Shown here: positions 1 to 64,000 of the stretch, in pieces
Layout: every line of letters begins with the position of its first letter
How positions within the stretch are numbered: the first letter of the stretch is position 1
NCBI GenBank assembly: GCA_963840225.1
Contig: CAWIYH010000004.1
Coordinates: forward strand, 30,383 to 94,382
Length of the DNA: 64,000 nt
Direction of reading: 5' to 3'
Source: an uncultured Acidobacteriota bacterium
GTDB taxonomy: Bacteria > Acidobacteriota > Vicinamibacteria > Vicinamibacterales > CAVVIG01
Position numbers and translations under genes: made by a program
Notes under the pieces: generated by a model
The model's database searches: none
What the model was told of the DNA's origin: nothing
Seen by the model: the letters and a program-made list of their open reading frames with translations, nothing else

Positions 1-1070
1 GGCGCGCCGCCGGCGAGCGCCAGGCGATAGAGCCACGCGCTTCCGCGCTGCTGCGCCGTGAAGTACACGGTTTGGCCGTCGGCCGCCCAGTCGGGGAAGC
101 CCTGCCTGGCGTCCAGCGCGTCGCCGATCTCGTGCCGGTTCGTTCCGTCGGCGTTCATCACCCAGACGTGCGTGTCCTCCATCGTCGTCTCCGACGATGT
201 CAGCGGGCGCTTGGTGCCGAGGTAGGCGATGTGCCGGGCATCCGGCGACCACACCGGCCGGTACTCGGCGTTCTTCGTGTCGGTCAGCTGCCGGATCGTC
301 CCGGCCTTGGCGTCGACGGTGAAGACGTCGTAGTTGAAGAAGCGGTCCGGGTCCTTCGCATGGTTCGAAATGAAGGCGATGACCTCTCCCTGCGGAGACC
401 ACGCGAGGGAATGCTCGTAGTAGCTGCCGGTCGTGAGTTGCCGCACGCTCCTGGTGGCCACGTCGACGACGAAGATGTGGAGGCGGCGGTTGTCGTTGAA
501 CCGCGTCAGCCCTTCGCCCGCCGTCGGCTTGTACAGGTACCGCGTGATGACCATCGGATCGCCGTTGGCTTCGCGCTCGGGCCCGGGCGTCGCCGAGACG
601 AAGGCGATCTGGTGGCCGTCGGGCGACCAGGAGAGCACGTCGCCCATCGACGGGAGCGGGTCGTTGGTGCTGCGCACGGGCGCCAGCGGCACGAGGCCGG
701 TGCCGTCCGGGTGCACGATCGTCAGCGACGACGTCTTTCCGTCGGACCCCACGAAGGCAATCCACTTTCCATCGGGCGACCATCGCGGCGACGCCCCGCG
801 CCTGCCCGGCGGCAGCAGCGGCTTCGCCGCGCCGCCGGCCACGCCCGCAATCCACAGCTGCGTGTACGGGCGCCCGGGCCGGTCGTTCTTCACCACGCCG
901 TAGACCACGCGGCTGCCGTCCGGCGACAGCCGCACGTCGCCGACCGACTGGAGCTTCGGCAGATCGGCGGCCCGCAGTCCCTCGGCGGCGTCGGCGCCGG
1001 CCGAGACAACGACGGCGACGAGGGCCGTCAGGATGACCGACGCGCGACGAATGCAATCGGTGGGTCGCAT
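1..1070 (-). CDS. TolB-like / peptidase S9-type beta-propeller protein, N-terminal part (gene runs off the left window edge)
   Basis: Not in the ORF track because it is open to the edge. I translated the reverse strand from ATG (1070-1068): MRPTDCIRRASVILTALVAVVVSAGADAAEG (signal peptide). This is followed by repeated propeller blades: RLSPDGSRVVY, PRWSPDGKWIAF, LSWSPDGHQIAF, LAWSPQGEVIAF, PVWSPDARHIAY. The frame stays open to nt 1. Confidence 0.7.
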   Translation of the reverse strand, partial: MRPTDCIRRASVILTALVAVVVSAGADAAEGLRAADLPKLQSVGDVRLSPDGSRVVYGVVKNDRPGRPYTQLWIAGVAGGAAKPLLPPGRRGASPRWSPDGKWIAFVGSDGKTSSLTIVHPDGTGLVPLAPVRSTNDPLPSMGDVLSWSPDGHQIAFVSATPGPEREANGDPMVITRYLYKPTAGEGLTRFNDNRRLHIFVVDVATRSVRQLTTGSYYEHSLAWSPQGEVIAFISNHAKDPDRFFNYDVFTVDAKAGTIRQLTDTKNAEYRPVWSPDARHIAYLGTKRPLTSSETTMEDTHVWVMNADGTNRHEIGDALDARQGFPDWAADGQTVYFTAQQRGSAWLYRLALAGGA

Positions 1071-1080
1071 CACGTCCCCC

Positions 1081-3921
1081 TTACCAGCTGATCTTGGCGG
1101 CCAGCTCGCCCTGGGTGCCCGGCCGCGCGGTCTGAATCGAGCCGAAGTTGGGCGACAGGGCGTTCGTCACCCGGCCGCCGCCGTACTGCGCCTGCAGGTT
1201 GAGCGTGTTGAACAGGTTGAATGCCTGGCCGATGATCTCGACTCGCGCCGGGCCCAGCTCGATGGTCTTGCTGGCGCGGAAATCGAAGATGTTGATGCGC
1301 GAGCTGTCGATCTGCGAGGAGGTGACGGCCGCGAGCCCGTTGCCCGCGCGCCAGGCGTTGACCGCGGCCAGGTCGAGGTCGCGGCTCCCCGCGTTGCGGG
1401 TCGTTCCTGGCACCAGGTCGGTGTTGAAGCCGTCGCCGTTCAGGTCCCTGCCGGCGGTCGCCGTCCAGGGGAGCTCGGACCGGAGCGTCCAGACGGCGCC
1501 GAGCGTCACGCCCCAGGGGCCGAGGAACGCGCCGCTCGCCACCAGCGCCTGCCGCCGCTCGCCGTTAGACGGCCCCTGGTCCAGTCCGGGATTCAGCGCG
1601 TCGATGAAGCGCCCGAGCGGGGCGTTGTCGTTGCTGTGATCGAACGTGTAGGACAGGAGGAACTGCGTGCGGTGGCTGAAGTGCTTGTCCAGCTTCACGT
1701 ACAGCGCCTTGTATTTCACGTCGCCGGTCGACTGGTACTGATCGACGCGGCCGAAGGTCGGATTCGGCCGCAGCCCGGTGGCGGAGTCGCGCGGGTTGAT
1801 GTCGCGAATCTTCCGATCCTCGGTGACGTGGCTGTACACGGCATCCACGTGAAGGGCCAGATCGGCGGTCAGCTTCTGCGAGAGGCCCGCGCTGAACTGG
1901 TCGGACGCCGGCTGCTGGTAGTCGTTGGCGAGCACGGTGATGTTCGCCGGGCGCGAGACGACGAACGAGCTCGGGTCGCGACCGCCGTACGGGTCGGGGT
2001 ACGAGGGGTTGCTGATGTTGACACTGAACTGCTGGTAGTTCCGGAATTCGTTGAGGGCGCCGAGGATGCGCGTGTGGCCGTAGTAGCGGCCGTAGCCGCC
2101 GCGCACCACCGAGTCGCCGTCGCCGCGGATGTCCCAGGCGAAACCGGTGCGCGGGCCGAAGTTGTTGCTGTCGCCGCGCTTCGACACGTCGATGTAGGGG
2201 ATGGTCACCGGGAAGATCGACGGGTCGAGGTCCTCGTTGCAGCAGCCGTACAGCCGCTCCCACCGCAGGCCCACGTTGAGCGTCAGGTTGGGCCGCGCCT
2301 TCCAGTCGTCCTGCACGAACACGACGCCGTACTTCGTGGTGCGCGGCGTATGAATCGGCGGCAGGCTGGCCGAGAAGGTCGTGGCGCCGGTCAGCGCGGC
2401 GATCGAGGCCGGATCGCTCGGGTTGAAGGGCTGGTCCTGCGAGAAGGTGAACGTTCCGAGGGGATTGCCGGTGTTCTCCTCGAGGTACGGCATGTAGTTG
2501 TACTCGCCGCCGAACTTGATGTCGTGCGAGGCGTGGGTGATGTTGTAGGTGTCTCTCACCTCCCATCGGCTCTCGGGGCCGATCTCGTCGAAGCTGCTGC
2601 CGTAGGAGAGCGACGGGAAGTCGTAGGTCGGGCTCAGCCGGTCGATGCGGGTGGCAGAGAAGTTGCCGACGTCGGTCCAGATCGAGGTGCCGCTCGGGGC
2701 GATGTAGTAGCCGCCGCGCGCGTACTGGAACCGGAAGTCGTTGAGCTGACTCGACCCCTGGATCCACGTGTGGCCGACGACGATGCTCTTGCGGGGCGTC
2801 TTCTGATCGAAGCCGGCGCTGGTCGCCGTGGTCCCGCCACAGCCGCCGCACGTCGACAGCTCGTCCTCCTGCGCGTATCGAGCAAACAGGCTCTGGTCGT
2901 TGCTGATCTGCCAGTCGCCGCGGCCGACGTACAGGTAGCGATGGGACGGCTTGGCGAAGGTCCCCTCCACCGACGAGTAGAACTGCGGCAGCCCCGTGTG
3001 GACGGTGTAGAACTCGTTGATCTTCGTGTCCTCGAGCGACGCGAAAAAGTGCATCCGGTCGCGGATGATCGGACCGCCGAGCGCGCCGCCGAACTGATGC
3101 CGGCGGAATGCCGGCTTCTCGGTCTGGAACGGTTCGAGCGCGTTCAGCGACTTGTCGCGGAAGTACTCGAACGCGTCGCCGTGGAACGCGTTGCCGCCCG
3201 ACTTGGTCACCACCTCCACGATGCCGCCCGTGGCGAGCCCGAACTGCGCCGGCGCCTGGACGTTGCTGACCTTGAACTCCTGCACGGCGTCCTGCGGGAG
3301 GTCCTGCCGGGGCTCGCCGTCCTCGTCCCAGTTGTTGATCATGCCGTCGACGATGTTGCCGGTGCTGTTGAAGGTCATCGACCCGCCGACGTTCACGGTG
3401 GCGAAGAAGGATCTCGTCGCGTCGAGGCTCGTCCCCGGCATGAGCAGCGCGAGCGAGAGATACTGGCGGGAGTTGACCGGCAGCGTCTGTATCTGAATGG
3501 GTGTGACCACGCCGGCGACCTCGGACTTCGTCGTATCCACCACCGGGGCCTGCCCGGTCACCGTCACCGACTCCGAGAGGCTCCTGATCCGCATCGTGAA
3601 GTCCTGCCTCAGCGACAACCCGATGGTGATCGTCAGGTCCTTGACCGTTTCCGCCGTGAATCCCTGCAGGTTAGCGGTCACCGAGTAGGTACCGGGCAGC
3701 AGCGCCGGAAAGCGGTAAGCGCCGTCGGATGCCGTGACGGTCGTGCGGGCCACGCCGGACGTCTGATTGCGCATCGTGACCGTGACGCCGGGCAGGACTC
3801 CCCCTTGTTCGTCCCGGATGACTCCTTCAATCAGCCCGTTGCCGCCCTGGGCGAGCAGCGCGGAGCTCATCGCAAGGGTGATGAAGAGAGCGAGCACGTG
3901 AACGCGTGCGGGACACTGCAT
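1081..3921 (-). CDS. TonB-dependent outer-membrane receptor with N-terminal carboxypeptidase-regulatory-like domain
   Basis: 946-aa ORF with a signal peptide (LALFITLAMSSALLAQG). It has a CarboxypepD_reg-like module (GVIRDEQGGVLPGVTVTMRNQTSGVARTTVTASDGAYRFPALLPGTYSVTANLQGF). A long beta-rich barrel ends in the aromatic terminus ...LAAKISW. Confidence 0.85.
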   Translation of the reverse strand: MQCPARVHVLALFITLAMSSALLAQGGNGLIEGVIRDEQGGVLPGVTVTMRNQTSGVARTTVTASDGAYRFPALLPGTYSVTANLQGFTAETVKDLTITIGLSLRQDFTMRIRSLSESVTVTGQAPVVDTTKSEVAGVVTPIQIQTLPVNSRQYLSLALLMPGTSLDATRSFFATVNVGGSMTFNSTGNIVDGMINNWDEDGEPRQDLPQDAVQEFKVSNVQAPAQFGLATGGIVEVVTKSGGNAFHGDAFEYFRDKSLNALEPFQTEKPAFRRHQFGGALGGPIIRDRMHFFASLEDTKINEFYTVHTGLPQFYSSVEGTFAKPSHRYLYVGRGDWQISNDQSLFARYAQEDELSTCGGCGGTTATSAGFDQKTPRKSIVVGHTWIQGSSQLNDFRFQYARGGYYIAPSGTSIWTDVGNFSATRIDRLSPTYDFPSLSYGSSFDEIGPESRWEVRDTYNITHASHDIKFGGEYNYMPYLEENTGNPLGTFTFSQDQPFNPSDPASIAALTGATTFSASLPPIHTPRTTKYGVVFVQDDWKARPNLTLNVGLRWERLYGCCNEDLDPSIFPVTIPYIDVSKRGDSNNFGPRTGFAWDIRGDGDSVVRGGYGRYYGHTRILGALNEFRNYQQFSVNISNPSYPDPYGGRDPSSFVVSRPANITVLANDYQQPASDQFSAGLSQKLTADLALHVDAVYSHVTEDRKIRDINPRDSATGLRPNPTFGRVDQYQSTGDVKYKALYVKLDKHFSHRTQFLLSYTFDHSNDNAPLGRFIDALNPGLDQGPSNGERRQALVASGAFLGPWGVTLGAVWTLRSELPWTATAGRDLNGDGFNTDLVPGTTRNAGSRDLDLAAVNAWRAGNGLAAVTSSQIDSSRINIFDFRASKTIELGPARVEIIGQAFNLFNTLNLQAQYGGGRVTNALSPNFGSIQTARPGTQGELAAKISW

Positions 3922-4221
3922 GGGACCCTCCGTCGGCAGCTGAAGGAGAGAGGCTCTCGACGGCGATCCGCCGTGCGCGAGGGGACCGGCCAGACACGGC
4001 CGAGAGCATCCGGCTCGCTGGAGCGTGCATGGTGTACCTCGGGTCGATTCGCCCTGTCAACGCGACCGCCCGACGCTCGCCCTGCGGGGGCGCCGTTTCG
4101 GCTGCCACGTCTGCGCCGCAGCGCCGTTCGGGTCACGACACCTGGCAGGTGACCGCGCCAAACGGAGTCGTCGCGCGAACCGGTTACCGAATCGTCACCA
4201 GAGTACGCCACAATCGCTATT

Positions 4222-4572
4222 GTGTTGATTCGTTCCTGGTCTCTCGACGACATCACGATACTCGACGTCGACGGCCGGCTCGGTGTCGAGAACGGCCCGG
4301 CGCTGCGCGACGCGGTGACCCGTGCGGTCGCCGGCGGCGCGCGGCGGATCGTGCTCAACCTCTCGGGCGTCACCGCGCTCGACGCCGCTGCCGTGGGCGA
4401 GCTGGCCCGGGCGTTCACGTTCGTCCGCCAGGCCGCGGGTGAGCTGAAGCTGGTCGTCCGCTCCGATGCCGTGCGCGAGATTCTTGTGCGCACGCGGCTG
4501 CTGGGCATCGTCCCGACCTACCAGACTGAGGCTGCCGCGATCGCGAATTTCGCCGAGCTGCTCAAGGTCTGA
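4222..4572 (+). CDS. STAS-domain anti-sigma-factor antagonist-like protein
   Basis: 116 aa with a GTG start. ILDVDGRLGVENGPALRDAV...RRIVLNLSGVTALDAAAVGELARAF is the typical SpoIIAA/STAS layout. Confidence 0.75.
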   Translation: MLIRSWSLDDITILDVDGRLGVENGPALRDAVTRAVAGGARRIVLNLSGVTALDAAAVGELARAFTFVRQAAGELKLVVRSDAVREILVRTRLLGIVPTYQTEAAAIANFAELLKV

Positions 4573-4577
4573 CCGCC

Positions 4578-6182
4578 TCACGGCACCGAAATCGATTCCC
4601 CCGGCAGGTGCGGCGCATGGATCGGCAGGCGCCGCGCGTGTGTGGCTTGCTCGAAGGAGTAGCCGAGCGCCAGCAGCCTGCCTTCGCTGAACGCCGGCCC
4701 GAAGAACGACAGCGCGACAGGCAGCTTGTCGCCGGTGAAGCCGGCAGGCACGATCAGATCGGGGAAACCCGTCAGGTTGGCGATGTTGGTGGCCGATCGC
4801 TCGCCGCCGCCACCAGCGCCGCCCTGGCCGGTCTCGGCGATCAGGCCAGGGCGCCGCGACGAGGTGGGGTAGACGATGGCGTCGAGCTTTTCGGACGCCA
4901 TGATTCCTTCGACGATCGCGCGCACGAGCGGCAGCCCGTGGTCGCGCACCGATGTGTAGCGCGGGTCGCTCGTCGATCCGCTCTTCGCCTCCACCTTGAA
5001 CAGGTTCCAGCGGCTGGGATTCGGGCCCGCGCCGTCGGCGCGCGTCGAGGGGAACCCGTTCGCACGCTCGATCATCTCGTCGAGCGTCTTCGGGTACTTC
5101 GGCCCGAGGGTCGCCAGGTAGTCGGCGATCTGGGCGGCGAACTCCGGATAGCGGATCGCGGTGTAGAAGTCCTCCTTGGCTTCGAGCAGCCACTTGGGGT
5201 ACCGCACGTCGATCACGGTGGCGCCGGCCGCGCGCATCCTGTCGAGGGACGCCTCGACGACCCAGTCCACATCGGGATCGGCGCCGAGAAAGTCGCGCGC
5301 GATGCCGATGCGCGCCCCCTTGAGCGCGTCGGCCTTCAGGTCCTTGCTGTAGTCGGTCTCGAACCGGCCGTCGCTCTTGCTGGTCGCCGCGTCGGCCGGA
5401 TCGACCCCCGTCAGGACGCCGAGCGCGACGGCGACGTCGTACACGCTGCGCGCCATCGGTCCGCCGGTGTCGAAGGTGAGCGCCAGCGGGATGATGCCGC
5501 TCCGGCTGAGCAGCCCGTGGGTCGGCTTCAGGCCGACGATTCCGTTGGCCGCCGACGGACCGCGAATCGAGCCGCCGGTGTCGGTGCCGAACCCGAGCGG
5601 CGCGTAGGCGGCCGCGATCGCCACGCCGGTGCCGCCCGAAGATCCCGATGGGCTGCGCGTCAGATCGTGCGGGTTGAGCGACTGGCCGCCGAGGGAGCTG
5701 TGCGCGCCGCCCGACGCGAATTCCGACATGTTGACCTTGGCGAGGATGATCGCGCCCGCCGCGCGGAGCTTCTTCACCAGGAACGCGTCCTCGGGCGGGA
5801 TCGAGCCCTCGAGCAGCACCGAGCCGCCGGTGGTCGGGAGATCCGCCGTGTTGTAGTTGTCCTTGAGCACCACCGGGATCCCGTGGAGCGGAGAACGCGG
5901 GCCCCTGGCCTTGCGCTCGGCGTCGAGGGCGCGCGCCGTCTCGAGCGCCTTCGGATTGAGCGCGATGATCGCGTGAAGCGCCGGTCCCTGGCGATCGTAG
6001 GCGCGAATCCGCGCCAGGCACAGCTGCACGAGCTGCTCGGAGGTCAGCGTGCCGGCCGCGAACGCCGCATCGATGTCGGCGATGGTCGCCGCGTCGAGCT
6101 CGACGGTCTTCGCCAGCCCGGGCGCGGCGAGGGAAAGGAGGGCGACCAGAAGCAGGCCGCGGCAGCGGAGTCGGCTCATCAT
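4578..6182 (-). CDS. secreted amidase (amidase-signature family)
   Basis: 534 aa with an N-terminal signal peptide (LLLVALLSLAAPGLAKT). It carries the amidase signature GGSSGGTGVAIAAAYAPLGFGTDTGGSIRGPSAANG. Confidence 0.9.
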   Translation of the reverse strand: MMSRLRCRGLLLVALLSLAAPGLAKTVELDAATIADIDAAFAAGTLTSEQLVQLCLARIRAYDRQGPALHAIIALNPKALETARALDAERKARGPRSPLHGIPVVLKDNYNTADLPTTGGSVLLEGSIPPEDAFLVKKLRAAGAIILAKVNMSEFASGGAHSSLGGQSLNPHDLTRSPSGSSGGTGVAIAAAYAPLGFGTDTGGSIRGPSAANGIVGLKPTHGLLSRSGIIPLALTFDTGGPMARSVYDVAVALGVLTGVDPADAATSKSDGRFETDYSKDLKADALKGARIGIARDFLGADPDVDWVVEASLDRMRAAGATVIDVRYPKWLLEAKEDFYTAIRYPEFAAQIADYLATLGPKYPKTLDEMIERANGFPSTRADGAGPNPSRWNLFKVEAKSGSTSDPRYTSVRDHGLPLVRAIVEGIMASEKLDAIVYPTSSRRPGLIAETGQGGAGGGGERSATNIANLTGFPDLIVPAGFTGDKLPVALSFFGPAFSEGRLLALGYSFEQATHARRLPIHAPHLPGESISVP

Positions 6183-6270
6183 GCCGCGAATCTTAGCCGA
6201 TCGGCCGAATCAGGCGAGGGCGGTTGACGTCGGGCGTCCCCTCGCCATAATCATTCCGGTTCCATCAGGA

Positions 6271-6390
6271 TGACGGTCGACTCGACCCTGTCTTGCCCTG
6301 TCGCGGCGGATTCGCGGCCTGTCCGAGCGCGCGGTGTATCGCCACTGGGAGAAGTCGCGCAGCTACCTCCACGGCAGCCTGCGCCAGCGC
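6271..6390 (+). pseudogene. remnant of the 3' end of an ECF-type sigma-70 factor (region 4.2 HTH only)
   Basis: The frame containing 6301-6387 reads SRRIRGLSERAVYRHWEKSRSYLHGSLRQ. This resembles the C-terminal ...GLSxRTVxRxWxxARxxLxxxL end of Acidobacteria-type ECF sigma factors. There is no upstream sigma region, and an in-frame TGA lies at about 6268. Confidence 0.3.
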
Positions 6391-6429
6391 CGCGCCCCTG
6401 ATCGGGCGACGCCTGCTGGGACTTCCCTT

Positions 6430-7878
6430 TCAGAGCGACTGGAGGAACGCCACCAGCTGCTGCTTCTGGGTGTCGGTCAGGTTCATCTCGAAGCGGTCAT
6501 TGTAGAAGTCGACGACTTCCTGCAGCGTCGCGGCGGCGCCGTTGTGGAAGTACGGTGCCCGCGCGGCGAGGCCTCGCAGGATCGGTCCCTTGCCGCGCGT
6601 CAGGTCGGCGCAGCTTCCCGTGATGAGCGCCCGGCCGGGATCGGTCGTGTAGATCGTCCGTTCGGGCGCGACCGCCGTGCAGGTGACCTTGAAGATCGGC
6701 AGGTCCGGCAGGCTGAGGTGCGAGAGGCCCGCGGCGATGCGGGGGTCGGTTTCGAAGCTGGTGGAGTGGCTGACCCCGATGTCGAGCGGCACGGGAAGCG
6801 AATGGTCGCCGACGTTCGGCGCGTCGTGGCAGGTCGTGCAGGTCCCGGGGATGGATGCCTGGTCGAGCGCGTCGTTCAACCCGGCGACGGCGGTGATGGT
6901 CAGGGGAAACGTGTTGAAGAGCCGCTCGCCGGCGGCAATCGCCGCCGTGTCCCGGGCGGCCCGATCCTGTCTGGCGGCCTGCAGGCTCTCCCATGGCGCG
7001 AAGATCGAGAAGGCGTCGGGATCGAACGCCGCGCCGGTCGGGTTGCCGCCGAGCGAGTCGTTGATGCCGGGATAGTACTCCTGTCGCGCGAGCGCGAGCG
7101 GGCCGCCGCGCGCGCGGCCGGCGCGAAGCGACCCCGCCCGGCGGTCCCAGGACTGCGCCGAGAACAGGTTCACCTCGAAGTCGACGATCTCGGCGAGCTG
7201 GCGGGCCGTGGGCGCCGCCGCGGCCTGCGCGTGGCCGAGGGTGGCTTCGAGCGCCTGCTGCGTCAGGTCGGTGACCAGGTTTGCCGCGAACGTCGCGGGC
7301 GCGTTGAGCGGGGCGACGGTGTCGCGCCCGTCGAACATCACGGCGCTGAGGAACCGCAGGTTCGTCGCAGGCAGCGGTCGGCGGTAGACCGAGAGGCTGC
7401 GGACGCCGGTCGTCGGATCGGCGGCATCGGCGCACCCGTACGGGTCGTAGACGGCCTGAATCGTGAACTGCGCGTGCGCCGGGACCGGGAGCCCGACCCG
7501 GATGAGACCGTGCCCGAGGATGAGGCTGTGGGCCGAGCGGTCCCCGGGCGCCGCGCCGCGGCAGTTCGCCCCGTCGACGTCCGCAAACAGGGGGTCCCTG
7601 CCGCGTGTGGCGGCATAGCGAGCGCGCGCGTCGGCCGCGCCCAAGCTCAGCGCATTCTGGAACGTGTGACAGGTCGCGCAGGACCGGCCATTGGTGCCGA
7701 GCGATTGGAAGAAGGCGTTGCGGAGGTTCGCCGGCCCACCGGTGTGCACCGTCGACATCACGCCGGTCGCGTCCAGGACGCTGAACGTCTCCCGGATCGT
7801 CGCCGACGCCGTCATCGCAGCGAGCGCCAGTGCGCAGAAGGCAGACACTCCGATCCGTCGCGGCCATCGGCGGTCCAT
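6430..7878 (-). CDS. di-haem cytochrome c peroxidase family protein
   Basis: Two CxxCH haem motifs (CATCHTF, CTTCHDAPNVGDHS). Signal peptide MDRRWPRRIGVSAFCALALAAMTASA. The start at 7878 is preferred over the track start at 7902 because GGGAGGA lies 7 nt upstream. Confidence 0.85.
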   Translation of the reverse strand: MDRRWPRRIGVSAFCALALAAMTASATIRETFSVLDATGVMSTVHTGGPANLRNAFFQSLGTNGRSCATCHTFQNALSLGAADARARYAATRGRDPLFADVDGANCRGAAPGDRSAHSLILGHGLIRVGLPVPAHAQFTIQAVYDPYGCADAADPTTGVRSLSVYRRPLPATNLRFLSAVMFDGRDTVAPLNAPATFAANLVTDLTQQALEATLGHAQAAAAPTARQLAEIVDFEVNLFSAQSWDRRAGSLRAGRARGGPLALARQEYYPGINDSLGGNPTGAAFDPDAFSIFAPWESLQAARQDRAARDTAAIAAGERLFNTFPLTITAVAGLNDALDQASIPGTCTTCHDAPNVGDHSLPVPLDIGVSHSTSFETDPRIAAGLSHLSLPDLPIFKVTCTAVAPERTIYTTDPGRALITGSCADLTRGKGPILRGLAARAPYFHNGAAATLQEVVDFYNDRFEMNLTDTQKQQLVAFLQSL

Positions 7879-7972
7879 AGGCAGTCCTCCCTTGTTACCC
7901 ACACAGATCGCAAACCGCCCCGGGAAGCTGACAGCGACGCCGCCGGCCCCGGGGCCGGCGGCAAGCCCGCGT

Positions 7973-8671
7973 TCAGCCCTGGCGCGCGGACGGCCCGCGG
8001 AGCCGGGTCACGATCGGGTCGCGGCGGCCCTCCCACCGGTATTCGTAGTGGGCAGCGACGGTCACGTTCAGCACCAGCCGCGGCCGGAAGCAGGCGAGAC
8101 ACTCGCCGCCCCGGCGCCGGACGCTGCGGTACACGATGCCATTGGAGCCCGACTCGAGGAGCGTATTGGCGAACCGCTGCGAGGCGCTGTAGTCGTGGTC
8201 GCGGTAGAGGGGGGCGAAGCGGAGGCCGCGGCGCACGTCGTGAAACTCCGCGCGGAAGTCGGCGTGATAGAGGCGCATCTGCACGCGCGTCTCGAAGCAA
8301 CCGATCTCGGCCAGCTCGCGGGTTCGCCGGTACACCGACTCGGCCAGCGCCGTCTCGAGGGTCCGCGAGGCGTACCAGGCGCCGCGCCGCTCGTCGGAGA
8401 AGCGCCCGCCGCCGGGCGCCGGATGGCAGAACGCCGCCATGACGACGCTCGCGTGGGGACGGCCCGTGAGCCATTGCTCGCGCGGGACGATCGAGAGCAC
8501 GCCGAGCTCGGCGTTGACGCGGTCGTTCGTCCAGCTCTCCAGCTCGATGACGGCGTCGAGATCCTCGGGCGAGGCGACGCGGTCGAACAGGCCGGTCGCG
8601 GGGTAGCGGCTCGGGATGAGGCGGCTGGTGCGGCGCCAGTGCACGCGCGCCCGCGGGGCGGCAACCGCCAT
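7973..8671 (-). CDS. RES-domain toxin (type II TA, Xre-RES / MbcT-ParT class)
   Basis: These are the last 232 aa of the 540-aa track ORF: MAVAAPRARVHWRRTSRLIPSRYP...GGGRFSDERRGAWYASRTLETALAESVY...YSASQRFANTLLESGSNGIVYRSVRRRGGECLACF (R/E/S signature). The ATG at 8671 overlaps the upstream gene's stop (ATGA). Confidence 0.85.
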   Translation of the reverse strand: MAVAAPRARVHWRRTSRLIPSRYPATGLFDRVASPEDLDAVIELESWTNDRVNAELGVLSIVPREQWLTGRPHASVVMAAFCHPAPGGGRFSDERRGAWYASRTLETALAESVYRRTRELAEIGCFETRVQMRLYHADFRAEFHDVRRGLRFAPLYRDHDYSASQRFANTLLESGSNGIVYRSVRRRGGECLACFRPRLVLNVTVAAHYEYRWEGRRDPIVTRLRGPSARQG

Positions 8672-9111
8672 CAGCCGCGCCGCGCGTCGAGCAGCCGGCG
8701 GACCCGGTAGAGCCCGTCGAGGCCGCCGTCGATCATCAGGCGCAGGGCCGGCCGGCCGCCGAACAGGGGATGGCTGTTCGGCAGCGTGACCCACCGATCC
8801 GCCAGCTCCGGTTCGGGATAGAGGACGTGGAGGTTCTTGTAGATGCCGAGCACGAGCGACAGGCGCGTGAGCGTGTCGAGCGCCAGGGTGCCGGGGGCGC
8901 CGGCCTTGTACTTGTGGAAGGTCGAGGTCGGCGGCCAGCCGAGCAGCGCGCGCTCGTCGCCGGCGCCGAGCCCCCAGGCCCGGGTGACGTTGAAGAAGGT
9001 GCGGAGGGCCGGGCCGGACAGGCGGCGGCGCACCTCGCTCGACTCGCGCGCGGCCACGGGCAGGCCGGCGCCGTCGGTCGTCGCGCGGGGCGCGGGGCGG
9101 GTCGATTCCAT
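8671..9111 (-). CDS. Xre-like antitoxin with DUF2384-type C-terminal domain (partner of the RES toxin)
   Basis: 146 aa. FFNVTRAWGLGAGDERALLGWPPTSTFHKYKAG...LDTLTRLSLVLGIYKNLHVLYPEPELADRWVTLPNSHPLFGGRPALRLMIDGGLDGLYRVRRLLDA matches the ParS/MbcA antitoxin pattern. There is a 4-nt ATGA overlap with the toxin. Confidence 0.8.
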   Translation of the reverse strand: MESTRPAPRATTDGAGLPVAARESSEVRRRLSGPALRTFFNVTRAWGLGAGDERALLGWPPTSTFHKYKAGAPGTLALDTLTRLSLVLGIYKNLHVLYPEPELADRWVTLPNSHPLFGGRPALRLMIDGGLDGLYRVRRLLDARRG

Positions 9112-9306
9112 ATCTGGACAGCTTACTACAAATATGGAGACGCGGCCAGGTCATCAAGGCTCGCCGCCGTGGCTCGACGACGCCTTTCGACGGGCGCTGC
9201 CTTGCCTTGGGCACCGTCGATGGGAGTCTGTCACGTCTTTCCCGGGTCGGCCACTTTGCCCCCGACCGGCGGCGGCGCCGGGCCGCGGCCTCGAGCTCGC
9301 GCGGGG

Positions 9307-10032
9307 CTACTTCGGGATTCGTGAGACGACCTTGCCGGCGGCGTCGAGGAACTCGATTCCGGCCGCACCCGCGGCGTCCACCGAGAGCCTCAGGCGCGGC
9401 TTGCCCAGGCCGTCGGCCAGCGAGACGACCGCCTGATGGTCGGCGTCCTTGCCGACGAACACCCGGCGGGGGCGTGGAGGGAACGACCGGCGGGCGGCTG
9501 TGACGGCGGCGGCCCGCTGTCCGGGATCCCCGATGGCGTTGGCGGCGTTCAGCTTCTCGATCAGCTCCCCGATGTTGGCGTCGGGCGGATCCCACACCTC
9601 AAAGCCGGCCGTGCGCCTGCCGCCGCCCTCGCTGTAGCTGAAGCCGATGGTCTGGTCCTGCTTGAGCTGATCGAACATGATGCCTGCGTCGGCCTGGCGG
9701 GTCCCGTCCGCCTTCCGCTGGCCCGTGAAGGTGAGCCCGCCGACCTCGTCGCCCTGATCGTTGAAGAAGATCAGGCCCGCGACCTTCCGTTCGCGTTTGA
9801 TCACCTTGCCGTCGATCACGCCCGGGTGCATGCGGTCCTTGTTCGAGATGACGAGGCGCAACGTGCCGTCGGCGTCGACGACGTTGAGCCGCTGGACGGT
9901 CAGCTCGCCCGGCGGCTCGGCGGCGCGCACGGCCTGCCGGAACGTCATCGCCGCGAGGCCGGCGAGCACGAACGACGAAACGACGGCGTAAGCACGAAAC
10001 CAGCGCAGCTGTCGGCGAAGCGATCGGCGCAT
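9307..10032 (-). CDS. hypothetical membrane-anchored protein
   Basis: The start at 10032 (MRRSLRRQLRWFRAYAVVSSFVLAGLAAMTF, one TM) is preceded by AGGAGG. The soluble part has no motif I recognise. Confidence 0.5.
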   Translation of the reverse strand: MRRSLRRQLRWFRAYAVVSSFVLAGLAAMTFRQAVRAAEPPGELTVQRLNVVDADGTLRLVISNKDRMHPGVIDGKVIKRERKVAGLIFFNDQGDEVGGLTFTGQRKADGTRQADAGIMFDQLKQDQTIGFSYSEGGGRRTAGFEVWDPPDANIGELIEKLNAANAIGDPGQRAAAVTAARRSFPPRPRRVFVGKDADHQAVVSLADGLGKPRLRLSVDAAGAAGIEFLDAAGKVVSRIPK

Positions 10033-10096
10033 CGGACCCTCCTGGACGTGACGTGGCTCCGCGGCATTGGAGAAGTCGCGCCTGCCGCGCACCGCC

Positions 10097-12277
10097 TCAC
10101 CCGGCGATGGCCCGCAGGAAGGCCCGCGTGGCCGCCGTATCGGCCAGGCGCAGCGCCGCGCGGCTCGGGGCCGGGCCCACGTGCACCGCGAGATCGGTCG
10201 GTCGCAAGGCGGCGAACATGTCCTCGTCGGTGCGATCGTCGCCGACGGCGACCAGCCGCGCGGCCGCGTCGGTCGACTCGAGGATGCGCGCGACCACGAG
10301 CCCCTTGTTGACGACGCGCGGCCGCACCTCGACGACCTTGCTGCCGTCGAGCACCTCGGCGGCGGTCGACGCGAGCAGTTCCGAGAGCTGGCGTCTCAGC
10401 GCCGCCGCGCGTTCGACTCCGAGCGCCGGTGCCACCTGCCGGTAGTGCCACGCGAGCGACGCCGACTTCTCCTCGACGTGGGCCCCGGGCGTCTCGGCGG
10501 CCATCCGTTCGAACAGGCGGCGCACCTCGTCGCGCCACGACAGGTCGACCTCGACGGTCGGCGCCCACGGCGCGCCCGGCGCCCGATGCCAGAGGCCGTG
10601 CTCCGCCCAGAGGGCGATCGGCAGGGGACCGAACCACTCGTCGAGCGTCTCGCGCGGGCGGCCCGAGACGATGTGGACGGCCGTTCCGCGGCGATCGCCG
10701 AGGGTCGCGATCAGGCCGAGGAGCTCGCGATCCGGCACCGCCTGCTCCGGGCGCGGCACGAGCGGCGTGAGCGTGCCGTCGTAGTCCAGCAGCAGGACGA
10801 GCGACCGGGCCTTGCGCAGGCGTGCCACCGTCGCGTCGAGGGGCAGCGAGCTCGGGCGCGCCTCGGGCAGCTCGGTCAACCGGGCGTCCTGCAGTGTGGC
10901 GATGAAGCGCTGCGCCCATTGGTGGACGTCGCGCGGCAGCACCGACGCCCGCAGCGTCCGCATGTGCGCGCTCCGCTCCTGGCGGGTCATCGCCAGCGCC
11001 CGCTGCATGGCCGACATCATCGCCTCGACGTCGTACGGGTTGACCAGCATGGCGTCGCCGAGCTCCTCGGCGGCGCCCGCGAACTCGCTGAGGAGCAGCA
11101 CCCCATCCTCGTCGCTCCGCGACGCGACGAACTCCTTGGCGACCAGGTTCATGCCGTCGCGCAGCGGCGTGACCAGCATCACGTCGGCGGCCCGGTACAG
11201 CGCGACCAGCTGCTGCGGCGACACCGATCGATACAGGTAGTGAATCGGCACCGAGTTGACCGTGCCGACCGTGCCGTTGATCCGGCCGATGAGCTCGTCG
11301 AGCTCCTGGCGGTAGGCGCGGTACGGCGCGACGCCGGTCCGCGAGGGCACCGCCACCTGCACCAGCCGGACGCGATCGCGCAGCGACGGCTCGTGCTCGA
11401 GCAGCCGCTCGAAGGCGAGCAGCCGGCGGAGCAGCCCTTTGGTGTAGTCCAGCCGGTCGATGCCGAGCAGGATGGCGCGATCGCCGGCCTCGCGCCTGAT
11501 GGTGGCGGCCTGCGCCTCGGTCTGCGGATCGTCGGCCAGCCGCTCGAATCGATTGACGTCGATGCCCATCGGAAAGGCGCCGAACCGCACCTCGCGCCCG
11601 TTGACGCGCACGCGATCGTCCCCCGCGTCGCGGCGGGCGATCGAGCGGACCGCGTCGGCGAAGTGGCGCGCGTAGGTCCTGGTGTGGAAGCCGATCAGGT
11701 TCGCGCCGAGCATGCCGTGGATGACCTCCTCGCGCCACGGCAGGATGCGGAAGACCTCGGCGCTCGGCCAGGGGATATGCAGGAAGAAGCCGATTCGCGC
11801 CTCGGGCAGCCGTTCACGGAGCATTCCAGGCAGCAGCGTGAGCTGGTAGTCGTGCACCCAGATGAGATCGCCCGGCTGATGGTGCTGCGCGACGTGATCG
11901 GCGAACCTGGCGTTCACGTCGCGGTACATGTGCCAGCCCCGGGAGTGCAGCGGGATCCGGTCGAGCAAGTAGTGGCAGAGCGGCCAGATCACGCCGTTCG
12001 AGAAGCCTTCGTAATATTCCCGCACCTCCTGCGCCGACAGGTGCACGGGCACGATGCTGCGGGCCTCGAGCTGCTCGGCGAGCTCGGCCCGCTGGGCCGG
12101 AGTCAGGCCGGAGACCTCGCCGGGCCAGCCGATCCACAGTCCGCCCATGACCTCATGGCAGCCGCGCATGCCGGTCGCCAGACCGCCGGAGGACTGGACC
12201 AGCTGAAGCCGCTGGTCGCGCAGCCGGATGGTGATCGGCAACCGGTTCGAGACGATGAGGAGTCGTTCGTCTGGCAT
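10097..12277 (-). CDS. otsA: bifunctional trehalose-6-phosphate synthase / trehalose-phosphatase fusion
   Basis: 726 aa. The N-terminus is a GT20 OtsA (LLIVSNRLPITIRL...SSGGLATGMRG...WIGWPGE...HDYQLTLLPGMLR). The C-terminal ~250 aa is a HAD phosphatase (LVLLLDYDGTLTPLV...VAVGDDRTDEDMF). Confidence 0.9.
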   Translation of the reverse strand: MPDERLLIVSNRLPITIRLRDQRLQLVQSSGGLATGMRGCHEVMGGLWIGWPGEVSGLTPAQRAELAEQLEARSIVPVHLSAQEVREYYEGFSNGVIWPLCHYLLDRIPLHSRGWHMYRDVNARFADHVAQHHQPGDLIWVHDYQLTLLPGMLRERLPEARIGFFLHIPWPSAEVFRILPWREEVIHGMLGANLIGFHTRTYARHFADAVRSIARRDAGDDRVRVNGREVRFGAFPMGIDVNRFERLADDPQTEAQAATIRREAGDRAILLGIDRLDYTKGLLRRLLAFERLLEHEPSLRDRVRLVQVAVPSRTGVAPYRAYRQELDELIGRINGTVGTVNSVPIHYLYRSVSPQQLVALYRAADVMLVTPLRDGMNLVAKEFVASRSDEDGVLLLSEFAGAAEELGDAMLVNPYDVEAMMSAMQRALAMTRQERSAHMRTLRASVLPRDVHQWAQRFIATLQDARLTELPEARPSSLPLDATVARLRKARSLVLLLDYDGTLTPLVPRPEQAVPDRELLGLIATLGDRRGTAVHIVSGRPRETLDEWFGPLPIALWAEHGLWHRAPGAPWAPTVEVDLSWRDEVRRLFERMAAETPGAHVEEKSASLAWHYRQVAPALGVERAAALRRQLSELLASTAAEVLDGSKVVEVRPRVVNKGLVVARILESTDAAARLVAVGDDRTDEDMFAALRPTDLAVHVGPAPSRAALRLADTAATRAFLRAIAG

Positions 12278-12344
12278 GTCTCCGAGGCCCGGCGCGCGTC
12301 GGGCGGTTCAGGTCGATGTGCCATCATGAACGCCGGGAGGCTTC

Positions 12345-13496
12345 ATGTCACATCTGCTCTTCGATCAGTTGCCGGGCTGGCCGGTCGTGATCGGCGGGCT
12401 GGCGGCCGTGCTGGTCGCCGCCTACGCCGTCGCGGAAGTGATGGCGCGAATCGCCCGGGCCGTTCTGCTGCTCGCGCTCCGCGGCGAACGGAACGTACAG
12501 TTTGCAGGCCCGATCGTCCGGCGTCCGATCCGGCTCATCCGAGTGGTCGCGTTTCTGGCGACCGTCGTGCTGCTGAGCGTGCCGGTGGCCAAGATGGTCG
12601 GCATCCCGCTCGTGGTGGGGCCCGATCCGGGCATGCTGCTCAGCTGGCTCCTCGGCTCCGGCCTGCGCATCGTGCTCATCGGCATTATGGCCTACACCGT
12701 GGGCCGCGTGGTCGCGGCCATGGTGCGGCGGCTCGAGGACGAGATCAGCCGCGACGAAGCGGTCAATGCCCTCGAGCGCGTGAAGCGCGCCCGCACCCTG
12801 GGCGCGCTCATCGAGAACGTCTCGTCGGTGGCGATCGCGGCCGTCGCCGGGCTGATGATCCTCAAGGAGCTCCAGGTCGACATCATGCCGATCCTGACCG
12901 GCGCCGGCATTGCCGGCCTCGCCGTCGGCTTCGGCGCGCAGACGCTCGTTCGCGACATCATCAGCGGCTTCTTCATGATCTTCGAGAACCAGGTCCGCGT
13001 CGGCGATGTCGCCGTGATCAACGGGACCGGCGGGCTCGTCGAGGCCATCAACCTGAGGACGATCGTCCTGCGCGATCTCCAGGGCGTGGTTCACATCTTC
13101 CCCAACGGCGCCATCGAGCGCCTCGCCAACATGACCCGCGACTTCTCCTATGCCGTCCTCGACGTCGGCGTGGCGTACAAGGAGGACACCGACGCCGTCA
13201 CGGCCGTGCTGAAGGAGGTCGGCGCCGACCTGCAGGAGGATCCGGCGTACGCGCCCAGCCTCCTCGCCCCGCTCGAGGTGCTCGGCGTCGACGCCTTCGG
13301 CGATTCCGCCGTGACGATCAAGGTGCGCATCAAGACGCTGCCCCTCAAGCAGTGGGATGTCGGCCGCGAGTTGCGCCGGCGCATCAAGAAGGCGTTCGAC
13401 GCCCGCCGGATCGAGATCCCGTTCCCGCACCTGTCGGTGTACTTCGGCGAGGCCAGTCGGCCGTTCGAGGTCCGGCCGATGGCGGGCGTGTCGTAG
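12345..13496 (+). CDS. MscS-family mechanosensitive ion channel
   Basis: 383 aa with N-terminal TM helices. It carries the MscS core ILTGAGIAGLAVGFGAQTLVRDIISGFFMIFENQVRVGDVAVINGTGGLVEAINLRTIVLRDLQGVVHIFPNG. Confidence 0.85.
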   Translation: MSHLLFDQLPGWPVVIGGLAAVLVAAYAVAEVMARIARAVLLLALRGERNVQFAGPIVRRPIRLIRVVAFLATVVLLSVPVAKMVGIPLVVGPDPGMLLSWLLGSGLRIVLIGIMAYTVGRVVAAMVRRLEDEISRDEAVNALERVKRARTLGALIENVSSVAIAAVAGLMILKELQVDIMPILTGAGIAGLAVGFGAQTLVRDIISGFFMIFENQVRVGDVAVINGTGGLVEAINLRTIVLRDLQGVVHIFPNGAIERLANMTRDFSYAVLDVGVAYKEDTDAVTAVLKEVGADLQEDPAYAPSLLAPLEVLGVDAFGDSAVTIKVRIKTLPLKQWDVGRELRRRIKKAFDARRIEIPFPHLSVYFGEASRPFEVRPMAGVS

Positions 13497-13577
13497 GCGA
13501 TCCGTGTGTCGGGCTGCCGGAACTCCGGCAGATACCTGCGCACGTGGCCTTGCAGACATCCGGGCCTGGCCGCCGCC

Positions 13578-13649
13578 GAGGATCCCCAGCTCGCACAGGT
13601 CGGCGACGAGATGGCGCCCGACGAACCCGGAAGCGCCTGTAATGATGAC
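13578..13649 (-). pseudogene. possible remnant of the N-terminal Rossmann motif of an NAD-dependent epimerase/dehydratase
   Basis: The reverse-strand frame reads QVIITGASGFVGRHLVADLCELGI (TGxxGFxG motif). There is no start codon and no continuation, because it runs into the antisense strand of the mscS 3' end. Confidence 0.25.
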
Positions 13650-13705
13650 CTGCGGGTGCTGCGCCGCGATCCGGAGTCGGGCCCGCTGCGCCAGCAGCTG
13701 CTCGA

Positions 13706-14749
13706 CTACCGCCCCATGACGCTCCGCTTCGGATGCGATCGGGCGCAGGAGACCTTCGAGGAGATCGCCGCCCGATCGACGGCATCGGCCGGCTGACGCG
13801 CGGCGGCTGCACGGTCGGGCTGCCCGGGAGGCGCCACCTCCTCGAACCGACGCGCATCGTCGGGCTCTTCGAACGGTGGCGGCCGGCGCCGCGACGTCAT
13901 CTCGCTGGCCGCGGCGCCGCCGCAGGACCGGCGCTCGTCGGTCCCTCGGCCTTCGAACGCCGGGACGCGGCCGGGCGGGCCGGTCTTGCCGCGATCAGCG
14001 CGGCGAGCAGCGCGTCCACCTCGATTCTGGCTGCGCAGGTGGTGCGCCGCGCGGGAGCCCCGCTCGGCGCCGACGCGGATGGCGAGCAGCCGGTCCGGCT
14101 GCTCGCACGCGAACGCGTCCTCGTCGGTCGCGTCGTCGCCCACGTAGATGGCGACGTCGCAGACGAGCTGCCGCCTGGCGCGGACGAGGGTCGTTCCCTT
14201 GTCTGGCGCGCCGCGCGGAACCACGTCGATCGCCTGCCGCCCGTTCACCACCCGGCTGCCGCGGAGGCGCCGCAGGCTCCGGCGGATGGCGGCCAGGGCG
14301 ACCTCCTTCTGCCGGGCGCGGCGGTAGTGGATGGCGATCGAGTAGGTCTTGTCCTCGATGGTGATGCCGCGCACGGCCTTGAGCCGGCGCTCGAGCATGC
14401 GCATCCATTCCCGGACGTGCTCGGCGAACGCGGTGGTCTTATCCCACGGCTCGACGCCGTGGTTGCCGGCGACGTGCCAGATCGGAATGCCGTCGAGATG
14501 TCGAGCCAGCTCGTCGTGCGTCCGGCCGGAGACGACGATGCAGGGATAGCGGCGGGCGACCGCCGCCAGGAGGCGCCGGGTCCGCTGACGCATCCGGGCG
14601 CGCGCGGGCGTCGCGTGGATCGGCGCGAGCGTGCCGTCGTAGTCGAAGGCGAGCAGCACGTTCGAGGCGGCGAAGCTCTGGAGGGCGGCGGCGTGTTTCT
14701 TGGCGAACAGGTAGCCCATGGGCGGGTCAGGGTCCCACTGTTGTATCAC
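13706..14749 (-). CDS. otsB: trehalose-phosphatase-like HAD hydrolase; the 3' third is suspect (see findings)
   Basis: LLAFDYDGTLAPIH...IVVSGRTHDEL...GAPDKGTTLV...YVGDDATDEDAF are the HAD/OtsB motifs. After ...HHLRSQ the called frame becomes Arg/Pro/Gly-rich. A different frame encodes IEVDALLAALI and stops at 13898. Confidence 0.7.
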   Translation of the reverse strand: MIQQWDPDPPMGYLFAKKHAAALQSFAASNVLLAFDYDGTLAPIHATPARARMRQRTRRLLAAVARRYPCIVVSGRTHDELARHLDGIPIWHVAGNHGVEPWDKTTAFAEHVREWMRMLERRLKAVRGITIEDKTYSIAIHYRRARQKEVALAAIRRSLRRLRGSRVVNGRQAIDVVPRGAPDKGTTLVRARRQLVCDVAIYVGDDATDEDAFACEQPDRLLAIRVGAERGSRAAHHLRSQNRGGRAARRADRGKTGPPGRVPAFEGRGTDERRSCGGAAASEMTSRRRPPPFEEPDDARRFEEVAPPGQPDRAAAARQPADAVDRAAISSKVSCARSHPKRSVMGR

Positions 14750-14874
14750 AGGCGATCGTTGCTACTCAAACGAGCCGTCGGGAGGCGCGCCGGGCCGAAC
14801 GCCCGGCGGCCTGACCGCGCTTGTACGCCGGGCCGGCTCCGGCTATGATGCTGGCTGGAGGGTGCCTGGTGCGT

Positions 14875-15435
14875 ATGACTCGTCTGGCGGTCCTTGCGAC
14901 CGCGCTGCTCGTCGCCGCGGCCGCGCCCGCACGCGCCGACGGCTACATTACGCCGTTCTACGGCTTCAACTTCGGCGGCGACTCCGCCAACTGCGTCAGC
15001 CTGACGAACTGCCAGGAGAAACGCACGAACCTCGGGGTGTCGCTCGGCTCGATGGGCACCGTGCTCGGGTTCGAAGCGGACTTCGGCTACGCGAAGGACT
15101 TCTTCGGGGAGACGCCCGGCGCCGACACGTCCGTGCTGACCTTCACGACCAACGTCACGGTGTCGGTGCCCGTGGGACCGATTCGCCCCTACCTGGTCGG
15201 CGGCGTCGGCCTGATCCGGCCGCACGCGTCGTTGTCGTTCTCCGCCCTCAGCATCGACAAGAACGCGTTCGGCTACGACCTGGGCGGCGGCATCAACCTG
15301 CTGCCGACCGCGCATCTCGGCGTACGCGGCGACGTGCGCCGGTTCCGGACGTTCAAGGACATGACGCTGTTCGTCTTCACGGGCGAGAAGCTGGACTTCT
15401 GGCGCGGCAGCATCGGCCTGGTGCTGAAGTTCTGA
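14875..15435 (+). CDS. small outer-membrane beta-barrel protein (OMP_b-brl type)
   Basis: Signal peptide MTRLAVLATALLVAAAAPARADG. Alternating beta pattern with the terminal ...GSIGLVLKF. The in-frame GTG at 14869 behind GGAGGG is an alternative start. Confidence 0.75.
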   Translation: MTRLAVLATALLVAAAAPARADGYITPFYGFNFGGDSANCVSLTNCQEKRTNLGVSLGSMGTVLGFEADFGYAKDFFGETPGADTSVLTFTTNVTVSVPVGPIRPYLVGGVGLIRPHASLSFSALSIDKNAFGYDLGGGINLLPTAHLGVRGDVRRFRTFKDMTLFVFTGEKLDFWRGSIGLVLKF

Positions 15436-15438
15436 CGC

Positions 15439-16296
15439 TCACCGCGCGCCCGGCTTGACCACGTCGGCCATCGCCGGCGCCGGCGGCAGCGCGCGGAGGT
15501 GCGCCTGCAGCCGGTCGAACGCCCGCGTGCTCCGAATGGGATTGGCGACGTCGAGCGTTCGCGCCTCCTCGGAGATGTATGCATAGCGATTGCCCGGATT
15601 CGGGTGATCGCTCAGCCATTCGGGGACGCCCGGCCCTCCCTGCTGCTCGAGCATCTTGAACATGTTGGCCATCTCCTTGGGGTCGTACCCTGCGCGCGCC
15701 ATCAGGTGCGAGCCCTCGATATCGGCCTGCTTCTCGTATTCGCGGCTGTAGCGCATGAACGCGACCCCGATACCGAGCCGCGACCCCTGGGTGATCAGAT
15801 CGCCGACTCGCCCGCCGACCGCCGACCCGAGCAGCGCCCCGGCGAGCTCGCCGATCTCGTAGGGCGTGGCCTTGCTCGCCTGCGCGGTGCCGTGGCGCAG
15901 CACGACGTGACTGAGCTCGTGCGCCATGACGCCGGCGACTTCGCCCTCGGTCCGGGCGGCGGCGAGCATGCCGCGATTGACGAACATCGGCCCGCCGGGC
16001 AGGGCGAACGCGTTGATGTCTTTGACGTTGACCGCCTGAAACGTGTACTGGAACTCCGGGTGGCGAAGCGCGGACGGAATGGCGCCGACCAGCCGGTGTC
16101 CCACGGCGTCGACGTACGACGCGACCAGGTCGTCATCGAGCATTGGCAGTTGCTGCCGGACCTGCGCGGCGGCCTGCTGGCCCACCTGCACGTCCTGCGC
16201 CGGTGAGTACCAGTTCTTGGGCGGACTGACCGGGGTCTGGGCCATGACGGTGGCGACCGAGACGGTCGCCGCGATGAGCATGAGGCGTCCCTGCAT
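15439..16296 (-). CDS. M48-family zinc metallopeptidase
   Basis: HExxH motif (VMAHELSHVVLRH). The start at 16296 (MQGRLMLIAATVSVATVMAQ signal peptide) is preferred over the 344-aa track extension. Confidence 0.85.
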   Translation of the reverse strand: MQGRLMLIAATVSVATVMAQTPVSPPKNWYSPAQDVQVGQQAAAQVRQQLPMLDDDLVASYVDAVGHRLVGAIPSALRHPEFQYTFQAVNVKDINAFALPGGPMFVNRGMLAAARTEGEVAGVMAHELSHVVLRHGTAQASKATPYEIGELAGALLGSAVGGRVGDLITQGSRLGIGVAFMRYSREYEKQADIEGSHLMARAGYDPKEMANMFKMLEQQGGPGVPEWLSDHPNPGNRYAYISEEARTLDVANPIRSTRAFDRLQAHLRALPPAPAMADVVKPGAR

Positions 16297-16363
16297 CGGG
16301 CAGAACTTGTGCAAGACCCAATCCTGCTCGGGGTCCACCGGGACCTCGACAGCAGGAGGCATT

Positions 16364-16825
16364 ATGACCGATTCGACCGTTTCACACGCCCAGCTGATCG
16401 ACCGCTTGAACGAAGACCTGGCGAGGGAGTACCAGGCGATCATCGCGTATGTCGTGTATTCCCAGGTTCTCACCGGCCCTCAATACATGAGCATCGCCGC
16501 CGAACTGCAGAAGCACGCGCAACAGGAGCTGCAGCACGCCCTCAAGATCTCCAAGCACGTCGACTATCTGGGCGGGATGCCGACGGCGACGCCGCTTCCG
16601 GTAAAGCTCAGCGAGAAGGCGGAAGAGATGCTGCGCGCGGACCTCGACAACGAAACCGAAACGGTCCGCCACTACCGCGCGCGAATCAAGCAGTGCGAGG
16701 CGCTTGGCGAGTACGGCATCGCCGAGGACATCCGCGAGATTCTCCGTCAGGAGCAGGAGCATCAGATCGACCTGGCGACGGCGCTCGGCATCGACGTGCC
16801 GCGGGTCGCGGACGTGAGAACGTGA
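16364..16825 (+). CDS. ferritin-like (bacterioferritin/Dps-superfamily) protein
   Basis: 153 aa from the ATG at 16364 behind AGGAGG. Di-iron-type helices: LAREYQAIIAYVVYSQ...ELQKHAQQELQHALKISKHVDYLGG...DNETETVRHY...ILRQEQEH. Confidence 0.8.
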   Translation: MTDSTVSHAQLIDRLNEDLAREYQAIIAYVVYSQVLTGPQYMSIAAELQKHAQQELQHALKISKHVDYLGGMPTATPLPVKLSEKAEEMLRADLDNETETVRHYRARIKQCEALGEYGIAEDIREILRQEQEHQIDLATALGIDVPRVADVRT

Positions 16826-17029
16826 CGGCGTCGGTGCGCCGCGTCGGCCGCAGACGAGCCGCCTCGCATCGCGGCTGGCCGCATCGGCGATTCAGTGGGC
16901 GCTACGTTCAGTGGAACCGCCTTTGCACCGTAGCCTTCGCGGTTGCGTCGCGTGCCCTTGTTGAGACACGGCGTCGATGCGCCGCGGAGTGGGCGCATTT
17001 CGGCCGTGCCGCGCCACAACCGAAGAGCG

Positions 17030-17293
17030 ATGTCCAACAGCCGACCGATCCGTCGCCGGGCGGGCCGACCGCCAGCGGGTGCCAGAGAGGGAGAGAAGGT
17101 CAAGGACTATCCGCAGCTGAGCATCCGCGTGCCGCAGGAAATGAAGGCGCGTCTGAGCGCGTTGAGTGTCGTCACCGGGCTCGCGCAGTGGCGTCTCATC
17201 GTCGAAGCGATCGATTGCTTCGTGGATGATCTCCCGCCGACCGATCGTGAGCTGGTCGTCGGCCTCAGCGCACGCCTGTTGCGGGCGGGCTGA
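17030..17293 (+). CDS. small ribbon-helix-helix (CopG-like) DNA-binding protein (putative)
   Basis: MSNSRPIRRRAGRP...YPQLSIRVPQEMKARLSALSVVTGLAQWRLIVEAIDCFV fits a beta-strand plus two-helix RHH pattern. No partner toxin is seen. Confidence 0.4.
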   Translation: MSNSRPIRRRAGRPPAGAREGEKVKDYPQLSIRVPQEMKARLSALSVVTGLAQWRLIVEAIDCFVDDLPPTDRELVVGLSARLLRAG

Positions 17294-17459
17294 TTCGCCT
17301 CGCCCGCCTCCGCCATTCGTTCTGCCGGCCACCGGGCGCCAGCCTGTTTGCCAATTGTTGTCACATGGACCCGCCGACTGACAGAAAGCGTCAATTGGAA
17401 GCCCACGTTATTTCGATGCAAGCGCCAGTGTATCAATAGCTTAGCGGAAAGTCTCCTTC

Positions 17460-17475
17460 CGGCACGCCATTCGCA
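17460..17475 (+). promoter_or_regulatory. sigma-54 (-24/-12) type promoter candidate upstream of the pilin gene
   Basis: cGGCACGccaTTCGCA has correct GG-N10-GC spacing. It shares the motif GGCACG-N3-TTCGCA with the site at 35403-35418. It lies about 35 nt upstream of the pilin start. Confidence 0.45.
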
Positions 17476-17510
17476 CCTCATCGGTGACGTCAAGGACCGT
17501 AAGGAGAGTG

Positions 17511-18047
17511 GTGCGACTCCAACCTGCGCAGGCTCGCGGCTTCGCTCTGATCGACCTGGTGTTCGTCATAGGCGTGATCGGAGTGCTTTCGGCGATGGCG
17601 CTGCCGCGCCTGATCACGGCACGTCAGGCCGCCGGTTCGGCTTCCGCGATCGGCTCGCTCCGCACCCTGAACAGTTCGCAGCTCACGTTCGCGTTGACGT
17701 GCGGCTCCGGCTTTTACGCGCCGGATCTGGTGACGCTCGGTACGCCGCCGCCAGGCAGCAACGAGCCGTTCGTCACCAGCGGGCTTGGCGACGCCAACGT
17801 CGTGACACGATCCGGATACGTCATCCAACTGGAGGCGACCGCGTTCAGCGGAGCGCCTCCGAGCTGCAACGGACTCGGAGGCGGGATGACCGGCCAGGGG
17901 TTCAGGGCCGCCGCCGATCCGGTCGAGCCGAACACCACGCGCCATTTCGCCACGAACGCGAACACCCTGATCTTCGAGAACGATTCGACGTTGTATGCCG
18001 TCATGCCCGAGATCGGCGAGCCGCCGATCGGACACCTCCTCCGCTAA
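17511..18047 (+). CDS. type IV pilin-like protein (prepilin-type N-terminal cleavage/methylation domain)
   Basis: From GTG 17511 (or 17508) behind AAGGAG, a short basic leader MRLQPAQARG precedes FALIDLVFVIGVIGVLSAMALP (G/F cleavage site, acidic residue at +5 is D). The track ORF starts at 17484. Confidence 0.65.
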   Translation: MRLQPAQARGFALIDLVFVIGVIGVLSAMALPRLITARQAAGSASAIGSLRTLNSSQLTFALTCGSGFYAPDLVTLGTPPPGSNEPFVTSGLGDANVVTRSGYVIQLEATAFSGAPPSCNGLGGGMTGQGFRAAADPVEPNTTRHFATNANTLIFENDSTLYAVMPEIGEPPIGHLLR

Positions 18048-18052
18048 TCGGC

Positions 18053-18058
18053 TATAAT
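18053..18058 (+). promoter_or_regulatory. perfect TATAAT -10 hexamer 7 nt upstream of the ferredoxin ATG (leaderless candidate)
   Basis: cggcTATAATccggtccATG; there is no Shine-Dalgarno sequence. Confidence 0.35.
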
Positions 18059-18065
18059 CCGGTCC

Positions 18066-18389
18066 ATGTGGACCAAGATGATGGGCGGGCCCAGGAAGAA
18101 GGCGCCGCGCACGATCGCGGTGATCGATCCCGACCGCTGCTTCGGCGCGTTCGCGTGTTCGATCTGCCAGGCCGCCTGTCCGGTGGCCGGTTGTATCGTG
18201 GAAGAGCCGGATCGCGACGGCCGGATGGTCTGCGCGGTTCGGGCCGACCTCTGCATCGGATGCGGCCTCTGCGTCACGCTCGGGAATCCCACCGCGCCGC
18301 AGCAGCGTGAGTTCGGGTGTCCGGCGGACTACGACGCCATCAACATGCTGCCGTTCGACGAGGTCGTCAAGGCGCTGCAGACGGCCTGA
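18066..18389 (+). CDS. atypical 2x[4Fe-4S]-type ferredoxin-domain protein
   Basis: The Cys motifs are CFGAFACSICQAACP and CIGCGLCVT...GCP. Confidence 0.65.
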   Translation: MWTKMMGGPRKKAPRTIAVIDPDRCFGAFACSICQAACPVAGCIVEEPDRDGRMVCAVRADLCIGCGLCVTLGNPTAPQQREFGCPADYDAINMLPFDEVVKALQTA

Positions 18390-18397
18390 CGCAAGCG

Positions 18398-19321
18398 CTA
18401 CGCGCGCCCGGCCGCCGTGGCCTGGGCGAAGCGCGATGGCAGTCGGTGATCCAGCCGGCTGCCGATGAAGGCCGACGCTTCCGACAGTTTCTCGAGCGAC
18501 ACGCCCGTGTCGGCTCCCAGACCATCGAGCATATACACCAGATCGTCGGTGGCCAGGTTGCCCGCCGCGCCCGGTGCGTACGGGCAGCCGCCCAGGCCGC
18601 CGGCCGAGGCGTCGAACGTGTTCACGCCGAACGCCAGCGCCGCGAGCACGTTGGCGAGCGCCGTGCCCCGCGTGTCGTGGAAGTGCAGGGCGACCTGGTG
18701 GATCGCGACTCGCGCGAGGACCGCGTCGAGCACCCGCGAGACGTCGTCGGGGCGAGCGATGCCGATGGTGTCGCTGACCGCCACTTCGAAGACCCCGAGA
18801 TCCAGCAGCCGGGATGCCACCTCGGCGACGCGGATTTCGTCGACCCGCCCTTCGAACGGACAGCCGAAGGCCGTCGAGAGGTAGCCGCGGACGCGCAGCC
18901 CTGAGTTCAGCGCCCGTTCGCAGACGGCCCGATAGGTCGTCAGCGAGTCGTCGATGCTCTGATTGATGTTCCGACGGCTGAACGTCTCGCTCGAGGCGGC
19001 AAAGATGGCGACCTCGGAGATCGCGGCGGCCAGCGCGCGGTCGAGACCCGCCAGGTTGGGCACGAGCGCCGTGTACCGCGTGCCGGCCCGACGCCCGATT
19101 CCGGCGAACACCTCCGCGGCATCGGCCATCTGCGGCACCCACTTCGGGCTCACGAAGGCCGACACCTCGATCACGGGCAGGTTCGCGGCGCTCAGCCGGT
19201 CGACGAACGCGATCTTGTCAGGTGTCGCGATCGGGGCGTGCTCGTTCTGCAGGCCGTCGCGCGGACCCACCTCGACGATGGTGATCGTCCGGCCGCGGAT
19301 GGCGGAGAGAAAATTCGTCAT
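18398..19321 (-). CDS. liuE: hydroxymethylglutaryl-CoA lyase
   Basis: 307 aa. IVEVGPRDGLQNE...IEVSAFVSPKWVPQM...HFHDTRGTALANVLAAL...GGLGGCPYAPGAAGN are canonical HMGL motifs. It is the last gene of the liu-type operon. Confidence 0.9.
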   Translation of the reverse strand: MTNFLSAIRGRTITIVEVGPRDGLQNEHAPIATPDKIAFVDRLSAANLPVIEVSAFVSPKWVPQMADAAEVFAGIGRRAGTRYTALVPNLAGLDRALAAAISEVAIFAASSETFSRRNINQSIDDSLTTYRAVCERALNSGLRVRGYLSTAFGCPFEGRVDEIRVAEVASRLLDLGVFEVAVSDTIGIARPDDVSRVLDAVLARVAIHQVALHFHDTRGTALANVLAALAFGVNTFDASAGGLGGCPYAPGAAGNLATDDLVYMLDGLGADTGVSLEKLSEASAFIGSRLDHRLPSRFAQATAAGRA

Positions 19322-19361
19322 AGGGCGACGCCGGGTCGGACGCCGTGCATCGACCCCGCGC

Positions 19362-19793
19362 CTACTCCAGCTCGATCAGCGCCGTTTCGGGCTGGACGAG
19401 ATCTCCTTCCTGGCAGTTGACCGCCGTCACCGTCGCATCGGCCGCCGCACGGATCGGCAGCTCCATCTTCATGGCCTCGAGGACGACGACCGTGTCGCCT
19501 TTCTTGACGACGGCCCCCGGCGCGACCAGGACCTTCAGCACGGTCGCCGGCATCGGCGCGGTCAGGGCGTGAGCCACATGGGCGCGTCCGCCGCCGCGAC
19601 GCGACAAAGTGCGGTCTTCGATGCGGAAGGTCTCGCCGTCGCAGAACGCCCATTGGTTGGACGGGGGACCGGCGACGTACACGAGACGGCTCCGCCCGTC
19701 GTGCTCCACGCGGTAGGTCCCGGGGCCGACCCGGGTGACCGTCGGCGCGCCGGTCACGCGCGCCACCCTCGGAGCTGCAGCCACGGATCCCAT
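19362..19793 (-). CDS. liuD: biotin carboxyl carrier (BT + BCCP) portion of methylcrotonyl-CoA carboxylase alpha, as a separate ORF
   Basis: The C-terminus is APMPATVLKVLVAPGAVVKKGDTVVVLEAMKMELPIRA (biotinyl-Lys motif AMKM). It overlaps the biotin carboxylase ORF in another frame. A GTG at 19757 overlaps the upstream TGA (GTGA). Confidence 0.8.
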   Translation of the reverse strand: MGSVAAAPRVARVTGAPTVTRVGPGTYRVEHDGRSRLVYVAGPPSNQWAFCDGETFRIEDRTLSRRGGGRAHVAHALTAPMPATVLKVLVAPGAVVKKGDTVVVLEAMKMELPIRAAADATVTAVNCQEGDLVQPETALIELE

Positions 19794-21247
19794 CCGGCGT
19801 GGGATTGGGCCGCACCCGGGGCGATCGGCGCGTCTGCGTGCGCCGCGGCCGCGGCCGCCACGTCGGGCGGCACCTCAGTGCCGTCCCGGCTCGTCAGCGC
19901 CGCGCCCTCCCTGTCGAGGAATGTCGTGTCGATCGAACCCGCGTGGAACGTCGGGTGGCCGAGAATCCGGAGCAGGAATGGCACGTTGGTCCGGATGCCG
20001 AGAATCGGATATTGCCGCAGCGCCGAGGTGAGGCGGGCGATCGCGAGGTCGCGCGTCTCCGCCGTCGCGATCACCTTGGCGAGCATCGGGTCGTAGTGGA
20101 CCGACACGTGGCCGCCTTCGTCGATTCCGGCGTCGATCCGCACGCCGGGCAGCCGAGGTTCCCGGTAGAGCAGGACTTGGCCCGCCTGCGGCAGAAAGCC
20201 CTCGGCGGGATCCTCGGCGTACACGCGCGCCTCGACGGCGTGGCCGCGCTGCGTGAGCGAGCTCTGAGTCCAGGGCAGCACCTCGCCTGATGCGACGAGC
20301 AGCTGCGCCCGCACGAGATCGACGCCGGCCACCTGTTCGGTGACCGGGTGTTCGACCTGAAGCCTGGTATTCATTTCGAGGAAATAGAAGCGGGCCTCGT
20401 CGCCCGTGCCTTCGAGCAGGAACTCGACCGTTCCGGCATTCCGGTACCCGACGGCTCTGGCCGCCTGAACCGCCGCGGCAGTCATGGCCGCGCGGAGTGC
20501 CGGCGTCAGTGCAGGCGACGGGCTTTCCTCGATGACCTTCTGGTGGCGCCGCTGCACGGAGCACTCGCGCTCGAACAGGTGCACGACGTTTCCAGAAGCG
20601 TCGCCGAAGACCTGCACCTCGACGTGGCGCGGCCGATCGACCAGGCGCTCGACGTAGAGCGTGCCGTCGCCGAACGCGGCCGTTGCCTCGCGCCGGGCGG
20701 CCTGCACCGACTCGAGAAGCTGCGAGCCATCACGGACGAGGCGCATGCCCTTGCCGCCGCCTCCAGCCGACGCCTTGACCAGGACCGGAAGGCCGACTCT
20801 CGCGATAGCAGACTGGATGCCCTCGTCGGACTGATCTGACGGCATGTCTCCCGGCACCACCGGGACGCCGGCAGCCTGCATGAGGCGCCGCGCGTCCACC
20901 TTCGACCCCATTTGCGCGATGGCGTCGGCGGGCGGGCCGACGAAGACGAGGCCGGCGTTCTCGCAGGCGCCGGCGAACGCTGCGTTCTCGGAGAGAAATC
21001 CGTAGCCCGGGTGAACGGCGTCCGCCCCGGTTTCCCCCGCGGCGGCCATGAGCGCCGGTATCGACAGGTAGCTGGCCGCCGCCGGGGCCGCACCGATGGC
21101 CACCGCGCGGTCGGCCGCGGCCACGTGCGGCGCCGCGGCATCCGGCTCGGAGTAGACGGCGACGGTTTCCACCGCAAGCTCGCGGCAGGCGCGGATGATC
21201 CTCAAGGCAATCTCGCCGCGGTTCGCAATCAGCAGGCGCCTGATCAT
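19754..21247 (-). CDS. liuD: biotin carboxylase portion of methylcrotonyl-CoA carboxylase alpha
   Basis: 497 aa. MIRRLLIANRGEIALRIIRACRE...GYGFLSENAAFA...ASAGGGGKGMRLV...EMNTRLQVEHPVTE. It ends ...DPWLQLRGWRA*, at the point where fused homologues continue. Confidence 0.9.
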   Translation of the reverse strand: MIRRLLIANRGEIALRIIRACRELAVETVAVYSEPDAAAPHVAAADRAVAIGAAPAAASYLSIPALMAAAGETGADAVHPGYGFLSENAAFAGACENAGLVFVGPPADAIAQMGSKVDARRLMQAAGVPVVPGDMPSDQSDEGIQSAIARVGLPVLVKASAGGGGKGMRLVRDGSQLLESVQAARREATAAFGDGTLYVERLVDRPRHVEVQVFGDASGNVVHLFERECSVQRRHQKVIEESPSPALTPALRAAMTAAAVQAARAVGYRNAGTVEFLLEGTGDEARFYFLEMNTRLQVEHPVTEQVAGVDLVRAQLLVASGEVLPWTQSSLTQRGHAVEARVYAEDPAEGFLPQAGQVLLYREPRLPGVRIDAGIDEGGHVSVHYDPMLAKVIATAETRDLAIARLTSALRQYPILGIRTNVPFLLRILGHPTFHAGSIDTTFLDREGAALTSRDGTEVPPDVAAAAAAHADAPIAPGAAQSHAGWDPWLQLRGWRA

Positions 21248-21250
21248 GGC

Positions 21251-22084
21251 CTACGAGCCGCCCTGGCCTTCCTTTGTGTGCCCGCCGGCCGACGGCGGGC
21301 TCGTCCAGGCCGGACGCCGCTTCTCGAGAAACGCCTTCATGCCCTCCTGGCCCTCGGCGGAGACGCGGCGGGCGGCGATGGTGGATGCGGTGATCCCCAT
21401 GGCAGCCTCGGGCGTGCGATGCCACACCTCGGGGATGAGGGCCTTCGCCGCGGCGACACCGTCCGGCCCGGCCGTGAGGATCTCCTGGACGCAGCCGGCC
21501 ACGGTCGCGTCGAGCTGCGCCGACGCCACGACGGCATGAACGAGCCCGATTTCGCGGGCCCGGGCGGCGGTGAAGCGGGCGCCGGTCAGAAACAGCTCGC
21601 GCGCCGCCGAACGGCCGATCTTGGCGAGCGCGAAGGGCGAGATGACCGCCGGCAGAATGCCGAGCTTGACCTCCGTGAACCCGAACAAGGCCTGTTCCTC
21701 GGCGACGACGATGTCGCAGACGGCGGCGAGCCCGCAGCCGCCCCCGAGCGCGGCGCCGTGGATGCGGCCGATGAGCGGCACGGGAATCCGATCGAGCGCC
21801 GCGAACATGCGCGACATCGCCATCGCGTCGCGAAGGTTCTCCGCCTCGGTGTAGCGGACCATCTTCGACATCCAGGTGAGGTCGGCGCCGGCGCAGAACA
21901 CCTTGCCGGCCCCGCCGAGCACGACCGCCCGCAGGCCGTCGCGCCGCGCGCCGTCGACGCCTTCGGCCCAGGCCGTCAGCTCGCCGATCACTTCTTCGTT
22001 GAAGGCATTGCGCACGTCGGGCCGGTTGAGCGTCAGACGTTCGACCGGCCCCTCACGCGTCGCGTCGATGTGCTGGTATGTCAT
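21251..22084 (-). CDS. liuC: methylglutaconyl-CoA hydratase (enoyl-CoA hydratase/crotonase family)
   Basis: MTYQHIDATREGPVERLTLNRPDVRNAFN...VVLGGAGKVFCAGADL...GAALGGGCGLAAVCDIVVA. The start at 22084 is preferred over the track start at 22171. Confidence 0.85.
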   Translation of the reverse strand: MTYQHIDATREGPVERLTLNRPDVRNAFNEEVIGELTAWAEGVDGARRDGLRAVVLGGAGKVFCAGADLTWMSKMVRYTEAENLRDAMAMSRMFAALDRIPVPLIGRIHGAALGGGCGLAAVCDIVVAEEQALFGFTEVKLGILPAVISPFALAKIGRSAARELFLTGARFTAARAREIGLVHAVVASAQLDATVAGCVQEILTAGPDGVAAAKALIPEVWHRTPEAAMGITASTIAARRVSAEGQEGMKAFLEKRRPAWTSPPSAGGHTKEGQGGS

Positions 22085-22136
22085 GTCGATTGATTGGAGC
22101 CACCCGCCTCCGCTCGCCCGCGGATGAAGCCGCGCG

Positions 22137-23744
<1,608 letters not shown>

Positions 23745-23754
23745 CAGGGGGACT

Positions 23755-23943
23755 TCACCATCCGCAGCAGTCGGACTTGAACCCGCAGCCGGGACAGCGC
23801 CAGACCGCGTGCATGCGGTACATCTCGGCGCCGCACCGATCGCAGAGCATCTTGGGCTCGCCGGCCGACTGCCCCGGCCCCTCCGCGGCCCGAACCGGAG
23901 TCACCGGCCGCGGCGGCACACGTGGCGGGACGGCGTCGGACAT
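23755..23943 (-). CDS. small zinc-ribbon protein (putative), first ORF of the liu operon
   Basis: 62 aa. Pro-rich N-terminus, then [31 protein letters not shown] (CxxC...CxxC plus terminal CC). Its stop lies 10 nt before the liuB start. Confidence 0.4.
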
Positions 23944-24116
23944 GCGCGGGATTATCTCATAGCCAATTCGCGCCCGGGGACCGGCCGGCCCGGCCGCAAC
24001 TTACGGCTACCCCTGTGGTTGTAAGCGGTCGCGAATACATCGGCTTAGCTCAAATCTCATCAGTATTGGAAACAATACGGAATGTAACTTTGAGATACAA
24101 ATCACGCCGATGTGTA

Positions 24117-24144
24117 TTGACTCATTGCGCGCTGTTGATACACT
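24117..24144 (+). promoter_or_regulatory. sigma-70-like promoter candidate for the NtrC-type regulator
   Basis: TTGACT-N16-TACACT sits in an AT-richer 200-bp intergenic region. The -10 ends 9 nt before the ATG at 24154 and there is no SD (leaderless or very short leader). Confidence 0.3.
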
Positions 24145-24153
24145 TCCGAGTCT

Positions 24154-25590
24154 ATGAGTCTCAAACGCAGGAAGCGCGTGTTGGCCATCGACGACGAGCC
24201 GGCGATGACCGAGTGGCTCAAGATCCTGCTCGAGCACGCGGGCTACGATGTGCGGACGGCGCTCATCGGCACCCGCGGCGAAGAGCTCTTCAAGACTTGG
24301 CGGCCCGATGCCGTCGTCACCGACATGATGCTGCCCGACGTCGACGGCATCGAGCTGGTGCGGACCTTCAAGCAGCTCGATCCGGAAGCCGAGGTCATCG
24401 TCATCACCGGCCAGGGAAACATCCCGCGCTCGGTCGAGGCGGTCAAGGCCGGCGCCTTCGACTTCCTGGAGAAGCCGGTCGATGCCGAGCGGCTGCTCGA
24501 CAAGATGGAAAAGGCCATCAAGCAGAAGACGCTGATGGACGAGAACGAGCAGCTCAAGCAGAAGCTGCAGGACCGCTACAAGTTCCAGAACGTGATCGGC
24601 AAGAGCAAGAAGATGCAGGAGCTTTTCGAGCTCATTGAAAGCGTCGCCGCGAGCGAGGCCAATATCCTCATCCAGGGCGAGAACGGCACCGGGAAGGAGC
24701 TGATCGCCAACGCCATCCACTACAACAGCAAGCGGTCCAAGGGGCCGTTCATCAAGATCAACTGCGCGGCCATCCCGAAGGACCTGATCGAGTCGGAGCT
24801 GTTCGGATACAAGAAGGGCGCCTTCACCGGGGCGACGATGGACAAGGAGGGGCTCTTCGAGATGGCCGAAGGCGGCTCCCTCCTGCTGGACGAGATCGGA
24901 GAGATGCCGTCCTACCTGCAGACCAAGCTGCTGCGCGTCCTGCAGGAGCGCGAGTATCGTCCCATCGGCAGCGATCGCATCGTCCACGTCGACTTCCGGC
25001 TGGTTTGCGCGACGAACATCGACCTCGACACGGCGCTGCGGGAAGGGCGTCTGCGCGAGGACCTCTACTTCCGGATCAACACGATCACCCTCCGCGTGCC
25101 GCCGCTGCGCGAGCGGACCGAGGACATCCCCCTGCTGTGCGACTACTTCCTCGACAAGTTCCGCCAGCGCTACCAGAAGAACGTCAAGACGCTCGCCCCC
25201 TCGGTGTACCACCTGCTCATCCGGAACCGCTGGCCCGGCAACGTCCGCGAGCTCGAGAACGCGATCGAGCGGGCGGTGCTGGTCGCCAAGGGCAGCGAGA
25301 TCATGGTCGGCGACCTGCCGGAGTCGATTCGCGAGGAATCGAGCAGCTCGACCGATTTCGTGATTCCGCCGCATCGTACGCTTGCCGAAATCGAGAAGAT
25401 GGCGATCCTGCAGACGCTGCAGCGCACGAACTGGAACAAGCAGGAGGCGGCGCAGATCCTCGGGCTGTACCGGCCGACGCTGTACAGCAAGATGAAGAAG
25501 CACGACATCCGCGACATGGGAAAGGCGGCGCGCACCGCGTCGGCGACGCCGTCACCGGCCCCTGCGCCGCCGCCCCCGGCCGCGACGTGA
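24154..25590 (+). CDS. sigma-54-dependent response regulator (NtrC/Fis family enhancer-binding protein)
   Basis: The receiver domain has AIDDEP...DAVVTDMMLPDVDG. The AAA+ domain has GENGTGKELIA, the GAFTGA loop (KKGAFTGA) and RVPPLRER. The C-terminal Fis-type HTH is NWNKQEAAQILGLYRPTLYSKM. Confidence 0.9.
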   Translation: MSLKRRKRVLAIDDEPAMTEWLKILLEHAGYDVRTALIGTRGEELFKTWRPDAVVTDMMLPDVDGIELVRTFKQLDPEAEVIVITGQGNIPRSVEAVKAGAFDFLEKPVDAERLLDKMEKAIKQKTLMDENEQLKQKLQDRYKFQNVIGKSKKMQELFELIESVAASEANILIQGENGTGKELIANAIHYNSKRSKGPFIKINCAAIPKDLIESELFGYKKGAFTGATMDKEGLFEMAEGGSLLLDEIGEMPSYLQTKLLRVLQEREYRPIGSDRIVHVDFRLVCATNIDLDTALREGRLREDLYFRINTITLRVPPLRERTEDIPLLCDYFLDKFRQRYQKNVKTLAPSVYHLLIRNRWPGNVRELENAIERAVLVAKGSEIMVGDLPESIREESSSSTDFVIPPHRTLAEIEKMAILQTLQRTNWNKQEAAQILGLYRPTLYSKMKKHDIRDMGKAARTASATPSPAPAPPPPAAT

Positions 25591-25643
25591 GCCGCGGGCC
25601 GGGCCCGCCGGGGTCTGCCGCAGGCAGGCCGATTCGCCTGAAT

Positions 25644-25659
25644 CGGAACTGGAATTGCA
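25644..25659 (+). promoter_or_regulatory. sigma-54 (-24/-12) type promoter candidate upstream of mlaE
   Basis: cGGAACtggaaTTGCA has correct GG-N10-GC spacing. It lies 54 nt after the activator's stop codon and 17 nt before the mlaE ATG. Confidence 0.4.
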
Positions 25660-25675
25660 GACCTTGACTGCGCCG

Positions 25676-26476
25676 ATGCAGGCGCTGTCGAAAGCAGATC
25701 GGGTCGGAGACTCGGTCGTCCAGTTTCTTGAATGGACCGGCGCGCTCGCCACCTTCGGCGGCCGCGTCCTGATCGACGCCCTTCGCCCGCCGTACGAGCC
25801 TGCCGAGGTTCTCCACCACCTGTACCGTTACGGCGCGCGCTCGGCGCCGCTCATCCTGACCGCGGGCGTGGCCATCGGCGTCGTTTTGTCCATGCACACG
25901 CGCGCCTCGCTCGCGCGCTTCGGCGCCGAGGCGATGATCCCGGCGGGGCTGGCGCTGGCCCTGATTCGCGAAACCGGCCCGCTGACCGCCGGGCTGCTCG
26001 TGGCCGGCCGCGTGGGCGCCGGGATTGGCGCCGAGATCGGCGCGATGAAGGTGACCGAGCAGATCGACGCCCTCGAGGCGACGGCGGTCGATGCCTTCAA
26101 GTACCTCGCCGTGCCGCGCGTCATCGCCTGCATGATCGCGATGCCCCTCCTGACGATCATGATGGACTTCGCGGGCATCGTCGGCGGGTGGATAGCGGAA
26201 GCGATCGCGTCGGGGATGTCCTGGCGGCTGTACTTCGAGCGATCGTTCACGCTGATCGACTACTCCGACCTGCTGCCGGCGACGCTCAAGACGATCGTCT
26301 TCGGCTACCTGATTGGGGTCGTTGCGAGCTACCTCGGCTTCTCGACCGGACGCGGCACCGAGGGAGTGGGGGAGGCGTCGACCCGCAGCGTCGTGCTCGC
26401 GTCGATCCTCATCATTCTGAGCGACGTCCTGCTCGTGAAGCTGATCTTCTTCTTCTATCCGCAGGTGTCCGCGTGA
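25676..26476 (+). CDS. mlaE: MlaE-family ABC transporter permease
   Basis: ...GPLTAGLLVAGRVGAGIGAEIGAMKVTEQIDALEATAVDAFKYLAVPRVIA... is the MlaE/YrbE signature. The ATG at 25676 is preferred over the TTG at 25655, which lies inside the promoter motif. Confidence 0.85.
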   Translation: MQALSKADRVGDSVVQFLEWTGALATFGGRVLIDALRPPYEPAEVLHHLYRYGARSAPLILTAGVAIGVVLSMHTRASLARFGAEAMIPAGLALALIRETGPLTAGLLVAGRVGAGIGAEIGAMKVTEQIDALEATAVDAFKYLAVPRVIACMIAMPLLTIMMDFAGIVGGWIAEAIASGMSWRLYFERSFTLIDYSDLLPATLKTIVFGYLIGVVASYLGFSTGRGTEGVGEASTRSVVLASILIILSDVLLVKLIFFFYPQVSA

Positions 26477-27216
26477 GCGGGACGACGGCCGTCAGCCTGA
26501 CGCACGTGTCGAAGCGCTTCGGGCGCCGGGAGGTGCTCGTCGACGTCTCGTTCGACGTGCCGAAAGGGCAGGCGTTCTGCCTGCTCGGGCGGAGCGGCAC
26601 CGGCAAGAGCGTCACGCTCAGGCACATCATCGGCCTGGTCCGTCCGGATGCGGGGACGGTGGTCGTCGACGGCCGCGACGTCGCCGCCGCCGGCGCGCGC
26701 CAGCTGACCGACATCCGGCGCCATGTCGGTTTCCTGTTCCAGAACGCCGCGCTGTTCGACTCGATGACCGTCGGCGACAACGTCGCGTTTCCCCTGCGCC
26801 GCCATACGGATCTGTCGTCCGCGGAGATTCGCGAGCGCGTCCGCCAGAAGCTGGCCGAGGTCGGCCTCGAGCGCGAGATCGACAAGATGCCGGCGGAACT
26901 GTCGGGCGGGATGCGCAAACGCGCGGCGCTGGCGCGCGCCATGGCGCTCGACCCGGCGCTGCTGCTCGTGGACGAGCCGAGCGCCGGGCTGGATCCGATC
27001 ACGGCGGGCGAGATCGATGAGCTGCTCGTCGCCCGGAAGCGCGCCGGCGCCACGCTCGTCGTCGTGACCCACAGCATTCCGAGCGCGCGCGCCATCGGCG
27101 ACGAGCTGGCGATGCTCGACCGCGGCCGGATCGTCGCCCGCGGCACGGCAGCCGCGCTCGACGCGAGCGACAACGACCTCGTCCAGGCCTTCATGCGCTC
27201 GAAGGGGGGCGGCTAG
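26473..27216 (+). CDS. mlaF: MlaF-type ABC transporter ATP-binding protein
   Basis: The GTG start overlaps the mlaE stop (GTGA). Walker A is GRSGTGKSV, the signature is LSGGMRKRAALARA and Walker B is LLLVDEPSAGLD. Confidence 0.85.
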   Translation: MSGTTAVSLTHVSKRFGRREVLVDVSFDVPKGQAFCLLGRSGTGKSVTLRHIIGLVRPDAGTVVVDGRDVAAAGARQLTDIRRHVGFLFQNAALFDSMTVGDNVAFPLRRHTDLSSAEIRERVRQKLAEVGLEREIDKMPAELSGGMRKRAALARAMALDPALLLVDEPSAGLDPITAGEIDELLVARKRAGATLVVVTHSIPSARAIGDELAMLDRGRIVARGTAAALDASDNDLVQAFMRSKGGG

Positions 27217-27217
27217 C

Positions 27218-28585
27218 GTGGCGACGCCTTCGCGCGTGGCCGGCGTCGGGGCGTTCGTCCTCGCAGGCGTCGCCCTCATCGGCATCGGCCTGTTCATGAT
27301 TGGCGATCGCCGGATGGCCTTCGCTGACACGTTCACCATCTACACGTCGTTCCACCAGATCACGGGGGTGCAGACGGGCGCGATTGTTCGCGTGTCGGGC
27401 GCCCGGGCGGGGTCGGTGCAGGAGATCGCGGTGCCGACCGGCCCCGCCGGCACGTTCCGCGTGACGCTCCAGATCGACGAGAAGCTGCATCCGCTGGTCC
27501 GGACCGATTCGATCGCGAAGATCCGGACCGAGGGGCTGGTGGGCGGGTCTTACCTCGCGATCTCGACAGGGAGCGAAAGCGCACCGCGCGCGGCGGACGG
27601 CTCGACCATTCCGAGCCAGGAGCCGTTCGACGTCTCGGATCTGCTGCAGCAGATGAGCGACACGATCCGGGTGGTGAACGGCACCATCGCTTCGGTGCAG
27701 GACGAGCTCGAGCGCGCCATCAAGTCGGTGACCGACACCGTGCACGACGCCGATGACCTTATTGCCAGTCTCCGCGGCGACATCACCTCGATGGCCACGA
27801 CCGGGGCGCGCATCATGGCAGACGCCGCGCAGATTGCCGACGGCATCCGGCAAGGGCAAGGTACCATCGGCAAGCTCGTGACCGACGACGCGCTCTACAC
27901 GAAGGCGGTGGGCATCGCGACGAATGCCGAGCAGGTGGCAGTCGAGACGCGTCAAGCCGTCGCGGCGGCGTCACAGGCGATTGCCTCGCTCCGCCAGCAA
28001 AGCGGACCGGTCAGCGACGTCGCCACCAACCTGAGAGCGACGCTCGGCGGCGCGCGCCGCGCCATGGCCGAGCTGGCCGACGACATGGCGGCGCTCAAGC
28101 ACAACTTCCTCCTCCGCGGCTTCTTCAAGAGCCGCGGCTATTTCTCGCTGGCGGGCATCTCCCCGGCCGACTACCTGAAGGGGCGGCTCACCGAGAACGG
28201 TGACCGCCGCAAGATTCGCGTCTGGCTCCGCGAGGAGGTCCTGTTCGAACCGGTGCCCGGCCACCCGGACCAGGAGCGTCTGAGCGATGCGGGCCGGGCG
28301 CGTCTCGATGCGGCCATCGCGCCCTTCCTCACCTATCTGGCCGATACGCCCCTGGTGGTGGAGGGGTATTCTCAGGCGGGGGCGCGGGCCGAGCGGTACT
28401 TGCGATCGCGCAGCCGTGCCGGTCTCGTCCGCGACTACCTCCTGGAACGCTTCGCGCTCGATCCGCAAAACGTGGGCGACATGCCGCTCGGCGAGCAGTC
28501 GGTCGGCACCCCCGGCGACCGGCCGTGGGACGGCGTGGCGCTGGCCGTATTCCTCGACCGGCACATGACGCGTCCTCCGTCATGA
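27218..28585 (+). CDS. mlaD: MlaD/MCE-domain protein with coiled-coil linker and C-terminal OmpA/MotB-like domain
   Basis: N-terminal TM plus MCE fold (FTIYTSFHQITGVQTGAIVRVSGARAGSVQEI). The C-terminus is PLVVEGYSQAGARAERYLRSRSRAGLVRDYLLERFALDPQNVGDMPLGEQ (OmpA_C-like pattern). Confidence 0.8.
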   Translation: MATPSRVAGVGAFVLAGVALIGIGLFMIGDRRMAFADTFTIYTSFHQITGVQTGAIVRVSGARAGSVQEIAVPTGPAGTFRVTLQIDEKLHPLVRTDSIAKIRTEGLVGGSYLAISTGSESAPRAADGSTIPSQEPFDVSDLLQQMSDTIRVVNGTIASVQDELERAIKSVTDTVHDADDLIASLRGDITSMATTGARIMADAAQIADGIRQGQGTIGKLVTDDALYTKAVGIATNAEQVAVETRQAVAAASQAIASLRQQSGPVSDVATNLRATLGGARRAMAELADDMAALKHNFLLRGFFKSRGYFSLAGISPADYLKGRLTENGDRRKIRVWLREEVLFEPVPGHPDQERLSDAGRARLDAAIAPFLTYLADTPLVVEGYSQAGARAERYLRSRSRAGLVRDYLLERFALDPQNVGDMPLGEQSVGTPGDRPWDGVALAVFLDRHMTRPPS

Positions 28586-28692
28586 TTCCGGACGCACCTC
28601 GACCGCCCCCTCCCTCCGAGCCGCAGGTGCGGGTTGACGCGGCCGTGGCACATAACTTGAAGTCTCAGCAGCTCAACGAACCAGGAGGGCGC

Positions 28693-28971
28693 GTGGCGGA
28701 AAACTCGCGGGCGATAGCAGCGGCATTCATTGGCGGTGCGGTCGGGGCTCTGGCCGGCTACATGCTCTTCACCGAGCGGGGCCGGCAGTGGCGGCGGCAG
28801 ATCGAGCCTTCCCTCGATGAGCTGGCGCGCGAGCTGAATCGACTGCGCGGAACCATGGGCAAGGCTGCCGGCGTGGCGGCGGAAGGGTGGAAGCTCCTGA
28901 ACGAGACGGTCGGCGAGACCGAATCGGTCGCCGGGCGGTACTCGGCGCCGCGCCAGTCCTCTCCATTCTGA
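28693..28971 (+). CDS. YtxH-like small membrane-anchored protein
   Basis: GTG at 28693 behind AGGAGGG. AAAFIGGAVGALAGYMLFTERGRQWRRQIEPSLDELARELNRL fits the YtxH pattern (G-rich helix then LFAPxxGxxxR). An alternative ATGA-coupled start lies at 28582. Confidence 0.55.
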   Translation: MAENSRAIAAAFIGGAVGALAGYMLFTERGRQWRRQIEPSLDELARELNRLRGTMGKAAGVAAEGWKLLNETVGETESVAGRYSAPRQSSPF

Positions 28972-28985
28972 TCTGAGGCGCCATC

Positions 28986-29408
28986 ATGCTGGTCGAGAAT
29001 CTGGGTACCACGAATCTCATACTTGGCATCATCGCGGTCTGCGCGGTCCTCGAGGCGCTCATCATCGTCGCGATGGGCGTCGCCGGCCTGGTGCTGTACC
29101 GGCGGGTGATGACCGTCGTGTCGCAGGCCGAAGAGAAGCACCTGGAGCCGGCCATGGCGCGCGTCAACGCGATTCTCGACGACTTGAAGGGGGTCAGCTC
29201 GACGGTCAAGGAAGAAACCGAGCGGGTCGATCAGGCGATCCGGACGACCATGGACCGCGTGGACGACACGGCCGATCGGGTGCGCGCGAACGTCCGGGCC
29301 AAGACGAGCCGGGTGGTGGGGGTGGTCCGCGGCATCCGTGCCGCGCTCGAGATCTTTCTCCGCCACGAGGACCGCGATCAGCCGCCGGCGGGCGCGTACG
29401 GACGGTAG
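28986..29408 (+). CDS. DUF948-like membrane protein (N-terminal TM plus coiled coil)
   Basis: 140 aa. LILGIIAVCAVLEALIIVAMGVAGLVLYRRV is followed by repetitive charged helices (VNAILDDLKGVSSTVKEETERVDQAIRTTMDRVDDTADRVRANV). Confidence 0.55.
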   Translation: MLVENLGTTNLILGIIAVCAVLEALIIVAMGVAGLVLYRRVMTVVSQAEEKHLEPAMARVNAILDDLKGVSSTVKEETERVDQAIRTTMDRVDDTADRVRANVRAKTSRVVGVVRGIRAALEIFLRHEDRDQPPAGAYGR

Positions 29409-29478
29409 CGACGGCAACGATCGAATGCGAATGGGTGGCGGGGCTGCTGCCCGCCGGAGCGTGGAACAAGGAGGGGTC

Positions 29479-29877
29479 ATGGGAGACGGATACGATCGAT
29501 TCGAGAACGAAGGAGGCGGCGGTGGCAGCTTCGTGATGGGGCTGCTCACCGGGACCGTCCTGGGCGCTGGCCTGGGTATGCTCTTCGCGCCCAAGCCGGG
29601 CTCGGAGCTGCGCAATCAGATCTCCGAGCAGGCGGGCAGTCTGGCGAACACGGCATCCGACTCGTACCGCCGCGCGTCCGACACGGTCAGCGACCTGACG
29701 GACAAGAGCCGTCAGGTGTACGACCGCGCGCGCGACGCGGTGAGCCGCGGCACCGAGGAAGCGCAGCGCTACGTGCGCGACGCGACCGGTTCGTCGCCAT
29801 CGGGATCGTCGAGCTCCGGTCCGGTATCCGAGCCTGCGTCCGGCCCGACGCCGGGTTCGTCATCGTACGGGCGGTAG
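29479..29877 (+). CDS. YtxH-domain protein
   Basis: ATG at 29479 behind AAGGAGG. FVMGLLTGTVLGAGLGMLFAPKPGSELRNQISEQAGS is the canonical YtxH motif. The tail is Ser/Gly/Pro-rich. Confidence 0.7.
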   Translation: MGDGYDRFENEGGGGGSFVMGLLTGTVLGAGLGMLFAPKPGSELRNQISEQAGSLANTASDSYRRASDTVSDLTDKSRQVYDRARDAVSRGTEEAQRYVRDATGSSPSGSSSSGPVSEPASGPTPGSSSYGR

Positions 29878-29882
29878 GCCGG

Positions 29883-30083
29883 ATGACCCGGCAGACGTCG
29901 CGCACCGTCGCCAACCTGGTGCTCGCGGCGGCCGGCGCGGCGGCGGCGTACGTGATCCTCACGACGCCGCCGCTCAGGCGCCTGGCCGGGCGCGGCATCC
30001 GTCTGTGGCTCGGAGCGAGCGTGCCCGTGTTCCTGGCGCGCGAGGTTCGACAGGCGTGGGCCGACTCGGGACGCTCCGCCTGA
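29883..30083 (+). CDS. small hypothetical membrane protein
   Basis: 66 aa, starting 5 nt after the ytxH stop. It has one or two hydrophobic segments (VANLVLAAAGAAAAYVIL; LWLGASVPVFLA). Confidence 0.35.
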   Translation: MTRQTSRTVANLVLAAAGAAAAYVILTTPPLRRLAGRGIRLWLGASVPVFLAREVRQAWADSGRSA

Positions 30084-30110
30084 CCCGCCCGTCGTCCACG
30101 GCACATCCTT

Positions 30111-30116
30111 CATAAT
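30111..30116 (+). promoter_or_regulatory. CATAAT -10 hexamer 6 nt upstream of the yihY GTG (leaderless candidate)
   Basis: ccTTCATAATGgctgcGTG. The same TTCATAATG string recurs at 31325-31333. There is no SD. Confidence 0.35.
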
Positions 30117-30122
30117 GGCTGC

Positions 30123-31028
30123 GTGAGACACCTGCGCAGGCTCTGGAGGCGGACGCGCGAGCTGGTGCTCCTGTCCGGACTGGCCGCCTACCACGGGTTC
30201 ATCCAGTACACGCGCGGGGACAATCTCACCTACGCGGCCTCGATCGCGTACTACACGCTGCTCTCGATGTTCCCGCTCTTCATGCTCGGCCTCGCCCTGC
30301 TCGGGCGGACGACGGCCAACGTCGCCGCGCGAAACGCGATTCTCGACTTCGTCCTTCGCTATTTCCCGGCGCAGTTCGACTTCGTCACGGCGCAGCTCGA
30401 CGCGCTGCGCGCCAGCCGGTTTCCCTTCGGCACGCTGGGGACCATCGCGCTCGTCTGGGGCGGTCTCGGCGTCTTCGGCGCCATCAGCACGGCGGTCAAC
30501 TATTCCTGGGGCGTGGAACAGCAGCGGAGCTTCTGGAAGCACCGGCTGTTCGCGTTCCTCATGCTGGTGGTCGCCGGGTTGATCCTCCTCGTCGCGCTGC
30601 TGCTCGTCAGCGCGGCCGAGGTCCTCGGCGCCAGTCCGTTCGCCTCCGTGCTCGCGCATTTCCCGGGCCTGCTGATCCTGCGCAGCCTCACGGTCCGCAA
30701 CGCGACCACGCTCCTGTTCATCGTCGTCGTCGGCTTCGTGTTCTACTTCGTGCCGAACGCCAAGGTGCGCTTCCGCGACGTGTGGGTGGGGGCCGTCGTG
30801 ACCGGCCTGCTGTGGAAGGGCACGCTCAAGGCGTTCTCGCTGTACATGCACGACATGACGCGGTTCGCGCAGGTCAACGGGTCCATTGCGGCGGTCGTGG
30901 TCTTCCTGGTCTGGGTGTACGCGCAGGCCGTGATCCTGTTGTACGGCGTCCAGTTCACCGCCGCCTACGCGCGCCTCCGGCGCGGGCGTCCCGACGAGAT
31001 GCCGGCCGCGCCGACACCGAGGGCGTAG
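30123..31028 (+). CDS. YihY/BrkB-family inner-membrane protein
   Basis: 301 aa. NLTYAASIAYYTLLSMFPLFMLGLALLG plus multiple TM helices match the typical YihY/virulence factor BrkB family. Confidence 0.85.
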   Translation: MRHLRRLWRRTRELVLLSGLAAYHGFIQYTRGDNLTYAASIAYYTLLSMFPLFMLGLALLGRTTANVAARNAILDFVLRYFPAQFDFVTAQLDALRASRFPFGTLGTIALVWGGLGVFGAISTAVNYSWGVEQQRSFWKHRLFAFLMLVVAGLILLVALLLVSAAEVLGASPFASVLAHFPGLLILRSLTVRNATTLLFIVVVGFVFYFVPNAKVRFRDVWVGAVVTGLLWKGTLKAFSLYMHDMTRFAQVNGSIAAVVVFLVWVYAQAVILLYGVQFTAAYARLRRGRPDEMPAAPTPRA

Positions 31029-31045
31029 AAGAATGGGTGCACGGG

Positions 31046-31311
31046 TTACGACCGCGCTCCCTCCCGGATGGCCCTGATGATGGCGTCGCTGAACGCCGCC
31101 ACGTCGTCGGGTTTGCGCGACGTGATGAGGTTGCCGTCCTCGACGACCGGCTTGTCGACGTAGAGGCCGCCGGCGTTCTTGACGTCGACGGCGATCGACG
31201 GCCAGCAGCCGCGCGACGCGCCTCCAGCGGACCGGTGAGCTCGCGATCCTCGAACTCGTCCTCGACGAGGATCCCGACGCGGCGCCCCGCGAGCGGCGGC
31301 GTGTCGCGCAT
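31046..31311 (-). pseudogene. DJ-1/PfpI-family gene with a large internal deletion and frame change
   Basis: The N-terminal frame is [32 protein letters not shown] second frame gives the family C-terminus [50 protein letters not shown] (stop at 31046-31048). The ~100-aa core with the nucleophile Cys is absent. Confidence 0.6.
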
Positions 31312-31326
31312 CCGGCGATTCTACTT

Positions 31327-31332
31327 CATAAT
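31327..31332 (+). promoter_or_regulatory. CATAAT -10 hexamer 6 nt upstream of the ATG at 31339 (leaderless candidate)
   Basis: ctacTTCATAATGaatcgATG; there is no SD. Confidence 0.35.
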
Positions 31333-31338
31333 GAATCG

Positions 31339-33447
<2,109 letters not shown>

Positions 33448-33461
33448 CGCCTCGCGCGCTC

Positions 33462-34226
33462 ATGTCCATCCACACGCTCGAATCGCCGGGCCGCCTGCGC
33501 CTCGTGCTCGATGCGCCGCACGGCAACGCAGTGACCGACGCCATGGTCGGCGCGATCCAGGCGGCGCTCGCGTCGGTCCCTGCGCGGACGCCGCCGGTCA
33601 AGCTCGTGACGCTCGAGGGGGCTGGCGCCGATTTCAGCTTCGGGTCGAGCCTCGCGGAACACGTGCCTCCGCGCATGCCGGAGGTCCTCCCGCGTTTCCA
33701 CGCGCTCGTCCGCGCGCTGCTCGACGCACCCGCCGTCACGGCTGCGGTCGTGCACGGACGGTGTCTCGGCGGTGGGTTCGAGCTGGCGCTCGCCTGCGAC
33801 TTCATCCTCGCCGCCGATGACGCGGTGCTGGGCCTGCCCGAGATCGCCGTCGGGGCGTTTCCGCCGGTCGGATCGGTGCTGCTGCCGATGAGAATCGGCG
33901 CCTCGCGCGCGGCGTCGGCGATTGTCGGCGGCGGCGCGCGGCCGATCGTCGAGTGGCAGCGGCTCGGCCTCGTCGAGCAGGTCGTGCCGCGCGACGAGCT
34001 GACGGCAGCCGTGGACCGCTGGTTCGAATGGACGTTGCAGGGGAAGTCGGCCGCGGCCCTAAGTCACGCCGCCCGGGCGAGCCGCCTCGTCGTGGCAGGC
34101 GCGGTGGAGCGCCTGCTGCCGGATGCCGAGCGGCTCTATCTCGACAGTCTTCTGGCGACGGCCGACGCGGCCGAAGGCGTGGCGGCGTTTCTCGAGAAGC
34201 GCGACCCCCGATGGAAGGACCGATGA
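33462..34226 (+). CDS. enoyl-CoA hydratase/isomerase (crotonase) family protein
   Basis: 254 aa from the ATG at 33462. LEGAGADFSFGSSL...GRCLGGGFELALACDFILA...AEGVAAFLEKRDPRW. The 625-aa track ORF is an upstream artefact. Confidence 0.75.
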   Translation: MSIHTLESPGRLRLVLDAPHGNAVTDAMVGAIQAALASVPARTPPVKLVTLEGAGADFSFGSSLAEHVPPRMPEVLPRFHALVRALLDAPAVTAAVVHGRCLGGGFELALACDFILAADDAVLGLPEIAVGAFPPVGSVLLPMRIGASRAASAIVGGGARPIVEWQRLGLVEQVVPRDELTAAVDRWFEWTLQGKSAAALSHAARASRLVVAGAVERLLPDAERLYLDSLLATADAAEGVAAFLEKRDPRWKDR

Positions 34227-34573
34227 CCAGGGTACCCGTGGATGTCTGGCTTCGCGGCAGCCACGTCGCGACGACCGAGTCGATCGAAGGCATCGCGCGC
34301 GAGCCGCGCGAGTGGAACGAGGCGGACGTCCGTCAGGTGCTCGAGGGCATGCTGCGGGCAATGGACCGACAGAAGCACCCGGGCGAGCCGGATCGCGCCG
34401 TCGCGCTCCGCGGCCTCAGCTGGATCGTGAACGCCTACGACGAAGGCGGCGTCGTGATTGCCATCGAGATCACGCTGGGGGCAGCGGTCGCGGGTCCCTT
34501 CGACATCGACCGGTCGGCGCTCGAAGCGATGGTGCGGCGCGTGCTCGAGCCGTACGCCGGCACGGTTCACTGA
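34223..34573 (+). CDS. hypothetical protein, translationally coupled to the crotonase gene
   Basis: 116 aa. The ATG overlaps the upstream stop (ATGA at 34223-34226). I recognise no motif. Confidence 0.5.
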   Translation: MTRVPVDVWLRGSHVATTESIEGIAREPREWNEADVRQVLEGMLRAMDRQKHPGEPDRAVALRGLSWIVNAYDEGGVVIAIEITLGAAVAGPFDIDRSALEAMVRRVLEPYAGTVH

Positions 34574-34758
34574 GCGTTCGGATCCTCGTCGCCGTGGCGG
34601 CCCGTCCGATCGCGGTCGCCCCGTGCGCGGTCGCGATTCGGATCCTGCTCCCGCGGCTGCACGTCGGTCGATCGCACCGAATCCTGCAGCTCCTCCCGCG
34701 CCTCGCGCGGACCGCGCTGATCCTTCCTGATGTCCTTCCGCAGCAGGCGCCCGGTCAT
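34567..34758 (-). CDS. small highly charged hydrophilic protein (doubtful)
   Basis: 63 aa, rich in R/D/E/K (MTGRLLRKDIRKDQRGPREAREELQDS...). It could be a stress-protein-like IDP or simply a chance ORF. Confidence 0.25.
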   Translation of the reverse strand: MTGRLLRKDIRKDQRGPREAREELQDSVRSTDVQPREQDPNRDRARGDRDRTGRHGDEDPNAQ

Positions 34759-34811
34759 CGTGCCCCCTTCTTCAGGCCGATCGGAAGCAGGAACTGCGCC
34801 ACGCCAGCCCG

Positions 34812-35336
34812 TCAGCTCGTCGCAATGACATAAAGGAGCAGGAACAGGCCCAGGCCGAGCAGCACGGCGCCAAACGCGAGGTCGGTGACCCCGAAGAGCC
34901 AGTCCTGCGCCGACGCCGTGAAGGCGCGGCGATCGATGTGCTCGCGCAGCGCCTGCTGCACGCGCACGAGCTGCCGTCGATCGACCGCATGCTCGCGGCC
35001 CTCGTCGTCGGTGACCCCGATCGACCGCGCGCCGAGCAGGCTCCAGTCGACGTCGGTCGGCATCGTCAGGTGCTCGCCCGAGTCGAGCACATGGGGCAGG
35101 GCGAACGGCAGGGTCTGATCGGCGCCCTTGCGGCCGTGCACCACGAGCGAGCTGAGCGCCACCGGCGTAGCGCTGACGTTGCCGATATCCCAGATGAGGT
35201 GGGCGCCGGGGACCGAGCGATCGAGACGAACCCGGATGTCGAGCACTCGACGACGCCGCGCGAACAGGCGCGCTGCGGGCCGCGCCGCCAGCGCGGCGAG
35301 GGCGGCTGGGGCAACGGCGGTGAGGATGTCCGCCAT
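34812..35336 (-). CDS. hypothetical protein with C-terminal transmembrane anchor
   Basis: The start at 35336 (MADILTAV...) has AAGGAG 9 nt upstream. The C-terminus is LAFGAVLLGLGLFLLLYVIATS. A sigma-54-type promoter lies about 65 nt upstream. Confidence 0.55.
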   Translation of the reverse strand: MADILTAVAPAALAALAARPAARLFARRRRVLDIRVRLDRSVPGAHLIWDIGNVSATPVALSSLVVHGRKGADQTLPFALPHVLDSGEHLTMPTDVDWSLLGARSIGVTDDEGREHAVDRRQLVRVQQALREHIDRRAFTASAQDWLFGVTDLAFGAVLLGLGLFLLLYVIATS

Positions 35337-35397
35337 GTCGTGACGCTCCTTGGAACTCGCGTTCCGCGGCTCGAGCGTATATGGCGAGTCCAGCATC

Positions 35398-35616
35398 TCA
35401 TCTGCGAACCTCGTGCCACCCTTGAGCCACGCGGTCCGAGCGCTTGCGATCAGCCCAGGCCAGAGCCTCCTCGCCGCTCTCGAAGGTGCGCGTGACGATC
35501 AGGCTGCCGTCGCGGAGGAGGTCGATTTCGATGCCGTAGGGCACCAGCCGGACGCGGCACGAGGTCTGGCGGCCGTCGCGGCCGAGTGTCCAGAGCGTCG
35601 TCGGCTGATCGTCCAT
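35398..35616 (-). CDS. small conserved-looking hypothetical protein
   Basis: 72 aa: MDDQPTTLWTLGRDGRQTSCRVRLVPYGIEIDLLRDGSLIVTRTFESGEEALAWADRKRSDRVAQGWHEV. The composition is balanced, unlike the shadow ORFs. Confidence 0.5.
   Translation of the reverse strand: MDDQPTTLWTLGRDGRQTSCRVRLVPYGIEIDLLRDGSLIVTRTFESGEEALAWADRKRSDRVAQGWHEVRR
35403..35418 (-). promoter_or_regulatory. sigma-54 (-24/-12) type promoter candidate (reverse strand)
   Basis: The reverse complement reads TGGCACGaggTTCGCA, with one mismatch to TGGCACG-N4-TTGCW. It is embedded in the last codons of the 72-aa gene. The predicted TSS falls just past the ATG at 35396, which supports the start at 35336. Confidence 0.5.
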
Positions 35617-35717
35617 GACGCCAGCCTAGCATCGGCGCGTCAGGGGACTCCACCGTCGGTCGAGAGCCGACAGGGGGGAGCCGTGGGGGCGGCCGGGCCG
35701 CCGTCGGCGCCGACCGC

Positions 35718-35723
35718 TATAAT
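35718..35723 (+). promoter_or_regulatory. perfect TATAAT -10 hexamer upstream of the lipoprotein gene
   Basis: ccgcTATAATggcgcg, followed by GAGGAGG and the ATG at 35750. Confidence 0.35.
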
Positions 35724-35749
35724 GGCGCGTCGGTTCGCGAGGAGGTGTC

Positions 35750-36217
35750 ATGAAGACGTTCGCGCTCGTCGGGCTTTCGCTCGTTATCGCCGCCTGCTCC
35801 AGCCCGCCGCCGCCGGCACCTGCTGCGAGCCAGGCGCCGGCAGCAGCCGGCGTGTCGGTGGATACCGGACAGGGGACGATCGCGCTCAGCGCGTTCAGCC
35901 TCGGCCTGGCCCACGAGCTGCCGGTGCGCAACGTGCCGCACTCGGTGCCCAAGGTGAAGGCCGTCAAGGCGTTCATCGTCAACGTCCCGAACGCGAGCGG
36001 CGCGGACGCGGCGGTGTACTGGGTGAACGATCCCGAGCTGATCTTCTCCGAGAGCCAGCAGCCGCTGCCGTCGCAGGTCTCGGATCACGGCCAGAGCGGC
36101 TACTCGATTGCGGCTCCGTCGTTGAGCGATCGATCGAGCGGGTACGCGATGCTCGTCCTGAAGAACCCGGGCGGTGGGCCGTCGCGCTACTACGCGGTGG
36201 CGCTCGGCGCGTCGTAG
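35750..36217 (+). CDS. hypothetical lipoprotein
   Basis: MKTFALVGLSLVIAAC has a lipobox (VIAAC). It is followed by a Pro/Ala-rich linker. Confidence 0.65.
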   Translation: MKTFALVGLSLVIAACSSPPPPAPAASQAPAAAGVSVDTGQGTIALSAFSLGLAHELPVRNVPHSVPKVKAVKAFIVNVPNASGADAAVYWVNDPELIFSESQQPLPSQVSDHGQSGYSIAAPSLSDRSSGYAMLVLKNPGGGPSRYYAVALGAS

Positions 36218-36262
36218 CGCCGCGCCCGAAACACGAGGCGTCAGCCGCGCGGCCGCATCCCG

Positions 36263-36982
36263 CTAGACGGCGGCCCGCGCGGCTCGGCGCCGAAGCGGGA
36301 TCTTCCCGCGCCGCCTCGCCCACAACGGCAGCCCTCCCAGCAGACAGATCAACATCGTCGACGGTTCCGGCACCTCCACCTCTTCGATGTTCGAGACCGA
36401 CCCGGAGATGTTGGCGAAGAGATCCGTGCGATCGATGTCCAGCTCGGACACGCTCCAGGTGCCCGGGCCGCCGCCGAAGGCACTGGTCGGAAGGTTGTTG
36501 CTCGACAGGGGATTGGTGCCGAGCGACTCGATGAGGACCAGGCTGAGCGTCGTCACCGCATCGAAGTTGCCGTCGATCGTGAACGTGTCGTGCCCGTCCG
36601 ACGGGTTCATCGTCACGAGGAAGTCGGGCGTGTTCTTCACGCCGATCCGAATCGGGAAACTGTTGTCGCCCACGAAGGAGTCGCCACCCGACGACTGAAA
36701 GCTGAAGGTGATGGCCGTCTCTCCGGCGCTCGTGTCGTAGAAGGTGAAGTCGCCCACGTCCGTGCCGGTGAGCAGGGCCGGATCGTAGGTGACCAACAGA
36801 CTGTAGGTGTCTCCGGCCGTCGTCGCAAAGACGTCGCTCGGGTCTGTGACGAAGAACGACGATCCGGAGAATTCGAGGGTCAGGGGTGCCGCCTGGGCCG
36901 GCACTGCGATCAGACCCAGGCTCAAGCTGAGGAGGAGCGCGGGTCCCGCGAGCCGCGGCCATCGCGTCGACGCGTGCATCAT
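36263..36982 (-). CDS. PEP-CTERM sorting-domain secreted protein
   Basis: Signal peptide (MMHASTRWPRLAGPALLLSLSLGLIAVPAQA). The C-terminus VPEPSTMLICLLGGLPLWARRRGK has the PEP motif, a TM helix and a basic cluster. GGAGG lies upstream of the ATG at 36982. Confidence 0.7.
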   Translation of the reverse strand: MMHASTRWPRLAGPALLLSLSLGLIAVPAQAAPLTLEFSGSSFFVTDPSDVFATTAGDTYSLLVTYDPALLTGTDVGDFTFYDTSAGETAITFSFQSSGGDSFVGDNSFPIRIGVKNTPDFLVTMNPSDGHDTFTIDGNFDAVTTLSLVLIESLGTNPLSSNNLPTSAFGGGPGTWSVSELDIDRTDLFANISGSVSNIEEVEVPEPSTMLICLLGGLPLWARRRGKIPLRRRAARAAV

Positions 36983-37195
36983 GGAGGCCTCCAATCTGAG
37001 GACGAATCTTCCTGGCACACCGGCAAGACTCGAGCCGCGTATCGATCCACAACAGGTCCACGAAACTCGCGCGAGTCTCGATCGCCAATCGGGAGTATTC
37101 GTGGCTCGGCCCGACTTTGTTCGGCGCAGACGATCCGCGTCTCGTCGATCGATGAACGTGCGACGCGCTCGAGAGGGACCGATGCTCTGGCTCAG

Positions 37196-38668
37196 CTAGA
37201 AGGTCTGGACGTGGCGGACGGCGCGCGCGACCACGAAGACGCGCAGGTTGTTGCTCTTCGGATCGGCCGGGAACAGGATGAAGCCGTCGGCATCGGGGCG
37301 GTAGCTCAAGGTCGTGCCGACGAGCACTTCGTCGTCGAGGAAGGTCACCACGACGCGGCGGGCGGCCTCGTTGCGCTCGAAGGTCTTCGCCTCGACGTGC
37401 GACGGCTCGCCGTCGAAGTCGCGAACGAAGAAGACCGCCTTGAGCTGTCCGATCGGCACCGAGATGCGGGCGATGTCGGGCGCGTGAAGGGTCGGCACGA
37501 GATGGAGGTACGGCTTGGTGGCGAGAAAGTCGCTCGTGTATCCCTTCAACAGCCGGCCGTCGGCGTACCGCACGACGATCTTGCAGGCGCCCTGGGGCGC
37601 GGTCCGTTCCGGGGCCTCGACGCCCAGAGCGGCGCTCGACGGCGGGTCGAGATCGAGCACGAGCGCGACCAGGTGGGCCGTCGCCTTCAGGAGGTGGAAG
37701 TGTCCCTCGGCGGGTCTCATGTCTCGGCCGAAGTCGACGACGAGCGTGGCCGGGAGCCGATGGGGCGACGCCGGCAGGTCGAAGTGGACGGACCGTGGAG
37801 TCCGGGCGGCCGGGTCGGTCCGGTCGGCGATGCGGATGCTCGCGCCGAGCCAGCGCGACAGGCGCCGACCGATCCGGTCGCAGAGAATCGCCGACGACTC
37901 GCCGCGCTCCACGCCGAGCGTCAGGTCCCGCAGGAGCGACGCCAGCTCGTTGGCGAACGCCGCGTCGGACCGCAGGGCGGCCGGTAGCTCGAGCAGCATG
38001 GCCGTCGCCGCCAGCACCGCGTCGCCGACCTCAGTGACGCCGCCGCTGGCGGCCGCGTCAGGCCGCCCGCGGCTTTCCAGGGCGCGCGTGAACCGCTTGA
38101 TGGCGAACGCCAGCCGCGCGTGCTCGTCGGCGGCCGGCGGACACGATTGCGCATCGTGGGTCGTGGCGAGCTCGGGGAAGTCGACCGCGCTCTTGAACGC
38201 GAGCGCCCCGCGGTAGGTCGCCACCGGGGCGAGCGACGCGATCTGGCAGCGGAGCACCTGGGACGCGACCGCCAGTTCGGCGTCGAGCCCCTCGATCTGT
38301 ACAACGATGGTGGAGCCCGGATGAAGCGTGACGCGGCTCTCGACCTGCGCGCCGCCGGCCGACAGATCGACGAGCGACACCGGAGGCCCGTACTTGAGCC
38401 TCACGGCCTTCAGCCACGGCAAATCGCCCGGCCCCACCCGGACGTACGCGCGTCGGTCGGAGCCGGACGACAGGTCGGGGCCTTCGTCAGCGGGTGCGAG
38501 TGCCGCCGTGCCGCCAGAAGCGAATTTCAATGCCGAACCCACATGGACACACCACGAGCCGGTTTCTGTACACAAGATGCGCACCGCTTCCGCCCTGATC
38601 GCTAAGAGATTGTTGGGGAAGCGCTTACGGTCGGCGGCCGCGCGGATGTCGCCGGAGGCGTGTGCCAC
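37196..38668 (-). CDS. PilZ-domain protein with a large uncharacterised C-terminal region
   Basis: 490 aa. PilZ-like RRAYVRV...VSLVDLSAGGAQVES. The C-terminal ~130 aa (KIVVRYADGRLLKGYTSDF...LKAVFFVRDFDG...FILFPADPKSNNLRVFV) looks like a distinct conserved module. Confidence 0.65.
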   Translation of the reverse strand: MAHASGDIRAAADRKRFPNNLLAIRAEAVRILCTETGSWCVHVGSALKFASGGTAALAPADEGPDLSSGSDRRAYVRVGPGDLPWLKAVRLKYGPPVSLVDLSAGGAQVESRVTLHPGSTIVVQIEGLDAELAVASQVLRCQIASLAPVATYRGALAFKSAVDFPELATTHDAQSCPPAADEHARLAFAIKRFTRALESRGRPDAAASGGVTEVGDAVLAATAMLLELPAALRSDAAFANELASLLRDLTLGVERGESSAILCDRIGRRLSRWLGASIRIADRTDPAARTPRSVHFDLPASPHRLPATLVVDFGRDMRPAEGHFHLLKATAHLVALVLDLDPPSSAALGVEAPERTAPQGACKIVVRYADGRLLKGYTSDFLATKPYLHLVPTLHAPDIARISVPIGQLKAVFFVRDFDGEPSHVEAKTFERNEAARRVVVTFLDDEVLVGTTLSYRPDADGFILFPADPKSNNLRVFVVARAVRHVQTF

Positions 38669-39221
38669 TCTGGCGCACAGGGTCGATGTCGCTGCCGCCC
38701 TCGTCAGGGATTAACCCTGCCTCGTCAGCGACTTGAGTCGAGCGTGTCGCATTCCTGCACCAGCTTCCTGAATTGGAACACCGATCCGCGCGGCGCGAGG
38801 GCGGCCTGCGCGCTCGCAAACCCCGCATGGGTGTGCCTGGGCTGATCGAACCTCGCGATCGCATCGCGATTTCACGCCTGTCGATAAGTGACTCGCCCGA
38901 CGTCTGCGACCCGTTCACCCAGACTATCGCACCGCCGTTGGCGGAGAGCCGTTGCAGGTGGCTCGCCATTGGAACGTACCCAGGCCGCCACCGTTGTGGC
39001 CCCGGCGCGACCTGTCGATGTTGATGCGTTCGACGGTGCGCCACACGCGGACTGGTGCGGCGCGCGGAAGCACGAGGCCGAAGCGGCTGTGCCGGGCGTC
39101 GAGCGTTTCCAGCCCGGGGTCACACGGCCGTCATGGTAACGTGGCTCTGGATCAGCGACATCGCGGACGGCTTCTCCGGTCATCTGGTGAGCCGTCTTCC
39201 CGGGATCCTCGTGTTCGACAC

Positions 39222-39307
39222 GCCGGGGTGGCGGAACTGGCAGACGCACAGGACTTAAAATCCTGGGTCCCGCAAGGGGCGTGTGGGTTCGATGCCCGCC
39301 CCCGGCA
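39222..39307 (+). tRNA. tRNA-Leu (anticodon TAA)
   Basis: Hand-folded. Acceptor GCCGGGG/CCCCGGC plus discriminator A. Anticodon arm CAGGA-CTTAAAA-TCCTG. Long variable arm (GTCCC-GCAA-GGGGC). T arm GTGGG-TTCGATG-CCCGC. Length 86 nt. Confidence 0.9.
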
Positions 39308-39441
39308 CTTTCTCAGGTGATTTGAGGCGTTCTCAGGGCGAGTGCGGACGGCCTGCGATAGGCCGCCATTGACTCTGGGTGAGCCAGCCTGCGGCCTGCC
39401 TCGAGAACCGTGTACTTCGACGCCAAGACCAAAGGGCTGGC
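39285..39441 (+). repeat. direct repeat copy 1 (157 bp: tRNA-Leu 3' end plus 134 bp downstream)
   Basis: Identical to 46574-46730 except for one position (39354 T versus 46643 C). Confidence 0.95.
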
Positions 39442-39708
39442 GCTCCGCGTGTCGCCGCGGGGCTCCAGGACCTGGGCGTTCGTCTATCGGAGCGGTGGAC
39501 GGCCGCCACGGCGGCTCGAGGGTTCAGCGAGGACGTCATCGGTCGCGCTCTGAACCACGCGCGCTATACGGTCACGGCCCGGCACTCCATCAAGCACGGG
39601 TACCAAGTCGAGGTCCGGCACGCGCTCATGACCTGGGACGGGGACTTGGCGGATATCGTCGCCGGCCGCGAAGTGAGCCCGCGCGCGGTCCTGCCGTTCC
39701 GGCGATAG
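39365..39708 (+). pseudogene. P4-type tyrosine integrase, internally deleted (Arm/DUF4102 N-terminus joined out of frame to the extreme C-terminus)
   Basis: The frame from GTG 39410 gives VYFDAKTKGLALRVSPRGSRTWAFVYRSGGRP (DUF4102-like). A second frame gives GFSEDVIGRALNHARYTVTARHSIKHGYQVEVRHALMTWDGDLADIV (integrase C-terminal helix pattern). The ~300-aa catalytic core is missing. Confidence 0.65.
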
Positions 39709-40121
39709 ATGTCGTTTCCCGGCGCGCGGCGTGGCGCGATGCGTAACGCGCCCGGCGCTTCGGATGTGGTCGAGGCAAGTGATGCCGTCCCTTACGCCAG
39801 CAGCGCTCTTTGCTGCACGCGAGGCGATCATGCTCTCGGCACGAGGGCTGGCTCACTCGGAGCCAACCAGGAGGCGACGATCAGCTCGTGACCTGAGGCA
39901 CGTGGGTTAGAGTCCCAGCACGTGGTGGAAATTCGATAGCGGCCCCTCGGTAGACAAACGAAGCGGCCATCGCGCATCTTTCCGTGAGTTCTCTCTGGCG
40001 GGAGACGAAAGCACGGAGGTGTTGAGACGATGGCCCCGCGCGCCGCCAATTTCGATCGTAATCGCGCCGTCTTCTCGGCAGAGCCGGGCATTGTCGGCAT
40101 CCGCCGTCGGGGTCAGGAGCG

Positions 40122-40195
40122 AAGGGGGAGCGACCCCTTGCTACGCGGCGGCGCGGCGTGCCCAACGCCGGCCCCGGCCGGGGTCGCTCCCCCTT
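40122..40195. repeat. 16-bp perfect inverted repeat pair, each arm itself a small hairpin
   Basis: AAGGGGGAGCGACCCC (40122-40137) and GGGGTCGCTCCCCCTT (40180-40195) are separated by 42 nt. They lie just upstream of the IS91-type transposase remnant. Confidence 0.8.
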
Positions 40196-40349
40196 CGTGC
40201 GTCGGGCGACGGTCCAGACCGTCGTTGCAGGAATCGCACTCTCCAGCTCGCAGTCCTCTTGCAGATTCTGCAATCCCCACGCGACGCCGAGCGATTCTGA
40301 GCCGGGCCCGACGCGCGGCGGGCTGGCACCGTCCCTGCGCCCGTCGCGG

Positions 40350-40819
40350 CGTGCCCCCAGGGCCCTCGGTCTATCAGCGTCGGTCGCCCGGCGACACCGT
40401 CCTGTACCGCATCGTCCGTGACCCCTTCGAGACGTTCCGCGCCCAGGCCGCGGGGTTGCGCGACCGCGAGGGCCTGCCTCAGTTCGTCGAGCAGGCATTC
40501 CGCAATTTCCTCCGTTGCGGCTGGCTGGCCGGCGGCTTCGCGCGCTTTCGTTGCGCGGGCTGCGGATTTGACCGCCTCGTGGCTTTTTCGTGCAAGGGGC
40601 GCGAACTGTGCCCGAGCTGTGGGGGGGCGCCGGATGGCTGAGCGGGCCGCACACCTTGTCGACCGGGTCCTGCCGGACGTGCCGATCCGGCAGTGGGTAC
40701 TGAGTGTGCCGCACCGCCTCCGGTACCGACTCGCGTGGGACCACGATCTCTGCCGGGCCGTCGCCGGCGTGCTGGTCCGGAGCGTCCTTCGCGTGCTGGG
40801 CGATCGGCCACGCGACGAC
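40350..40819 (+). pseudogene. IS91-family (Y2/HUH rolling-circle) transposase, 5' part: zinc-binding domain, frameshifted, interrupted by IS21
   Basis: VYQRRSPGDTVLYRIVRDPFETFRAQA...GLPQFVEQAFRNFLRCGWLAGGFARFRCAGCGFDRLVAFSCKGRELCPSCGG, then a frame change to RRMAERAAHLVDRVLPDVPIRQWVLSVPHRLRYRLAWDHDLCRAV. Confidence 0.75.
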
Positions 40820-40924
40820 TGGGCGCGCCGCTCAGAAACTAGGCCATTCGCCGCTCAGAAAGTAGACCACCTGAGGGTGTGACGGCGAGCTTGCCGGATC
40901 GAGGGATCCGGGGTTCGCTGGAGG

Positions 40925-42406
40925 ATGCTCAGGATGGATCAAGTGCATGTTGTCCGGCACAAAGTGCTGGTGGAGGGGCGGACGCAGCGGGCGGTCGCCC
41001 GTGAGTTGGGGATCGCGCGCGTCACCGTCCGTAAGTACTTGCATCAGGCGGTCCCGAGTCGAAAGCCGGCGACGCCGCGACCGCGGCCGGTCTGGGATGC
41101 GGTGGCCGATCGGGTGCAGGCGCTGCTGGCCGATTCCGTGCGATGGACGGCCGGCAAACAGCGGCTGACCGCCACACGGCTGCACGAGATGCTGCTGGCG
41201 GAAGGGAAACGCGTGGGCGTGACGGTCGTCAAAGACGCGGTCGCCGAGTGGAAGCGACAGCGGCGAGAGGTGTTCGTCCCGCTGACGTATCGGCCGGGTG
41301 ATCTCGCCGAGGTCGATTTCTTCGAGGTCCTGGTCGACATCGACGGCACGCGGCGCAAAGCGTGGCTCTTCCTGATGCGGCTGATGTACTCCGGTCGCGA
41401 CTTCGCCTGGATTTACGAGCGCCAAGATCAAATCAGCTTTCTCGACGGGCACGTCCGCGCCTTTGCGCATTTCGATAGCGTGCCCGCGCGCGTCGCGTAC
41501 GATAATCTGCGCGCCGCGGTCGTGCGGATTCTGGTTGGCGGCGCGCGCACGCTGACGCCGCGGTTCGAGGCGCTGACCTCGCATTACCTGCTCGAAGCGT
41601 GCTTCTGTCGGCCCGGCGAAGGCCACGACAAAGGCGGCGTCGAGTCGCGGGGCAAAGCCATCCGGCAGCAAGCGCTCGTCCCCATTCCGAGCGGGCCGAC
41701 GCTCGCGGCGATTAATGCGACGCTGCTGGCGCAGATGGATGCGCGGCTCGACACGACCCGGGATGCGGCCGGTCGCACGATCGGCGACCGCTTCACCGAG
41801 GAGCAGCGCCAGTGTCGGCGGGCGCCCACGCCGTTCGCGCCGGAGGCCACGACGTTCGCCACCGTGTCGCCGCGCGCGCTGGTCCGGCTCGAAGGCGCGG
41901 TCTACTCGGTGTGGACGCGCTGGGTCGGCCTCGATCTCGTCGTGCGCCTGGGCGCCACGATGGTGACCCTGGTGGGACGCGACGGCGTCTGCGTGACGCA
42001 TCCGCGCAAACGCTTCGGCGAGCGCTCGATTGATTATCGACACTACCTGGCGGAGCTCGCGCGCAAGCCGCAGGCGGTGCGCCAGGTGCTGCCGGATCTC
42101 CTGTGGGATCTCGGGGATCCATTTCCGGCGGTCTGGGCGCAGCTGCACGGCGCGCACGGGCCGCGGGAGGCGGCGCGGCACTTCGCCAAAGTCCTCGGCC
42201 AGCTGGAGACACACGGCGCCGCCGTGGTCGTGCCCGCGCTGCGCGTCGCGCTCGCGACTGGGGCGCCGCTGCTGCTCGCGCTCACACCGGCCCGATCGCC
42301 CGTCCGTGTCGCGCTTGACGCGCTGCCGGCGCCCCTCCGTGAGATCGACGTCGCGAGCGGCTGCGCCGCCGACTATGACGCTTGGCTCCTGGGCGGCGTC
42401 GCATGA
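40925..42406 (+). CDS. istA: IS21-family transposase IstA
   Basis: 493 aa. N-terminal HTH (GRTQRAVARELGIARVTVRKYL). DDE region (GDLAEVDFFEVLVDIDG...MYSGRDFAWIYERQDQISFLDGHVRAFAHFDSVPARVAYDNL...CRPGEGHDKGGVES). Confidence 0.9.
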   Translation: MLRMDQVHVVRHKVLVEGRTQRAVARELGIARVTVRKYLHQAVPSRKPATPRPRPVWDAVADRVQALLADSVRWTAGKQRLTATRLHEMLLAEGKRVGVTVVKDAVAEWKRQRREVFVPLTYRPGDLAEVDFFEVLVDIDGTRRKAWLFLMRLMYSGRDFAWIYERQDQISFLDGHVRAFAHFDSVPARVAYDNLRAAVVRILVGGARTLTPRFEALTSHYLLEACFCRPGEGHDKGGVESRGKAIRQQALVPIPSGPTLAAINATLLAQMDARLDTTRDAAGRTIGDRFTEEQRQCRRAPTPFAPEATTFATVSPRALVRLEGAVYSVWTRWVGLDLVVRLGATMVTLVGRDGVCVTHPRKRFGERSIDYRHYLAELARKPQAVRQVLPDLLWDLGDPFPAVWAQLHGAHGPREAARHFAKVLGQLETHGAAVVVPALRVALATGAPLLLALTPARSPVRVALDALPAPLREIDVASGCAADYDAWLLGGVA

Positions 42407-43170
42407 GCACCGCCACCCTCGCCCGCGATCTCGTCGTCGCGCAGACGCGGGCGTTGAAGTTGCCGGGCGTGGCGCGCACCTTCGAAGCCCTCGCTCGCCA
42501 GGCGCGCGACGCGCACTGGCCACACGAGGATTACCTGCACGAGGTGCTCACGGCGGAGCAGGCCTCGCGGCACGAGTCCGTGATCCGTCAGCGGCTTCGC
42601 GAGGCGCGCTTCCCCGAGGTGAAGACCCTCGACACCTTTGACTTCACGACGGCCGACGGCGTCAGCGCGACGCAGATTCATACGCTGGCACGTGGCGAGT
42701 GGGTCACGGCGCCGGAGAATCTGATCTTGGCCGGCCCGATCGGGACCGGCAAGACGCACTTGGCGATCGCGCTCGGCGTGGAAGCCACGAAGCAGAAACG
42801 ACGGGTGCTCTTCACCCGGGCCGCCGACCTCGTGCGTCAGCTGATTGAAGCCCGCGATGCCCGCGAGCTGACCCGGCTGCAGCAGCGGCTCCTGCGCGTC
42901 GACGTCCTGATCGTCGACGAGCTCGGGTTTGTGCCGTTCGACCGCATCGGCGGCGAGCTGCTCTTCAATCTGATCACCGATCGGTACGAGCGGCGGGCGA
43001 CGGTCGTGACCACCAATCTGGCGTTTGCTGAATGGGTGACGGTGTTCGCCGGCGACGAAAAACTGACGACCGCGCTTCTCGATCGCTTGGCGCATCACGC
43101 CACCGTGCTGACGACGAAAGGCAAAAGCTATCGCATGCGAAAGCGCCGCGGCCGCGAGGAACCCTCGTGA
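42403..43170 (+). CDS. istB: IS21-family helper ATPase IstB
   Basis: ATGA overlap with istA. Walker A is LAGPIGTGKTHLA and Walker B is LLIVDELGF; it also has TTNLAFAEW. Confidence 0.9.
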   Translation: MSTATLARDLVVAQTRALKLPGVARTFEALARQARDAHWPHEDYLHEVLTAEQASRHESVIRQRLREARFPEVKTLDTFDFTTADGVSATQIHTLARGEWVTAPENLILAGPIGTGKTHLAIALGVEATKQKRRVLFTRAADLVRQLIEARDARELTRLQQRLLRVDVLIVDELGFVPFDRIGGELLFNLITDRYERRATVVTTNLAFAEWVTVFAGDEKLTTALLDRLAHHATVLTTKGKSYRMRKRRGREEPS

Positions 43171-43386
43171 TCCGTCGAGACTCGATGGCTCTTATCGAGG
43201 CGTACAGGTTCGCAGCCTTCTCTGGGCGCTCGCCGGCGATGCCGGCTCGCGCTGTCCTCACGACGACGTACGAAGGGGGGCCGTTTTAGTGTCGCTGCGT
43301 CAGAAACCGGTAGAATGAACGTCCTTCAGGTGGCCTACTTCTCGAGCGGCGTACTGGCCTAGTTTCCGAGCGGCGCAACCAACGAC

Positions 43387-44453
43387 GGCGTCGAGGCGGC
43401 CGCGGCGGTGCGGTGGGGTCTTTGTAAGCGAACGTGGGCAGCGAACCTTTCACGCCGTCGGTCGGCTGGGTGCGCTCGACGCCGAAGAGGTGCTGGCGGC
43501 TGTCGAGGCGATCGTCAGCCGTCGGCTTGGCGCGAGCACCGAATTGACCGACGACGTCCCGGCTGGCGATCCATGGGGCGACGAGGCGCAGGTGATCGCG
43601 GGTCTCGCGGCCGCCTCCGTACAGGGGCTTGCGGCGCTTGGGCCGCGCTCCGGTCGCGGTCCGGCGCGTCTGGGATACATCCTCGGGCCGGGAGCGGCCG
43701 CTGGCTTGGTTCCCGGATCCTGCGCGGCGCGGGCTAACGGCTACAGCTTCAGTGGGGGTGGGGCCCCACCCCCACGCGCTCTTGCTCCTCGGCTTCGCTC
43801 GTCGCAAGGGCCGCAGACGCTCTCCACGCAGGTGTCGTCGTCCCGGCCGGGCAACGCGAGCGGCTGGAGCGGGTGTGGCGGTACGTGCTGCGTCCGCCGG
43901 TGGCGATCCACCGTCTCCACCTGACGGACGATGGACGGGTGCGCCTCTCGCTGCGGCACCCATGGAGCGACGGGACGACGGACCTTGTATTCACGCCGCT
44001 GGAGCTCCTCGAGCGCTTGGCCGTGCTGCTGCCACGGCCGCGCATCAACCTGATCTTGTACTTTGGCGTGCTCGGAGCGCGGGCAGCAGCGCGGGCGCAG
44101 GTGGCCGGCCGACGTGGGCCCGAGGCGGACCACGGGCCGACGACAGACGCGCAGAGCCCGTGGCGGCCTCTGGCGACCGCGCCGAGTCCGCAGGCGGCCG
44201 CAACCGGTCGTGGGCGACGCTGATGCAGCGGACGTTCGGCCTCGACGTCCTGGCCTGTCCGCGCTGCGGCGGGCGACTTCGGCTGATCGCACTGATCGAG
44301 CGAGCGGCCGTGATCACGCGGGTGCTCGGTCATCTGGGGCTGCCGGCCGAAGTGCCGAAGCCGCGTCCAGCGCGATCGCCGCCCGACGAGCTTTGGTTCG
44401 ACGAATTGACACCAGTCGGGGACCAGGTCGACGTGTTCATGCCAGCTTCGTGA
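43387..44453 (+). pseudogene. IS91-family transposase, 3' part (multiple frameshifts and deletions)
   Basis: The fragments lie in three frames: AEEVLAAVEAIVSRRLG; ANGYS / LHAGVVVPAGQRERLERVWRYVLRPPVAIHRLHLTDDGRVRLSLRHPWSDGTTDLVFTPLELLERLAVLLPRPRINLILYFGVLG; and WATLMQRTFGLDVLACPRCGGRLRLIALIE. The HUH region is not found. Confidence 0.7.
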
Positions 44454-44743
44454 CGGACGGCCGGCCGTGGCGATAGCCAGGCAGGCGCCGCAAGGCAACC
44501 AGGTCCGCAGTGGGCGCGTGAGGCGCGCGATCGCGCCTGCAGCGAGCGACCGAGAGGGCTAATCTGCGTTGTGTCAGAGGAGAGAACAAGGGCTGTGTCA
44601 GAGAGAGAACGGGGCAGGGAAGGGGCGACCAGGTCCGAGAATGCGCGTCATGTTCGCTAATGCGGCCCATCCTCGATCCTCCTATCCTCTATCCTCTCCT
44701 CTCGACAATGTGGCCGGGCGCTGCAAGTCGTTCGTCTGAGCCG

Positions 44744-45473
44744 CTAGACTGCCAGCCGCCGCAGCCCGTCGGCAATCCGCCGACATGCGGACAGGATCCG
44801 GTAGTCCTCCGCATACCACGCCGACAGGTTCTCGATGGCCTGTGGCTCGAGATGCCGGTCGAGGCCGGCCGGAGCCCGGTGTGCGGCCATCTCGTCGGTC
44901 GGAAGCGCGACATCCGGACATCCGAGTACCCGTTTGAGCGCGTCGAAGTCTTCGGTCAGCCGTTCCTGGAATCCGATGAACAACAGACCGCTGCGGCGCC
45001 GTTCGAGGGTACTCGACGGAGCGGAGCCAGTGTGCGAATCCGTCCCTGACGTGCTTGATGCTGCGCATGCCGTCCATTGCCGCCAGACGGACGTCGGGAT
45101 CCGGCGAAGACAACGACAAGGCCAGATCGTTGGGCGTGTCGAATCGTCCGAACGCCATCGCCTCCTCGGGGCTCCACGGAAAATGGTACCGCGGCGCGCC
45201 CTGGCGCTTCCTGCTGTGGAAGCCGCTGATGAACCGGGACATCGGATCCCGCAGAAAGAAGACCGCGTATTCGCTGGCAGGCACGTCCGCCAGCGTGAAC
45301 CTGTGCGGATGCACGGCCAGGGTGTAGTGCGCCCCCTGGGGCCGATGCTCCAGTGCCGTTTTGATCGCGGTGCCGCCGGTCTTGCCGATGTGCAACAGAT
45401 GAGCCGTGGGTGGGCGCCACGGTGCACGGCGGCTGAACCTGTTCCAGATGTTCGCGTTCATGAGGAGCCTCAC
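44744..45473 (-). pseudogene. sulfotransferase-family gene, frameshifted
   Basis: The N-terminal frame (from 45473) gives LLHIGKTGGTAIKTAL...FFLRDPMSRFISGFHSR. The C-terminal frame (to 44744) gives LLFIGFQERLTEDFDALKRVLGCP...LSAWYAEDYRIL. The switch is at about 44975-45010. Confidence 0.65.
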
Positions 45474-45484
45474 TCGCCGCCCTG

Positions 45485-45733
45485 CTAGTGCGTCAGAAAC
45501 CGGTCAAGCACGGCGATATCGTGCTCGCGCGTGCCGACGAAGCGGAGGGCGGCAACCCAGGTCGCGATCGAGTGCTCCTGGCCCGACGGCTCCACGCGCA
45601 CAACCTCCACGCGCGTCGAGAACACGTCGTGGTCGAGCACGACGTCGAACCGGGCGGACTGACCGCGATCCAGGCGGCTGTTCGTCTTGACGAGGGCGCC
45701 GCTGGATCCGATATCGACCAGCCACGCGCTCAC
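45485..45733 (-). CDS. short PilZ-like protein (possibly N-terminally truncated)
   Basis: 82 aa from a GTG start. WLVDIGSSGALVKT...ARFDVVLD...RVEVVRVE fits a PilZ beta-barrel pattern. The RxxxR part is not present downstream of a start codon. Confidence 0.4.
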   Translation of the reverse strand: MSAWLVDIGSSGALVKTNSRLDRGQSARFDVVLDHDVFSTRVEVVRVEPSGQEHSIATWVAALRFVGTREHDIAVLDRFLTH

Positions 45734-45781
45734 GATGGTGGCTCGCCCATCGCGAGCGTCGCAGGTGCGGTCCCCAGAATG

Positions 45782-46337
45782 TCAAATCGCTTCCCCTGAC
45801 GCCGATCGATCACCGGATTCGTCCCAGGCAGCATCGAATTGGTGTGGCGGCGTGCAAGTTCGTAACCAACGCGGAAGGTGCGCGGGCACGAACGACTCCC
45901 GGCCTTTCACTGTCGCGTAGTTTCTCTTTCCCGCACAGCCGATGCCGGCACCGGACGAACCGGGGAGGGCCCGACTGGTGCCGGCATGCGACAACAAAAG
46001 TCGACGTGCCGCACCACTTCGACGGCTGCCGGGCTTCGCGGCTGAGACGGGCCCTCGGGCCACAGTGGTGTCAGACGAGAGAGCCTCGGTCGTGACGAGT
46101 TCCACCGACCGCCCGCAAGCGCGCTTCGAGCAGCTCCGACAATGCCATGAAGCGTGCGTACGACTTGGCGCCGGGTGCGAACTGAACGAGCATGTCGACG
46201 TCGCTGTCGGCGCGCGGCTCCCCGCGGAGCACCGATCCGAAGAGCGCCAGCCGCATCACGCCAAGCGCGCGAATGTCCTATTCGCATTCGGCCAGGCGCT
46301 CGGCGGCCTGCCCGTAGCTCAGCACTGGCGTCGGCAT
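45782..46337 (-). pseudogene. decayed MNT-type nucleotidyltransferase plus possible HEPN (DUF86-like) remnant
   Basis: MPTPVLSYGQAAERLAECE*DIRALGVMRLALFGSVLRGEPRADSDVDMLVQFAPG carries an in-frame TAG. The family continuation VELVTTEAL is in a different frame. Further downstream, RTCTPPHQF fits a loose Rx4-6H motif. Confidence 0.45.
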
Positions 46338-46540
46338 ACCCACAGCGTAGCACGGCGCCCGGCACGAGGCATGGCGGGTACGTCCCGGCTCGATTCGGAC
46401 GCGACCTCGCACGGGAGCCGTGTTCTGGCTAACGGCCCGACGAAACTCAGTGCTCGTCCAGGCGGGCCGCTGCAACAGATCGACCAGTGATTTCGGTGCG
46501 ACCGACGTTTCAGCGCTCATCGCGCGATTGCGCGCGAACC

Positions 46541-46596
46541 GACTTAGAATTCTGTGGATCGCAAGATCCGTGAGGGTTCGATGCCCGCCCCCGGCA
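46541..46596 (+). other. 3' half of a second, diverged tRNA-Leu-like sequence (anticodon loop to 3' end); not a complete tRNA
   Basis: GACTTAGAATTCTG-TGGATCGCAAGATCCGTGA-GGGTTCGATGCCCGCCCCCGGCA. It is collinear with the tRNA-Leu and about 70 percent identical upstream of the repeat, with compensatory changes keeping the variable-arm helix (GGATC/GATCC). There is no acceptor or D-arm 5' half. Confidence 0.6.
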
Positions 46597-46730
46597 CTTT
46601 CTCAGGTGATTTGAGGCGTTCTCAGGGCGAGTGCGGACGGCCCGCGATAGGCCGCCATTGACTCTGGGTGAGCCAGCCTGCGGCCTGCCTCGAGAACCGT
46701 GTACTTCGACGCCAAGACCAAAGGGCTGGC
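46574..46730 (+). repeat. direct repeat copy 2 (157 bp)
   Basis: See copy 1. It includes the first 11 codons of the integrase frame and ends abruptly at 46730. Confidence 0.95.
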
Positions 46731-47143
46731 TCGCCGGCGGCGCCGTCGCGCCGCCAGCCTCACCCGTGACGACATGCATTCTGGCCCGGGCTGTCCCCTT
46801 CCTCCCGGCTTACATCCTCGTCCGACCGACGCTCGACAACGCGAGTCGGCTCCTCGCGGCGCTCGAGGCCTTCGGGTTTCCCGTCACCGAGCTTAGTCCC
46901 CACGCGATCGTAGATCGTCGTCGGATGCTGCAGATGGGCGTGCCGCCGGTGCAGATCCACGTGATGAGCGCGATCAGCGGGGTCGCGTGGGATGATGCGT
47001 GGTCGGATCGCGTCAGCGGCCCCCTCGGGAGCCACAGCGTTCACTTCTTGGGCCGCGAGACGTGCCTGCGTAACAAGCGGACGGCCGGTCGTCCCAAGGA
47101 CCTCGCCGACATCGACGCGCTCGAGCCCGGTCGCGACGTGTAG
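46731..47143 (+). pseudogene. nucleotidyltransferase-fold protein (DUF6036-like), 5'-truncated at the repeat junction
   Basis: ILVRPTLDNASRLLAALEAFGFPVTELSPHAIVDRRRMLQMGVPPVQIHVMSAISGVAWDDAWSDRV...FLGRETCLRNKRTAGRPKDLADIDALE matches a family that normally begins about 35 aa earlier with GGxAV...DxD. No own start codon is present. Confidence 0.5.
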
Positions 47144-47253
47144 CCCTGGAACTGGGTCGGACGCGTTTCGACGGCCGAACGCCACGCAGGTGCTACCATT
47201 GACGAGACCGAGCGCGAGAGGAATCTGATCAGTCGATGATCACGGTTGCTGAA

Positions 47254-48297
47254 TCACGAACCAGACGTGCGCGGTCTGTTGTGGTCCGTCACGCCGACGG
47301 CTTCGAATACCGGACGCAGCGCCTGGCGATACGACGCGACGAGGTCGTGATAGCCGAGCCTGACTACTGAAAACGGAAGCGGTGCAAAGTGCGCCGTCCA
47401 TGCCCCGGAAAACCGGATGAATCCCGCGGTCGCTGTGAGCGGCGTCTGCCGATAGTCGACGATTGTTCTCAGTGCGCTACAGCGCGGTATGTCCGGCAGC
47501 GACACATTGACCGTCCGACGCACGTCCTCCGACAATCGGCGGTAAGCGTTCAACGAAAGATTCATCACGAGTAGCACCAGCCGTTCCGGCTGCAGCGTTT
47601 CGAACGCCTGCCGGCATTCCCACTCGAGGCCGGATCCCGATCCGACCCTGACCACAACGAGCGCCGCGGTCCGCATTTGGTCCTGAACGACCGCTCGCCA
47701 CGCCTGGTCGGACGCATACATGCGGGCCGCTCCGGGGACCGGGAGCGGCTCGCCCGGCTGGCCGATTGCGACCAGCGTGCCAATGGGGCGCAGGGCCTCT
47801 GCCAGATCTTCTTCGTCGGTCGACAGCCCGGTTTGCAGTACTTTGCCCGCGCGTGACGTATCCGAACCGAACGCCCGGAGGTACAGCACCGTCGGGCCCG
47901 ATCGCTGATCCGCGCGCGTCGCCCGCACCGAGCGCCTTGCCTGGAGCCGGCGTCCTTTGAAATGAAGGAGGATGCCCACGATCATCAGGAACGCACCGAG
48001 CAAAGACGCTGGGTTCTCTTCGACATCGCCAAGGACGCCGTACAGAATCGCGCCCACCACGATCGCCGCAATTCCCGCGACCTTCAAGCCGGTGCCAGAC
48101 ACCTGCGTACGCCTCCAGCCGTCGACCCCTCGCAGGCGCCTGCGCGGCTCCCACGCGAGGTCTGCTACACCGGGCCAGCGCAGTCCTGCAGGCTGCGCAC
48201 CGAACGAACCGCTGCGGTCTGAAACCCAGCCACAGATCCGATTCGGTTGGAACATTCCACGGCCGGGCTGACTGACTTCGTTACTGGCAAGTGTCAC
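47254..48297 (-). CDS. uncharacterised two-TM membrane protein with a C-terminal alpha/beta (TIR-like?) domain
   Basis: 347 aa from GTG 48297 (or the ATG at 48255). TM helices are LKVAGIAAIVVGAILYGVLG and LLGAFLMIVGILLHF. These are followed by TVLYLRAFGSDTS...LVAIGQPGEPLPVPGAARMYASDQAWRAVVQDQMRTAALVVVRVGSGSGLEWECRQAFETLQPERLVLLV. Confidence 0.6.
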   Translation of the reverse strand: MTLASNEVSQPGRGMFQPNRICGWVSDRSGSFGAQPAGLRWPGVADLAWEPRRRLRGVDGWRRTQVSGTGLKVAGIAAIVVGAILYGVLGDVEENPASLLGAFLMIVGILLHFKGRRLQARRSVRATRADQRSGPTVLYLRAFGSDTSRAGKVLQTGLSTDEEDLAEALRPIGTLVAIGQPGEPLPVPGAARMYASDQAWRAVVQDQMRTAALVVVRVGSGSGLEWECRQAFETLQPERLVLLVMNLSLNAYRRLSEDVRRTVNVSLPDIPRCSALRTIVDYRQTPLTATAGFIRFSGAWTAHFAPLPFSVVRLGYHDLVASYRQALRPVFEAVGVTDHNRPRTSGS

Positions 48298-48841
48298 CCA
48301 TCCATTTGGCCGTGAACGTCGACTTCATCGTCATGGGATGATCGCCGGCGCCCATCGACATGTCGAACGTGCCCTTGACGCTTTCGGTCGAGAGGACGTC
48401 GACGTGCATCTGGCCGGTGCTCGGCATCGAGCCGTTGCACGAGAACTTCACGTCCTGCACCGACGCGGTGCTCTTGACGACCGTGTAGTCGCAGTTCTCG
48501 TCGTTCTGCTGCAGCTTGAAGAGCGGCTGCGACAGGTCCTTTTTCGTCACGCAGTACGTGTCGACGCTCTGTTTCACGTTCGCGGCCGAACTGGCCATCA
48601 CGGCTGCCATCTGCGCCTTCATTTCCGGCGTCAGCTTACTCGTGTCGACGCCCATGCTCGACAGATCCGGGGCGCCGGACATCTGGGTGGACGAGGTCAC
48701 CTGCCACGAGCCGGCCTTGACGTTCGGCGCCTGGACGGGCGCCATGGTCTTCTGCTGCGCGTGAACGAGGCTGACGGCGAACAGTCCGATCACAGGAACG
48801 GTCACGGCAGACAGACGAAGCAATTGCTGCAGACGTGTCAT
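48281..48841 (-). CDS. secreted DUF3617-like protein
   Basis: 186 aa with signal peptide LSAVTVPVIGLFAVSLVHAQQ. KAGSWQVTSS...YCVTKKD...NCDYTVV...FSCNG...DTCQ (four or five conserved-looking Cys). Visibly lower GC than its neighbours. Confidence 0.6.
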   Translation of the reverse strand: MTRLQQLLRLSAVTVPVIGLFAVSLVHAQQKTMAPVQAPNVKAGSWQVTSSTQMSGAPDLSSMGVDTSKLTPEMKAQMAAVMASSAANVKQSVDTYCVTKKDLSQPLFKLQQNDENCDYTVVKSTASVQDVKFSCNGSMPSTGQMHVDVLSTESVKGTFDMSMGAGDHPMTMKSTFTAKWMGDTCQ

Positions 48842-49356
48842 AGAACCCTCGGAAAGAATGGCGCGCGCTCGTGACGCGCGGAAGCCGGTGGACGCCAGGC
48901 AATTCTACCCCAGCGCCGGACCAGCCGCCTGGCCGACGTTGGGCTGACGTGGCGACGAAACTCGTTGCGGCCCGCTGCTAAGTCTGTGTATGGCTGTTGT
49001 CTGGAACGAAACTGTACCTACAGTGCCGCATCGAATCACCGCACCGCCTGGGGCCTGGAACGAACGCACCTCGGACTCGGTGACATCGGCGACACGCTCG
49101 GCACAGACCTGTGCGGAGACGGGAGCCAACCGTTCGACGCAGTGCCCGTGAACCAGCTGCGCCTCTTCGGACCCGGCGGAGTAGCGTCAAACCGCGAGTC
49201 GGGGATCATCCTCGCCAGCGTTCATGAGCACCGACATCGTTTCGATCCACACGATGCGCTGGTGTGGTGGCGGCACAGACTGCTAGTTTAGAATCCAGGT
49301 GCCGGCGAGGTCGTGTACGGATCGGCGCGCCGCTCGGCGCGCCGCGGGAGGCTGAG

Positions 49357-50385
49357 ATGAACGAATACATCGACGTCACCTTTCGCAAGCCCGATGGCCG
49401 CCGCCTGCGGGTCGCCCGCCAGACCCCCAACGGCCTCGAGTTCGACGAGCGCGATCCGATCGAGCGCACGATCGGCCTCCAGCTGAACGGCCGCAGCGAG
49501 GCCACCCGCCAGCGCATGCGCCGCATCGCGCAGGTCAAGGGCTGGGGCCTCGAACAGTTCAAGCTCAATGTCTCGGTCGAGGACGGCAACCTGGTCCTGC
49601 GCGGCGCGGATCCCGACGCGCTGCCCGAAGGCTTCTACAACCTGCGCGTCGAAGTCGAAGAGGCGCGCACGCGGCAGCCGCGCACGAGCGTCGAGATCGA
49701 GCAGGACGGCCACGCGGAGATCGATGTCGTCGTCGTCGAGGACACCCGCGACGTCGCCGTGGATCTCGAGGAGTGCGATCCCGACATTCGACGCGTGCTC
49801 GACGCCTCGACGATCGACGGACAGGATGCCGCGACGTGGCTCGCCTCGCCGCTGTGGCGTCCCACCCGCAAGGCCTGTCTGCTCAACCTGCTGGCGTCGC
49901 TCCGGTCGCGCCCGAAGCTGTCGGAGTCGCTCATCGGCCACGTCGAGCACGTCTTCGCCGTCTTCAACGACCGCGCCTACATGCGCGTGGACCGGCGCCT
50001 GCTGCCCGACGTCGAGGATCTCGCAAAGGCCGACGACCTGCCGTTCTACCGCGAAGGCAGGCCGCTCGCGCCGATTCACGCGGGCCTGACGAGCACCCTC
50101 CCCGAGCCGCCCGACGTCAAGGCGCGGTTCCAGGGCCTCCTCAGCTTCCGGGGCGAAGGGAAGCCGTCGCTCCAGATGGTCGTTGCCGTGCCGCCCGTCG
50201 ATCTGCCGCACACCTATGCGGAGTTCGATCTCGACGCGGGCAATCCGCTCCAGGACGTCGTCGGCTTCGCCGTGCACATGGGCGAGCTCCTCAGCGGCAG
50301 GCCGACCAATCACCTCGACCTCCGTGAGCGCCTCGCGAAGACGAAGGCGAAGAGCTTCCTGTACTACACCGTCTTCGCCGCGTAG
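49357..50385 (+). CDS. hypothetical protein (342 aa), no recognisable domain
   Basis: ATG at 49357 behind GGGAGG. The composition is balanced and coding-like (MNEYIDVTFRKPDGRRLRVARQTPNGLEFDERDPIERT...YAEFDLDAGNPLQDVVGFAVHMGELL...). Confidence 0.6.
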   Translation: MNEYIDVTFRKPDGRRLRVARQTPNGLEFDERDPIERTIGLQLNGRSEATRQRMRRIAQVKGWGLEQFKLNVSVEDGNLVLRGADPDALPEGFYNLRVEVEEARTRQPRTSVEIEQDGHAEIDVVVVEDTRDVAVDLEECDPDIRRVLDASTIDGQDAATWLASPLWRPTRKACLLNLLASLRSRPKLSESLIGHVEHVFAVFNDRAYMRVDRRLLPDVEDLAKADDLPFYREGRPLAPIHAGLTSTLPEPPDVKARFQGLLSFRGEGKPSLQMVVAVPPVDLPHTYAEFDLDAGNPLQDVVGFAVHMGELLSGRPTNHLDLRERLAKTKAKSFLYYTVFAA

Positions 50386-50534
50386 CGCCGCGCCCGCTGG
50401 CGATCCCATGCTCCCGGTTCGTTGACACCCACCTTGCGCACGCCCACGCGGCAACCGCGCGGGTGCGCGGCCGGTTTGCTGCGGCGCGCGTCGTGGACTA
50501 CGCTGTGGTTTGCGTTCGGTGCGGAGTCGGACCC

Positions 50535-53033
<2,499 letters not shown>

Positions 53034-53051
53034 AGAAGGGAGGTCATCGTC

Positions 53052-55475
53052 TTGCCGCGAACGTCGTTGTCAAGCAAGCAGCTCGAGCGGATGGATGCCT
53101 ACTGGCGAGCCGCGAACTACCTGTCGGTCGGCCAGATCTACCTGCTCGACAACCCCCTCCTGAAGTCTTCCCTCAAGCCCGCGCACATCAAGCCACGGCT
53201 CCTCGGGCACTGGGGGACGACGCCGGGCCTGAACTTCGTCTACGTGCACCTGAATCGCGTCATCACGTCGCACGACCTGGACATGATCCTCGTCGTCGGA
53301 CCCGGCCACGGCGGTCCGGCCATCGTCGCGAACACCTACCTGGAAGGCACGTACAGCGAGCTCTTCCCGAACGTCTCGCGCGACGAGCGGGGGATGAAGC
53401 GCCTCTTCAAGCAGTTCTCGTTTCCAGGCGGCATCCCGAGCCACTGCGCGCCGGAGACGCCCGGCTCGATCAACGAGGGAGGCGAACTCGGGTATAGCCT
53501 GGCCCACGCCAGCGGGGCGGCGTTCGACAACCCGAACCTGTTGGTCGCCTGCATCGTCGGCGACGGCGAGGCGGAGACCGGCGCGCTGGCCGCGAGCTGG
53601 CACTCGAACAAGTTCCTCAATCCGGTCCGCGACGGCGCCGTGCTGCCGATCCTCCACCTGAACGGCTACAAGATCGCGAATCCGACGGTGCTCGCGCGCA
53701 TGCCGCGCGAGGAGCTCGAACGCCTGCTGCGCGGGTACGGCTACGAGCCGATCCACGTCGAAGGCGACGAGCCCATGACGATGCACCGGCTGATGGCGGG
53801 GGCGCTGGACCGCGCGGTCGCGCGCATCGCGCGGATTCAGGAGGAGGCTCGCGCGAAGGGGCTCGGCGCGCGGCCCACCTGGCCGCTGGTCGTGCTGCGT
53901 TCGCCGAAAGGCTGGACGGGGCCGAAGGTCGTCGACGGGCTGAAGGTCGAGGGCACCTTCCGGTCGCACCAGGTGCCGCTCGCCGAGGTCCGGACCAATC
54001 CGGCGCACCTGAAGCAGCTCGATCGCTGGATGCGGAGCTACCGGCCCGCCGAGCTCTTCGACGACGATGGCGCGCTGAGGGCGGAGCTGGCGGAGCTGGC
54101 GCCGAAGGGCGACCGGCGGCTCGGCGCGAACCCCCACGCCAACGGCGGCCTGCTCCTGAAGGATCTGCGCATGCCGGACTTCCGCGACTACGCGGTGGCC
54201 GTGCCGCGTCCCGGCGCGACGAGGGCCGAAGCCACCCGCGTCGCCGGGGCGTTCCTGCGCGACATCCTGAAGGCGAACTGGGACGAGCGCAACTTCCGCG
54301 TCTTCGGCGCCGACGAAACGGCCTCCAACCGGCTGAGCCACCTGTTCGACGTCACCGATCGCACCTGGTTGTCGGAGGTGCTCCCCTCCGACGACCACCT
54401 CGCGCCGGACGGCCGCGTCATGGAGATCCTGAGCGAACACCTGTGCCAGGGGTGGCTCGAGGGCTACCTGCTGACCGGGCGGCACGGCCTCTTCTCGTCG
54501 TACGAAGCCTTCATCCATATCGTCGACTCGATGTTCAACCAGCACGCGAAATGGCTGAAGACAACGCGCGCCATCCCGTGGCGCCGGCCGATTGCGTCGC
54601 TGAACTACCTGCTGACCTCGCATGTCTGGCGCCAGGATCACAATGGCTTCAGCCACCAGGATCCAGGCTTCATCGATCACGTCGTCAACAAGAAGGCCGA
54701 CGTCATCCGGGTGTACCTTCCGCCCGACGCGAACACGCTGCTGTCGGTCGTCGACCACTGCCTGAGGAGCCGGCACTACGTGAACGTGATCGTCGCCGGC
54801 AAGCAGCCCGAGCTGCAGTGGCTCGACATGGACGCCGCCGTGAAGCACTGCACGGCCGGCATCGGCATGTGGCCGTGGGCGAGCAGCGACCTGGGCGGCG
54901 AGCCCGACGTCGTCATGGCGTGCGCCGGCGACGTGCCGACGCTCGAGACGCTCGCGGCGGTCGAGCTGCTCCGTGAGCATGTACCCGAACTCAAGGTCCG
55001 CCTCGTCAACGTCGTCGATCTCATGACGCTGCAGCCCCGGAGCGAGCATCCCCACGGCCTGAGCGATCGCGACTTCGACGTCCTGTTCACCAAAGACAGG
55101 CCGATCATCTTCGCGTTTCACGGCTACCCCTGGCTGATTCACCGTCTCACATACCGGCGGGCGAATCACGCCAACCTGCACGTGCGCGGCTACAAGGAAG
55201 AAGGGACGACGACGACGCCGTTCGACATGGTGCGGCTGAACGATCTCGATCGGTTCCACCTGGTCGGCGATGTGATCAGCCGCGTGCCGGGCCTGGGCGC
55301 GCGCGCCGCGTACGCCCAGCAGTTCCTGCGCGACAAGCTGCTCGACCACGAGCGTTACATCCACCAGTACGGTGAGGACATGCCCGAGATTCGCGAATGG
55401 CGGTGGAACGGCGGAGGTCCGGCGGGTCCGAAGGCGCCGGGGCGGCGGCGCCGCGCGTCCGGTCGCGGGCGATGA
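53052..55475 (+). CDS. xfp: xylulose-5-phosphate/fructose-6-phosphate phosphoketolase
   Basis: 807 aa. The TTG start is 8 nt after [32 protein letters not shown]...[11 protein letters not shown]...EGGELGYSL... is the phosphoketolase hallmark. Confidence 0.9.
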
Positions 55476-57148
55476 CCGAGGGGATCGAGCGAGGTGCGGG
55501 CCGTCCGGCCGACCCGTCGATTCTGGTCGACGTCGGGAGGCTGGTGGCGGCGTACTACGACGAGCGCCCCGATCCCTCCCGCGCCGCCGAGCGGGTCGTG
55601 TTCGGGACGTCGGGCCATCGCGGGTCGTCGTTCGACCGTGCGTTCAACGAGTGGCACATCCTCGCGATCACGCAGGCCATCTGCGAGCACCGGCACGGGC
55701 AGGGCATCGACGGCCCGCTCTTCATCGGGTGGGACACGCACGCCCTCTCTCAACCGGCGGGGGCGAGCGCGCTGGAGGTGCTCGCGGCCAACGGCGTGGA
55801 CGTCATGACGGCCGGCCCCGCCGCGTTCACGCCGACGCCCGCCGTATCTCATGCGATCCTCGTCCACAACCGCGGGCGGACGAGCGGCCGCGCCGACGGG
55901 ATCGTCGTCACGCCGTCACACAACCCGCCGGAGGACGGCGGCTTCAAGTACAACCCGCCACACGGCGGGCCCGCCGACTCGCGCGTGACGTCGTGGATCG
56001 AGCAGCGTGCGAACCAGCTGCTGTCGAGCGGGCTGGCCGGTGTCCGGCGGATGCCCGCCGACCAGGCGCGCCGCGCGCCGACCACCCATCGGCATCCCTA
56101 CCTGGAGCGCTACGTCGGCGACCTCGGCGCCGTGCTCGACATGGACGTGATCCGCGGCTCCGGCCTGACGATCGGCGTCGATCCGCTGGGCGGCGCGGGC
56201 GTGCGCTACTGGCCCGCGATCGCCGAGCGCTACGGCCTGAACCTGACGGTCGTGAACGACGCCGTCGACCCGACGTTCCGCTTCATGACCGTCGACTGGG
56301 ACGGCCGGATCCGGATGGACCCCTCCTCGCCGTACGCGATGCAGCGCCTGATCGGCCTCAGGGACCGGTTCGACGTCGCCGTCGCGTGCGACACCGACCA
56401 CGATCGGCACGGCGTGGTCACGCGCAGCGCGGGCCTGCTGCCGCCGAACCACTACCTCGCGGTGTGCATCGACTACCTGGTCGGCGCGCGCCCGGGATGG
56501 AGCCGCACCGCGGCCATCGGGAAGACCCTGGTCAGCAGCAGCGTCATCGATCGGGTCGCGGCGGCGCGCCAGCGTGCCGTCTACGAGGTGCCGGTCGGCT
56601 TCAAGTGGTTCGTGGACGGGTTGCTGAGCGGGTCGCTCGGCTTCGCCGGAGAGGAGAGCGCCGGCGCGTCGTTCGCGCGTCGCGACGGCACGGTGTGGAC
56701 CACCGACAAGGACGGCATCACGGCGGCGCTGCTCGCGGCTGAAATCACGGCGCGGTCCGGCCGCGATCCCGGCGAGCGGTATCGCGCGCTGACGCGGGAG
56801 GCCGGCGATCCGGTCTACGCACGCATCGAGGTTCCGGCCACCGCGGAGGAGAAGCGCGTGCTCGGAGCGCTCTCGGAGGCCGACATCCACGGCTCGGAGC
56901 TGGCGGGCGAACCGATCGAGAAGGTCCTCACCGTGGCGCCCGGCGACGGCCAGCCGATTGGCGGGGTGAAGGTCGTCGCCAGAAACGGCTGGTTCGCCGC
57001 CCGTCCGTCGGGCACCGAGGATCTCTACAAGATCTACGGCGAGAGCTTCCTCGGTGCGGCGCACCTGGGCCGCATCCAGGACGAAGCGCGCGCGATGGTC
57101 GCACGTGCGCTCTCCCGTCGCGTGCCCGCGGCGCCGCCACGCCCATGA
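55472..57148 (+). CDS. pgm: alpha-D-glucose phosphate-specific phosphoglucomutase
   Basis: ATGA overlap with xfp. [12 protein letters not shown] (active-site Ser loop), [39 protein letters not shown]. Confidence 0.9.
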
Positions 57149-59679
57149 ACCCTCCGCCCTACACGCGGCGAGCGACAGAGACGGCCGGACCGGACGCGCT
57201 CGCCGAGCTCGCCCTCGACCTGAGCTGGGGCTACAACCACGCGACCGACGCCGTCTGGCATCGTCTCGACCCGGTGCTCTGGGATCTGACGCGCAACCCC
57301 TGGCTCGTCCTGCAGACGGTGTCGCACGACCGGCTCGAAGCGGTGACCGCCGACGCCGACTTCCGCCGGGTCATCGAGGATCTGGTGCGCGAGCGGCGGC
57401 GCGCCGCCGAGTCGCCGGCCTGGTTCCAGCAGGCGCACCCGCACGCCGCGCTCGACGGCGTCGCGTACTTCAGCATGGAGTTCATGCTGAGCGAAGCGCT
57501 GCCGATCTACTCGGGCGGCCTCGGCAACGTGGCCGGCGACCAGCTCAAGACGGCGAGCGACCTGGGCGTGCCGGTGATCGGCGTGGGGTTGCTCTATCAG
57601 CAGGGCTACTTCCGCCAGGAGATCGACGCCCGGGGGCGCCAGCGCGCGGCGTTTCCCTTCAACGATCCCGGTCAGCTGCCGATCAGGCCGCTGCGCGAGG
57701 CAAACGGCGAGTGGGTGCGCTTTCCGCTCCCGTTTCCCGGCCGCGCCTTGTGGGTTCGCGCATGGCAGGCGCAGATCGGCCGGGTCCGGCTGCTCCTGCT
57801 CGACACGAACGACCCGGCGAACACGCCGGCCAATCGCGGCATCACGGGCGAGCTGTACGGCGGCGACGCCGAGCAGCGCCTGCGCCAGGAGATCGTCCTG
57901 GGCATCGGCGGCTGGAGGCTCCTGCACGTCATCGGCGAGCGGCCGGACGTGTGCCACCTGAACGAGGGGCACGCCGCGTTCGCGGTCCTCGAGCGCGCCC
58001 GCTGCCACAGGGAGGTCGCGGGCACGGCCTTCGACCTGGCCCTGACGATCACGCGGGCCGGCAATCTGTTCACCACTCATACGCCGGTCGATGCGGGCTT
58101 CGACCGGTTCGACGCCAGTCTGATGGAGCGCTACCTCAGGCCGTACGCCGAACACGAGCTCGGCGCCGACTTCGACGACCTCCTCGCACTGGGCCGGCGC
58201 GATCCGCGCAACGGCGGGGAGCCGTTCAATATGGCATATCTCGCGATGCGGGGCAGCGGCGCGGTCAACGCGGTGAGCCGGCTCCACGGCGCGGTCAGCC
58301 GGCGCATCTTCCAGCCGCTGTTTTTGCGCTGGCCCGAGGGCGAGGTGCCGGTTTCGCACGTGACCAACGGCGTGCACATGCCGACCTGGGATTCGGTCGA
58401 CGCCGACCGCTTGTGGGAGACCGCCTGCGGCAAGGAGCGCTGGCGGCGGCCGACCGCGGCGCTGGCGGCCGAAATCCGGTGCGTGAGCGACCGCGACCTG
58501 TGGAGCCTGCGGACGGCAGTCCGGGCGTCGTTCGTCGAGTTCGTGCGCGAGCGGCTCGGCCGTCAGCTCGAGGAACAGGGCGTGGCGACGGCTGACGCCC
58601 GCCGCTCGGCGACGGTCTTCGACCCCGCGGTGCTCACCGTCGGCTTCGCGCGGCGCTTCGCGACCTACAAGCGTCCGAACCTGTTGCTGGACGACCCGGA
58701 TCGGCTCGCGCGGATCCTGACCAACGACCGCCGGCCCGTGCAGCTCGTGGTCGCCGGCAAGGCGCACCCGGCCGATGGCGGCGGGCAGGCGCTCCTCGCC
58801 GGATGGATGGCCTTCCTGCGGCGGTCCGACGTGCGCGGGCGCGTCGTGTTCCTCGTCGACTACGACATGCTGATGGCCGAGCGGCTCGTCGCGGGGATCG
58901 ACCTGTGGATCAATACGCCCCGCCGCGGATGGGAGGCGTCCGGCACCAGCGGCATGAAGGTGCTGGTCAACGGGGGCCTCAACCTGTCGGAGCTCGACGG
59001 CTGGTGGGCGGAAGCGTACGCACCGGGAGTCGGCCGGGCGCTCGGCGGCCGGTCCGACATCCGAAGCGACGCCGACACCGATGCGGCCGATGCCGAGGAC
59101 CTGTACGAGCTGCTCGAAGGGGAGGGGACGTCGGCATTCTACACGCGCGACGCGGACGGCATCCCCCCGGCGTGGGTCGCGCGGATGCGCCAGAGTATGG
59201 CGCAACTGACGCCGGCGTATTCGGCCAATCGAGCCGTCCGCGAGTACCTCGAAGCGCACTACCTGCGGGCGGCCGCGGCCTATCGCGCGCGCGCCTCGGA
59301 CGCGGCCTCCGCGGCGCGCCTGCTGGCCTGGCGCCAGAACCTCGAGCGGGCCTGGCCGACCGCGCGCTTCGACGGCGTGGAGGTGTCTTCGACCACCAGC
59401 CGCCACGCGTTTCGAGTCCGCCTGGATCTCGGCGCCCTCGACCCGGAGGCCGTCCAGGTGGAGCTCTATGCCGAGGGGAGGGACGGCGCGCCGGCCGAGC
59501 GTCAGCCGATGGTTCGCGGCGACCGCCTGGCGGCGCTGTCGAACGGATTCGTCTACACCGCCGACGTGCCGGCGTCGCGACCGTCCAGCGACTTCACGCC
59601 GCGGCTCCGCCCGGCCCATGCCGATGCGGCCGTGCCGCTCGAGGCGCCGCTCATTCTCTGGTGCGACCCTCCGCGGTGA
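57145..59679 (+). CDS. glgP: alpha-glucan phosphorylase (GT35, GlgP-like)
   Basis: ATGA overlap with pgm. [52 protein letters not shown]...[25 protein letters not shown]. Confidence 0.9.
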
Positions 59680-60850
59680 GAACGCGCCTGGCGTGCCGGG
59701 CGAGCACCAGGTCTTCGTCGGTCTTCATCACCCGCACGACGACCCTCGTTCCCGGAGGCGAGATGATCGGCGCGTTGGCGCCGTTGCTGCCGCGGTCGAG
59801 CAGGATTCCGAAGGGCTCGAGCCCGCGCACGATTCGTTCGCGAACCTGCGCGCTGTGCTCCCCGATGCCGCCCGTGAACACCAGGGTCTCGAGGCCGCCG
59901 AGCACCGCGACGAGCGCCCCGAGCGATTTCTTCGCCTGATGGCAGAAGAGATCGACGGCCGCCGCCGCGCGGTCGTCCGTCGCCTCGCGCTCGAGCAGGT
60001 CGTGCATGTCGGGGCTCGACCCGGACACGCCCAGCAGCCCCGCGCCCTTGTTGACGAGGGCGTTGAGGTCGGCGGCGGTGAGGCGTTGCTCCCGGAGCGC
60101 GTACAGCAGCACGCCCGGATCGAGGTCGCCCGTACGCGTGCCCATCATGAGGCCGCCGGCCGGTGAGAAGCCCATCGTTGTCTCGACGCTCGCGCCGCCG
60201 TTGACGGCCGTCATGCTCGCGCCGTTGCCGAGATGCGCGACGATCAGCCGACCCCCGGCGGCAGCCGCATCGAGGTCATGGAGCGCGGCGACGATGTACT
60301 CGCACGAGAGGCCGTGAAACCCGTAGCGCCGCACGCCGGCCTTGGCGAAGCGGAGCGGAAGGGGATAGAGGCGCGCCACCGGCGGCAATCCGCGGTGAAA
60401 TGCCGTGTCGAAGCAGGCCACCTGCGGCACGTCGGGACGCGCCCGGGCGACGGCCTCGATCGCCGCGATCGCCTGCGGCAGGTGATCGGGGTCGACCGGC
60501 AGCAGCCGGCGAAGGGCTTCGACGACCTCGGGGGTCACGAGGCGCGGATCCGTGAAGTCTCCGCCGTGGACCACGCGGTGGGCGACGGCGTCGACGTGGC
60601 GGAGCGCGGGGTGGCGATCGAGCCAGTCGAAGACCGACTGAAGGGCGTGGGCGTGATCGCGGACCGCCAGATCGGAGGCGGTGGTCGTGCCGGCCGCCGC
60701 GTCCGAGAACCGGATCGTGCCCTGCGCCAGTCCGATGCGAGCCACCTGCGCCGCCGCGAGCAGCCGCTCCGTATCGTCGATGCGGTACACGGCGGCCTTC
60801 AGACTCGACGATCCCGCGTTGAGGGTGAGAACCTGCAGCGTCCCGTTCAT
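59651..60850 (-). CDS. ackA: acetate kinase
   Basis: MNGTLQVLTLNAGSSSLKAAVY...HRVVHGG...RRYGFHGLS...AHLGNGASMTAV...TMGFSPAGGLMMGTRTGDLDPG...FTGGIGEHS. Its 3' end overlaps the glgP 3' end by 29 nt (convergent). Confidence 0.9.
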   Translation of the reverse strand: MNGTLQVLTLNAGSSSLKAAVYRIDDTERLLAAAQVARIGLAQGTIRFSDAAAGTTTASDLAVRDHAHALQSVFDWLDRHPALRHVDAVAHRVVHGGDFTDPRLVTPEVVEALRRLLPVDPDHLPQAIAAIEAVARARPDVPQVACFDTAFHRGLPPVARLYPLPLRFAKAGVRRYGFHGLSCEYIVAALHDLDAAAAGGRLIVAHLGNGASMTAVNGGASVETTMGFSPAGGLMMGTRTGDLDPGVLLYALREQRLTAADLNALVNKGAGLLGVSGSSPDMHDLLEREATDDRAAAAVDLFCHQAKKSLGALVAVLGGLETLVFTGGIGEHSAQVRERIVRGLEPFGILLDRGSNGANAPIISPPGTRVVVRVMKTDEDLVLARHARRVLTAEGRTRE

Positions 60851-61006
60851 CTCACTGCATCAGACCGCCTTCACACGTCGCCGTCCAGCACAATCTTGCC
60901 GCGCGGCCGCGGCCGGCGATTGATTGACGCCAACGGCGGAAAAGACATACTTTTCGTTCGAGGACCCCGACGTGCCGCTCGTGCCGCCACCTGAAGGAGA
61001 CAACGC

Positions 61007-61591
61007 ATGACGACCCTTGATGCGAACGCCATTCTCGCCCGTGCCACGCCGCTGGCGCGGCAGGACGCGCACGAGATTCAGCCGTACGGCCACCTCGTGC
61101 GTATGCCGATCGCGCTGTCGGAAACGGCCTGCCGGCAGTCGGTCGAGAGCCTGAACCAGGTGCTGGCCGATACGATCACCCTGCGCGACCTGTACAAGAA
61201 ACATCACTGGCAGGTCGCCGGCCCGACGTTCTACCAGCTCCATCTGCTGTTCGACAAGCACGCCGAGGAGCAAAGCGGGCTCGTCGACTCAATCGCGGAG
61301 CGCATCCAGCTGCTCGGCGGCGTGAGCCTGGCGATGGCGCACGACGTCGCCGAGACCACCCTGATTCCGCGCGCGCCGAAAGGGCGGGAGGAGGTGCCGG
61401 TGCAGATCTCGCGCCTGCTGCACGCGCACCAGATCGTGCTCGAAGAGGCCCGCGCCATGGCCCGGCGCGCCGCCGAGTCGGGCGACGAGGGGACCAATGA
61501 CCTGCTGGTCAGCGACGTGATTCGCCGCAACGAGCTGCAGGTGTGGTTCGTGGCGGAGCACGTCGTGGACGCGCCGCTGGTACGGGCGTAG
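61007..61591 (+). CDS. dps: Dps-family DNA-protection/ferroxidase protein
   Basis: LRDLYKKHHWQVAGPTFYQLHLLFDKHAEEQSGLVDSIAERIQLLGG. GAAGGAG lies upstream. A possible TTGACG-N16-CATACT promoter is at 60924-60951. Confidence 0.9.
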   Translation: MTTLDANAILARATPLARQDAHEIQPYGHLVRMPIALSETACRQSVESLNQVLADTITLRDLYKKHHWQVAGPTFYQLHLLFDKHAEEQSGLVDSIAERIQLLGGVSLAMAHDVAETTLIPRAPKGREEVPVQISRLLHAHQIVLEEARAMARRAAESGDEGTNDLLVSDVIRRNELQVWFVAEHVVDAPLVRA

Positions 61592-61653
61592 AGGCGGGCG
61601 TGGCCGAGCCAATCAGGCCGTTTCCCGGGGTGAGCGCCGAGCGCGCGGGGCTG

Positions 61654-63279
61654 ATGTTCCCGACGCTGACGCCCGCGCAGCGCGCGCGCGTCGCGACGCA
61701 CGGGACCCTGCGCCGCTTCGAGCGCGGCGAGCGTCTCGTCGACGCCGGCGCTCCGTCGGTGCCGTTCTTCGTCGTCATGGAGGGCGAGATCCAGATTGTG
61801 CGGCCGGACGGCGATCCCGGCACGATCATCGCCGTGCACCGCCCCGGGCAGTTCACCGGCGAGGCCAATATGCTGTCGGGCCGCCGCTCGATGATGCGAA
61901 CGGTCGGAAGCGCGCCGGGCGCGGCCGTCGAGCTGACGCGGGAAGAGCTGCTGGCGCTCGTGCAGATCGACCCGGAGATCGGCGACATCCTGATGCGCGC
62001 GTTCATCTACCGGCGTGTCGAGCTGGTCGCGCAGCACCTGGGAGACGTGGTACTCGTCGGATCGACCCATTCGGCGGCGACCCTCCGGATCCGGGAGTTT
62101 CTCAGCCGCAACGGCCACCCGTTCGCGTACGTCGACCTGGATCGCGACGCGGACGTCCAGACGCTGCTCGATCGCTTCCATGTCGCGGCCGGCGACATCC
62201 CGGTGCTGATCTGCCGCGGCGACGTCGTCCTGCGGATCCCCACGAACCAGCAGATCGCGGACTGCCTCGGCTTCAACGCCGCCCTCGATCCCGGGCACGT
62301 GCGCGACGTCGTCGTCGTCGGCGCGGGACCGGCGGGGCTGGCGGCCGCGGTCTACGGCGCATCGGAAGGGCTCGACGTGCTCGTGCTCGATTCGAACTCG
62401 CCGGGCGGCCAGGCCGGCTCGACCTCGAAGATCGAGAACTACCTCGGGTTCCCGACCGGCGTCTCGGGCCAGGAACTCGCCGATCGCGCCTACGCCCAGG
62501 CGCAGAAGTTCGGCGCGCAGATCATGATTGCCAGGGGCGCGACCGGGCTCGCCTGCGATCGCAAGCCGTACTCCGTCCGGATGGACGATGGCAGTGTCGT
62601 GCGGGCGCGGACCGTGGTCATCGCGAGCGGCGTCCAGTACCGGCGCCCGACGGTCGAGGGCCTCGAGCGGTTCGAGAATGCCGGCGTGTACCACGCCGCC
62701 ACGTTCATCGAAGCGCAGTTGTGCGGCGGCGAGGACGTCATCGTGGTCGGCGGCGGCAACTCGGCCGGGCAGGCGGCGGTGTTCCTGGCGCAGACGGCGA
62801 AGCGCGTGCGCGTGTTCGTCCGGTCGGCCGGCCTGGCCGCCAGCATGTCGCGCTACCTGATTCGCCGAATCGAGGAGAGCCCGACGATCGAGCTGCACAC
62901 CTGCACGGAGGTGATCGCGGTCGAAGGCAACGGGCATCTGGAGCGCGTACGGTTCCGCGACCAGCGGAACGGCGTCATCAGGGCCGACGGCACCCGCCAC
63001 GTGTTCCTGATGACCGGCGCCGTGCCCAACAGCGGATGGCTGGACGGCTGCGTCGCCCTCGACGGACGAGGGTTCATCAAGACCGGCGCCGACCTCACCC
63101 TCGACGAGCTGACGGAGGCGCGCTGGCCGCTCACGAGGCCGCCCCGCCTGCTCGAAACGAGCTTGCCTGGCGTGTTCGCCGTCGGCGACATCCGCGCCGG
63201 CAGCCTGAAGCGGGTGGCGTCGGCGGTGGGCGAGGGCTCGATCGCCATCTCCTTCGTCCACCAGGCGCTGGGCGAATGA
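61654..63279 (+). CDS. cyclic-nucleotide-binding domain fused to a thioredoxin-reductase-like FAD/NAD(P) oxidoreductase
   Basis: N-terminal cNMP-binding fold (FFVVMEGEIQIV...GQFTGEANMLSGRRS). Then DVVVVGAGPAGLAAAVYGASEGL...VIVVGGGNSAGQAAVFL...GVFAVGDIRAGSLKRVASAVGEGS. There is no CxxC redox pair at the position where thioredoxin reductases usually carry it. Confidence 0.8.
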   Translation: MFPTLTPAQRARVATHGTLRRFERGERLVDAGAPSVPFFVVMEGEIQIVRPDGDPGTIIAVHRPGQFTGEANMLSGRRSMMRTVGSAPGAAVELTREELLALVQIDPEIGDILMRAFIYRRVELVAQHLGDVVLVGSTHSAATLRIREFLSRNGHPFAYVDLDRDADVQTLLDRFHVAAGDIPVLICRGDVVLRIPTNQQIADCLGFNAALDPGHVRDVVVVGAGPAGLAAAVYGASEGLDVLVLDSNSPGGQAGSTSKIENYLGFPTGVSGQELADRAYAQAQKFGAQIMIARGATGLACDRKPYSVRMDDGSVVRARTVVIASGVQYRRPTVEGLERFENAGVYHAATFIEAQLCGGEDVIVVGGGNSAGQAAVFLAQTAKRVRVFVRSAGLAASMSRYLIRRIEESPTIELHTCTEVIAVEGNGHLERVRFRDQRNGVIRADGTRHVFLMTGAVPNSGWLDGCVALDGRGFIKTGADLTLDELTEARWPLTRPPRLLETSLPGVFAVGDIRAGSLKRVASAVGEGSIAISFVHQALGE

Positions 63280-63379
63280 CTCCCTCATTGGCGAACTTCA
63301 TTCCGCACGCGCGGACCTGGGCGGTCAGTCACGCGAAGGGTGCTTCGCCGGCCGGCCAGGGAGCGTAGCCGGCCGACCG

Positions 63380-64000
63380 GTGTCATCCGAGCGCCGCTGG
63401 ACCCTGGTCGCCACGATCGTCGGATCGAGCCTGACGTTCGTGGATGGGACCGTCGTGAACATCGCGCTGCCGGCGCTTCAGGCGGACCTCCACGCGACGA
63501 TCGTCGACGTCCAGTGGGTCATCGAGGCGTACGCGCTCCTGATGAGCGCGCTGATTCTCGCGGGCGGATCGCTCGGGGATCAGTTCGGCCGCAAGCGGCT
63601 CTTCCTCGCCGGCGTCGTCGTGTTCACAGCGGCGTCGGCCCTGAACGGCGTGGCGCGGTCCACCCCCGCCCTCATCATCGGGCGCGCGCTGCAGGGCGCC
63701 GGCGCCGGATTCCTGGTTCCGGGGAGCCTCGCCATCATCAGCGCCGCCTTCGACGATGCCGAGCGCGGGCGGGCGATCGGCACGTGGGCCGGGTTCAGCG
63801 CGATCACGTCGGCGATTGGGCCGGTCGTGGGCGGCTGGCTCATCGAGCACGTCACCTGGCGCCTGGTGTTCCTGCTGAACCTTCCGTTCGGCGCCGCGGT
63901 GATCGCCCTGTCGTGGCGCTTCATGAGCGAGAGCCGCGACCCCTCGCGGAGTCCGCAGGTGGACGTGGCTGGAGCGCTGCTCGGCGCGGCGGGACTCGGC
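63380..64000 (+). CDS. MFS transporter, DHA2 (EmrB/QacA)-like, 5' part (runs off the right window edge)
   Basis: Not in the ORF track. My translation from GTG 63380: SSERRWTLVATIVGSSLTFVDGTVVNIALPALQADLHATIVDVQWVIEAYALLMSALILAGGSLGDQFGRKRLFLAG...GRALQGAGAGFLVPGSLAIIS. The frame is open to nt 64000. Confidence 0.75.
   Translation, partial: MSSERRWTLVATIVGSSLTFVDGTVVNIALPALQADLHATIVDVQWVIEAYALLMSALILAGGSLGDQFGRKRLFLAGVVVFTAASALNGVARSTPALIIGRALQGAGAGFLVPGSLAIISAAFDDAERGRAIGTWAGFSAITSAIGPVVGGWLIEHVTWRLVFLLNLPFGAAVIALSWRFMSESRDPSRSPQVDVAGALLGAAGLG

What the first reader, a model, noticed from the sequence alone, without database searches (positions are those of the whole stretch)
35398..35418. 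Near-consensus sigma-54 promoter embedded in the 3' end of a gene, driving a hypothetical membrane protein
The reverse strand reads TGGCACGAGGTTCGCA, with one mismatch to TGGCACG-N4-TTGCW and correct GG-N10-GC spacing. It overlaps the last codons and stop of the 72-aa gene. The predicted start site falls 2-3 nt past the upstream ATG (35396). This independently argues for the SD-preceded start at 35336. The same GGCACG-N3-TTCGCA string occurs upstream of the pilin gene at 17460. Two such matches, both correctly oriented upstream of starts, are unlikely by chance in 64 kb.
Basis: partly seen in the sequence, partly recalled or inferred. Interest (0 to 1): 0.55.

Follow-up and report, generated by a model that had tools for sequence, protein, structure and literature searches.

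The report
Conserved sigma-54 promoter inside gene end
The flagged 16 bases are very probably a real sigma-54 promoter, because the same promoter sits in front of the same small membrane-protein gene in about 55 related soil Acidobacteria; it is a sound but ordinary kind of regulatory signal that here happens to overlap the last codons of the gene upstream.

Summary
The minus strand at 35418..35403 reads TGGCACGAGGTTCGCA, with GG-N10-GC spacing and one mismatch to the sigma-54 consensus. It overlaps the last codons and stop of a 72-aa gene.

Counts within the window do not make it significant. The degenerate motif occurs 4 times against 3.9 expected, and a third exact GGCACG-N4-TCGCA lies mid-gene.

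Comparison with relatives does. In 57 non-redundant Vicinamibacterales-type loci, the homologous 174-aa gene is preceded by GGCA[CT]-N6-TGCA. GG, A-22, GC and A-11 are invariant or nearly so, the flanks are uninformative, and the upstream gene varies.

A GAFTGA-type sigma-54 activator is encoded at 24139..25590. The pilin site at 17460 is also conserved, together with an upstream TGTCA/TGACA enhancer-like repeat.

The start codon at 35336 is confirmed. In the window the promoter most likely drives two genes: the 174-aa two-TM beta-sandwich protein and a conserved 63-aa charged protein (34567..34758).

Caveats:
- The window copy alone has C instead of T at -14. E. coli glnAp2 has the same base.
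- No activator site was found.
- rpoN itself was not seen.

Verdict: supported, as a new member of a known kind. An unexplained conserved GGAAC...CGTC box lies in the leader.

The parts
35403..35418 (-). Sigma-54 type promoter core, TGGCACGAGGTTCGCA. GG is at -25/-24 (35417-35416) and GC at -13/-12 (35405-35404). It overlaps codons W67-H-E-V-R-R and lies just before the stop (TGA 35400..35398) of the 72-aa gene.
   Evidence: Sequence. One mismatch to the consensus. Homologous position conserved in 57 non-redundant loci.
35390..35393 (-). Predicted transcription start, about 35392, which is 12 nt downstream of C(-12). Inferred, not measured.
   Evidence: Geometry of sigma-54 promoters applied. 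Places the upstream ATG (35396) outside the transcript.
35337..35392 (-). Predicted 56-nt 5' leader. It contains a conserved GGAAC box (35365..35361), the Shine-Dalgarno AAGGAG (35351..35346) and a conserved CGTC (35345..35342).
   Evidence: Position-wise conservation across 58 loci. The box is specific to this site. There is no consistent RNA fold and no Rfam match.
34812..35336 (-). Gene for a 174-aa protein of a small family of unknown function found here in Vicinamibacterales-type Acidobacteriota. It has an N-terminal TM helix, a 7-strand beta-sandwich, and a long C-terminal helix ending in a TM segment.
   Evidence: Homologues and their start. Family size of 48 representatives. AF2 model with pLDDT 89. 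Only generic fold matches. No Pfam or NCBIfam match.
34786..34801 (-). Second sigma-54-like motif, TGGCGCAGTTCCTGCT, in the spacer between the 174-aa and 63-aa genes. It is conserved in the closest relative, L003, as TGGCGCAGTTTCTGCT. Its status is uncertain.
   Evidence: E. coli-derived PWM rank 4 in the window. Comparison with L003.
34567..34758 (-). Conserved 63-aa highly charged protein gene (..KKDQ.G.RE.REE...NPNRDRARGDWDRTG..). It is probably co-transcribed with the 174-aa gene.
   Evidence: tblastn hits directly downstream of the 174-aa gene in about 29 distinct loci. In the loci inspected the gap after that gene's stop is often only 11-70 nt. No Pfam or NCBIfam match.
35398..35616 (-). 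Upstream 72-aa gene. Its invariant G66-W67 codons supply the TGG of the -24 element. Its tail (HEVRR-stop) is encoded by the promoter.
   Evidence: Family alignment: GW is invariant and the tail after it is variable. Only the closest relatives have the GWH[ED]V tail. L089 has the promoter without this gene.
17460..17475 (+). Second conserved sigma-54 type promoter, CGGCACGCCATTCGCA, upstream of the type IV pilin-like gene (GTG 17511..18047).
   Evidence: the 178-aa product matches the annotated length. Conserved in L090, L092, L094 and L097.
17359..17393 (+). Candidate enhancer (bEBP binding site) of the pilin promoter: TGTCA-N15-TGACA-N6-GTCA, about 90 nt upstream of the -24 element.
   Evidence: Conserved in sequence and position in 5 pilin loci. 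The role is inferred.
24139..25590 (+). Sigma-54-dependent activator (bEBP): receiver domain, AAA+ Sigma54_activat domain with GAFTGA, and HTH_8. It shows that sigma-54 is used by this organism. It is not shown to act on either promoter.
   Evidence: Six-frame motif search. Pfam. NCBIfam NtrC/AtoC-like. Its neighbours are Mla transporter genes.

Best explanation
The 16-mer at 35418..35403 (minus strand) is a genuine sigma-54 (RpoN) -24/-12 promoter.

Proposed mechanism:
1. RNA polymerase with sigma-54 binds GG(-25/-24) and GC(-13/-12) as a closed complex.
2. A AAA+ enhancer-binding activator, not yet identified, must remodel the complex before transcription starts.
3. Transcription starts near 35392.
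4. The transcript has a 56-nt leader. It encodes the 174-aa two-TM beta-sandwich membrane protein from ATG 35336. In this genome it probably also encodes the conserved 63-aa charged protein at 34758..34567.

The promoter belongs to the downstream cassette, not to the 72-aa gene. In a small clade the 72-aa gene has come to abut the promoter, so that its invariant Trp codon is the TGG of the -24 element and its last five codons and stop are promoter sequence.

Shown: the sequence, its conservation, the start codon, the gene pair, and the presence of a bEBP.

Inferred: sigma-54 binding, the transcription start, co-transcription, and dependence on an activator.
For: (1) Exact geometry and 15 of 16 matches to the consensus.

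(2) Phylogenetic footprint. In 57 non-redundant loci whose proteins are 44-72% identical, the positions score: GG 57/57, A-22 57/57, T-14 56/57, GC 57/57, A-11 56/57. Flanking positions carry less than 0.4 bit. The motif sits at a fixed place, 58-93 nt before the ATG.

(3) Specificity. The motif is at the expected site in 55 of 59 loci and occurs 6 times elsewhere in 384 kb.

(4) Independence from the upstream gene. The motif is kept behind at least 8 different upstream contexts. This includes L089, a 72%-identical orthologue without the 72-aa gene, which reads TGGCACAAAGTCTGCAGATGAG.

(5) A natural control. In L095/L096 the cassette is absent and the site has drifted to TGGCACGACGTCCGCC.

(6) A GAFTGA-containing bEBP is encoded in the window.

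(7) The family consensus CGGCACGAACTCTGCA nearly equals E. coli astC, TGGCACGAACCCTGCA. The window's TTCGC -12 equals E. coli glnA, TGGCACAGATTTCGCT (PMC2831329 Table 1).

(8) Promoters inside an upstream gene that drive the next gene are documented for sigma-54 (PMC4591121).
Against: - The window copy is the only one of 57 with C instead of T at -14. A PWM built from the other family members gives it only 7.0 bits, rank 12 in the window, so it may be weaker than its relatives.
- No conserved activator-binding site was found within 300 nt upstream. No bEBP gene lies within 3 kb of the cassette in any locus.
- rpoN itself is not in the window.
- There is no transcript evidence.
- Window-only statistics are not significant.
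Confidence: 0.82

Rival explanations
1. Relic or weakened promoter. The site descends from the family's sigma-54 promoter, but in this genome it has lost activity through T-14 to C. The 174-aa gene would then be expressed mainly by read-through from the 72-aa gene's own promoter, as a 3-gene operon.
For: C at -14 is unique among 57 sites. The score with the family PWM is low. No terminator-like structure lies between the 72-aa and 174-aa genes. The gap between the genes is only 61 nt. In L095 the same position has decayed further.
Against: GG, A-22, GC and A-11 are all intact. The same TTCGC -12 is used by the native E. coli glnA sigma-54 promoter. The downstream genes are intact and retain every invariant residue of the family. 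L003, which has the same gene order, keeps a canonical CTGCA.
Confidence: 0.1
2. Chance resemblance. A G+C-rich coding sequence that must encode Gly-Trp-His happens to look like a -24/-12 element.
For: The TGG is fixed by an invariant Trp codon. The degenerate motif is not enriched in the window. A near-identical string lies mid-gene at 47767.
Against: The same motif is found at the same distance from the orthologous start in 55 other loci, most of which have no 72-aa gene upstream. The HEVRR tail is specific to the clade in which gene and promoter overlap.
Confidence: 0.03
3. The conserved bipartite motif is bound by a factor other than sigma-54, for example a dimeric regulator, and only mimics a -24/-12 element.
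For: No activator site or rpoN gene was seen directly. A second conserved box of unknown role exists downstream.
Against: The conserved positions and the invariant 10-nt spacing match sigma-54 base for base: GGCA[CT]-N6-TGCA. The two halves are not a palindrome or a direct repeat. The same motif precedes pilin genes, a classic sigma-54 target (PMC6058289).
Confidence: 0.04

Closest known systems
Enterobacterial sigma-54 promoters, especially E. coli glnAp2 (TGGCACAGATTTCGCT) and astC (TGGCACGAACCCTGCA)
   Same: GG-N10-GC geometry. The window's -24 TGGCACG and -12 TTCGC match glnA. The family consensus CGGCACGAACTCTGCA differs from astC at two positions.
   Different: The host is an acidobacterium with 69% G+C. 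The base before GG is usually C, not T. The regulated genes are orphan membrane and charged proteins. No activator or enhancer has been identified.
[quoted passage not shown]
   Same: The promoter lies inside the coding sequence of the upstream gene, in sense orientation, and serves the next gene. It is conserved across species.
   Different: Here the overlap is only the last 6 codons and the leader is short, at 56 nt. The E. coli cases have leaders of 360-760 nt. Here the coding tail appears to have been recruited from the promoter rather than the reverse.
PilR/sigma-54-dependent type IV pilin promoters (Pseudomonas, Myxococcus, Geobacter)
   Same: The window's second site (17460) precedes a prepilin-type gene. 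It has an upstream repeat at enhancer distance. PilR sites are described as TGT-N11-AGA plus GTCT elements (PMC6058289).
   Different: No pilS/pilR pair lies next to the pilin gene in the window. The repeat here is TGTCA-N15-TGACA-N6-GTCA. This comparison applies to the pilin site, not to the flagged site, which has no such repeat.
ECF (group 4) sigma promoters, -35 GGAAC / -10 cGTT or GTC (C. glutamicum SigE/SigH, E. coli SigE; PMC10012870)
   Same: The conserved leader box GGAAC-N15-17-CGTC has the two ECF hallmark elements. It ends 4-5 nt before the ATG, as in the leaderless ECF promoters listed in that paper.
   Different: The spacer is 1-2 nt shorter than the quoted N17-18 in most loci. 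The spacer contains a conserved Shine-Dalgarno. No other examples were found in 444 kb of related DNA. No ECF sigma gene was seen in the window.

Membership tests
Sigma-54 (RpoN)-dependent promoter | GG and GC dinucleotides separated by exactly 10 bases (-24/-12 elements) | tested here: met
   35417-35416 GG and 35405-35404 GC. The same spacing is seen in 57 of 57 homologous sites.
Sigma-54 (RpoN)-dependent promoter | Match to the extended consensus TGGCACG-N4-TTGCW | tested here: met
   One mismatch, C for T at -14. The same variant occurs in E. coli glnA.
Sigma-54 (RpoN)-dependent promoter | Correct orientation and a plausible distance upstream of a gene start | tested here: met
   Predicted +1 at about 35392, giving a 56-nt leader to ATG 35336, which has an AAGGAG. 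The start is confirmed by homologues.
Sigma-54 (RpoN)-dependent promoter | Conservation of the -24/-12 bases, but not their flanks, upstream of orthologues | tested here: met
   Information profile. Motif at the site in 55 of 59 loci, against 6 elsewhere in 384 kb.
Sigma-54 (RpoN)-dependent promoter | rpoN present in the genome | not testable with these tools
   Only 64 kb is available and the source contig is not retrievable. No RpoN box was found in the window. Indirect support comes from a GAFTGA bEBP at 24139..25590.
Sigma-54 (RpoN)-dependent promoter | Cognate bEBP with an enhancer (UAS) near the promoter | tested here: inconclusive
   No k-mer or TGTCA/TGACA-type repeat is shared across 8 upstream contexts within 300 nt. 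No bEBP lies within 3 kb in any locus. A conserved box lies downstream instead.
Sigma-54 (RpoN)-dependent promoter | rpoN- and bEBP-dependent transcription start 11-13 nt downstream of the GC | not testable with these tools
   Needs 5'-end mapping or genetics.
PilR-type sigma-54 pilin promoter (for the 17460 site) | -24/-12 element upstream of a prepilin gene, plus a conserved enhancer about 100 nt upstream | tested here: met
   The product has a weak N-terminal match to PilA/GspG models.
PilR-type sigma-54 pilin promoter (for the 17460 site) | Adjacent or identifiable PilS-PilR two-component pair | tested here: not met
   The pilin's neighbours are ferritin, a 116-aa ORF, ferredoxin and HMGL. 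The only bEBP in the window is 6.6 kb away, beside Mla genes, and matches NtrC/AtoC-type models only below their cut-offs.
ECF sigma promoter (for the leader box 35365..35342) | -35 GGAAC and -10 CGT[CT] with a spacer of about 16-18 nt and a start 5-8 nt downstream | tested here: inconclusive
   Both elements are conserved, but the spacer is 15-17 nt. The pattern is not enriched in the window and has no other intergenic examples.

The most novel reading that the evidence does not exclude
The invariant GGAAC...AGGAG-CGTC box in the leader may be a second control device. It keeps a fixed distance to the ATG, and its spacing to the sigma-54 element comes in three classes that differ by about two and one helical turns.

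Two readings are possible:
- It is a proximal ECF-type promoter that produces a leaderless mRNA, so the cassette is switched by two alternative sigma factors.
- It is a downstream enhancer or operator that must sit on one face of the helix relative to the sigma-54 closed complex.

Either reading would make this lineage-specific envelope cassette a compact dual-input switch in an almost unstudied phylum.
Probability: 0.2. Interest if true: 0.5.

Novelty: new member of a known kind. Interest (0 to 1): 0.33.

Why it matters
- It provides a sequence-supported sigma-54 regulon member, in fact two with the pilin gene, for Vicinamibacterales-type Acidobacteriota. My literature searches found no paper on sigma-54 promoters in Acidobacteria.
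- It fixes the start codon of the 174-aa gene at 35336.
- It links two orphan proteins, a two-TM beta-sandwich protein and a 63-aa charged protein, into one regulated unit. It thereby predicts that they are made only on a signal relayed by an enhancer-binding protein.
- It gives a clear example of a coding tail and stop codon written over a promoter.
- None of this changes what is known about how sigma-54 works.

Tried and rejected
- Window-only enrichment tests. The consensus with up to 2 mismatches and the degenerate motif are at chance level. The 'two matches' argument was made after the fact, and a third exact match is intragenic.

- PWM scans of the window, using a family PWM and a PWM built from 18 E. 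coli promoters. They cannot separate true sites from false ones at 69% G+C.

- Search for an activator site. There are no shared k-mers or TGTCA/TGACA repeats upstream across contexts. No bEBP gene lies near the cassette in 88 loci.

- A structured RNA leader. RNAalifold gives no consensus per length class. Leader MFE z-scores average only -0.4 to -1.0. The hairpin next to the SD is present in some clades, including the window (GGAAC-GCGA-GTTCC), but absent in the 'long' class. There is no Rfam hit. A riboswitch or attenuator is therefore not supported.

- ECF reading of the leader box. The pattern is not enriched in the window, and no other intergenic instances were found. It is kept only as a hypothesis.

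- Function of the 174-aa protein. There is no Pfam or NCBIfam match. The confident AF2 model matches only generic Ig-like, ApaG and archaeal-pilin folds, with TM-scores up to 0.5.

- Function of the 63-aa and 72-aa proteins. No family matched.

- Sigma-70 promoter and terminator scan of 34400..35800. Nothing was found.

- Retrieval of the source genome, to look for rpoN. The proteins are not indexed with accessions.

Full report
**1. What is in the sequence**

Reading the minus strand, 35418..35403 is TGGCACGAGGTTCGCA. GG is at 35417-35416 and GC at 35405-35404, so they are separated by exactly ten bases. The only departure from TGGCACG-N4-TTGCW is C for T at -14.

The 16-mer encodes W-H-E-V-R-R of the 72-aa ORF 35398..35616(-). 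It ends two bases before that ORF's TGA at 35400..35398. With C(-12) at 35404, the expected start is about 35392. That is just past the ATG at 35396 and 56 nt before the ATG at 35336, which is preceded by AAGGAG.

**2. Is it more than chance within the window? Not demonstrably**

The pattern GGCACGNNNTTCGCA occurs twice against 0.03 expected, but it was defined from those two hits. Other counts:
- GGCACG-N4-TCGCA has a third exact copy at 47767(-), in the middle of a 347-aa ORF.
- The consensus with up to 1 mismatch gives 2 hits against 0.34 expected; 5 of 100 shuffles reach 2.
- The consensus with up to 2 mismatches gives 6 against 8.8 expected.
- GGCA[CT]N6[TC]GCA gives 4 against 3.9 expected.

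PWM scans rank the site 2nd with an E. coli-derived matrix, but only 12th with a matrix built from its own relatives.

**3. Comparative evidence settles it**

The downstream ORF belongs to a small family: 34 clusters in the first search and 48 representatives at 50% identity among 1.84 billion proteins. The named genomes that carry it are Vicinamibacterales or Acidobacteriota MAGs. All members begin M-A-Q-I-L-T and are about 173 aa long. The database copy of the window's protein is 174 aa, which confirms the start at 35336.

I fetched 88 loci encoding relatives plus one more. After removing duplicates, 57 had enough upstream DNA. In all of them a GG-N10-GC element lies 58-93 nt before the ATG.

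The position-wise counts are GG 57/57, C-23 55/57, A-22 57/57, C/T-21 57/57, T-14 56/57, G-13 and C-12 57/57, and A-11 56/57. Positions outside -27..-11 carry little information. This is the sigma-54 -24/-12 signature and nothing else.

The degenerate motif is at the expected place in 55 of 59 loci and occurs only 6 times elsewhere in 384 kb on both strands.

The upstream neighbour differs between loci: MOSC-like genes, a gene ending ...ITIKHK, divergent genes, and others. These form 8 unrelated contexts. Conservation therefore follows the downstream gene.

The family consensus CGGCACGAACTCTGCA is almost the E. coli astC promoter, TGGCACGAACCCTGCA (PMC2831329 Table 1).

**4. How the promoter relates to the 72-aa gene**

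The 72-aa family (82 clusters) has an invariant Gly-Trp three to thirty residues from its C terminus, followed by a variable tail. Only the window and its closest relatives place this gene in front of the 174-aa gene. Those relatives are L003 and the contigs of P0003 and P0037.

In exactly those relatives the tail reads GWHEV.., that is, TGG-CAC-GAG-GT., and the stop codon lies in the GATGAG that follows the -12 element. L089, a 72%-identical orthologue of the 174-aa gene, lacks the 72-aa gene. It still has TGGCACAAAGTCTGCAGATGAG, in intergenic DNA next to the same divergent lipoprotein gene.

So the promoter is the older feature at this position. The 72-aa gene's last codons and stop are written over it, with the invariant Trp codon doubling as the TGG of the -24 element.

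Conversely, L095/L096 keep the 72-aa gene but lack the cassette. There the site reads TGGCACGACGTCCGCC, so the TGCA is lost. This is what would be expected if the -12 element is maintained only while there is a gene to drive. It rests on a single lineage.

**5. Is sigma-54 available?**

rpoN is not in the window; no RpoN box was found. The source genome could not be retrieved.

However, 24139..25590(+) encodes a response-regulator bEBP with a Sigma54_activat domain (E = 1e-70), the GAFTGA loop and HTH_8. Such proteins act only on sigma-54 holoenzyme; this is established knowledge of the family. The gene sits beside MlaE and MlaD genes. Nothing ties it to either promoter.

**6. The pilin site**

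CGGCACGCCATTCGCA at 17460..17475(+) lies 35 nt before the GTG at 17511 of a prepilin-type protein (leader MRLQPAQARG|FALIDL). The 178-aa product equals the database annotation.

Four independent homologous loci (L090, L092, L094, L097) carry GGCA[CT]-N6-TG[CT]A 40-70 nt before the start. All five loci, including the window, share TGTCA-N~15-TGACA-N~6-GTCA about 90 nt upstream of the -24 element. That is the usual enhancer distance.

Sigma-54/PilR control of pilin genes is classic (PMC6058289). No such repeat precedes the flagged promoter, so a different activator is expected there.

**7. What the promoter drives**

The 174-aa protein is predicted with confidence (pLDDT 89). It has an N-terminal TM helix, a seven-strand beta-sandwich, and a long C-terminal helix that ends in a TM segment. 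PDB matches are generic: Ig-like folds, ApaG and an archaeal pilin, with TM-scores up to 0.5. It has no Pfam or NCBIfam match.

Directly downstream, 34758..34567(-) encodes a 63-aa, highly charged protein. Homologues (..KKDQ.G.RE.REE..NPNRDRARGDWDRTG..) follow the 174-aa gene in about 29 distinct loci. In the loci inspected the gap is often only 11-70 nt and the small gene has its own GGAGG. It matches no known family.

The conserved unit is thus a two-gene cassette in roughly half the loci, followed by a convergent gene.

In the window the 53-nt spacer between the two genes contains TGGCGCAGTTCCTGCT (34801..34786). This is conserved in L003 as TGGCGCAGTTTCTGCT, within otherwise diverged DNA, and it resembles E. 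coli ygjG, TGGCGCAATCCCTGCA. It may be a second, internal sigma-54 promoter. With two sequences only, I leave it open.

**8. The leader**

Besides the SD, two short blocks are conserved at the sequence level in 58 loci. These are GGAAC (window 35365..35361) and CGTC immediately after GGAG (35345..35342; C 54, G 54, T 51, C 57 of 58). CGTC always lies 4-5 nt before the ATG.

Strict GGAAC-N15-17-CGTC is found at this site in 30 loci and 6 times elsewhere in 444 kb.

No consistent RNA structure explains this:
- There is no alifold consensus.
- The z-scores are weak.
- The hairpin next to the SD is present in some clades, including the window, but absent from the 22 'long' leaders.
- There is no Rfam match.

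The distance from the sigma-54 GG to the SD falls into three classes: 46-47, 68 and 78-79 nt. These differ by about 21.5 and 10.7 nt, roughly two and one helical turns.

The two blocks resemble an ECF promoter. The C. glutamicum SigE/SigH consensus is GGAAC-N17-18-cGTT, and that set includes leaderless examples. E. coli SigE recognises -35 GGAAC and -10 GTC (PMC10012870). Against this reading, the spacer here is 1-2 nt short in most loci, the pattern is not enriched in the window, and no ECF sigma gene was seen in the window.

I record it as unexplained. The ECF/leaderless and operator/enhancer readings are hypotheses.

**9. Caveats on the window copy**

It is the only one of 57 sites with C at -14. 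This lowers its score against its own family and allows the possibility that it is weakened.

Against that: the same TTCGC is the -12 element of E. coli glnA, all other key bases are intact, and the downstream genes are intact.

Read-through from the 72-aa gene cannot be excluded, because no terminator-like structure lies between the genes.

**10. Comparison with known systems, and verdict**

Mechanistically this is a standard sigma-54 promoter. Overlap with the 3' end of an upstream gene has precedents in E. coli, where promoters inside nagB, rlmD and yqeC drive nagE, relA and yqeB (PMC4591121).

What is new is local:
- a conserved sigma-54-controlled orphan cassette in Vicinamibacterales-type Acidobacteriota;
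- a coding tail borrowed from a promoter;
- an unexplained conserved box in the leader.

I rate it a new member of a known kind, interest about 0.33.

Noticed in passing
window 34567..34758 (-): An unannotated-looking 63-aa, highly charged ORF is a conserved gene (..NPNRDRARGDWDRTG..). It follows the 174-aa gene in about 29 distinct related loci and matches no Pfam or NCBIfam family.
   Followed up: partly
window 34786..34801 (-): A second sigma-54-like motif, TGGCGCAGTTCCTGCT, lies between the 174-aa and 63-aa genes. It is conserved in L003, where it precedes an extra 165-aa secreted-protein gene.
   Followed up: partly
window 35342..35365 (-): GGAAC-N15-CGTC box in the leader, ending 5 nt before the ATG. 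It is conserved at the sequence level across the family, is not an RNA hairpin, and looks ECF-promoter-like. Its spacing to the sigma-54 element comes in steps of about 10.5 nt.
   Followed up: partly
window 28646..28661 (+): TGGCACATAACTTGAA lies in an AT-rich intergenic stretch after the MlaD gene, 33 nt before AGGAGG-GTG (28694) of a small YtxH-like membrane protein gene. It is a candidate further sigma-54 promoter, with GA instead of GC at -12, as in E. coli hydN.
   Followed up: partly
window 47767..47782 (-): TGGCACGCTGGTCGCA (one mismatch to the consensus) lies mid-ORF in a 347-aa gene with no family match, within a poorly coding region near an IS21 element. It could be chance or an intragenic sigma-54 site.
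   Followed up: partly
window 17359..17393 (+): TGTCA-N15-TGACA-N6-GTCA repeat about 90 nt upstream of the pilin promoter, conserved in five loci. It is a likely enhancer for an unidentified bEBP.
   Followed up: partly
window 39222..43170: A tRNA gene (39222..39307) is followed by an IS21-type element: istA-like integrase/Mu-transposase at 40883..42406 and IstB ATPase at 42379..43170. The region 43-48 kb has weak coding signal, which suggests an insertion hotspot or island.
   Followed up: no
window 36263..38668 (-): A PEP-CTERM-tailed protein (36263..37018) and a PilZ + DUF6982 protein (37196..38668) lie just upstream of the locus. They hint at an exopolysaccharide or c-di-GMP context.
   Followed up: no
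L095 / L096 (72-aa gene at 649..867 in L095): Close relatives keep the 72-aa gene but lack the 174-aa/63-aa cassette. The promoter remnant has drifted to TGGCACGACGTCCGCC, while still encoding the GWHDVRP tail.
   Followed up: yes
L098 1..141: The DNA upstream of a pilin homologue in this ENA metagenome contig is pUC/lacZ cloning-vector sequence (tgtgagcggataacaatttcacacaggaaacagctatgaccatg...). The contig is chimeric or contaminated.
   Followed up: no
related loci, e.g. L020, L036, L038 upstream; L001, L006, L011, L048, L050 downstream of the cassette: Short tandem repeats of about 7 nt (CCCCAAT-, GAACCGA-, GAAGTCT- and GGTCAGG-like) often flank the cassette in intergenic DNA of these acidobacterial contigs.
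   Followed up: no

What the first reader, a model, noticed from the sequence alone, without database searches (positions are those of the whole stretch)
39222..46730. tRNA-Leu-anchored mobile-element graveyard bracketed by a 157-bp near-perfect direct repeat
The last 23 nt of tRNA-Leu(TAA) plus the following 134 bp (39285-39441) recur at 46574-46730 with a single mismatch. The repeat is far longer than a normal att core. It includes the upstream region and first 11 codons of a P4-type integrase frame. This is what I would expect if two related integrase-bearing islands had integrated in tandem at the same tRNA and then decayed. The first integrase lost its catalytic core. The second is cut at codon 11 (46730) and fused to a 5'-truncated gene. 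The 7132 bp between the repeats contain only broken genes plus one intact IS21. The two long identical repeats could still allow RecA-mediated loss of the whole segment.
Basis: partly seen in the sequence, partly recalled or inferred. Interest (0 to 1): 0.6.

Follow-up and report, generated by a model that had tools for sequence, protein, structure and literature searches.

The report
Decayed tandem island at tRNA-Leu
This is the wreck of a mobile genomic island inserted at a leucine tRNA gene and then duplicated in tandem, which explains the long repeat; it is an ordinary, already well-known kind of structure.

Summary
39285-39441 and 46574-46730 are 157-bp direct repeats with one mismatch, and the first overlaps the 3' end of tRNA-Leu(TAA).

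The repeat is a 24-bp tRNA-end att core plus the first 133 bp of an island's left end: the integrase leader and integrase codons 12-30. Copy B is preceded by a diverged tRNA fragment running from the anticodon loop to the 3' end. That fragment is the island's own right-end att arm. The same junction occurs in two unrelated Vicinamibacterales-type contigs, and seven relatives show the plain tRNA-plus-integrase form. So copy B is the internal junction of a two-unit tandem array.

The proximal unit is complete but dead:
- The integrase lacks codons 55-342, and its catalytic Tyr is Ser.
- The IS91-type transposase is frameshifted and split by an intact IS21 with a 5-bp target duplication.
- The sulfotransferase-like and MNT genes are broken.

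The distal unit is cut after integrase codon 30 and joined to a 5'-truncated, frameshifted nucleotidyltransferase-like gene.

Both copies share a 63-bp deletion that removes the integrase start codon, and their leaders are 99% identical against about 62% for relatives. They are therefore sister copies of one already damaged element, not two independent arrivals. This is a known phenomenon (tandem accretion at tDNAs), and interest is low.

The parts
39222..39308 (+). tRNA-Leu(TAA), complete. Through 39293 it is identical to the tRNA-Leu(TAA) genes of Vicinamibacterales MAGs, differing only at the T-loop base 39294. No CCA is encoded, unlike island-free tRNA-Leu genes of relatives.
39285..39441 (+). 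Direct repeat copy A. It consists of the att core (39285-39308: T-stem, T-loop and acceptor 3' strand), the integrase leader (39309-39383) and integrase codons 12-30 (39384-39441).
39384..39708 (+). Integrase pseudogene of the proximal unit. Codons 12-54 (39384-39508) are joined to codons 343-407 (39510-39708). The ATG and codons 1-11 are removed by a 63-bp deletion whose junction lies at 39383/39384. About 864-876 bp of the catalytic region are deleted. The catalytic Tyr is replaced by Ser (ARHSIKH against ARHYIKH in homologues).
39709..40349 (+). Island backbone segment of unknown function, with no intact ORF. It is conserved at 75-81% with relatives L121, L125, L126 and L127, directly after their integrase genes.
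40350..40819 (+). IS91-family (Zn_Tnp_IS91 / Y2_Tnp) transposase pseudogene, 5' part. It is frameshifted near 40630 and interrupted by IS21 at 40820.
40820..43381 (+). Intact IS21-family insertion sequence: istA 40925-42406, istB 42382-43170, terminal inverted repeats, and a 5-bp target duplication ACGAC at 40815-40819 and 43382-43386.
43387..44453 (+). IS91-family transposase pseudogene, 3' part (Y2_Tnp C-terminal region), spread over more than one frame.
44591..44694 (+). Diverged copy (72-73%) of a ~95-nt repeat ('R93') that occurs five times in the relative L130. Its nature is unknown.
44682..45473 (-). Sulfotransferase-like gene, probably a pseudogene. The Pfam match is weak and below cutoff, and the similarity is spread over two overlapping frames.
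45485..45733 (-). Short PilZ-domain ORF of 82 aa. The profile match starts at position 18-27, so the ORF is probably N-terminally short.
46071..46409 (-). MNT-type nucleotidyltransferase antitoxin pseudogene, with an in-frame TAG and a C-terminal frameshift. The partner HepT gene that L121 carries is missing here. This is the right-end cargo of the island unit.
46541..46596 (+). tRNA-like fragment running from the anticodon loop to the 3' end. Its anticodon position reads TAG, it has a perfect variable-arm stem, and it lacks the tRNA 5' half. It is the island's right-end att arm, and it starts at the same tRNA position as the fragments in L121 and L127.
46574..46730 (+). Direct repeat copy B: the att core, the leader and integrase codons 12-30 of the distal unit. 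Everything beyond integrase codon 30 is deleted.
46731..47143 (+). 5'-truncated and frameshifted gene of a ~150-aa nucleotidyltransferase-like family. Clean homology starts at 46814, which corresponds to family residue ~43. About 21 or more N-terminal residues are absent.

Best explanation
The segment is a two-unit tandem array of one family of tRNA-Leu(TAA)-specific genomic islands. The family carries a P4-type tyrosine integrase and is common in Vicinamibacterales-like Acidobacteriota. The window itself is probably from that group.

A unit reads: att core, leader, integrase, backbone, IS91-type transposase, cargo, HepT/MNT, then a tRNA-like right arm. Integration joins the chromosomal 5' part of the tRNA to the island's copy of the tRNA 3' end. 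When a second unit recombines at the same core, the internal junction becomes right arm, core, leader, integrase. That is what copy B is. The 157-bp repeat is therefore the 24-bp core plus the first 133 bp of the island's left end. It stops where a later deletion removed nearly all of the distal unit and joined it to a broken nucleotidyltransferase-like gene.

Both copies share a 63-bp deletion of the integrase start and a near-identical leader. The array was therefore made by duplicating one already damaged element. The likely routes are att-site exchange between sister chromosomes, or re-integration of an excised circle, with integrase supplied in trans or residual activity. Two independent arrivals are less likely.

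What is shown: the anatomy, the homologies, and the shared deletion. What is inferred: the order of events and the recombination route. The structure has no function now. The only active part is the IS21, and the two repeats remain a substrate for homologous deletion.
For: - The repeat and the tRNA are confirmed.
- Copy A continues colinearly into integrase sequence, whereas copy B breaks at 46731.
- Copy B's upstream flank (the MNT gene, then a tRNA fragment starting at the anticodon loop) is homologous at 77% over 568 nt to L121. In L121 the same junction runs on into integrase, backbone and the IS91 remnant, which are the sequences that follow copy A in the window.
- L127 has a tRNA fragment truncated at the same tRNA position, next to an intact integrase, but with a different upstream flank. 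So the boundary behaves like a recombination-site boundary.
- Seven further loci show the plain tRNA-Leu(TAA)-plus-integrase form: L122, L124, L125, L126, L128, L129, and L123, whose contig starts inside the tRNA.
- The 63-bp deletion that removes the ATG and codons 1-11 is present in both copies. Leader identity between them is 74/75, against 46/74 and 45/74 to L125 and L127.
- The literature describes tandem arrays at tDNAs and accretion of decayed elements (PMC4383910: 125 tandems among 3919 islands; PMC5704250).
Against: - No third att copy marks the far end of the distal unit anywhere in the window, and there is no other integrase of this family. The distal unit is inferred from 157 bp only.
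- No close relative of this genome was found, so there is no empty-site or single-copy comparison.
- In L121/L130 no complete tRNA-Leu lies within 19 kb upstream of the same kind of junction. The claim that such junctions are always internal to a tRNA-anchored array is therefore unproven.
- Gene conversion could mimic sister copies.
- Whether the 5'-deleted integrase was truly inactive at the time of duplication is unknown.
Confidence: 0.8

Rival explanations
1. Two related but independent islands, each with a working integrase, integrated one after the other at the tRNA and then decayed separately. Under this view the near-identity of the 157 bp, including the shared 63-bp deletion, was produced later by gene conversion between the copies.
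For: Serial accretion by incoming elements is the commonest route described for tandems (PMC5704250). The integrase stretch 39384-39441 is so conserved that it is 58/58 identical even to the unrelated locus L125. Homologous arms that could support conversion across the leader therefore exist.
Against: It needs an extra event. The shared 63-bp deletion and the 74/75 leader identity, against about 62% to other family members, are explained more simply by common descent of the two copies.
Confidence: 0.15
2. An IS91/ISCR-type origin. The IS91-family element next to the integrase produced a circular rolling-circle by-product that carried adjacent DNA. That circle re-entered by homologous recombination and created a partial duplication, as proposed for ISCR1 in complex class 1 integrons (from my own knowledge of that model).
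For: An IS91-family transposase gene lies about 1 kb from copy A, inside the duplicated unit.
Against: - The IS91-type gene is part of the conserved backbone beside the integrase in L121, L125, L126 and L127. It is not a feature specific to this duplication.
- Here it is frameshifted and split by IS21.
- The left boundary of copy B's homology lies exactly at the tRNA anticodon loop and is shared with other loci, which points to an att site and not to an IS end.
Confidence: 0.03
3. Assembly artefact: one of the two 157-bp copies, or the whole 7.3-kb interval, was misplaced by the assembler.
For: Repeats with IS elements between them are typical sites of misassembly. No reads were available to check.
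Against: Each copy has unique sequence on both sides, and the copies differ by one base. Both junction types are independently seen in other assemblies: the A type in L125/L126 and the B type in L121/L127.
Confidence: 0.02

Closest known systems
Tandem arrays of genomic islands at tRNA/tmRNA genes (Islander, PMC4383910; Dehalococcoides ssrA islands, PMC3146451; Klebsiella Asn-tDNA islands, PMC4891358)
   Same: The island sits at the 3' end of a tDNA, with the integrase next to the regenerated tRNA. A displaced or island-borne tDNA fragment lies in direct orientation at the unit boundary, and a second unit follows it.
   Different: The distal unit is reduced to 133 bp beyond the core and has no tDNA fragment of its own. 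Both integrases are dead. The two units appear to be sister copies and not different islands.
CIME accretion (cis-mobilizable elements; ICESt1/ICESt3 family; reviewed in PMC5704250)
   Same: A decayed element that keeps its att sites sits in tandem with a related unit. Formation probably needed an integrase acting in trans.
   Different: No functional partner ICE or IME is present in the window. No conjugation or mobilisation genes are present. Mobilisation was not tested.
P4-type island integrases (Arm-DNA-bind_3 / Phage_int_M / Phage_integrase architecture)
   Same: The remnants match the N-terminal arm-binding domain and the C-terminus of 403-407-aa integrases with this architecture. The gene lies directly downstream of the tRNA and in the same orientation.
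   Different: Only 108 of about 407 codons survive in copy A and 19 in copy B.

Membership tests
tRNA-integrated genomic island with tyrosine integrase | Integrase gene adjacent to the 3' end of a complete tRNA gene | tested here: met
   tRNA-Leu(TAA) lies at 39222-39308. The integrase remnant starts at 39384 on the same strand. The same layout is seen in L122, L124, L125, L126, L128 and L129.
tRNA-integrated genomic island with tyrosine integrase | Direct repeat of a tRNA 3' fragment at the distal end | tested here: met
   A tRNA fragment at 46541-46596 lies in direct orientation, and its core is identical to 39285-39308.
tRNA-integrated genomic island with tyrosine integrase | Intact, catalytically competent integrase | tested here: not met
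   Codons 1-11 and 55-342 are deleted, and the catalytic Tyr is replaced by Ser.
tRNA-integrated genomic island with tyrosine integrase | Excision to a circle, with an empty site in relatives | not testable with these tools
   No conspecific genomes were found, and no reads were available.
Tandem island array (Islander criterion) | Each member has its own integrase gene and its own tDNA fragment | tested here: not met
   The proximal unit has both, although its integrase is a pseudogene. The distal unit has only 19 integrase codons, and no third tDNA fragment exists in the window. The array is inferred from the internal junction.
Tandem island array (Islander criterion) | The internal junction reads: island right arm, core, island left end | tested here: met
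   Copy B reads MNT, tRNA fragment, core, leader, integrase. It is homologous to the junctions in L121 and L127.
CIME (cis-mobilizable element) | Lost integration and transfer genes but retains flanking att sites | tested here: met
   The integrase is dead and no transfer genes are present, yet both flanking cores are identical.
CIME (cis-mobilizable element) | Mobilised in cis or trans by a related functional element | not testable with these tools
   No functional family integrase is present in the 64-kb window. The rest of the genome was not available.
IS21 family | istA (DDE transposase) and istB (AAA+ helper), terminal inverted repeats, short target duplication | tested here: met
   NF033546 scores 222 bits and NF038214 scores 279 bits, both above cutoff. 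The inverted repeats lie at 40820-40846 and 43355-43381, and the 5-bp ACGAC duplication flanks them.
IS91 family | Transposase with Zn_Tnp_IS91 and Y2_Tnp domains as one intact ORF | tested here: not met
   Both domains are present but lie in different frames and are split by IS21. The relative L127 has a nearly intact version.
HepT/MntA type VII toxin-antitoxin | Adjacent intact MNT and HEPN genes | tested here: not met
   Only an MNT pseudogene is present, with a stop and a frameshift, and there is no HepT homology. The intact pair is present in L121.

The most novel reading that the evidence does not exclude
Three of the ten sampled loci of this island family (window copy B, L121, L127) show the attP-like arrangement: right arm, core, integrase. 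One of them (L121/L130) sits in a 2.7-Mb contig with no complete tRNA-Leu within 19 kb upstream. These islands might therefore persist or spread in Acidobacteriota in a way that does not depend on the tRNA. One possibility is long multi-unit arrays of integrase-defective units mobilised in trans. Another is insertion of the circular form by a second route, such as the co-resident IS91-type transposase.
Probability: 0.08. Interest if true: 0.45.

Novelty: new member of a known kind. Interest (0 to 1): 0.18.

Why it matters
Its importance is limited. It documents a family of tRNA-Leu(TAA)-specific islands in Vicinamibacterales-type Acidobacteriota, a phylum whose mobile elements are little described. 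It also gives a clean worked example of how an over-long 'att repeat' arises from a tandem junction followed by a deletion. For annotation, it shows that the 7.3-kb interval and its ORFs are pseudogenes and that only the IS21 is likely to be active. It opens no new mechanistic question.

Tried and rejected
- Exact-protein look-ups of two window proteins (DUF3617 and PilZ/DUF6982) found nothing.
- A genome-contig scan with the PilZ/DUF6982 flank protein found no relative.
- The second genome scan used the tRNA 5' half. It was swamped by Firmicutes, which share that half, and gave only seven Acidobacteriota loci, none syntenic with the window. No empty-site comparison was therefore possible.
- Junction-specific and integrase-specific DNA patterns found nothing in viral contigs, and the junction pattern found nothing in metagenomes.
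- My first reading was that the integrase N-terminus had decayed codon by codon, with two nonsense codons. I rejected it after the DNA alignment showed a single 63-bp deletion, with the conserved upstream TTGAC...GGCTAAC motif retained.
- Walking 10 kb further upstream in the L121 contig found no tRNA-Leu. That relative neither confirms nor refutes a tRNA-anchored array.
- Pfam, NCBIfam and PADLOC gave no family for the ORFs at 46733-47143, 47254-48297 and 49264-50385.
- None of the genes from 46.8 to 56 kb has a counterpart in the related island loci. The extent of any surviving distal-unit cargo could not be set.
Full report
**1. The observation**

ARAGORN and the Rfam tRNA model both place a complete tRNA-Leu(TAA) at 39222-39308. 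A repeat search, a pairwise alignment and a base-by-base comparison agree on the repeat. 39285-39441 recurs at 46574-46730, 157 bp, with a single mismatch (39354 T against 46643 C). Identity collapses from 39442/46731 on. The 23-nt core occurs exactly twice in the 64-kb window even with three mismatches allowed, against none in shuffles.

Weaker homology extends 33 nt further left, to 39252/46541. It covers the anticodon loop and the variable arm. Copy B differs there at 10 of 35 positions, and three of those changes are compensatory pairs that keep a perfect variable-arm stem. Copy B lacks the 5' half of the tRNA.

**2. What lies between and around the repeats**

- **Proximal integrase.** Downstream of the tRNA is the remnant of a P4-type tyrosine integrase. 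Compared with the closest intact homologue (P0029, 407 aa), 39383-39511 encodes residues 12-54 and 39511-39705 encodes residues 343-407. The catalytic region, about 864-876 bp, is deleted. The catalytic Tyr motif reads ARHSIKH where homologues read ARHYIKH.
- **Backbone and IS91-type gene.** A backbone segment follows that is conserved with relatives. Next comes an IS91-family transposase gene (Zn_Tnp_IS91 plus Y2_Tnp), spread over several frames.
- **IS21.** The IS91-type gene is split by a complete IS21-family element at 40820-43381. Its istA and istB score above NCBIfam cutoffs. It has terminal inverted repeats and a 5-bp ACGAC target duplication.
- **Cargo.** Further right lie a weak, two-frame sulfotransferase-like ORF, an 82-aa PilZ ORF, and an MNT-type nucleotidyltransferase gene with an in-frame stop and a C-terminal frameshift.
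- **Downstream of copy B.** The ORF running to 47143 belongs to a ~150-aa nucleotidyltransferase-like family. Clean homology starts at window 46814, which corresponds to family residue ~43. The preceding codons are recognisable only across frames, and the first ~21 residues are absent.

The description 'graveyard plus one intact IS21' is accurate.

**3. Relatives**

No close relative of the host genome could be found. The tRNA is 98% identical to tRNA-Leu(TAA) genes of Vicinamibacterales MAGs. The integrase family is large, with 629 hits at E <= 1e-30, several of them named as Vicinamibacterales.

Seven loci show the plain form, a complete tRNA-Leu(TAA) followed by the integrase: L122, L124, L125, L126, L128, L129, and L123, whose contig begins inside the tRNA.

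Two loci show the copy-B form.
- **L121**, in a 2.7-Mb contig, reads HepT, MNT, tRNA fragment, core, leader, broken integrase, backbone, IS91 remnant. It is 77% identical over 568 nt to window 46076-46626. It then continues into the sequences that in the window follow copy A (39510-39884, 40026-40133, 43457-43685).
- **L127** has a tRNA fragment that starts at the same tRNA position, next to an intact integrase and a nearly intact IS91-type transposase. Its upstream flank is unrelated.

The start of the tRNA fragment at the anticodon loop is therefore a recombination-site boundary. The fragment is the island's own right-hand att arm.

**4. Interpretation of the repeat**

A unit of this island family reads: core, leader, integrase, backbone, IS91-type gene, cargo, (HepT)/MNT, tRNA-like arm. 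A single integrated unit would be followed by native chromosomal sequence after the distal core. In the window, the distal core is followed by the island's own leader and integrase. That arrangement is the internal junction of a tandem array, equivalent to an attP site.

The repeat is long because it comprises the 24-bp core plus the island's left end. It ends at 46730 because the distal unit was deleted from integrase codon 30 onward. Copy A continues colinearly with relatives past that point, and copy B does not.

Left of 39285, copy A is identical to the tRNA-Leu(TAA) genes of related MAGs, while copy B carries the island arm. The exchange therefore took place within 39285-39308, the T-stem region class of att sites in Islander's terms (PMC4383910). 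Island-associated tRNA copies also lack the encoded CCA that island-free tRNA-Leu genes of related MAGs have.

**5. Order of events**

Intact relatives (L123, L125, L127) have a conserved TTGAC...GGCTAAC motif, then about 30 nt, then the ATG and codons 1-11. Both window copies keep the motif but lack the next 63 nt. The junction lies at 39383/39384 in copy A and at the equivalent position in copy B.

The 75-nt leader is 74/75 identical between the two copies but only 46/74 and 45/74 identical to L125 and L127. The integrase stretch inside the repeat is uninformative here, because it is 58/58 identical even to L125.

The simplest reading is that the two units are sister copies of one element that had already lost its integrase start. 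The array would then have arisen by one of two routes: att-site exchange between sister chromosomes, or re-integration of an excised circle next to a resident copy. Either route would need integrase supplied in trans or some residual activity. A deletion then removed the distal unit. The order of the 876-bp integrase deletion and the IS21 insertion relative to the duplication cannot be determined.

A codon-by-codon decay of the N-terminus, which I first inferred from a protein alignment, was superseded by the DNA alignment.

**6. Rivals**

- **Assembly artefact.** This is unlikely. Both copies have unique flanks and differ by one base, and both junction types are seen independently in other assemblies. 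Read mapping could not be done.
- **IS91/ISCR-type rolling-circle origin.** This is unlikely. The IS91-type gene is a conserved backbone component in several relatives, and the duplication boundary coincides with a tRNA att boundary and not with an IS end.

**7. Comparison with what is known**

Tandem arrays of islands at tDNAs are catalogued: 125 tandems among 3919 islands in Islander (PMC4383910). Accretion of decayed, integrase-less elements (CIMEs) with related elements is well described (PMC5704250 and references therein).

This locus works like those systems. By Islander's strict criterion it is not a full tandem, because the distal unit has neither a complete integrase nor its own tDNA fragment. 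The island family itself seems undescribed, but it is a new member of a known kind.

**8. Open points**

- No third att site or far end of the distal unit exists in the window.
- The genes from 46.8 to 56 kb have no counterparts in the related island loci.
- In L121/L130 no complete tRNA-Leu lies within 19 kb upstream of the attP-like junction. That region instead carries an IS66 transposase and five copies of a ~95-nt repeat. It is therefore unproven that such junctions always sit inside tRNA-anchored arrays.

**9. Verdict**

This is an ordinary structure of low interest.

Noticed in passing
window 44591-44694; L130 292-388, 3123-3218, 7711-7803, 11873-11965, 18119-18215: A sharply bounded ~95-nt repeat (CTGTGTCAGAGGAG...GGCCTATTCTCGAT) occurs five times in direct orientation, at 95-100% identity, in the relative contig, where it separates blocks of genes. 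One diverged copy (72-73%) lies in the window between the IS91-type pseudogene and the sulfotransferase-like ORF. There is no Rfam match. Its nature (MITE, promoter cassette or recombination site) is unknown.
   Followed up: partly
L122 534-541: The integrase of this metagenomic relative has TAG TGA exactly where homologues have Gln-Trp (CAG TGG). These are two adjacent single-base nonsense changes in an otherwise well-conserved gene.
   Followed up: no
window 17561-17656: ARAGORN calls a 96-nt 'tRNA-Ala(GGC)' here. The Rfam tRNA model gives no match at E <= 1 in 17300-17900, so it is probably a false positive.
   Followed up: yes
L121 9351-9543; L122 350-420; L124 310-340; window 39383/39384: Independent deletions of the integrase start region recur in this island family: four of ten loci lack the ATG region present in L123, L125 and L127. 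Many copies in metagenomes are therefore integrase-defective.
   Followed up: partly
L061 4850-7415; L128 13373-15717: IS21-family elements related to the window's copy (80% nucleotide identity in L061) lie within a few kb of tRNA-Leu(TAA) in other Acidobacteriota contigs. In L061 the element is on the 5' side of the tRNA, so it is not the same insertion.
   Followed up: no
window 39309; L072 5949; L104 207; L085 2889: tRNA-Leu(TAA) genes in MAGs where no island follows encode the 3' CCA. The island-regenerated copies (window A and B, L121, L124, L125, L127) do not, so the tRNA must rely on the CCA-adding enzyme after island integration.
   Followed up: partly
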